This document shows, in pieces, positions 1 to 64,000 of a stretch of 64,000 bases of DNA. How positions within the stretch are numbered: the stretch's first letter is position 1; each line of letters starts with the position of its first letter. The DNA is from Eledone cirrhosa (Eukaryota), in contig OZ024741.1 of the NCBI GenBank assembly GCA_964016885.1, positions 36,766,001-36,830,000 on the forward strand. The letters are read 5' to 3'. A model generated the notes under the pieces. That model was not told the origin of the DNA, did not search any database, and was given only the letters and a program-made list of their open reading frames with translations. Position numbers and translations under genes: made by a program.

Positions 1-345
1 GTAAAGGATGTGGGATAGGGAGATCATATGATACCTGTGTACATAGTGTGGTGTTGTATGGTAGTGAGGCATGGGTATTGAATGTAAAGGATGTGGGATA
101 GGGAGATCATATGATACCTGTGTACATAGTGTGGTGTTGTATGGTAGTGAGGCATGGGTATTGAAGTGAAGGATGTGGGATAGGGAGATCATATGATACC
201 TGTGTACATAGTGTGGTGTTGTATGGTAGTGAGGCATGGGTATTGAATGTGAAGGATGTGGGATAGGGAGATCATATGATACCTGTGTACATAGTGTGGT
301 GTTGTATGGTAGTGAGGCATGGGTATTGAATGTAAAGGATGTGGG
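1..345. repeat. 83-bp tandem repeat, ~4 copies, decaying to ~500; runs off window start
   Basis: Unit gtaaaggatgtgggatagggagatc...gggtattgaat recurs at 1, 84, ~167, ~250. Confidence 0.95.
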
Positions 346-739
346 AAGGGTAGATTGAATGATGCTTTTATATGGAATGCAGGGTTGCATAAATATTGAA
401 TATAAAGGATGTGTGAAGGGTAGATTATATTATGCTTGTGTATGAAGTGCAATGTTGTATGGTAGTGAGGCATGGGTATTGAATACTGAGGATGTGTGAA
501 AGGTAAGAAGAAATGAAGTTACATGCTCCACCAGATGTTTGAAGTTAATGTTCATGAACAAGCTTAATCGGAACACAACTTTAAAATATTTTTACGTAAA
601 ATTCTGTTGGAAAGTTTTTACAAAAATGTAAACACTGTTTTTTATATCATAGAACTTGGGACAGTTTCAGGCTGTTTAGTATCAAAAGGGGTTAAAATAC
701 TTGTGTGAAATAATTCTTCCTAACAATGGCATAAGACCA

Positions 740-915
740 GCAGTTTAAGGGAGAGGAAAGTCGATTATATCATTCCTAGTATTTAATTGATATTTCATTT
801 TATTGACCCCAGAAAGGCACAGTTAACCATGGTGGGATTTGAAATCAAAATGTAGAAAGTTGAAACTAAACACCACACAGAATTTTGTTTGATGCTCTTA
901 CAACTATGGTCATGA
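740..915 (-). mobile_element. Degenerate Meta-domain SINE
   Basis: Reverse complement of the ttcaaatcccacc...gcctttc...ggggtcaataaaat motif seen in the copies at 2463 and 6947. Confidence 0.55.
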
Positions 916-1300
916 ATCTTGAGTAATGACCGAAAGAATATGATCGCGAATACAAGCGGCCGAAATGGGGTTCCTCTGAAGAGTCGTTGGAGTAACGTTA
1001 CTCGATAGTGTGTAGCTGGGAGATCAGAGAGTCACTCCAGGTAGACCCGCTACTTCTCCAAATTGAGAGATCACAGCTCCCATATTATGGGTATGTGGTT
1101 AGAATGTCTCAGGACAAAATCAGTGGACAGATTTTACAGGCAAAAACCAAGTGGTGGACCCCAAGCAAGATGGTCTCAATTAGGGATCCAGCTGGATCAG
1201 TTGGAGACGGTTTCTTCTGACAGGACCTGTTGGAAGGAGTGTTTGAGGACTCTGCCCCCACCACCCTCTCAGGAATAAGTGGGTGAAGTAGAAGAAGCTC
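908..1300 (+). mobile_element. 3' fragment of an older RTE-clade LINE
   Basis: Degenerate EMGFL.RVVGVTLLD...WEIRESLQVDPLLLQIERSQL.YYGYVVRM; (GAA)-type tail; related pieces at 15360-15480 and 58225-58400. Confidence 0.75.
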
Positions 1301-1421
1301 TAACAACTATGTCAATCCACCACCCTCTGTTTTGTGAAATAATAGCAATATCAATGTTGTCACTCTCATCCTAGTTGTTTAATATGTTCAATAAACCTTT
1401 CTTTTCTCTCTTTCTTTGTAG

Positions 1422-1556
1422 GTCCTCAGTCCATTTTATGTATTCCAGTTATTCAGTGTCATCCTGTGGATGGTAGATGAATATATTTATTATGCCTCCA
1501 GTATACTTTTCATCTCTATTGTGTCAATATGTACAGCTATTTATCAAACAAGAAAA
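1422..1556 (+). CDS. ATP13A3: P5B-type ATPase (ATP13A3-like) exon, TM1-TM2
   Basis: Polypyrimidine-AG / GTAAAT; [45 protein letters not shown] matches the P5B PFYxFQ...W..DEY motif; phase 0/0. Confidence 0.93.
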
Positions 1557-2243
1557 GTAAATTGTGTATTTTTTCCTTTCTCTTAACCTTTTGTTTTGTT
1601 GTTAGCATATTTTTAATAAAACACAATGACTATGATTTCAAATAATTTTGAAAATAATCAAGAATTTGGAGAGATTTAGTAATAAAACTAACTTTCTTGT
1701 TATTTATTTAGTGTTCAAAACCTAACTTAACAAATGTTCTTACATAAGATTATAATGGAAAGGTTTCAGCTGTATATAAATACTTTAAAACAAATAGCTT
1801 ACTATCATAGGATGAAGAGCAGTTTAGTATGAAAAAGATTAACCACTTGATTATTTTCATTTTTGAAAATAATCAAGAATTTGGAGAAATTTAGTTACAT
1901 AATTATCTCATTATTAATCTGATGTTAGGAAAATTACTTAAAGGTTTTTAATAAAATGTTGTAGTTTGCTGGAAGTATTGTATATAATATATAATGTTGA
2001 AAGAGATATAAGGCTAAACAATGTAAAATTGACTGTAAGATAAAGGTAACGAAAAAGTAAGTTACCTGGTAATCTTTGTTTTGTTTTTTTGTTGTTGCTG
2101 TTGTTTCTTTCATCCTTATATTAAAGGTTTTTATAAATATAAACACTTTAAAATTTATAGTTTTGTATTGTAGGAATAGACTTTTTCAGATAGAGTTTAT
2201 ATTAGAAGAGTTTAAACCTTACTTTGATCTTTTGTCCTTTTAG

Positions 2244-2307
2244 ATGCAGCGTGCTCTCCGTAACACCATTCATTCTTCTGCCATAGTTACAGTTTGCAGA
2301 GATAACA
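2244..2307 (+). CDS. ATP13A3: P5B ATPase exon
   Basis: TTTTAG / GTAAGT; MQRALRNTIHSSAIVTVCRDN+A; phase 1 end joins in frame to the exon at 44456. Confidence 0.88.
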
Positions 2308-2462
2308 GTAAGTTGATCTTACAATATTTAAATTTGCTGGGTTTTCATTTTTTTATTTTATTTCCTTATGTATGTGTGATCAAGTACCAGAAACGCACTG
2401 GGGTGGATTTCCTCTTCCCCCAAATTATTCCCCAAACCATTTTTATTATTGTTATTATTATT

Positions 2463-2700
2463 AGGGGTAGTGGATTGGCATAATCAGTAGAGCGTCGGAC
2501 AACTATGTTTAGCATAGAGTTACGGCCCTTTACGTTCTGAGTTCAAATCCTGCCGAGGTTAGCTTTGCCTTTCATCCTTATGGGGTCGATAAAATAAAGT
2601 ACCAGTATTGCACTGGGGTTGGTTTAATCAACTTTCCATTTCCCCAAAATTGTTGGCCTTGTGCCCAAATCAGAAACCATTATTATTATTATTATTATTA
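2463..2700 (+). mobile_element. tRNA-derived SINE with Meta-like central domain and (ATT)n tail
   Basis: A-box-like tggcataatcagt, B-box gagttcaaatcc, gcctttcatcct...ggggtcgataaaataaagtaccag core, ATT tail. Confidence 0.8.
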
Positions 2701-3784
2701 TTTATTTATTTGTATTCCTAGTTACTTCCCTGTCCTCTAGATAACCAGCATTCATTCTGACTGCTTTACTAAACTTAAACAATCTTTCCTTAAACTGCCA
2801 AAGTCAACTTTGCTCTTTAGTCTTTTTGAGGTTGATAAAAAGGTATCAGTACTGGGGCAGTAGATTGGCAGAATTGTCAATGAAACTGTATATGATCCAA
2901 ACTCTGTATATCCTGAATTCAAATTCTGCCTATTGTCACCAGCAGATAGTATTAGCAATAGAAAGACCAATGGAAACATTGTTTCCTTGGTTCAATCTAA
3001 TGATCGGCTCCTTTTCTTTCCTTAAACTTTGGCAACATTCTCTTCCTTGAAATTTGCTTGCTTATAATCTGTTATTATCTCTCTCTAAGCACAACCTGAA
3101 CCTATCTAAATACTTTTCCCTCTTTGTCCCAACCCCCAACTCCATTTTGAAATCAATTCATTCAAATCTTGCCACGATTAACTTTTTCTGTTTGTTTATA
3201 TTGCTAGTTAAACATTTTTTTTTAATCAAAATTCTATTTATATATATTTATTTAAAAATTTTTTTTTTTATTTGCAAATAATATTTATTAAATGTTAAAA
3301 TATTTTATTTCTAGTTATTTTCATATTTAATTTAATTAATTTATTATTTTTGCCTTATTTTAAAGTCTCTGAGGAATGTTTATTACTTTCTGCTGCTGCA
3401 GTTATGCATGGTTCTTCCAATCACTTGTAAAGCCCTTCTTCTGTATTCTGAGAAGTACCCTCATTCCTGTGGATGAAAGTGGTTCTGGAGAGAGTGACAG
3501 AATCTTCCAGTGGAATGTCGTATTTTATGATATAATATAATAATAACTTTAAAATGGAAACAAGACAATTAAAAAAATACTCAACAAAACAGATAGCCAT
3601 AATGATTCTATTTACAATTCACTTCCCTTATCTAACTTCCTCTATCTTACCAGGTTTGCATATTCACTATTACATTTACAATGAGTAATTTATATATATT
3701 TTTACTAACATTACTGTTATAGTCACATAGGAATACCTTATAGACATTTAGTACGTTTATAGCCATATAAAATAATTTATGTAT

Positions 3785-4800
3785 TTGCAGTCATATAGGA
3801 GTACTTTATATATATTTATTACTTTTGAGTCACATAGACTACTTGGTATATCTTTACTACTTGCAGTCATATAGGAGTACTTTATATATATTTATTACTT
3901 TTGAGTCACATAGACTACTTGGTATATCTTTACTACTTGCAGTCATATAGGAGTACTTTATATATATTTATTACTTTTGAGTCACATAGACTACTTGGTA
4001 TATCTTTACTACTTGCAGTCATATAGGAGTACTTTATATATATTTATTACTTTTGAGTCACATAGACTACTTGGTATATCTTTACTACTTGCAGTCATAT
4101 AGGAGTACTTTATATATATTTATTACTTTTGAGTCACATAGACTACTTGGTATATCTTTACTACTTGCAGTCATATAGGAGTACTTTATATATATTTATT
4201 ACTTTTGCAGTCACAGGAGTACTTGGTATATCTTTACTACTTGCAGTCATATAGGAGTACTTTATATATATTTATTACTTTTGCAGTCACATAGACTACT
4301 TGGTATATCTTTACTACTTGCAGTCATATAGGAGTACTTTATATATATTTATTACTTTTGAGTCACATAGACTACTTGGTATATCTTTACTATTTGCAGT
4401 CATATAGGAGTACTTTATATATATTTATTACTTTTGCAGTCACATAGACTACTTGGTATATCTTTACTACTTGCAGTCATATAGGAGTACTTTATATATA
4501 TTTATTACTTTTGCAGTCACAGGAGTACTTGGTATATCTTTACTACTTGCAGTCATATAGGAGTACTTTATATATATTTATTACTCTTGCAGTCACATAG
4601 GAGTACTTGGTATATCTTTACTACTTGCAGTCATATAGGAGTACTTTATATATATTTATTACTTTTGCAGTCACAGGAGTACTTGGTATATCTTTACTAC
4701 TTGCAGTCATATAGGAGTACTTTATATATATTTATTACTCTTGCAGTCACATAGGAGTACTTGGTATATCTTTACTACTTGTAGTCATATAGGAGTATCC
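3785..4800. repeat. 76-bp minisatellite (~13 copies) built from two related ~38-bp halves
   Basis: gcagtcatataggagtactttatatatatttattact / gagtcacatagactacttggtatatctttactact alternate; period 3787 to 3863. Confidence 0.95.
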
Positions 4801-5230
4801 TATATATATATCTCTTATACAAAATCACAGAGGGGTAGATTACTGTACAAGCTTCTCTCCCTGGGGACAACATTTTTTATTCTGACTGTAGTTTCAAAGT
4901 CCAAAGAATAAAGGATAGCTTTTCAATAGATTGATATGGCCACCGTTAACAGAATGGACTTCTATTCAGAGGATTTAATTCTGTAAGGTATAAGAAAATG
5001 ACAAAATATACCCGTGAATAGTATTGTGTTCAATTCTTCATTGAACAAGTGTGGTGTACGAAATTAATCCTGCACACATGCATAGCTCTATCAATAAGGT
5101 AAATATTCATATAAACAGACAAAAATGACAAGTCAAAATTGCCACTAGAAATAGCAGCCAAGTATTGATCCTCTTTCGGCTCATCATAGAAGGAGCAGCA
5201 AATTATACATAAGTAAAATACTTGTGTATA

Positions 5231-5263
<33 letters not shown>

Positions 5264-5725
5264 TATTTACTACTTTTACAGTCATATGGGAATACCTTAT
5301 ATATTTACAATTCTTACAATCATATATGAGTACCTTATACCTCTTAAAGGAGTATTTTTTCCAGTCATATGTGGAGTATCCTATATATAGTCACTACTCT
5401 TGTTGTCATATGTCAGTACCTTATAGTTAGTACTCTTACAATCGTATCTGATTAGTTTATACATATTTAATACTCTTAGTATCAGTAGCCATGTAGTCCA
5501 TCAGTCTTTCAATTTTAAAAGTATTTTTAGTTATTATAATATTCTACAATGCTTTTAGTCATTTTAATTAATTGGTAGACTTCCAAATTAAATCAATCTT
5601 CTTAAAATATTACAAATAACATAAATAATAACGATAAATAATAAATAATAAATAATAACGATAAAGCAAAACAAAATTAATAAATTTGTTCAGATCAGTA
5701 TTAATAACAACAACAATCACTTTAA

Positions 5726-5848
5726 CCCTTTAGCATTTAAACCTAGCTCATACTTATGTTAAGGTATTGTTCTCAAAATAAATAATATCAAAATCTCATA
5801 CAAGTGAAAATACAATAGTAAATATAGAGTAATGTTAATGCTAAAGGG
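5726..5848. mobile_element. piggyBac-type MITE, internally deleted
   Basis: TTAA|CCCTTTAGCATT ... AATGCTAAAGGG|TTA. Confidence 0.8.
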
Positions 5849-6946
5849 TTATGGCTGTTCTCTCTTCTAAAACAGGGTTTAGTCTTGTGGGTCACATAAC
5901 AGACTTAAAAATACTCATTAATGAGGTCCTTTCTGTTGCAATGTTTTATGGTGGCAACTCTTTTAGTTACCTAGGGAAGCTGTGTACATATTTTACAAGA
6001 TACACATTGTATAATAATACTGTATTTCTGAATAAATATTTTAGTTAATTTCTAAATATTGGGAGATTACTCTGGAACTATAAAAACAAAATAATTGGCT
6101 CATGCCGCTTTTTATGTCTCCTATAATAAGGTATTAAGGTAGCTTACTGCTGTACAATATAGACTTTATTATAGAAGACATATAAAAAGTGACATGAGCA
6201 CGGTGCTACTAACTTATAGAAAATAAAACTATATATACAATAAATAATTGGCTGTAGCACTAAGACAGTGTTTAAGCATAATAGAGGTATATATGAAAAC
6301 ATACATAATAAGTTTATATACAATAAACATAGCTTCAATGTCGAAGAAAAATATTTTTTATTGCATATCTCACAATGCTTTGTATTAACTGTACTACTAT
6401 TTTTTTGTTTTGTTACAAAAAAATAAAGTAGTACAGTTAACCTTGAGCACACTGAATTTTTTATGAATTGCTTCCCTTGACACTTCATTATGTATTAAGG
6501 GGAGATTACTCTATTGGTGACATAATGTGCCTGGAGCACCCAGAAGACTAATAAAAAGCATGGTGAGCTATGCAATAAACAATATTTTTCTTCAGCAGTG
6601 AGGCTACCTATATGTTTATTGAATATATTTGTCTTCATATACATCTCTGTTAAAAACAAAATAGTATAGTATATATGAAGCATTGTGAGATATGTGGTTA
6701 AAATAGTTTTAAGAAAGCTCATGCAATCATCATCATTTTATGTAACTTAGAAATATAGGAGTAAAAACGAGTTAAAAAAGCCACAATAAAACAACAATTT
6801 ATACTTTTACCTTATATTTCATAATATTTAGGGCAAAGCTGGGCTCTTTGTAAATTGTTGTTTTATTTTGTCACACTTTCACTCCTTTATTTCTAACTTG
6901 CATTGGACTGGCTTTCCTAAAACAATATAAACTATATTATGAATAA

Positions 6947-7328
6947 AAGGGCAGTGGATTGGCAGTATCGGTAGAGGTTCGGACGCCATGCTTTGACGCA
7001 TAGAGTTACGGCCCTTGCCATTTTGAGTTCAAGTCCCGCCGAGGTTAACTTTGCCTTTCATCCTTACGGGGTCGATAAAATAAAGTACCAGTAATGTACT
7101 GGGTAATTTCTGGCCTTGTGCCAATAGTAGAAACAATTATGAATAAAAGGGCGGTGGAGGGCCGGACACCATGCTTTCCAGCATAGAATTATGTCCCTTT
7201 ATGGTTTGAGTTCAAATCCCGCCGAGGTTAACTTTGCCTTTCATCCTTACAGGGTAGATAAAATAAAGTACCAGTAATTCACTGGGATAATTGCTGGCCT
7301 TCTGCCAAAAGTAGAAACAATTATTATG
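6947..7328 (+). mobile_element. Two tandem Meta-domain SINE copies
   Basis: Two repeats of gagttcaa.tcccgccgaggttaactttgcctttcatccttac.gggt.gataaaataaagtaccagt. Confidence 0.8.
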
Positions 7329-7577
7329 AATTAAATGTATATTTAACCCTTTTAATTCCAAATTGTCTGAAACTGATCTGGTTTTATGATACACATTTGC
7401 TCATTTTAAAATATTCATACTTATACTAAAACCGTCCATCATAATTTTATTTCAGAAATATTTGTTAAATAAGATTTCAAGCATCAACTTACTAATGTAA
7501 ATGGTAGTTATTTCAACAGTAATTGAAGCACATAGGGAGTATATTTCACTGGAAATATAGTAACAAAAGGGTTTATC

Positions 7578-7786
7578 CCTTTAACATTTAACCCGGCCAT
7601 ATCCAACTAGAATTCTCTCACCTCCTTCTGTTCAAACCAACTGTAACTCGCCACTGATATTGATGTTATGGTATTGTTCTCAAAGTAAATAAAATCAAAA
7701 TGTCATATATTCGATATTATGTGAGATAAAGACTTTACCACAAAAATACAGTAGTAAATATAGAGTAATGTAAATGCTAAAAGGGT
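7578..7786. mobile_element. piggyBac-type MITE, same family as 48788 and 61076
   Basis: ccctttaacattt ... aaatgctaaaaggg termini and shared internal sequence. Confidence 0.75.
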
Positions 7787-8127
7787 AAATAAGAAGTTGC
7801 TGGACAGTGTAGAGACAGTTCTCTATAAATTTGTTGACTTAGGTATTTTTAATAGGATGTATTAAGTACTGGATTTTGAAAATATTTCTCTTAATTTTTA
7901 ATAATTCAAAATTTAAATTATCTCCCTAAAAACATGTGATGAGCTGCATTCTTTATTCATAATCTCACTCTAGTTTATTTTGTGTGAGTAGGCACACACA
8001 CAGTTTTTTAGAATAGCTACACCATATTCCTCCATGTCGTAAGTGGTGACTAAAAGGGTTGATGTCAGGAAAGATATCTAGACGTTCAAATTGATGGCCT
8101 TGTGTCAATGTTAGAAGGAATTATTAT

Positions 8128-8345
8128 TGGCAGTATCAGTAGAGCATCAGACAACATGCTTCGCGACCTAGAGTTACGGCCCGTTACATTCCGAGTTCAA
8201 ATACCGCTGAGGTTAGCTTTACCTTTCATCCTCATGGGGTCGATAAAATAAAGTACCAGTAATGCACTGGAGTCGATTTAATTGACTTTCCCCTCCCCCA
8301 AAATTGTTTAGCCATATGCCTAACTCAGAAACAATTATTTCTATT
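8128..8345 (+). mobile_element. Meta-domain SINE
   Basis: Similar to 2463-2700 along its length. Confidence 0.8.
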
Positions 8346-9869
8346 ATTATTTTATTACTACCACCATCATCATCACTATAATTATTGTCACTACTACTAC
8401 TACTACTACTACTACAACTACTACTATAGAAATTCTTTAGGAAAAAAAATCTAAGAATTCTAATAATAATAATAATAACAACTGCAACTATAAGAGATCT
8501 CTTACCAGAATTCCACTGAAATCCACAGGAAGAATCCGAACTTGCAGGTCCGAGCTCATCCCCCGTGGATGAGTCACCTGGGTATGGAAGCGCGGTGGGG
8601 TTCTCGATATGAGTCTGTCAGTCGAGAGCCTGGCTGGCGACTAAGCAAGTCGGGACCCAGTGCCCAGGGGTATAACTGGGTACATTGTCTTCTATAACAA
8701 AAGGCTCCTTAGTAATCTGTTAAGGTGAAAGTGAAAACAAAAGGGTTTAAAAACAACCTTCATAATGGAAAAAAAACAAAACAAACGTTTTTGGTGCTGG
8801 AATTGGTTAAATTTCTTTGGTTTCTTTAATTTCTTTCTGTAACTGATCCATTTTTCTCTCCAAATTATTGGTGCCTAAATCATTAATGATTCAGCCAAAA
8901 CAAAATGTCTTCTTCATGTGTGCATGTATATATGTATGTGTGTATATATATCTATATATAAAAGAGAGCATTGTAGTTTGCTTGAAGTATTGTGTAAAAT
9001 GAAGAAAATACTGTTTTGTTTGAAAGCTACTATAGTGTGGATTGGACAGTAAATGTTAAAAATATAACAATGATGTTGGGGTGTTATCTTGCAGTTTTTT
9101 TATAGTTTCTTTATATTTCAGGATAAAATCTCTTTATCAAAAGGTTAATAGAAAAAAAACTAGTTCTGAGCTGTACATTTTTTGTCACTATTAAGCTGCA
9201 GCATTTGTTCTGGCTCTGTATTCTGAGTTTATATCCCGCCAAGGTCAACTTTGCTTTTCATCCTTTCAGTGTCAGTAAATAAAGTACCAGAATTTCAGAG
9301 GTGGGGGATTGGTGGAATTGTAAGAGCATCAGATGGGATGGATACCTTGTGGTAACTGTTCTCATTCTTTATGTTTTAATTTCAAATCCCCCCTCTTGTC
9401 ATCAGAAGCGTGGTAACACTTCTGCCAGGAGTTGTGACCAACAGATACAGCAATGGAAAGACCAATTGAAACATAGTTTCCTTGGTCCAATCTAATTTCC
9501 TTATTATTCAAGACTGACACATCATCATCATCATCATCAACTGCTGTAGCAGCAACAATATTAGTGGCGTTATGGATGGCTAGGATAAAAATTCATTAGA
9601 CATTTCAGTTTCATACCACCCACAACAACACAACAGTTTTAACCCTTTTGATACCAGACTACCTGAAACCATTCCTGGTTATATAATACAAAGTTGTTTA
9701 TTTTTAAACCTTTATATCTATATAAAAATCTTCCATCGTAATTTTATGTAAGAATATGTATTTTGTTATGCTCCAAATACCAACTTCATTATTATTGAAA
9801 ATTCTTCTTCTTCTGCTCCTTCTCCTCTTCCTCCTCCCTCATGTTATCCTTCCATTTTGCTTGTATCCT

Positions 9870-10530
9870 ACCTCTGGATCCTCTTCTAGTTGGCTTGGCT
9901 CATAAAATCTGTGCAGCAATTTGTAGACACTCTAACCACATGTATATAGTACTGGAGCTGTGATCTGTTGATTTGGAGAAATGATTGGAAGAAATGGCAA
10001 TCCTGATCTAAATATGAATGGAGAGGCCTTATTAGACTTCTATTCTAGGAATGGGCTCTCTGTTATGTACACTTTCTTCCAGTACAAAGACGGCTATAAT
10101 TATACATGATATAAGGGAAATTGGGGACTGATCAGTAATTTATTTTTTTTATTGTCCCTGATCTCTTTGATTCTGAACTGGATGTTCATGTTAAGTGAGG
10201 GGTTGAGTTGTCAACTGATCCCCAGCTAGTTATCTGCAGCCTGAGATGACCTAAAGTCAAGAAAAGCCACAAAACTGGCAGGTTCAGCTTGACCTTCAGG
10301 ATAAAGTGGGAATTGTTGAGTAATAAAGCAGTCACAACCAGGTATGTGGATACTATTGCATCCAAACTCAGAGGACATTGAAGCAAAGTTGAGACTATTC
10401 AGTTTGGCAGTTTCTGCTGCAGAGGAGAATGTCTTGGTGTGGTGTCGATTGGCATGAAGGCCCCCTGGTTCAATCAGGAGGTTAAAAATGTCATCCTAGC
10501 AAAGAAGGTTTACAAAGTTTGGCTTTGAAA
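9870..10530 (+). mobile_element. Highly degenerate RTE-like endonuclease fragment
   Basis: Remnant translation IGRNGNPDLNMNGEALLDFYSRNGLSVMYTFFQYK and LSTDPQLV, with stops and frameshifts. Confidence 0.6.
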
Positions 10531-10760
10531 AAGAAAATTAGTTACAATTACTAAATCTAAATTTTTGATTATTTCAAAAATTATTTGAATATTATATGCA
10601 GTGTTTTTCATTAGAAATATTGTAGCAAAAGGTTTAAGGCCATTTCAAATTATCTGAGTAATTAATTCCAGAACTTTCTTTTATCTACCAAAAGGGTTTT
10701 CAATAAAAGTATTTTATGAATGTTAGACACTTAGAAGTAGAAAAATCCCCCTTCCCACAA

Positions 10761-11671
10761 TCTATATATATAAAACTGTGGTTGTCTGTCTGTCTATCGA
10801 TTTTTGGCACACATCTCCTCTTAGAATCTCTCACGGAATTGCACCGAAATTGCTATACTTGTACATTGAGCCCTAGCGAAGACATCGGAAAAAAAATATT
10901 TCAAATTGACCCACCCTATGTGACGAAATCGAATATAATGTATCGATTTTTGAGCGTAAGTTATCAGTTATTTCCCTTTGTTCTGTTTACATTGAGCGTC
11001 TTACGTAAAAAATTACGCTGGCTTTCTCAGCGTTTAAAATGACATTAACACAATACACGAACAGTTGTCGAGCCAGCAAAATATTGACCTGCAAAATTCA
11101 TCAGTTCGAACACTAAGCTTCCGTTTTGCTTCATTTCCATTTAAAAGCATTTTAAAACAATATTTTTACTTGAAAACAAGTCTATTTAAAGACTACGTAA
11201 AACAAGCAAATATTTCGTCGTTAGGCGTGCAGACAAACAGTCGTGCAGACAGACAGTCGTGCAGAGAGGTGATATAGGCGTGCAGACAGACAGTCGTGCA
11301 GAGAGGTGATATAGGCGTGCAGACAGACAGTCGTGCAGAGAGGTGATATAGGCGTGCAGACAGACATAACTGATAATTTGGTTACGCTAATGTTTTTCTC
11401 TGCGTTGCAGTGTTTACATTTTCGATCTTTGTTAATAAATAACCAGTGCAGTTTCTATCCCCAGCATCCTCTTTTGTTATAACATTCGGGTTATCGTTAT
11501 GTTTTCTTAACTTCATAAGGCATATTGTTGGTTGAGGGAATATTAATCAAAAACACCACATGCAAGTCTGCACAGTAGACACTACAGTTTTTAAGCCAAG
11601 AAAGAAACTTAACATTGTAACTTTAACACAGCTACTGAGCGACCCCGAGCAACACCGGGCTTTACTGCTAG
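10761..11671 (+). mobile_element. Non-autonomous Helitron
   Basis: A|TCTATATATATAAAA 5' end; subterminal hairpin CCCG-agcaaca-CCGGG; CTAG|T 3' end; no TSD; internal 37-bp tandem repeat at 11224-11367. Confidence 0.88.
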
Positions 11672-12357
11672 TTATATATAAACCTCTTTCAATTTAAGAT
11701 CACAGACATTTCCAGTAATCTCCATTATTCTCTGTTGGTGACAATGACACAGGAATTTTGCTGGTTCATTCGTCATAAAGAAAGCAATATTTGAAATGTG
11801 TTAGATATTACTATCCTATAATTTAATTTTTACCCATTTTCTTTGGTGAGTGTTTTCCTTTCATAATAAATCAATCCGACTTTATCATATAACAAGAAAT
11901 CAGATATCATTCACTTTCTTTTCATCACTTTCATTTGCTTCACGGTTGTTCAAGAATATTGCTGATTGTCTTTATGGAGATTACTTGAAGTGTCTGTGAT
12001 CTTAAATCGAATGATTACCATTTTTTAATGTTGTTTTTGGTGCAGCACAGCAAGAGATGGGATCTCTGTAACATCATAGACTTCATACTTTTTTTTTTTT
12101 TCAACCTCCATCCTCCCTCCTAGAACTGATGTAGTTAACTCATCATTTTTAGTTCCATTTTATACCCCCCCCCCCCTCCAGCCCCACTTCAATCAATCAA
12201 GCATCTCAACAATAACTGAGAATCACAATTCCTTGCTTGCCATGCTACCGTGGAAGAACTCTTCACTAAGCATGCCTTCAATATTTGCATCAATAACATG
12301 TACTTTTGATCATCAGAAGTGTGTGCGTGTGTGTTTGTGTGTGTGCATATGTCAGTG

Positions 12358-12600
12358 AAGGCATGTAGCTTAGTGGTTAGGGTGTTTGGCTCATAAACTT
12401 ATGGTTGAGAATTTGCTTTTCAGTTGTACATTGTGTTCTTGAGCAAGACACTTTATTTCATATTGCTCCTGTACACTCATCTGGCAAAACTGAGTGGTTT
12501 CAGTAATTCAAAGGACCAGCCTTGTCACACACTGTCATGCTGAATATCCCTGAAAACTGTGTTGGGGAACATGTGTCTATGGAACACTTGATGCAAGTCA
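12358..12600 (+). mobile_element. tRNA-derived SINE (cttgagcaagacactt body)
   Basis: tagcttagtggttag A-box; body shared with the 16353 copy. Confidence 0.7.
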
Positions 12601-12829
12601 TGTGCTTATGTGTGAGCATATGAAGGTGTTTGTGTGTATGCATGTGCGTTTGCATGCACTGCTGTAGAGCAGTAGGAATTTCATTGCAAACCAAAATACC
12701 AAGTCCACCACTCAGGTGCCCAACAAGGTTGCCATGGCTCTTCTGTTATAGGTCACAATGGAGGAATTCAAGACTAGTTGTCTATTGGTATTTATGTATT
12801 CCAGTAACATAGTTCTTGTAGCTGCATTA

Positions 12830-41114: not shown

Positions 41115-42125
41115 TAAACGGAAAAAATGAAACAAAATTTCATTTCTCACTCTTAGTACGGCTGTTACTTAAATATAAGTATGTATACGTATATACATAT
41201 ATGTATACAGACGTACAGTAGTATGTATATATATATACATACATGCACACATATATATATGTACGTATGGATTCACCGAACACTTATTATAATGCTCGGT
41301 GTGTTTGTAAACAAACATCCCGAATTACACCGTACAGTGTCTAGCAACCATCGTTGCTCATTTGTTCAACACTGACAAAGGAACGCTGTACTAGTTTCAA
41401 GCTTATTAGCTATCATCAGCAACGTGTTACCTTCCTGCCAGATGATTGAATGTCTGAAAGTATATACTTTCCTTATGCGTATTAACGGCTGAGCAGCCTA
41501 ATTTGCATATCGAGTGAGTTAATCGGCCGGGCGCACCAAAAACGATAAACGGAAAAAATGAAACGAAATTTCATTTCTCACTCTTAGTACAGCTGTTACT
41601 TAAATATAAGTATGTCTACGTACATACATATATGTATACAGATGTACAGTAGTATGTATATATATATACATAGATGCACACATATATATATGTACATATG
41701 GATTCACCGAACATTTATTATAATGCTCGGTGTGTTTGAAAAAATGAAACGAAATTTCATTTCTCACTCTTACTAAGAGTGAGAAATGAAATTTCGTTTC
41801 ATTTTTTCCGTTTATCGTTTTCAGTGCGCCCGGCCGATTAACTCACTCGATATGCAAATTAGGCTGCTCAGCCGTTAATATGCATAAGGAAAGTATATAC
41901 TTTCAGACGTTCAATCATCTGACAGGAAGGTATACAGTGCTGACAATAGCTAATAAGCTTGAAACTAGTACAGCGTTCCTTTGTCAGTGTTGAACAAATG
42001 AGCAACGATGGTTGCTAGACACTGTACGGCTTAATTCGTGATGTTTGTTTACAAACACACCGAGCATTATAATAAATGTTCGGTGAATGCATACGTACAT
42101 ATATATATATGTGTGCATGTATGTA
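41115..42125. mobile_element. Penelope-type direct-plus-inverted terminal-repeat module
   Basis: 41115-41307 repeated at 41545-41737; palindrome centre ~41773; hammerhead in both arms. Confidence 0.75.
41383..41425 (-). ncRNA. Type I minimal hammerhead ribozyme, canonical core
   Basis: Minus strand ACGTTG-CTGATGA-T-AGCT-aata-AGCT-T-GAAA-CTAG-TA/CAGCGT: 6-bp stem I, palindromic ACTAGT stem III. Confidence 0.8.
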
Positions 42126-42342
42126 TATATATATATATATATATATATAACTTATATATATATATATATAAATGTTTCTATATATAAATAATGAATAAAA
42201 ACATCAAATATGTTTAGAATTTTGTGTTTCTCACTAAGCAAGTTCAATAGATTTTATCTAGAGCCATAATAACCAAATAAAGATATATATATATCTAACC
42301 CATGCTAGCGTGGAAGATGGACGTTAAACGTCCATGATGATG

Positions 42343-42413
<71 letters not shown>

Positions 42414-42451
42414 AGGAAGTTATAGTTCACTTGAAGCATTGTGTAATGAGG

Positions 42452-42778
42452 TATAAACGTTTGTATATGTATAATAAAGCCAAAACAATGCAGGTATGGA
42501 CATAGAATAAAGAATGCAAATGCAACAGATATTGTTGACAATTAGTCTTTTACCTTAGATTTATTTAAATGTCCTTAATATTCGAGATAATATCTCTTCT
42601 TCGGAGGGAAGTAAAGCGGTTAAACCAGTGTTCTAAATAGCTTGCCAATTCTTGAAAATTAAGGACATTTAAATAAATCTAAGGTAAAAGACTAATTGTC
42701 AACAATATCTTTTGCATTTGCATTCTTTATTCTATGTCCATACCTGCATTGTTTTGGCTTTATTATACATATACAAAC

Positions 42779-42785
<7 letters not shown>
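42452..42785. mobile_element. Foldback module with ~127-bp inverted arms
   Basis: 42452-42578 versus 42658-42785; degenerate hammerhead-like CCGAAGA-A-GAGAT-att-ATCTC-GAAT on the minus strand at 42578-42604. Confidence 0.65.
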
Positions 42786-42821
<36 letters not shown>

Positions 42822-43380
42822 GAGAGAAAGAGCCATATATTGCACAAGAAACACGCTATATTGTAAATATACCAAATACATATTCTATAGAAGAATATGT
42901 ACACAGGTTTCCACCTGAGAAACCTCATAGCACTATTTCATAGCCGGAGAGTGTAGCTCAAGATTAATCTATGTAATCGATCATTGAAAAAAAAGAAAAA
43001 AATCAATCAATGTATTCGATCATCGAAGACAAACTATCGATTATGATTAAACCACAGGAGACTCAGGTACTCATCAGAGGTTTAGTCTCACAATTTTAAG
43101 AGAAATATAGAATGAAGATGGTAAATAAATCAATATACCTGGGAATATGCACAGCTAAGTCCAACTTGTCCACCATGCTCAGAAGCACATGGTGAAATAT
43201 GCCAGACCAGAGATTTCACTTCTGATTCCACCTGTGCACATATTCTTCTATAGAATATGTAGTTGGTATATATACAATATATGGCTCTTTCTCTCTCTGT
43301 ATATACATATATCTCTTTATTTGGTTATATATATATATGGAAGATCGACGTGAAACGATGATGATGATGATATATATATA

Positions 43381-44095
43381 TTCTTTTCCTCTCTTTTACC
43401 TGTTCCAGCCATCCGGCTGAGGCCATGCTGGGGCACCACCTTTGTTGCTACACATTCTTGCTGCTGCCCTTAGGTTACCTTTGTACCATGCTGTGGGCTC
43501 ATCCGTGATCCTTTGGCACCACACAGAGACGTCCTGTTTGAGGGTTGGTCCAGCACACAATGCCAAAGTTTGGTGCTAGTCCCTCCAGGATTTTCCACAT
43601 GTATATCACTGCGTATCTCTCCCGTCTTCGTTCTAAGGAGTAGAATTTCAGTTCTTTTTACCTCTCCCAGTAGCTCATCTCCTTCATCATGGCAATCCTC
43701 TTGGTGTAACTTCGTAGGATTGCCTCAAGCTCCGTGGTTAGTTTGATACTATGGGGTGACCACAGCTGGGAGCAGTAGTCCTGGCGGCTTAGGACAAATG
43801 TCTTCCATAATGTCAACATGGTCTCTCGGTCTCATGTCCGGAAAGTCCTCAAGATGCAGCCAGCGAGTCGCCTGCACATTGTTGCCACTCTCATGATATG
43901 TGAAGAAAAGATGCATCGTCACTCATGTCTATCCCCAGGTCTCATATTGATTTCGTCACGGGGATTTCGATCCCTCCTAGTCCGGTGTAGCTGTGTTGTA
44001 CTGTCTTTGTGTTTGCAGGTTGGTATTGTAGGGCTTGAAATTTTCCAGTATTAAACTGCATGTTGTTGTTCTCAGTCCATTTGTATATGGCATCC
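43381..44095 (-). mobile_element. Degenerate CR1-like LINE 3' fragment
   Basis: LKFYSLERRRERYAVIYMWKILEGLAPN on the minus strand. Confidence 0.75.
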
Positions 44096-44149
44096 ATATT
44101 TATATATATAATATATATATATATAATATATATATATGATATATATATA

Positions 44150-44200
<51 letters not shown>

Positions 44201-44389
44201 AATATATATATATTATATATATATAATATATATATATTATATATATATAATATATATATATATCATATATATATATATATATTATATATATATAATATAT
44301 ATATATATCATATATATATATATATATATCATATATATATAATATATATATATAATATATATATATAATATATATATATTTAATATATA

Positions 44390-44422
<33 letters not shown>

Positions 44423-44455
44423 CTGTGTTATACTTGCAAGCTATGTTTTCTACAG

Positions 44456-44587
44456 ACTTCATAGATATCCCGTCAGAAGACCTTGTCCCTGGCGACCTGA
44501 TTGAAGTGCCTCGATCCGGCTGTTTAATGCAGTGTGATGCAGTATTAATCAGTGGTAACTGCATTGTTAATGAAAGTGTGCTAACAG
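44456..44587 (+). CDS. ATP13A3: P5B ATPase exon, A domain
   Basis: TACAG / GTATGC; (N)[43 protein letters not shown](G). Confidence 0.95.
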
Positions 44588-44774
44588 GTATGCGTCTCTA
44601 CTATTAATTAAAAAAAACGTTTCTTTTCTCTCTCTCTGTGTAGAATCTTGGAACAAACTGCTCATTTGTGTTGAAAAATCATTAACCCTTTCATTGCCAT
44701 ATTTCTTATGAACCACACCTCCTATAATATTCCTATAAGTTTTGAAAGTAATCAAGAATTTGGAGGGATTTAAT

Positions 44775-45212
44775 AATAATAATGAAAATTATTGTGTACA
44801 GTGCTCAAGTGCACTACAATTCTTCAAAGGTGCATGTATAGTACATATAATAATGTATGAATGTCAGGAAAGTGAACTGTGTATGAGTCATGGTATACTC
44901 ACAGATATGCGTGCGTGTGTATGGAGGGGGAATATCAGGTGTTGTGATGGCGAATTTCAGGAAGTTTTGAAGGAGGCAGTGTCCTGATAACTAACAACTG
45001 ATGCAGGTAGTTTGTTCCATGCTTCAGCAACTCTGAGCATGAAAAAATGTTTCCGAAAGTCATGGGAGCTGTACTGTTTTCTGACTTTGAAAGCATGTCT
45101 ACGGGTGTTAGACATATGGAATTCAATAATGTGCTTAGGGTTGTTGTTGGAAAGATGGTTAATAATTTTGTGTGTGTCTACCAAGTTAGTTGCCAGATGT
45201 CAGAGCTTTAAT
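44775..45212 (-). mobile_element. 3' fragment of the CR1-like family at 45740-48688, inserted in a piggyBac-type MITE (~44686-45380)
   Basis: Reverse-complement similarity to 48245-48688; MITE sequence resumes on both sides. Confidence 0.8.
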
Positions 45213-45739
45213 GTAATATAACTTTCTTATTATTAAGTTAGTGTTTGGAACATAACCCAACAAAGGTTCTTAAATGAAATTTTGATTGAAGGTATTTAGA
45301 TAGATATAAACATGTCAAAATGAACAGTTTTGTATCATGTGACCAAGGGTGGTTTCTGGCAGTTTGGTGTCAAAAGAGTCAATTACTATGCTAGTGACTA
45401 CACCAATTTAGAGTTAATGAAATCTTTAACTTTAAAAAAAATGGTAATTTTAAAATAGTTTCAGTTTGTGATCCATTTGAAAGAGCTTGTCAAATGACAA
45501 ATATACGTGGGTTAGGTATAAACAATTGCAACTCGTCATTGGTCATATTAAGCAAGGAGGTTTTTTTGGAGTATGTTACACCACTATCATTTCTTTACTG
45601 TGTGATTGAATCAAATTATAAAATTTTAGTCTGTGTGATGATGGGCAGATCTGGAGGTTTGTTAAGGCTGGTGAAACGTGGAAGAGAGATACCAGCTGGT
45701 CTGAGTGTGCTCTACCCACAATAACTGGCAATGAAAAAA

Positions 45740-48688
45740 CTGCAACAACTCTGGGAAACTAAACCAGAACAACCTGCCACCCTCTACACACCATCATAAA
45801 CTGCAAGCAGGGTACAAATTGTTGTCCTTAAATGCTCGCAGTTTATGCAACAAGATACATCTGTTTAACTCTTATGTCAGAAGCATCGACCCTGACTTCA
45901 TCACAGTCACGGAAACATGGGCACATTCCTTACTCTGTGATGGGGTTTTCAGCATTACTGGGTACAATCTTTTCCGCAAGGACTGTATTAATCGCCGTGG
46001 TGGTGATGTGATGGTCTACGTTCGTTCAAACTTTTCAGTAATTCCTTGCGTTGATTTGAATGAATCACAAGAAGAAGTTTTTTTTTGTGACATACATATG
46101 ACCATGTCAACACTTCTGCTTGGTGTTATTTATCGCCCCCCCCCCCCCCCCCCACACTACCATCAGGACACACAGCTTTGCGATATCCTCAGAGCTGCTG
46201 CCAGGAAAACAGCCACTTATGTGTTTATTGTAGGTGACTTCAATCATCCTGAGATCGATTGGGAAACCTTTTGTTGGCCACAAAGTGCAAACGATTTCCT
46301 TGAGCTAGTGCTGGACTCAAACTGGTCACAAGTAGTCACCTCTCCAACAAGAGGTGACAACACTTTGGACCTGATCTTCACCACTACTCCTGAAGTGGTT
46401 ATCAGTTGTACTACTGAGGAACCTATAGGCGACTCTGATCAACAAAAGCCAGAGCCATCTCCAATCTGCTTGCTTTGATTGGAAGAGGGCAGATTGGAAC
46501 TTGTACTGCACTGAACTATAGTGCCCAAACTGGCATGAGATGTATAACTCTGGAGATGTGAACACTATACTCCAGAGCATCCTGGACTCAATATGGATAG
46601 CGTGTGCAGCATCAGTGCCACGTATGCAGAGAAAAAAACCACCCCAAAAGTGCAATTTGGGAAACTTCAGTGGTCCGACTTGCCAGGAAAGAACGTCGGA
46701 ACGCTGAACGGGAATATAAACTGCATAAATCAGATGCCAACAGAAAAAAGCGGAATAAATCTTCTAACCATCTCAAGCAAGTGACAAAGAAGGCAGTGCT
46801 TGAATTTGAACAGTGCATAGCAACCAATCCTGACAGTAAGGTGTTCTGGAAATATGTTCATTCAAAGCAGAGACTTCACTCTCCAGTTGGTCCTCTTCGC
46901 AATCCCCACACAAGCCAGATGACTGACGACCCCAAAGAATGCACAGAACTCATTGCTGAGTGCTATGCAAGCATTTTTACTGTTGAAAACCAGAATGTAC
47001 CATCTCCACCATCTCTAACATCAAATTCTATAACAACTATGGAATTTACACCTGCAATGTTGCGACGTCACCTTAAGAATAAGCGCAACTATGCCTCCCC
47101 TGGTCTTGATGGTGTTACATACCTGCTTCTCAAACGTGGCGGGTATTTCCTTTTGCGTCGGCTTTCTTTCTTCTTTCAATACTGTCTCAACAATGGTGCT
47201 ACTCCGGAGCAGTGGAAAACTGCCAGTGTCATTCCCCTGTTCAAAAAGGGCAACCGCATGTCACCTGTCAACTACCGTCCAGTCAGTCTTACTAGCTGTA
47301 TGGCCAAACTGATGGAATCCTGTGTCAGAGAAACACTTTGGAACTTCTGGAGCTCTCACAGCCTCATCCAGCCCTCGCAGTTTGGATTTATCCCTAACTC
47401 CAGCTGCTGTGATCAGCTTATCGAGTTCCTTGAAGACATCACCCGGATCACTGACAGCGGCTCATGGGTGGATGTTGTTTACCTTGACTTTGCTAAGGCT
47501 TTTAATTCTGTGCCACACAAAAGACTTATGGCAAAACTCTCTGCAATGGGTGTGAGGGATGATCTTTTAGACTGGTTGAAATCCTTCATTCTCAGCCGAA
47601 AAGAGGTAGTCACGGTTCTAGGACAGCATTCTTCACCATATGAGATGTCATCTGGTGTACCACAGGATCTGTTCTTGGTCCCCTTTCGTTTGTGGCATAT
47701 ATTAATGACATAGATGCCAACTTACAGAATGTCATGGTACTGAAATCAAAAGGACTGATCCTGAAATCTACAACTCTTTCCTACAATCAGACCTGGACAC
47801 AATGCAGCAATGGATCACAGACTGGCAACTGAAGCTGGCTGCGGATAAGTGTACCACCATGCATTTTGGGAGGAAAAATCCAGCGTCCACATACTCCCTC
47901 CACAACACTGATATCAAGAAGTCCTCTTGTGAACGTGACCTGGGCATTACTGTCAGCAGCAATTTGCGTTGGACAAATCACGTCTCTAAGATTGTCAAGA
48001 AGGTCGAGGGTATCTTGGCATCACTCAGCAAGACCTTTGTTAGCCGTTCTCCAGCCATCTATTTAAAGCTGTATACAGCTATGGTACGACCACACTTGGA
48101 ATTCGCATCATCAGTCTGGAACCCCTATCTTGCTCAGAACATTGACCTCCTGGAAACTGTTCAGAGACGTGCAACCAAGCGCATACCCTCCATCAGAAAC
48201 CTACCATACTCTGAACGCCTTGCTTCCCTGGGCATGGATTCATTGAAGCTCCGACATCTGGCAATGGACTTGGTAAACACCCACAAAGTTATTAACCATC
48301 TCGCCAACAACAACCCTGAGCACCTTTTTGATCTCCATGTGTCTAACACACGTGGACATGCCTACAAAGTCAGAAAACAGCACAGCTCCTATGACTTTCG
48401 GAAACATTTTTTCACGCTCAGAGTTGCTGAAGCATGGAACAAACTGCCTGCGTCAGTTGTTAGCTGCCGAGACACTGCATCCTTTAAAACCCTCATGCTT
48501 CCCGAAATACGCCCAAACTACACCTGATGTACCCCTTCTATACACATGCACACGTGTATATCATGACTCATGCACTGTTCATTTTCCTGACGTTTGTACA
48601 TTACCCTATGTACTATACATACACTTTTTGATGAGTTGTAGTGCACCTGAGCACTGTACACAATATTTCATTATTATTATTATTATAA
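45740..48688 (+). mobile_element. CR1-clade LINE ORF2 (APE and RT), frameshifted, YADD region deleted
   Basis: LNARSL, VTETW, GDFNHP, NYRPVSLTS, YLDFAKAFNSVPH, SGVPQ, VRPHLEFASSVWNP, FFTLRV..WNKLP; (ATT)n tail. Confidence 0.93.
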
Positions 48689-48787
48689 TGTCATATTTAT
48701 AATTCCACATTACATTATGGAGATTTTAAAATCCATTCTGTATATTATAGTCAGTAAATTGGCATAGTGTTTAGAGTGTCAGTTTAA

Positions 48788-49002
48788 CCCTTTAGCATTT
48801 ACATTACTCTATATTTACTACTGTATTTTCACAGTAAAGGCTTTATTTCACATAATTATCTCACATAATATTGAATCTACGAGATTTTGATGATGTTATT
48901 ATTTATTTTGAAAACAATACCTACATCAGTATGAGTAGCCAGTTTGAAGAGAAAGAGGTGATAGAAGTCTGGCCAGATATGGCTGGTTTAAATGCTAAAG
49001 GG
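48788..49002. mobile_element. piggyBac-type MITE
   Basis: TTAA TSDs at 48784 and 49003; perfect TIR CCCTTTAGCATTTA. Confidence 0.9.
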
Positions 49003-49349
49003 TTAAATGTTGCTGTATTTGTTATAGTTCTCTGCACTCTGAATTCAAATACTATCATAATCAACTTTGCCTTTTATCCCTTTGGGGCTGGATAAATAAA
49101 ATACCAGTCCAAGGGCAATTGATTCATGGAATTGTTAAAAAAACAGATGAGATGTTTTGCTGCATCTCTTCCAACTCTGTGCCATCAAAGTTCAAATCTC
49201 ACCCCCATCAATGCGAAAACAGCGACACCTGACAGGATTGACAACTGGTAGATGTCAGCAATGGAAATATCATTTGAAACATAGTTTCCTTTTTCTTATT
49301 TAACAATCATCTAATTTTTTCCCTTTAATATGGTTTTGTTTCATCTTAG

Positions 49350-49523
49350 GTGAAAGTGTGCCTGTCTTGAAGACACCTCTTCCATATCCAATTCATCTCC
49401 CTGGTACCGAAGAAAAGTTTAAGATTGAAGAACATTCTCGACATGTGTTGTTCTGTGGAACGAAAGTAATCCAGACCAGGTACTATGACAAACAAAGAGT
49501 TCAAGCTGTTATTTTACGTACAG
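49350..49523 (+). CDS. ATP13A3: P5B ATPase exon (TGES completion)
   Basis: TTAG / GTAAGA; GESVPVLKTPLP...RHVLFCGTKVIQTRYY...AVILRT(G). Confidence 0.95.
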
Positions 49524-49777
49524 GTAAGAAAGAATCCGTTATATTGTTATGTTAGACGTTGTGTTTAATATGTTTCTTTTGAAGCCCTGGGTTTTTGGTT
49601 CAGTGCCACTATATATCACCTTGGGCATGTCTATAGAAATTGCAAGAGTATTAGTCTGTAAATAGGCAAGTGTGTATGTATGTAGATTTTTGTATGTTCT
49701 CCTATATGGGTGTGTGCATTTGCAACACATGTAAATATGTATATGAGAATGTAGATTTGTACATCTATGTAGGTGTG

Positions 49778-50212
49778 TCATCATCATCATCACCGTTTTA
49801 CGTCTGTTCTTCCATGCTAGCATGGGTTATACGGGTTGTCCTGTTGTGAGCAGTGTCGGTCGGCTGACCTTGTTTTGCTCATACGGGAACTGATTCTGGC
49901 TTGATTTCTACAGCTGGATGCCCTTCCTAACACCAACCTCATTTACAGTGAGTGCTGGGTGCTTTTTTTCCATGGCGCCTACACATCCATGTGGGCTGGG
50001 TGCTTTTTTGCCGTGGCACCTCCACAACCACTTTACAGTGGAATGATAGGGAGCCCAGTCCTATTATCTCATTTCTACAGCTGAGTAAATTGGAGCAATG
50101 TGGAAATAAAGTGTCTTGCTCAAGGAAACAACACATCACCCGGTCCGAGAATTGAACTCACAACCTTTCAATTGCAAGCCCAATGCTCTAACCACTAAGC
50201 CATGTGCCTTCA
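49778..50212 (-). mobile_element. tRNA-derived SINE with RTE-A tail
   Basis: Reverse-complement homolog of 16353-16703 with a longer RTE-A 3' UTR. Confidence 0.85.
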
Positions 50213-50609
50213 CGGTGTGTGTATATATTTTTACATCCAAAGGCTTGTGTATAACTACACATACCTCTATACCCCTAAATCAACTCCCCACCCCACACCT
50301 CCAAAAAATGGTTTATATACATATAACCCCATACACCCATACACCTCACCTCCAATCAAAATCTATTACTAATAACACACAGCACCCCCTCACCCCACAT
50401 TTCACTATGATTCCCCCACAGAAACAACAACAAATGCTAGCATGGAAAATGGACGTTAAACGGTGATGATGATGATGATGATGATGATGCATGTAAGTGA
50501 CATATATGTAAAGATAGAGAAAGTGAGAGAAAGAAAGAAGAAGAGGGATAAAGATATATCTATATATATATTTAAGTGATATAATAATTTTTACCATTTT
50601 TTTCTACAG

Positions 50610-50755
50610 GGTTCTCAACTACTAAAGGAGAATTAACTCGCTCCATTCTATTCCCAAAACCAATCGACATAAAACTAACCAAGGATACATACATATTTGT
50701 TTCAATCCTAAGTGTACTTGCTTTCATGGAATTTATCTACACTATTGTGATTATG
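50610..50755 (+). CDS. ATP13A3: P5B ATPase exon, TM3
   Basis: TACAG / GTGAGT; GFSTTKGELTRSILFPKPIDIKLTKDTYIFVSILSVLAFMEFIYTIVIM. Confidence 0.94.
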
Positions 50756-50854
50756 GTGAGTTCCTATTTTTGTTGTTTCTATTGGTGTTTTCAGTGCTGT
50801 TGTTGTTGTTGTGTGTTAACTCACAAAAGACACACACACACACACATATATATA

Positions 50855-52149
50855 TCATCATCATCATCATCATCATCACCGTTTTACGTCCGTTCTTCCA
50901 CGCTAGCATGGGTTAGACGGGTTGTCCTGTTGTGGGCAGTGTCTGGTCGGCTGACCATGCCTTGCTCATACAGGAACTGATCTGGCTTGATTTCTACAGC
51001 TGGATGCCCTTCCTAACACCAACCTCATTTACAGTGAGTGCTGGGTGCTTTTTCGTGGCGCCTACACGTCCACTTTACAGTGTGGGCTGGGTGCTTTTTT
51101 GCCGTGGCACCTCCACGACCACCTTGCGGTGGGGGGGGGGGGGCATATTGTTTATATGCTTCAGCATGTACCCATGGGAGGTCGGGTACCCTGTATTACT
51201 GCGTGACGCCAGAAGTCACGGTCGTGTGTCATTGACTTTGAGAGGTGTAGTTGGGTAAGGTCGGCTTTTATCACCTCATCCCAAGTCATCTTGGGTCTCC
51301 CCACTCCGCGGTTTCCATCAACTTCTAGTGCTCTGCACCTTTTTATGCAGCTGTCATCCTTCATACGCATCACATGTCCATACCAGCGTAACCGCCTCTC
51401 CTGCACGCAGCATTTGATTCCTCTTATGCTCAGTCTCTCTCTCAATTCATTTATGCTTTGTCGTTCACGTATATTACTGTTACACATCCATCGGAGCATG
51501 CAGGCTTCGTTTCTCTCTAATCTACGTAAGTCTTCCACCTTCAGCGCCCAGGTCTCACTACCATGCAACATCGCTGTTCGGATACACGCATCATACAGTC
51601 TGCCTTTCATTCTGAGGGAGAAGCCTTTTGCAGCTAGCAGTGGTAGTAGTTCCCTAAACTTCTTCCATCCCGTTCTTACCCTAGTTATTGTACTTTCTGA
51701 GCACCCACCTCCGTTGCTAATTCGGTCACCTAGGTAGCAGAAGCTGTCTACTGTTTCTACAGGGCCCTCCCAGAGATTGGTGGTACTTGTTTCCTGTGGC
51801 TGTTTGCTTGCTGTTTCAGCACAGCTGCTGCATGTGAATCCTACATTCTTAATTAAGCTTCCTGAGATCCCGCTACATCTCTTGTGTACCCATTGTTTGC
51901 ATTTGGGGCAAAGAATGGAGTTCCTACCTACACCTTTCCTACATACTGAGCAAGGCCATTTCCCTGAGGGGATCTGGGTTCTGTTTTCTCGTCTACTTAT
52001 AAGGACCTTAGTCTTTGTCATGTTGACTTTGAGGCCCTTTCTCTCTAGTCCCTGCTTCCAGGTTTGGAATTTATTCTCTAGTTCTACCATAGATTCAGCT
52101 ATGAGTGCGAGGTCATCAGCATACAGGAGTTCCCATGGGCATCCGGTCA
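50855..52149 (-). mobile_element. 5'-truncated RTE-A LINE with an uninterrupted frame
   Basis: ORF 52150-51161: YADD, PHD, C-terminus; TA runs at both ends. Confidence 0.95.
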
Positions 52150-52163
52150 TATATATATATGTA

Positions 52164-52328
52164 TTGGTGTTAGGAAGGGCATCCAGCTGTAGAATTCAAG
52201 TCAAATCAGTTCCTGTATGAGCAAGGCATGGTCAGCCGACCAGACACTGCCCACAACAGGACAACCCGTCTAACCCATGCTAGCGTGGAAGAACGGACGT
52301 AAAACGGTGATGATGATGATGATGATGA
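52164..52328 (+). mobile_element. RTE-A 3' tip, inverted relative to the neighbouring copy
   Basis: Reverse complement of ~50860-51022. Confidence 0.9.
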
Positions 52329-53019
52329 TATAAATCCCAGTAGAAGGAAGACGCAGAAGAAGTAGACCATATAAAACATGGGCGGAGGTGGTGAGAGAAG
52401 ACCTCAGATTGCTGAAACTCACCGAGGAGATGACGAAGGACCGTGACAAGTGGAGAGATGCTGTACTGAATAGGACCCGTGATGATGATGTTCAGGGTGC
52501 ATTTTCATGGCACCAACCCTAGTCGTGTCTCTCATACAACTGAAGGGTCCCCATAACCCTTTGTTTTGCAAGTTTTCTTCAGCTGAATGCTCTTTGTATC
52601 ACCAACTACTTTACTGGATATGTTTTATTGTGTTACTAACACTCAAAAGGTTGTCATGCCCTTGACACAACAGAAGAGTCCTCCTGGCCCTTTGTTTGGC
52701 ATGGTTTTTATGATTGGATGCCCTTCCCATCACCAAACCACCTTACAGAGTGTAATGAGTGCATTTTTCATGGCTCTGTCACTATAGAGGTTGCTGTGCT
52801 GTAGTTGGTTTTTATGGCTGTAAAAGCCCTTCCTAACACCAACCATTACAGTGTACTGGGTGCATATAATCATGGCAGCAGTACTAGAGCTGTTGTCATG
52901 TCCTTTATGTGATTGAAGAGTCCTCTCTCTATCTATGTTGTTACCTTTAAATGCTATTGTTCATATTTACTTTTTAAATAGTTTTGTATTATTTTGGCTT
53001 TTTTTAAATTTATTTAAAG

Positions 53020-53220
53020 GTTGGAAATGAAATAAGTGTTGGAATTATCATAATACGAGCCCTTGATTTGATAACAATTGCTATACCACCAGCTTTACCA
53101 GCAGCCCTTACTGTTGGCACTGTCTTTGCACAAGCAAGGCTGAAAAAAGATTCCGTATATTGTATTTCACCTTCCAATATCAATATTTGCGGAACCCTCG
53201 ATATAATATGTTTTGACAAG
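53020..53220 (+). CDS. ATP13A3: P5B ATPase exon, TM4 (PPALP) to the phosphorylated Asp
   Basis: AAAG / GTAAGA; [21 protein letters not shown]...CISP...CFDK; PPALP is diagnostic of P5B. Confidence 0.96.
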
Positions 53221-53632
53221 GTAAGAAATGTTTATGGACTAAACTTTTATATTTGATGTTTTGATAATTTTTCTACTCAGGTTAACATCCCAGGTTCACT
53301 CTCCAGATGTTATTATAAGGTTTGCAGTATTGAGGGTGATACGGTTATGAAGTTCACTTTGAGGTCATAATGTCCACTGCATGGTATCTTGGGCAAGTGT
53401 CATTTACCATAGCTTTGGGTCAATTCAAAGTTTGTGAGTGAATCTGGGTGATGGAAACTGTTTGGAAGCTCACCAGATAGATAGTGAAAAAGGAGTTGAC
53501 ACTCATTTGAGGTATTTAAAAAAATATTTTGAAATATCTCCCAAGAGTTACAGATGCAGTCCATTCAGTCTACAGAACTGCTTCCTTGTGAGAGTTCCAG
53601 TCGTTTGGTCAACAAAACAGTCTACTCATTAA

Positions 53633-53819
53633 CCTTTTTAAGCCGGCTGTATCCGGCCAGAATTTTCTCACCCCTTTCTGTTCAAACCGGCTGTAACTGA
53701 CCGCTCACACTGATGTTAAGGTATTGTTTTCAAAATAGATAATATCAAAATCTCATAGATTTGATTTTATGTGAGGTAAAGATTTTACTGTGAAAATACA
53801 AGAGTATAATGCTAAAGGG
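53633..53819. mobile_element. piggyBac-type MITE
   Basis: TTAA flanks, right TIR aatgctaaaggg, family body. Confidence 0.8.
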
Positions 53820-54577
53820 TTAAACTAATTTGCCAGTCGCTGAGTATTTTATGTACATGTGTAACCTTAACATAATTCTCAGGGAGATTCAGCATGACAC
53901 AGTGTATAACAAAGCTGGTCATTTGAATTACAAGTACAATCTACCTTGTATTAAAGCCTAAACTAAATGGTTGAGTATTCCATGGACATGCATACCCTTA
54001 ACATAATCCTCAGGCAGATTCAGTATGATGCAGTGTGTGACTAAGCTGGATATTTGAATTACATGTACAGTCTATCCATCAGGCAATTTAATATCAAAGG
54101 AGTTTAAGTCTACATAGGATAATGTGAAAACATAAAGGGCTTCCTGCCATCTATAGCTAAACTAAATATTGTGCTTGTTGGAATTAAGAACTACAAAGCT
54201 ACAACAAATCTTTTTATTGTATGAATTTTCAGTGAGATGCAGTATTTAACTCCAAACATCACGTACTACATGAAACCACAATAACAAGCCATTTATCACA
54301 GTAAAAAATATGTAACTCTACTGCATGTCTTTACTCTAATACTGCAAATTTTTACAGTGATTTGTCCATTAGTAAAGATACTATAAACATTTGAATTAAT
54401 AATGATTAAATCATTTTCTGCTAAATCATTACATGTACCTCATTACATTATCCCTCAGCATTTTCGTAGCTTGGCTTGAAGCTCTTGAAATTTCAAAGTT
54501 GTACTTGTTTAGCAAGTGACACTGAAACATGTCAAGACTGTATGCCATCTTACTGAATTTTTTTGTCATTTTTTCAG

Positions 54578-54639
54578 ACGGGGACCCTCACAGAAGATGG
54601 ACTCAACTTAAGATGTGTCGTTCCTGCCCACAACAGTCT
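54578..54639 (+). CDS. ATP13A3: P5B ATPase exon (TGTLTEDGL)
   Basis: TTCAG / GTAAGT; completes DK-TGTLTEDGL; phase 2 end. Confidence 0.95.
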
Positions 54640-54651
54640 GTAAGTTTTTGT

Positions 54652-54686
<35 letters not shown>

Positions 54687-55318
54687 CTGGCATGGGTTAG
54701 AGAGGTATATTCCTTCTCAGCATCTCTACTTGTCAAAGTCCCTTTGTCAGCTCCTTCTTGATGTTCATAATCCTGAGATCAGCTTTCACACCACTTCTTC
54801 CCATATGTGCCTTGGTCTTCCTCATCTTATGGCTCCCCCTGTTTGGATCATTTGCCACTTTTTCACTCAACTCTCATTCTTCACATGCATTACATGTCTT
54901 TTACACACTATAGCTGATTCCAGTTATACCCAGCTTTTCTCTCAGCTCATTTCTGCTTTGTCATTCATGTACACTAACATTACACATCCAGTAGAGCATT
55001 CTCATTTCATTTCTTTTTAGTCTTAGCACATTCTTCCACATTCATTGCTCATTTCTTATTACCATGCAACTTTGTATATCAATCTTTATATAGTCTATTA
55101 TTTATTTAGAGAAAAAAAACTTTTTGTTGTCAACAAAAGTAATAGTTCTCAGAATCTTTGCCACTGTATCTCATCCTTATTCTGGCTACTGTCTTTTTCA
55201 CCACTGATTGGGTCACCTAGGTAATAGAAGATTTTAATCATTTTTAGCAAGCCTTCTAAGTAGTCTGTCTGTCTCCTTCAATATATTCACTTATTTGTCA
55301 ATGTATTTTATCCCCCAG

Positions 55319-55463
55319 GTTCGGACCTGAAGACTTTCTGGAAGATCCTCTGCCTAAAGGGTTGATGTTGTATTGTATGGCAACCTGCCATTCCTTGATG
55401 GTCATTAACAACAAGCTATCTGGGGACCCTATTGATTTGATTATGTTTGAAGCTTCAAACTGG
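55319..55463 (+). CDS. ATP13A3: P5B ATPase exon, N domain
   Basis: CCCAG / GTAAGT; CMATCHSL...LSGDPIDLIMFEASNW. Confidence 0.95.
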
Positions 55464-56814
55464 GTAAGTCTAGTCTTGTAATTATTATAGATACTAATTG
55501 TAACCTGGGTTTTCCTGAGGACATTCAGAAACACACACGCACACACACGTGCACATGCACACACGCACACGTGCACACATAAAATTCCTGTGCGCATTGA
55601 GCTTTTCTCACTTTACCAAAATTAATAGTGGAATATTCCATTATAATGACATATATATATAGTGGTAAAAACCGGGAGGTTATATCCAAAGTTTGTAGAG
55701 CACACAGTCCAAAGAATAAGTTCAGTATAGAATCAGTTCCACAACAAATTAGCAAACCATAGTTGAGAGCACATGTTTCACCCAAAAGATTCTTCAACTT
55801 GTGTTACAGTGAGAATGGAAGTATATATGAGCTGGGTGGATTCTGCATGACAGATATCGGTAGTTGAATGACAAGGGAGACAACTCAATTAGACTATTGT
55901 AAGGGGGACAACCTTTGAAGAACGATCACTTGTGGTTGTTCAGTCCAGGTTAAAGTTATGGTTATCATGGGTCCTTCCAGTTATATAATAGAAACTTCGC
56001 AGCATGGGGTCAGTGATTAAAAAAAATCGGCTCTTGTGTTAGGGCATGTACTACCTACAGTCATCTATGAGGCTGAAGTTATATCCACTCCGCTGAATCA
56101 ACAGCAGAAGATCAAAACATATGTCAGTCGGCCAATTTAAAGAATGCTTCCTTAACCACCCTTAACCAGCACTTTAGACACTCTGATAAGCAGACATCCA
56201 CAAAGTTGGTAACCCATGTATGATCACTCAATGACGCAGTCATGAATTTCTCCATTCAATGGAAAATTCTCACCAAATCGAGACCATACAGAAATGGTGT
56301 CATGTCCTGTAAGTTGTGCATCGATGACAGGATGAATATCTTGCTTATGTCTGAGAAATGGGCAAAAATCCAAACCTTATTTATGTAGAATTTGAAGTTG
56401 GTGAAAATCGTCGAAATATTGATTTTGAATGTAACCCCACACTCTGCCCTTCTACCATCGATTTTGGGGTCACATATTCCTCAGCTTGTGTTCATGTGTA
56501 TACAGTAATTATTACTTATGTAAATCAATAGCAAAATCCAACTCGGTGGGATTTGAACTTAGAAATAAGGGATGTATGAGTTTTTATTTCTTTGTTCTAC
56601 CATTTCCACCAATTTGCTCCTTTTAATGGTAACAAAATAATAAAACATTTGCTGCAGTTGCAAGAGTAGGAAGGATCGTCCTGATGAGAACCAGTTCACT
56701 TCGAAATGCACTGACAATCCCCCCCCCCCCCCTGCAACTGCTGGACACCGCCAGGTGGTGATAGCCGCCAGTGTTTTTGCAATAAAATATTTATTTATTT
56801 TCATTTTATTTTAG

Positions 56815-56922
56815 GAATTGAAGGAACCTGGAGAAGAAGAAACTCGCTTTGATATGATGGCACCAACCATTGTTTCTCCCAAAGTATTCCCCTTAAATGG
56901 AATCAAGCGGGAAGCTTCAGAG
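56815..56922 (+). CDS. ATP13A3: P5B ATPase exon
   Basis: TTTAG / GTAGGT; ELKEPGEEETRFDMMAPTIVSPK...; phase 0/0. Confidence 0.88.
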
Positions 56923-58928
56923 GTAGGTTCAGTGTTATTGTTGATAATAATTTCTAGTTTAGACACAAGACCAGCAATTTGTTGGTTGGGGAAAATCGAT
57001 TATATCAACTCCAATACTTTACTGGTACTATATTTTATCAACTTGGCAGGATTTGAACTCAGAATGTAAAGAGCCAGAATAAATACTCCAAAGCATTTGT
57101 CTGACACTCTAATGACTCAGCCAAATCCACCAACCTACAGCATTACCTGTGACAATAGAAAGGATATTGAGAATAGAAGGAAATCCTCTTATCATCATTA
57201 TCATTATTTAATGTCTAATTTCCATGCTTGTATCAGTTAGACAGGCTGTCATGTTTTAAGGCCAGGCAGGTTAGGTGACCATGTGCTGCTCATATGTTCC
57301 ATTTTTGGTTTGCTTTCTACAGCTGGATGTCCTTCCTGATATTAACCACTTTACTGCATAGCTTGGAAGCATTTTTGATTGCACCAGTACTACCACCTTA
57401 CAGTGTGTACTGGGTTCTTTTTATCATGACACCAGCACTACTGGATTATAGAATGAATTGGGTGCTTTTTGTTGTGGCACAAGACTACCATCTTACAATG
57501 GGGTTTATGTACTTTTTATCATAGCACTAGTACTACCACCTCATAGAGTAGGCTGGGTTTATTCTATCATGACACCAACATGCAAATAAGACTCAGTAAT
57601 TTTCAGATATTACTACTTTTGTCCATGTCTTCCTCAGCCTACTTCTACAAAATTTTTCATGAACTTGGAAATCCTGGAACTTCTACACCCAATCATCGAC
57701 ACCCACACACATGTATCTGTACCAGTACAATATATTACATAACCTCTGTGTGTATCTGGTTTTGAATAGGCACACTGTTTCACTGCATGAATAAAAGGGT
57801 TAGTGCCAGGAAGGGCAAACTGCTGTAAAACATTGCCTCAAAAAAAAAAAGGACCCCATGATGAGTTTGGAGCCTATCGTGGGGCCTATGTGGTTAACCC
57901 CTGCTTTAGCAGGGAAGATGCAAAAAATAGCTTTCAAACATTTGTTGTCTACATCATCATCATCATCATTATTACATCCACTTTTCCATTCTAACATTCA
58001 CCACTTCTGTCCACATCTTCCTTGGTTTTCCTCTTCTGCAGTTTCCTTCCACTTGGAACACCTAGCACTTCATCTAATCATTATCATCCATTCACATCAT
58101 GTCTGTACCAGTGCAGCCTTCCTGCCAGCATGCTACATCTGATTCCTCTTATGTTCAGTTTTTCTCTCAGCTTATCCTTGCTTGACTCATTTCTCTCCAG
58201 TCTTTGCATATACTCTGTTACACTTCTTCTTCTCCTGAGAGGGTCGTTGGGGCAGAGTCCTCAAAACACTCCTTCTAATGGGTCCTGCCAGAAGCAACCG
58301 TCTCCAACTGATCCGGCTGGTTTCCCAAACGAGACCAGTCAAGCTCATTATCCAACCACCTTGCTCAGGGTCTATCCCTGGGTCTCCTGCCGGTTGGTTT
58401 TGCCCGTCCAATCACATTTAAAGTGTGTGCTAGGTGTTTTTGTTGTGACACCTTCATGTCCACTTTACAGTGTGGACTGGGTGCTTTTTGTCATGACACC
58501 TCTATGAGTGTATGCTGGGTGTTTTTGTTGTGGCACACCTACAGCATGGACTGGGCACCTTTTGCCTTCACATACAGAAAATTGAAAACAAATTTGACCT
58601 AGTTATTATGAAGTAATAAAGTTTGTCTATTGTGGCTGTGAGATGGAAAGACAATTGTAGATTTATCAAAACAAATAAATAACAGCTGAGCTAAGACAGC
58701 TGGTATGAATCAATTTTTTATAGATTTAATCCAAGTGTCAGGCCAACTTGGAATAATATAGATATTTTCTTGTCACCTGTCAGTATTAATTTCAGTTCTA
58801 CATTTTATATGTTATGGTTTCTTAGATATATAATATGGTGTGGTACTATGACAGCTACTACTGAGAAATAAACCCTGCCCTGACTATGTAGAACACTTGT
58901 GTGTGTATGTGTATATATATATATATAT

Positions 58929-59365
58929 GGGGAGACCCAAGATGACCTGGGATGAGGTGATAAAAGCCGACCTTACCCAATTACACCTCTCAAAGGCGAT
59001 GACACACGACCGTGACCTCTGACGTCACACCGTAATACAGAGTACCCGACCTCCCATGGGTACAAGCTGAAGCATATAGAAAATATGCCCCCACACCCCC
59101 CACTGCAAGGTGGTCGTGGAGGTGCCACGGCAAAAAAGCACCCAGCCCACACTGTAAAGTGGACGTGTAGGTGCCACGAAAAAGCACCCAGCACTCACTG
59201 TAAATGAGGTTGGTGTTAGGAAGGGCATCCAGCTGTAGAAATCAAGCCAAATCAGTTCCTGTATGAGCAAGGCATGGTCAGCCGACCAGACACTGCCCAC
59301 AACAGGACAACCCGTCTAACCCATGCTAGCGTGGAAGAATGGACGTAAAACGGTGATGATGATGA

Positions 59366-59368
<3 letters not shown>
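58929..59368 (+). mobile_element. 5'-truncated RTE-A
   Basis: GRPKMTWDEVIKADL, 3' UTR and (GAT)n tail; TA runs on both sides. Confidence 0.92.
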
Positions 59369-59404
<36 letters not shown>

Positions 59405-59405
<1 letters not shown>

Positions 59406-59852
59406 CATCATCGTTTAACGTCCATCTTCCACACTAGCATGGGTTAGACGGGTTTGTCCCACTTGAGGCAAGATTGGTCGGGTGACTGTGTCTTACTCAT
59501 ATAGAACTGTTTCTGGCTGGTTTTGTACTGGATGCCCTTCCTAACTCCAACCACATTTACAGTGTGGACTGGGTGCTTTTTGTCCTGACACCTACACGAC
59601 CACTTTACAGTGTGGACTGGATGTTCTGTGGTACCTACATAACTTTACAGAGAAAGAGTGGTGTGGGAGGATGGAGTAGGGGTGTGGGGTGGGTATATAT
59701 TGGGTTAAGAGGTGCCTATTGACTAGGATACATATGTAATATGCATATATATATATATAAAACATGGTCACTTGACCCAACTTGCCTCAAATGAGACAAC
59801 CCATATAACCCATGCTAGCATGGAAAATGGACGTTAAATGATGATGATGATG
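59405..59852. mobile_element. RTE 3' UTR fragments in opposite orientations
   Basis: 59405-59650 on minus and 59760-59852 on plus share the cccatgctagc terminal stem-loop. Confidence 0.75.
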
Positions 59853-60129
59853 AGATATATATATATATATAAACATATACACTAGCATAGAACTTGTAAA
59901 AAAATGTGTAGGTTTTATAGTAAAAATATCTTTATTCAATAATTCCTTTATTATAACATTCTATGTAAAGATACTTCAATCCTTGACCTTCTCTCTCTCT
60001 TGTCACTCTGACTACCACCATATTTCATATTACATTTTCATTTAAATCAATTACAATAATTTTCTTTAACCAATTTCAAACATAGATCCACTAAATTACG
60101 ATGACTTTGTTCCATCCATCCATGTTTTC

Positions 60130-60830
60130 TATTTTATCTATCTACCTACCTCTATCTATCTATCTCTATCTATCTACCTATCTGTAACTATCTACCTATC
60201 TACCTACCTTTCTTTTTTTCTATTTTAAGACTACTATTGGGCTTTGGGCTTTGGGCTTTGTTGTTATTGTTGTTCTTGTTTAAAGATAGATACTTTAGTA
60301 AAGATACATAAATTGATAACTATAGAATGACTGTTAGACAGAGAGATAGACAGGCAGATAGACAGACAGATAGAACGGTAGGTAAAGACCTCCTTTGGTC
60401 ATGAATGACCATGGGAGGCACAAGTCCGAGTAAGGTTGTTTGTGGAAGACCAGCAGTTGCCCATACATACCAGTCTCCCCTCTCCATGCCACCGATGTTG
60501 TCCAATGGAAAGGCAATGGCTGATACGGTAGGTAGGTGTAGAGATAGACAGGTAGGTAGATTGCTAGATCAATATACTGATATGTAGATAAATGTTTTGA
60601 TAAATTGATTGATAGATAGATTGATAGGTAGGTATATAGTTAGAGATATAGACAGATAAATAGATATATAGGTAGGTAGGCAATAGTTAAATATATAGAC
60701 ATAGATAAATAGATATATAGGTAGGTATATAGTTAGATAAATAGACATAGATATATAGGCAGGTAAATATATAGACATAGATAAATAAATATATAGGTAG
60801 GTATATAGCTAGATAAATAGATAGATATAC
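60130..60830. repeat. (CTAT)n/(GATA,GGTA)n simple repeats around a ~150-bp non-repetitive insert
   Basis: Direct inspection; insert at 60385-60527. Confidence 0.8.
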
Positions 60831-61075
60831 ACACATATACATAGTCAAACATTTATATATGTGAGCAAGTTATATCTCCTGAATGAGTTGGCATGCATCA
60901 TCAGTGATATGACCAGTGGCTATTGTGTGCTTTGGGTCTCTTCTCACGCCAGTTACATTTGCCTAGATGACCCACCGAAATAAGGTGTCCTTTAATAAAA
61001 GAATTAATTATTTTTTCTTAATATGAATAAAATTTCTCTCTAAATCAATTTTTGCTTCATTTAATGTATTATTAA

Positions 61076-61264
61076 CCCTTTAGCATTTAAACAGGCTGTA
61101 TCCGGCCAGAATTCTCTCACCTCTCTCTGTTTAAACTGGCCGTAACTGGAACTGGCCACTCGTAATAAATAATATCAACATTTCATAGATTCGATATTAT
61201 GTGAGATAAAGCCTTTACCATGAAAATACAATAGTATATATAGAATAATGTAGATGCTAAAGGG
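61076..61264. mobile_element. piggyBac-type MITE
   Basis: TTAA|CCCTTTAGCAT ... ATGCTAAAGGG|TTAA. Confidence 0.9.
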
Positions 61265-61612
61265 TTAAAATTAGGATGGTACAGATTGTCTATAAAATAT
61301 AGTTTAACTTTGCTATGCAGTTTCTATAAAATATAGTTTAACTTTGCTATGCCTTTTCTGTTCTCTGCTATCTAACCCATGCAGCTCAAAATAATCTTAC
61401 AAACTTCAATGAAAATACAAAGAGCTGTGTGGAGAGGTGTAAAGTTGTTTTATGGCCAGTGTGCTTGATTTGAAAAAAAAAAGAATATGTTGTGGGTTCT
61501 ATGATTTTCGAAAGATCATATTAGGGTTCCACAAACAAAATAAGTTTGGAAAACATTGTCTTATTTTTTAATTTCTTATTTCTTTCTATTTTTGGTTCCA
61601 TTTATTTTACAG

Positions 61613-61769
61613 ATTTCTGATCAAGAAATTGGTATCATACGCCAATTCCCTTTCTCATCTCGACTGCAACGTATGTCTGTGATAACTCGTAAAATTACTG
61701 CAAAGAATTTTGAAATTTATACAAAAGGTTCCCCAGAGATGGTAGCATCACTTTGCCAGCCTAAAACAA
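61613..61769 (+). CDS. ATP13A3: P5B ATPase exon, N domain
   Basis: TACAG / GTAAGA; IGIIRQFPFSSRLQRMSVI...YTKGSPEMVASLC. Confidence 0.96.
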
Positions 61770-62536
61770 GTAAGAAAGCTTTTGATTATCTCCCAGATAC
61801 TTTTAAGATAAATCTATTTTTTCTTGCTGTATAATAATCTTTTATTACTGTTTAGTTTGGTAGCAGAGAGAACAGACCCATGACCCTTTTCAGTACACGC
61901 TAGAAAGTGTTAGTACCATGATAAAATGCACCCTTCCACTCTGTAAAGTGGTTGGCAGTAGGGAGAGCATCCAGCCATAGAACCCATGCCAGATATTCTG
62001 AGCATGGTTGGTCACTCCTACTTGTTATGATCATGGACTATGAAAATCTGTCGAACCCATGTCAGTAAAATGATGATAATGATTATATACATATGTGTGA
62101 TATGTGTGTGTGTATATATATATATATATATACACACACACGAATACAGTTCAACGAATTCTAAATAAAAATCTCAATAGTACTGTATATGACAGACAGA
62201 TAAAAAGACTGAAATTTTCATCATCATCATCATCGTTTTTATGTCTGTTTTCTTATGCTTGCATGGGTTGGCTGGGTCCTTCTCAGTTTTTTTGTCATCT
62301 CCTCTGTGCATCTCAACAATTTGAGGTCAGCTCTCACAACCTCTGCCTAGGTCTTTCTTAGTCTAACTCTATTGTGGCTTCCTTCCACTAGCATTTTCTG
62401 GCACTTCTTCACCCAACAATTATCCATACACATCACATGTCCATACAAACGCAGTCTTCTCTCATGCACACACACCATCTCAGGTTCCTTTTTCTATTGT
62501 TTTTTTTTATTTTTAAATTCTTTTAATATTTTTCAG

Positions 62537-62651
62537 TCCCATATAACTTCCAAGAAGTGCTTATAAAATTTACCAAATCTGGCTACAGGGTCCTTGCTTT
62601 TGCCTATAAACCTATTAAATTGAACTACATGAGAGTCCAGAGGGTAACACG
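62537..62651 (+). CDS. ATP13A3: P5B ATPase exon; 3' boundary uncertain (probable GC donor)
   Basis: TTCAG; IPYNFQEVLIKFTKSGYRVLAFAYKPIKLNYMRVQRVTR; CG/GCAAGT. Confidence 0.85.
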
Positions 62652-62964
62652 GCAAGTATCCATGTTTTTCTCCTGATACATTAACTGTTGACTTATTTTA
62701 TTTACATATTTGTTCAACTATTTGGTGAAGGTAGATTATATGATGTATAGGTTTGAAATATGATGTATGTCAGTAAAACATGTACGATTGTACGTTCTCT
62801 AAAAATACACAGACACACATATCATCATTGTCATCATCATTATTTTACGTCCACTTGTCACGGTCCTTCGTCTTCTCCACCGTGAACTTCAGCGATCTGA
62901 GGTCTGCTCTCACCACCTCCGCCTACGTTTTTCGTGGTCTTTCTCTACTACGTCTTCCTATATA

Positions 62965-64000
62965 TATCATCATCATCATCGTTTAACGTCCAGCTTCCAC
63001 GTTAGCATGGGTTTGGACGGGAATTTTCCCACTTGAGGCAAGATTGGTTGTCTTGCTTGTATAGGACTGTCTGGCGGGTTTTCTATGGCTGGATGCCCTT
63101 CCTAACACCAACCACGTTTACAGTGTGGACTGGGAGGTTTTTACCGTGTTGCCTACACGGCCACATTACAGCGTGGACTGTGTTTTTTTGTCGTGACACC
63201 TACACGACCTCATTTATTTAGGACTGGATGTTGTGGTACCAACATAACTTTACATCGAAAGGGGGTGGTGTGGATGGGGTGGTGGTAGTTGGATGGGGGT
63301 GTATTTTGGTAAGAGCTGCCTACTGACTGTAGGTTTCGCTTTGCACTGAGGCAAGGCGGGTCTTCTGTATTACTGCATAGCACCAAAGATCTCGGTCCAG
63401 TGACATTGTCTTGGAGAGGTGTAAGTGTGTTAGGTCGGAATTTATCAAGTCGTCCCTGGTTTTTCTGGGTCTGCCTACTCTGTGGCTACCGTCTATTTTG
63501 ATCGCCCTGCACTTTTTTATACAGCTGTCATCTTTCATGCGCATCATGTGACCATACCAACATAGTCTTCTCTCGAGTAAACAGCATCTGATCCTTCTTA
63601 TTCCTAATTTCTCACTTAGTTCGTTTATGCTTTGCCGTTCACGTATATTACTATTACACATCCAACGGAGCATGCAAGTTTCGTTCCTCTCCAGTCTGCG
63701 TATATCCTCTGCACACAATGCCCAGGTCTCACTGCCATGTAACATTGCAGTTCGTATGCAGGCATCATACAGCCTGCCTTTCATTTTTAGAGAGAAACCT
63801 TTAGCGGCCAATAGTGGTATAAGCTCTCTGAACTTTTTCCATCCCGTTCTGACTCTAGCTACTGTACTTTCAGAGCACCCTCCACCACTGCTGATTTTGT
63901 CACCCAGGTAACGAAAGATGTCCACTATTTCTATAGAACCATCTGTGCAATGGAATGAGCTAGTATTTTTTGGGCACTTGCTGTTACTTATTGCACCTGA
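62965..64000 (-). mobile_element. RTE-B LINE 3' part, runs off the window end
   Basis: ORF 63925-63320 nearly identical to the 31256-32528 copy; (GAT)n tail. Confidence 0.93.

Follow-up and report, generated by a model that had tools for sequence, protein, structure and literature searches.

What becomes of a short TA spacer inside a transposable element once other elements have inserted into it? The question is raised by a split element, here called the host, in a 64,000-nucleotide stretch of the Eledone cirrhosa genome (assembly GCA_964016885.1, contig OZ024741.1, forward-strand positions 36,766,001 to 36,830,000; hereafter the window, in which all positions are counted). In the reading that we consider probable, a 15-base TA spacer in a likely Penelope-like retroelement (PLE) was hit by the tip of a LINE and by a second likely PLE, and its TA was lengthened by about 100 bases (Table 1). 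The split host is a clean worked example of a known process, not a discovery.

The host sits near the end of a 42-kb intron. Eleven + strand stretches of the window match ATP13A3-type P5B ATPases as exons, with a mean identity of 81-84% over all matched stretches; the best homologues of one exon come from Argonauta hians, Octopus bimaculoides and O. sinensis (92-93%). Most of the intron is filled by a 25-kb chain (19290-44422) of about 20 LINE and PLE-like pieces with TA tracts between them, TA making up 23% of the sequence. Between 18879 and 42186, 19 of 20 such tracts show strand polarity of their three-base interruptions (sign test, P = 4e-5), the commonest type counting 129 versus 11 by strand whatever the orientation of the flanking elements; this polarity could reflect either descent from one array or a strand-biased process. 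At 23800-24531 a TA tract and a LINE tip are duplicated in tandem with the same interruptions, including a short run of opposite polarity, which suggests that the interruptions are real sequence.

Table 1. Positions of the host, its inserts and related elements, in window coordinates
Feature	Position	Strand	Remarks
Intron of the ATP13A3-type P5B ATPase gene (42 kb)	2310..44454	+	Holds the host and its neighbours
Distant relative of the nested module	8961..9150	-	Collinear with the module, tail through hammerhead; abuts TA at its 3' end
Second host-family copy, 5'-truncated	14112..14345	-	Short spacer
Coding PLE	33212..36753	+	RT, then C-terminal GIY-YIG; broken frames; hammerhead core near 36635; TA on both sides
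Long copy of the tip-source LINE	37090..41002	-	Endonuclease and RT; TA on both sides; PHD finger in a sister copy
Host, one-sided 3' extension	42187..42268	-	Absent from the inverted arm; putative PLE tail
Host, left side of the split junction	42269..42282	-	Identical to the inverted arm
TA tract 1	42283..42294		12 bases, pure
LINE 3' tip (APE-RT, RTE-like)	42295..42342	+	48 bases; (ATG)n tail
TA tract 2	42343..42411		69 bases, interrupted; single G at 42379
Nested module, one-sided extension	42412..42451	-	40 bases; PLE-type tail; homologous to the TA-abutting end of the 8961 relative
Nested module, sense arm	42452..42587	-	136 bases
Nested module, minimal type-I hammerhead motif	42573..42607	-	Decayed; spans the spacer-arm border
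Nested module, inter-arm spacer	42588..42649		62 bases
Nested module, inverted arm	42650..42785	+	133/136 complementary to the sense arm; runs into TA
TA tract 3	42782..42817		36 bases, pure
Host, rest of the sense arm	42818..42927	-	
Host hammerhead motif	42920..43083	-	Perfect catalytic core (43077); 6-bp helix I; 131-base helix II region; near-palindromic loop III
Host, inverted arm	43211..43329	+	Short spacer at 43300-43314; private 21-base deletion
Outer end of the host arm	43326..43381	+	TA (13 bases), second LINE tip (43339-43369), TA (12 bases)

Within the window, BLAST matched the left half of the host (42206-42297) to 14114-14205 (84%, E = 2e-20) and its right half (42801-42948) to 14195-14344 (85%, E = 4e-42). 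Both matches join in the TA spacer of this 14-kb copy, and the halves are therefore contiguous there. An inverted copy at 43211-43337 matches both the right half (E = 1e-22) and the 14-kb copy (E = 3e-24). Across its junction, 13-14 bases that coincide with the end of the left half are followed by a TA run of 13 bases, 2 more bases and then the right half. For the empty spacer, the 14-kb copy gives a length of 16 bases and the inverted arm one of 13-15, and a single G interrupts it in each. The 11-mer at the arm junction is found at only one further locus of the window, a module at 32.5 kb, where both arms contain it. Pairwise alignments were used here, as a three-way MAFFT alignment put the left half in the wrong place. 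Two claims of the initial annotation, that the halves of the 14-kb copy are parted in the host by a LINE tip, a foldback and three TA tracts, and that the inverted arm preserves the short junction, are thus borne out, as is nesting at the TA spacer. The short spacer is agreed on by two copies whether or not the arm is the host's own.

The 14-kb copy has its 3' end at a TA tract lying behind an old LINE tail. It retains the hammerhead's 3' half and lacks an inverted arm. It shares 42206-42268 of the host extension, which in the host adjoins the TA tract 42124-42186. A 9-base local inversion near 42909-42917 in the sense arm of the host is found in neither of the other two copies; like an insertion of 3 bases in the LINE tip (42322-42336), by which a small hairpin there becomes perfect, it is template-switch-like.

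Could the long state instead be ancestral, or an artefact of assembly? Deletion between TA tracts is a plausible way to derive short copies from a long one, but the two copies share both the short spacer and its G interruption, the interval contains pieces of two unrelated families with coherent ends, and the differences between the arms look like real substitutions. We regard this explanation as very improbable.

The filled interval (42283-42817) is 535 bases long and is composed, in order, of 12 bases of TA, 48 of LINE tip, 69 of TA-type sequence, 370 of foldback module and 36 of TA. The two inserts thus account for 418 of the 535 bases (78%), and TA for the other 117. It had been claimed that the spacer 'grew to ~540 bp'; expansion did take place, but it concerns TA, which went from 13-16 to 117 bases, a net gain of about 100 bases that is roughly sevenfold and not thirty-five-fold, most of the interval being inserted DNA. 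By arithmetic, two complete duplications of the spacer would yield at most about 48 bases, leaving some 70 for slippage or import.

Whether the TA grew in place or was brought in bears directly on the main rival explanation, a single event in which the whole block of tip, TA, module and TA was copied from another locus, TA included, by recombination or template switching between TA tracts. TA-bounded units have indeed been duplicated in the window, as in the repeated TA tract and LINE tip at 23.8-24.5 kb, with their shared interruption pattern, and in a 483-base tandem at 25719-26653. However, the window holds no second copy of the tip-module block, and the three tracts contain no three-base interruption in 117 bases, versus one per 34 bases in the long neighbouring tracts (P ~0.03), which mildly favours local growth over import. 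The single G at 42379 in the middle tract also argues against import, as it may be the interruption of the ancestral spacer (chance ~0.08), in which case the LINE would have inserted to its left and the module to its right. A block import therefore seems unlikely to us, although it is the alternative that we take most seriously.

The first insert aligns to the last bases of long LINE copies in which Pfam Exo_endo_phos and RVT_1 domains are found, and is identical to the copy at 59404 at 43 of 45 positions. Copies of this LINE in the window range from about 30 to 3900 bases, are 5'-truncated and carry an (ATG)n tail, and their protein homologues are mostly of ~930-1130 aa with both domains. Judging from these similarities, RTE is the likely clade of the source element. 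Two of the protein matches are named 'Craniofacial development prot...', a label that presumably marks RTE-derived proteins. In an RTE-like ORF at 27388-28290, the C-terminal half encodes a PHD finger, which is also present in many of the homologues.

The initial annotation had taken this site as direct support for TA targeting. One site is no direct proof, and better evidence comes from the junctions of the LINE across the window, where targeting does show. There are 32 merged matches, 22 of which reach the 3' end; 18 are at least 83% identical to a query copy and not cut by the window edge, and the remaining 14, which are old, tail-less or cut by the edge, were left out. Among these 18 young copies, which are not independent since they include a tandem duplicate, a compound copy and the focal copy, the 5' junction lies within 6 bases of (TA)3 or longer in 11 and the 3' end within 6 bases of TA in 13, against 3.4% of background positions in either case; when all tailed matches are counted, 11 of 22 have their 5' junction at TA. 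The 5' junctions fall at varied positions of the element, so that TA acts as the target, beyond any that is carried along as a tail, and they count for targeting since they cannot arise by 3' transduction.

The second insert is the foldback module, both ends of which lie in TA, where target-site duplications are unreadable. PLEs are described as having an inverted 5'-truncated copy beside the sense copy, a tail of 30-40 bases at one end, hammerhead ribozymes in their pLTRs and a bias for (TA)n (PMC8557442). Inverted 5'-truncated copies lie beside sense copies in the module (42452-42587 and 42650-42785) as in the host (42269-42927 and 43211-43329), and the module has a tail of 40 bases at one end only. 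Two positions of the core are mismatched in its hammerhead-like motif, one of them being intact in the other arm, and the motif shows an unpaired base after position 9, a G10.1-C11.1 pair and a palindromic loop. These three traits are reported for PLE hammerheads, together with exchanges of the C3-G8/U3-A8 type (PMC4209133). A strict descriptor of the motif matched 0 of 1500 shuffled sequences and a loose one 285 of 1500, both having been tuned after the motif was seen.

A distant relative of the module at 8961-9150 supports this motif independently. In a scan of 2524 overlapping windows it stood out with a local score of 81, the highest score elsewhere being 55. Compensatory changes are seen in it: U3-A8, in an intact core, stands in place of the C3-G8 of the module, one pair of helix I is swapped, and the palindromic loop differs. 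No inverted arm of this relative was found within 8700-10200. Having TA at the same end as the module and no inverted arm, it counts against a MITE, and the foldback is, on these sequence features, best read as a truncated PLE.

One may ask whether the module, and perhaps the host, instead belongs with MuTAnT and SaTar among the DNA transposons that target TA and have long terminal inverted repeats. The 136-base arms at 98%, the lack of an ORF and the TA on both sides would all fit, and TA-targeting inverted-repeat elements are known in plants (PMC4486113, PMC5907723). Against this, symmetric terminal inverted repeats common to the family copies were not found: the 40-base extension is one-sided and is shared with the arm-less 8961 relative, the 14-kb host copy (14112-14345) has no inverted arm either, and hammerhead motifs occur in both the module and the host. 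A similarity search within the window found no remainder of the inverted arm of the host beyond 43330, and a symmetric reading of the host was therefore dropped. We consider a DNA transposon improbable.

On the minus strand, the host is laid out as an inverted arm, a short body, a sense arm and a one-sided extension that ends at a TA tract. Its one-sided part is 63-82 bases long, versus 30-40 bases for a PLE tail, and the outer end of its arm may have been eroded by the LINE tip at 43339. The inverted arm starts near the position that matches the hammerhead cleavage site, and an imperfect hairpin at 43170-43210, just inside the arm, is possibly the fold-back point. For the hairpin near 42877-42899, no test favoured a Helitron or a micro-exon, and homologous proteins are covered without an exon there.

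The hammerhead of the host was missed by scans that allowed helix II 30 and 60 bases, and the limit was raised to 200 after the motif had been seen by eye; descriptors, likewise tuned after the motif was seen, matched 0 of 3000 shuffles when strict and 18 of 3000 when loose. At the cleavage position the host has G and the 14-kb copy A, the latter being a cleavable base. Mismatches in helix II fall at different positions in the two copies, and the difference between their loops would be explained by one CpG decaying on opposite strands. By their sequences, the hammerheads of both the nested module and the host look inactive. Rfam gave nothing at gathering score in the whole window, and at E-values up to 10 it gave no hammerhead in the host or the module; an E-value scan of 41000-43500 returned mostly miRNA-type matches to TA and hairpins, and one HH9 hammerhead. 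Folding energy did not support any hammerhead tested: neither the host nor the nested motif folded better than shuffles (z = -0.50 and -0.15), and the best fold of the host is not the hammerhead.

The foldback and the host had been left unnamed in the initial annotation; hallmarks of PLEs are present in both and a coding remnant in neither. Six-frame translation by eye showed no coding remnant or PLE ORF in the host, the module or their neighbours, as would be expected of such short copies if they are truncated. Neither of the two matches the coding PLE at 33212-36753, which is of a different family, and together with the missing coding remnant this makes their PLE identity indirect. Host and module appear to work like truncated PLEs, a membership drawn from non-coding hallmarks. 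The coding PLE itself has a Cys-rich linker and a long C-rich 3' region, and would be Neptune-like by the Cys-rich motif described in PMC8557442.

How far the inverted arm can serve as an empty-site control depends on whether it belongs to the host. The initial annotation called it the element's own; the short spacer that it keeps is there, but ownership rests on the layout and cannot be read from sequence closeness, which fails as proof since, in the stretch to the right of the spacer, 3 of 69 positions separate the arm from its partner and 4 of 71 separate it from the 14-kb copy. In the stretch to the left, there is no mismatch between the arm and its partner, whereas the 14-kb copy differs from the arm. 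Since the host combines the layout of the nested module with a perfect-core hammerhead, the arm was likely copied at insertion, and this layout and the exact match to the left make it a usable and likely fair control.

Alternatively, inverted arms could have formed after insertion, by break-induced fold-back at fragile TA, so that the arm at 43.2 kb would be later or separate and no control for time zero. TA tracts can form cruciforms, and in the shared stretch the arm is not clearly nearer to its partner than to the 14-kb copy. The exact match left of the spacer speaks against such an origin. An inverted arm, a one-sided extension and a hammerhead core or close variant moreover recur in the unrelated modules at 32541-32862 and 24828-25885, and a third module, at 41117-42123, has inverted arms and a hammerhead. 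We think post-insertion fold-back quite improbable, and an arm from a separate copy would still show the short spacer.

The insertion into the host was probably a later event, the nested PLE being younger than the host that it interrupts. Arm divergence, 2.2% in the module and 4.3% in the host, is in line with this order, each value coming from 3 mismatches only. The component sequences and their ends, the short spacer of the empty state and the preference of LINE junctions for TA are observed; from them a history may be proposed that involves two separate target-primed insertions. First, a hammerhead-bearing PLE would have inserted into a TA tract, 5'-truncated and with an inverted arm, so that its internal TA spacer was laid down twice. 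An RTE-like LINE would then have primed reverse transcription at a nick in one of the spacers, leaving 48 bases, and an unrelated PLE, before or after the LINE, would have inserted tail-first in the same spacer and formed an inverted arm of its own. Finally, target duplication and polymerase slippage, during gap repair or later replication, may have turned 13-16 bases of TA into 12, 69 and 36. Each insertion would leave TA on both sides, and the site would remain a target.

A more speculative possibility, which we hold to be doubtful, is that the TA was added during integration itself, by reiterative slippage of the telomerase-related reverse transcriptase of the PLE or of a repair polymerase at the nick. 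If so, every insertion would lengthen the TA target, and elements of several retroelement clades would accumulate, ratchet-like, at a single site. The interval 42283-42817 would then be an early stage and the 25-kb array at 19.3-44.4 kb a late stage of the same process, and the polarity of interruptions in 19 of 20 tracts would record directional growth from one seed.

These features have parallels in several known systems. Like PLEs, the elements described here combine a 5'-truncated and inverted copy, a one-sided tail, a minimal type-I hammerhead with a palindromic loop III and insertion in (TA)n; unlike the PLEs described, the host and nested copies have no ORF, and the host has a helix II region of 131 bases and a one-sided part of 63-82 bases. 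A preference for (TA)n is listed for two Octopus Naiad families (PMC8557442 supplement). Naiad elements lack a canonical hammerhead, and the canonical hammerhead seen here argues against Naiad. In vitro, a lizard PLE nicks AT-rich DNA, also within its own pLTR, and internal priming explains its tail (PMC11167929). PMC13282606 reports PLE and RTE families that are active in O. vulgaris, and links between RTE and microsatellites are known (PMC2887409), including octopus RTE-2_OV (PMC9115989). The LINE resembles RTE elements, as described there, in its single endonuclease-RT ORF, its many 5'-truncated 3' tips and its simple-repeat tail, but unlike those with microsatellite tails it also has 5' junctions in TA, which points to target choice and not only to tail generation. 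Non-LTR retrozymes are likewise described as non-coding, PLE-linked and equipped with a type-I hammerhead, but as head-to-tail tandems (10.64898/2026.07.22.740005), whereas the modules here are single or inverted, and no head-to-tail units other than TA were found at 42187-43330.

The closest parallels for the gain in TA come from plants. Maize TAFT elements have empty sites of 6-8 TA bases and occupied sites of up to (TA)50, and SaTar denotes unrelated elements that accumulate as TA-separated arrays (both described in PMC5907723), while Medicago MuTAnT insertions show about 9 TA repeats when empty versus about 15 per flank when occupied (PMC4486113). The short TA empty site, the longer TA on occupation and the TA-separated arrays are common to these systems and to our locus. 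According to these descriptions, however, TAFT, MuTAnT and SaTar are plant DNA transposons, and SaTar elements stand in arrays without nesting; at our locus retroelements of an animal are involved, one of them truly nested because the host carries a TA run of its own. TA-preferring Octopus PLEs and the lengthening of TA after insertion (TAFT, MuTAnT) have both been published, and the process at this locus is a familiar one. A literature search found no account, for PLE or RTE insertions in cephalopods, of TA gained relative to the empty site; octopus repeat libraries may already contain the families described here.

What the locus adds is a built-in comparison of before and after, provided by the inverted arm of a PLE. 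Paired LTRs give a similar built-in comparison. A genome-wide survey of inverted PLE arms could gauge the TA gained per insertion without population data. For annotators, it means that TA-flanked 'foldbacks' in octopods can be fragments of PLEs and not MITEs. If the gain of TA is coupled to integration, introns could grow very large through such feedback, and the coupling would be relevant to the bias of PLEs for microsatellites, which PMC8557442 lists as open.

Further elements of the intron show related arrangements. The module at 32541-32862 is flanked by TA on both sides; its arms are inverted, its tail measures ~45 bases, its hammerhead core at 32710 is a perfect U3-A8 one, and a fold-back hairpin of 30 bp lies in its spacer. 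A 164-base piece between TA tracts (23523-23686) contains a perfect hammerhead core (23620, minus strand) with an 8-bp helix I and a 6-base palindromic loop. The PLE-like insertion at 24828-25885 is young, its arms being identical at 181 of 182 positions; its end is duplicated in tandem at 26212-26368, and 19290-19411 is a diverged miniature relative with an inversion of its own. The element at 41117-42123 is complex, duplicated and inverted, with a 35-bp hairpin at the inversion point, and the minimal hammerhead on its minus strand (41366-41437) scores 25.2 bits with Rfam HH9, under the gathering score of 52.

A truncated RT element with a zf-RVT match and a tetranucleotide tail lies between TA tracts at 21483-23462, and we take it to be L1/Tx1-like. 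The TA-flanked pieces at 20724-21014 and 31052-31107 have no relative within the window. On the minus strand, 43382-44100 is the 3' part of a LINE with TA at both ends, weakly similar (tblastx, E = 1.5e-9) to a CR1-like copy at 45.7-48.5 kb. The AT-rich repeats at 1589-1957, 14373-14620, 15513-15851, 17181-17380 and 44671-45382 belong to an older, dispersed family that shows inverted arrangements, and one of its copies begins directly behind the 14-kb element.
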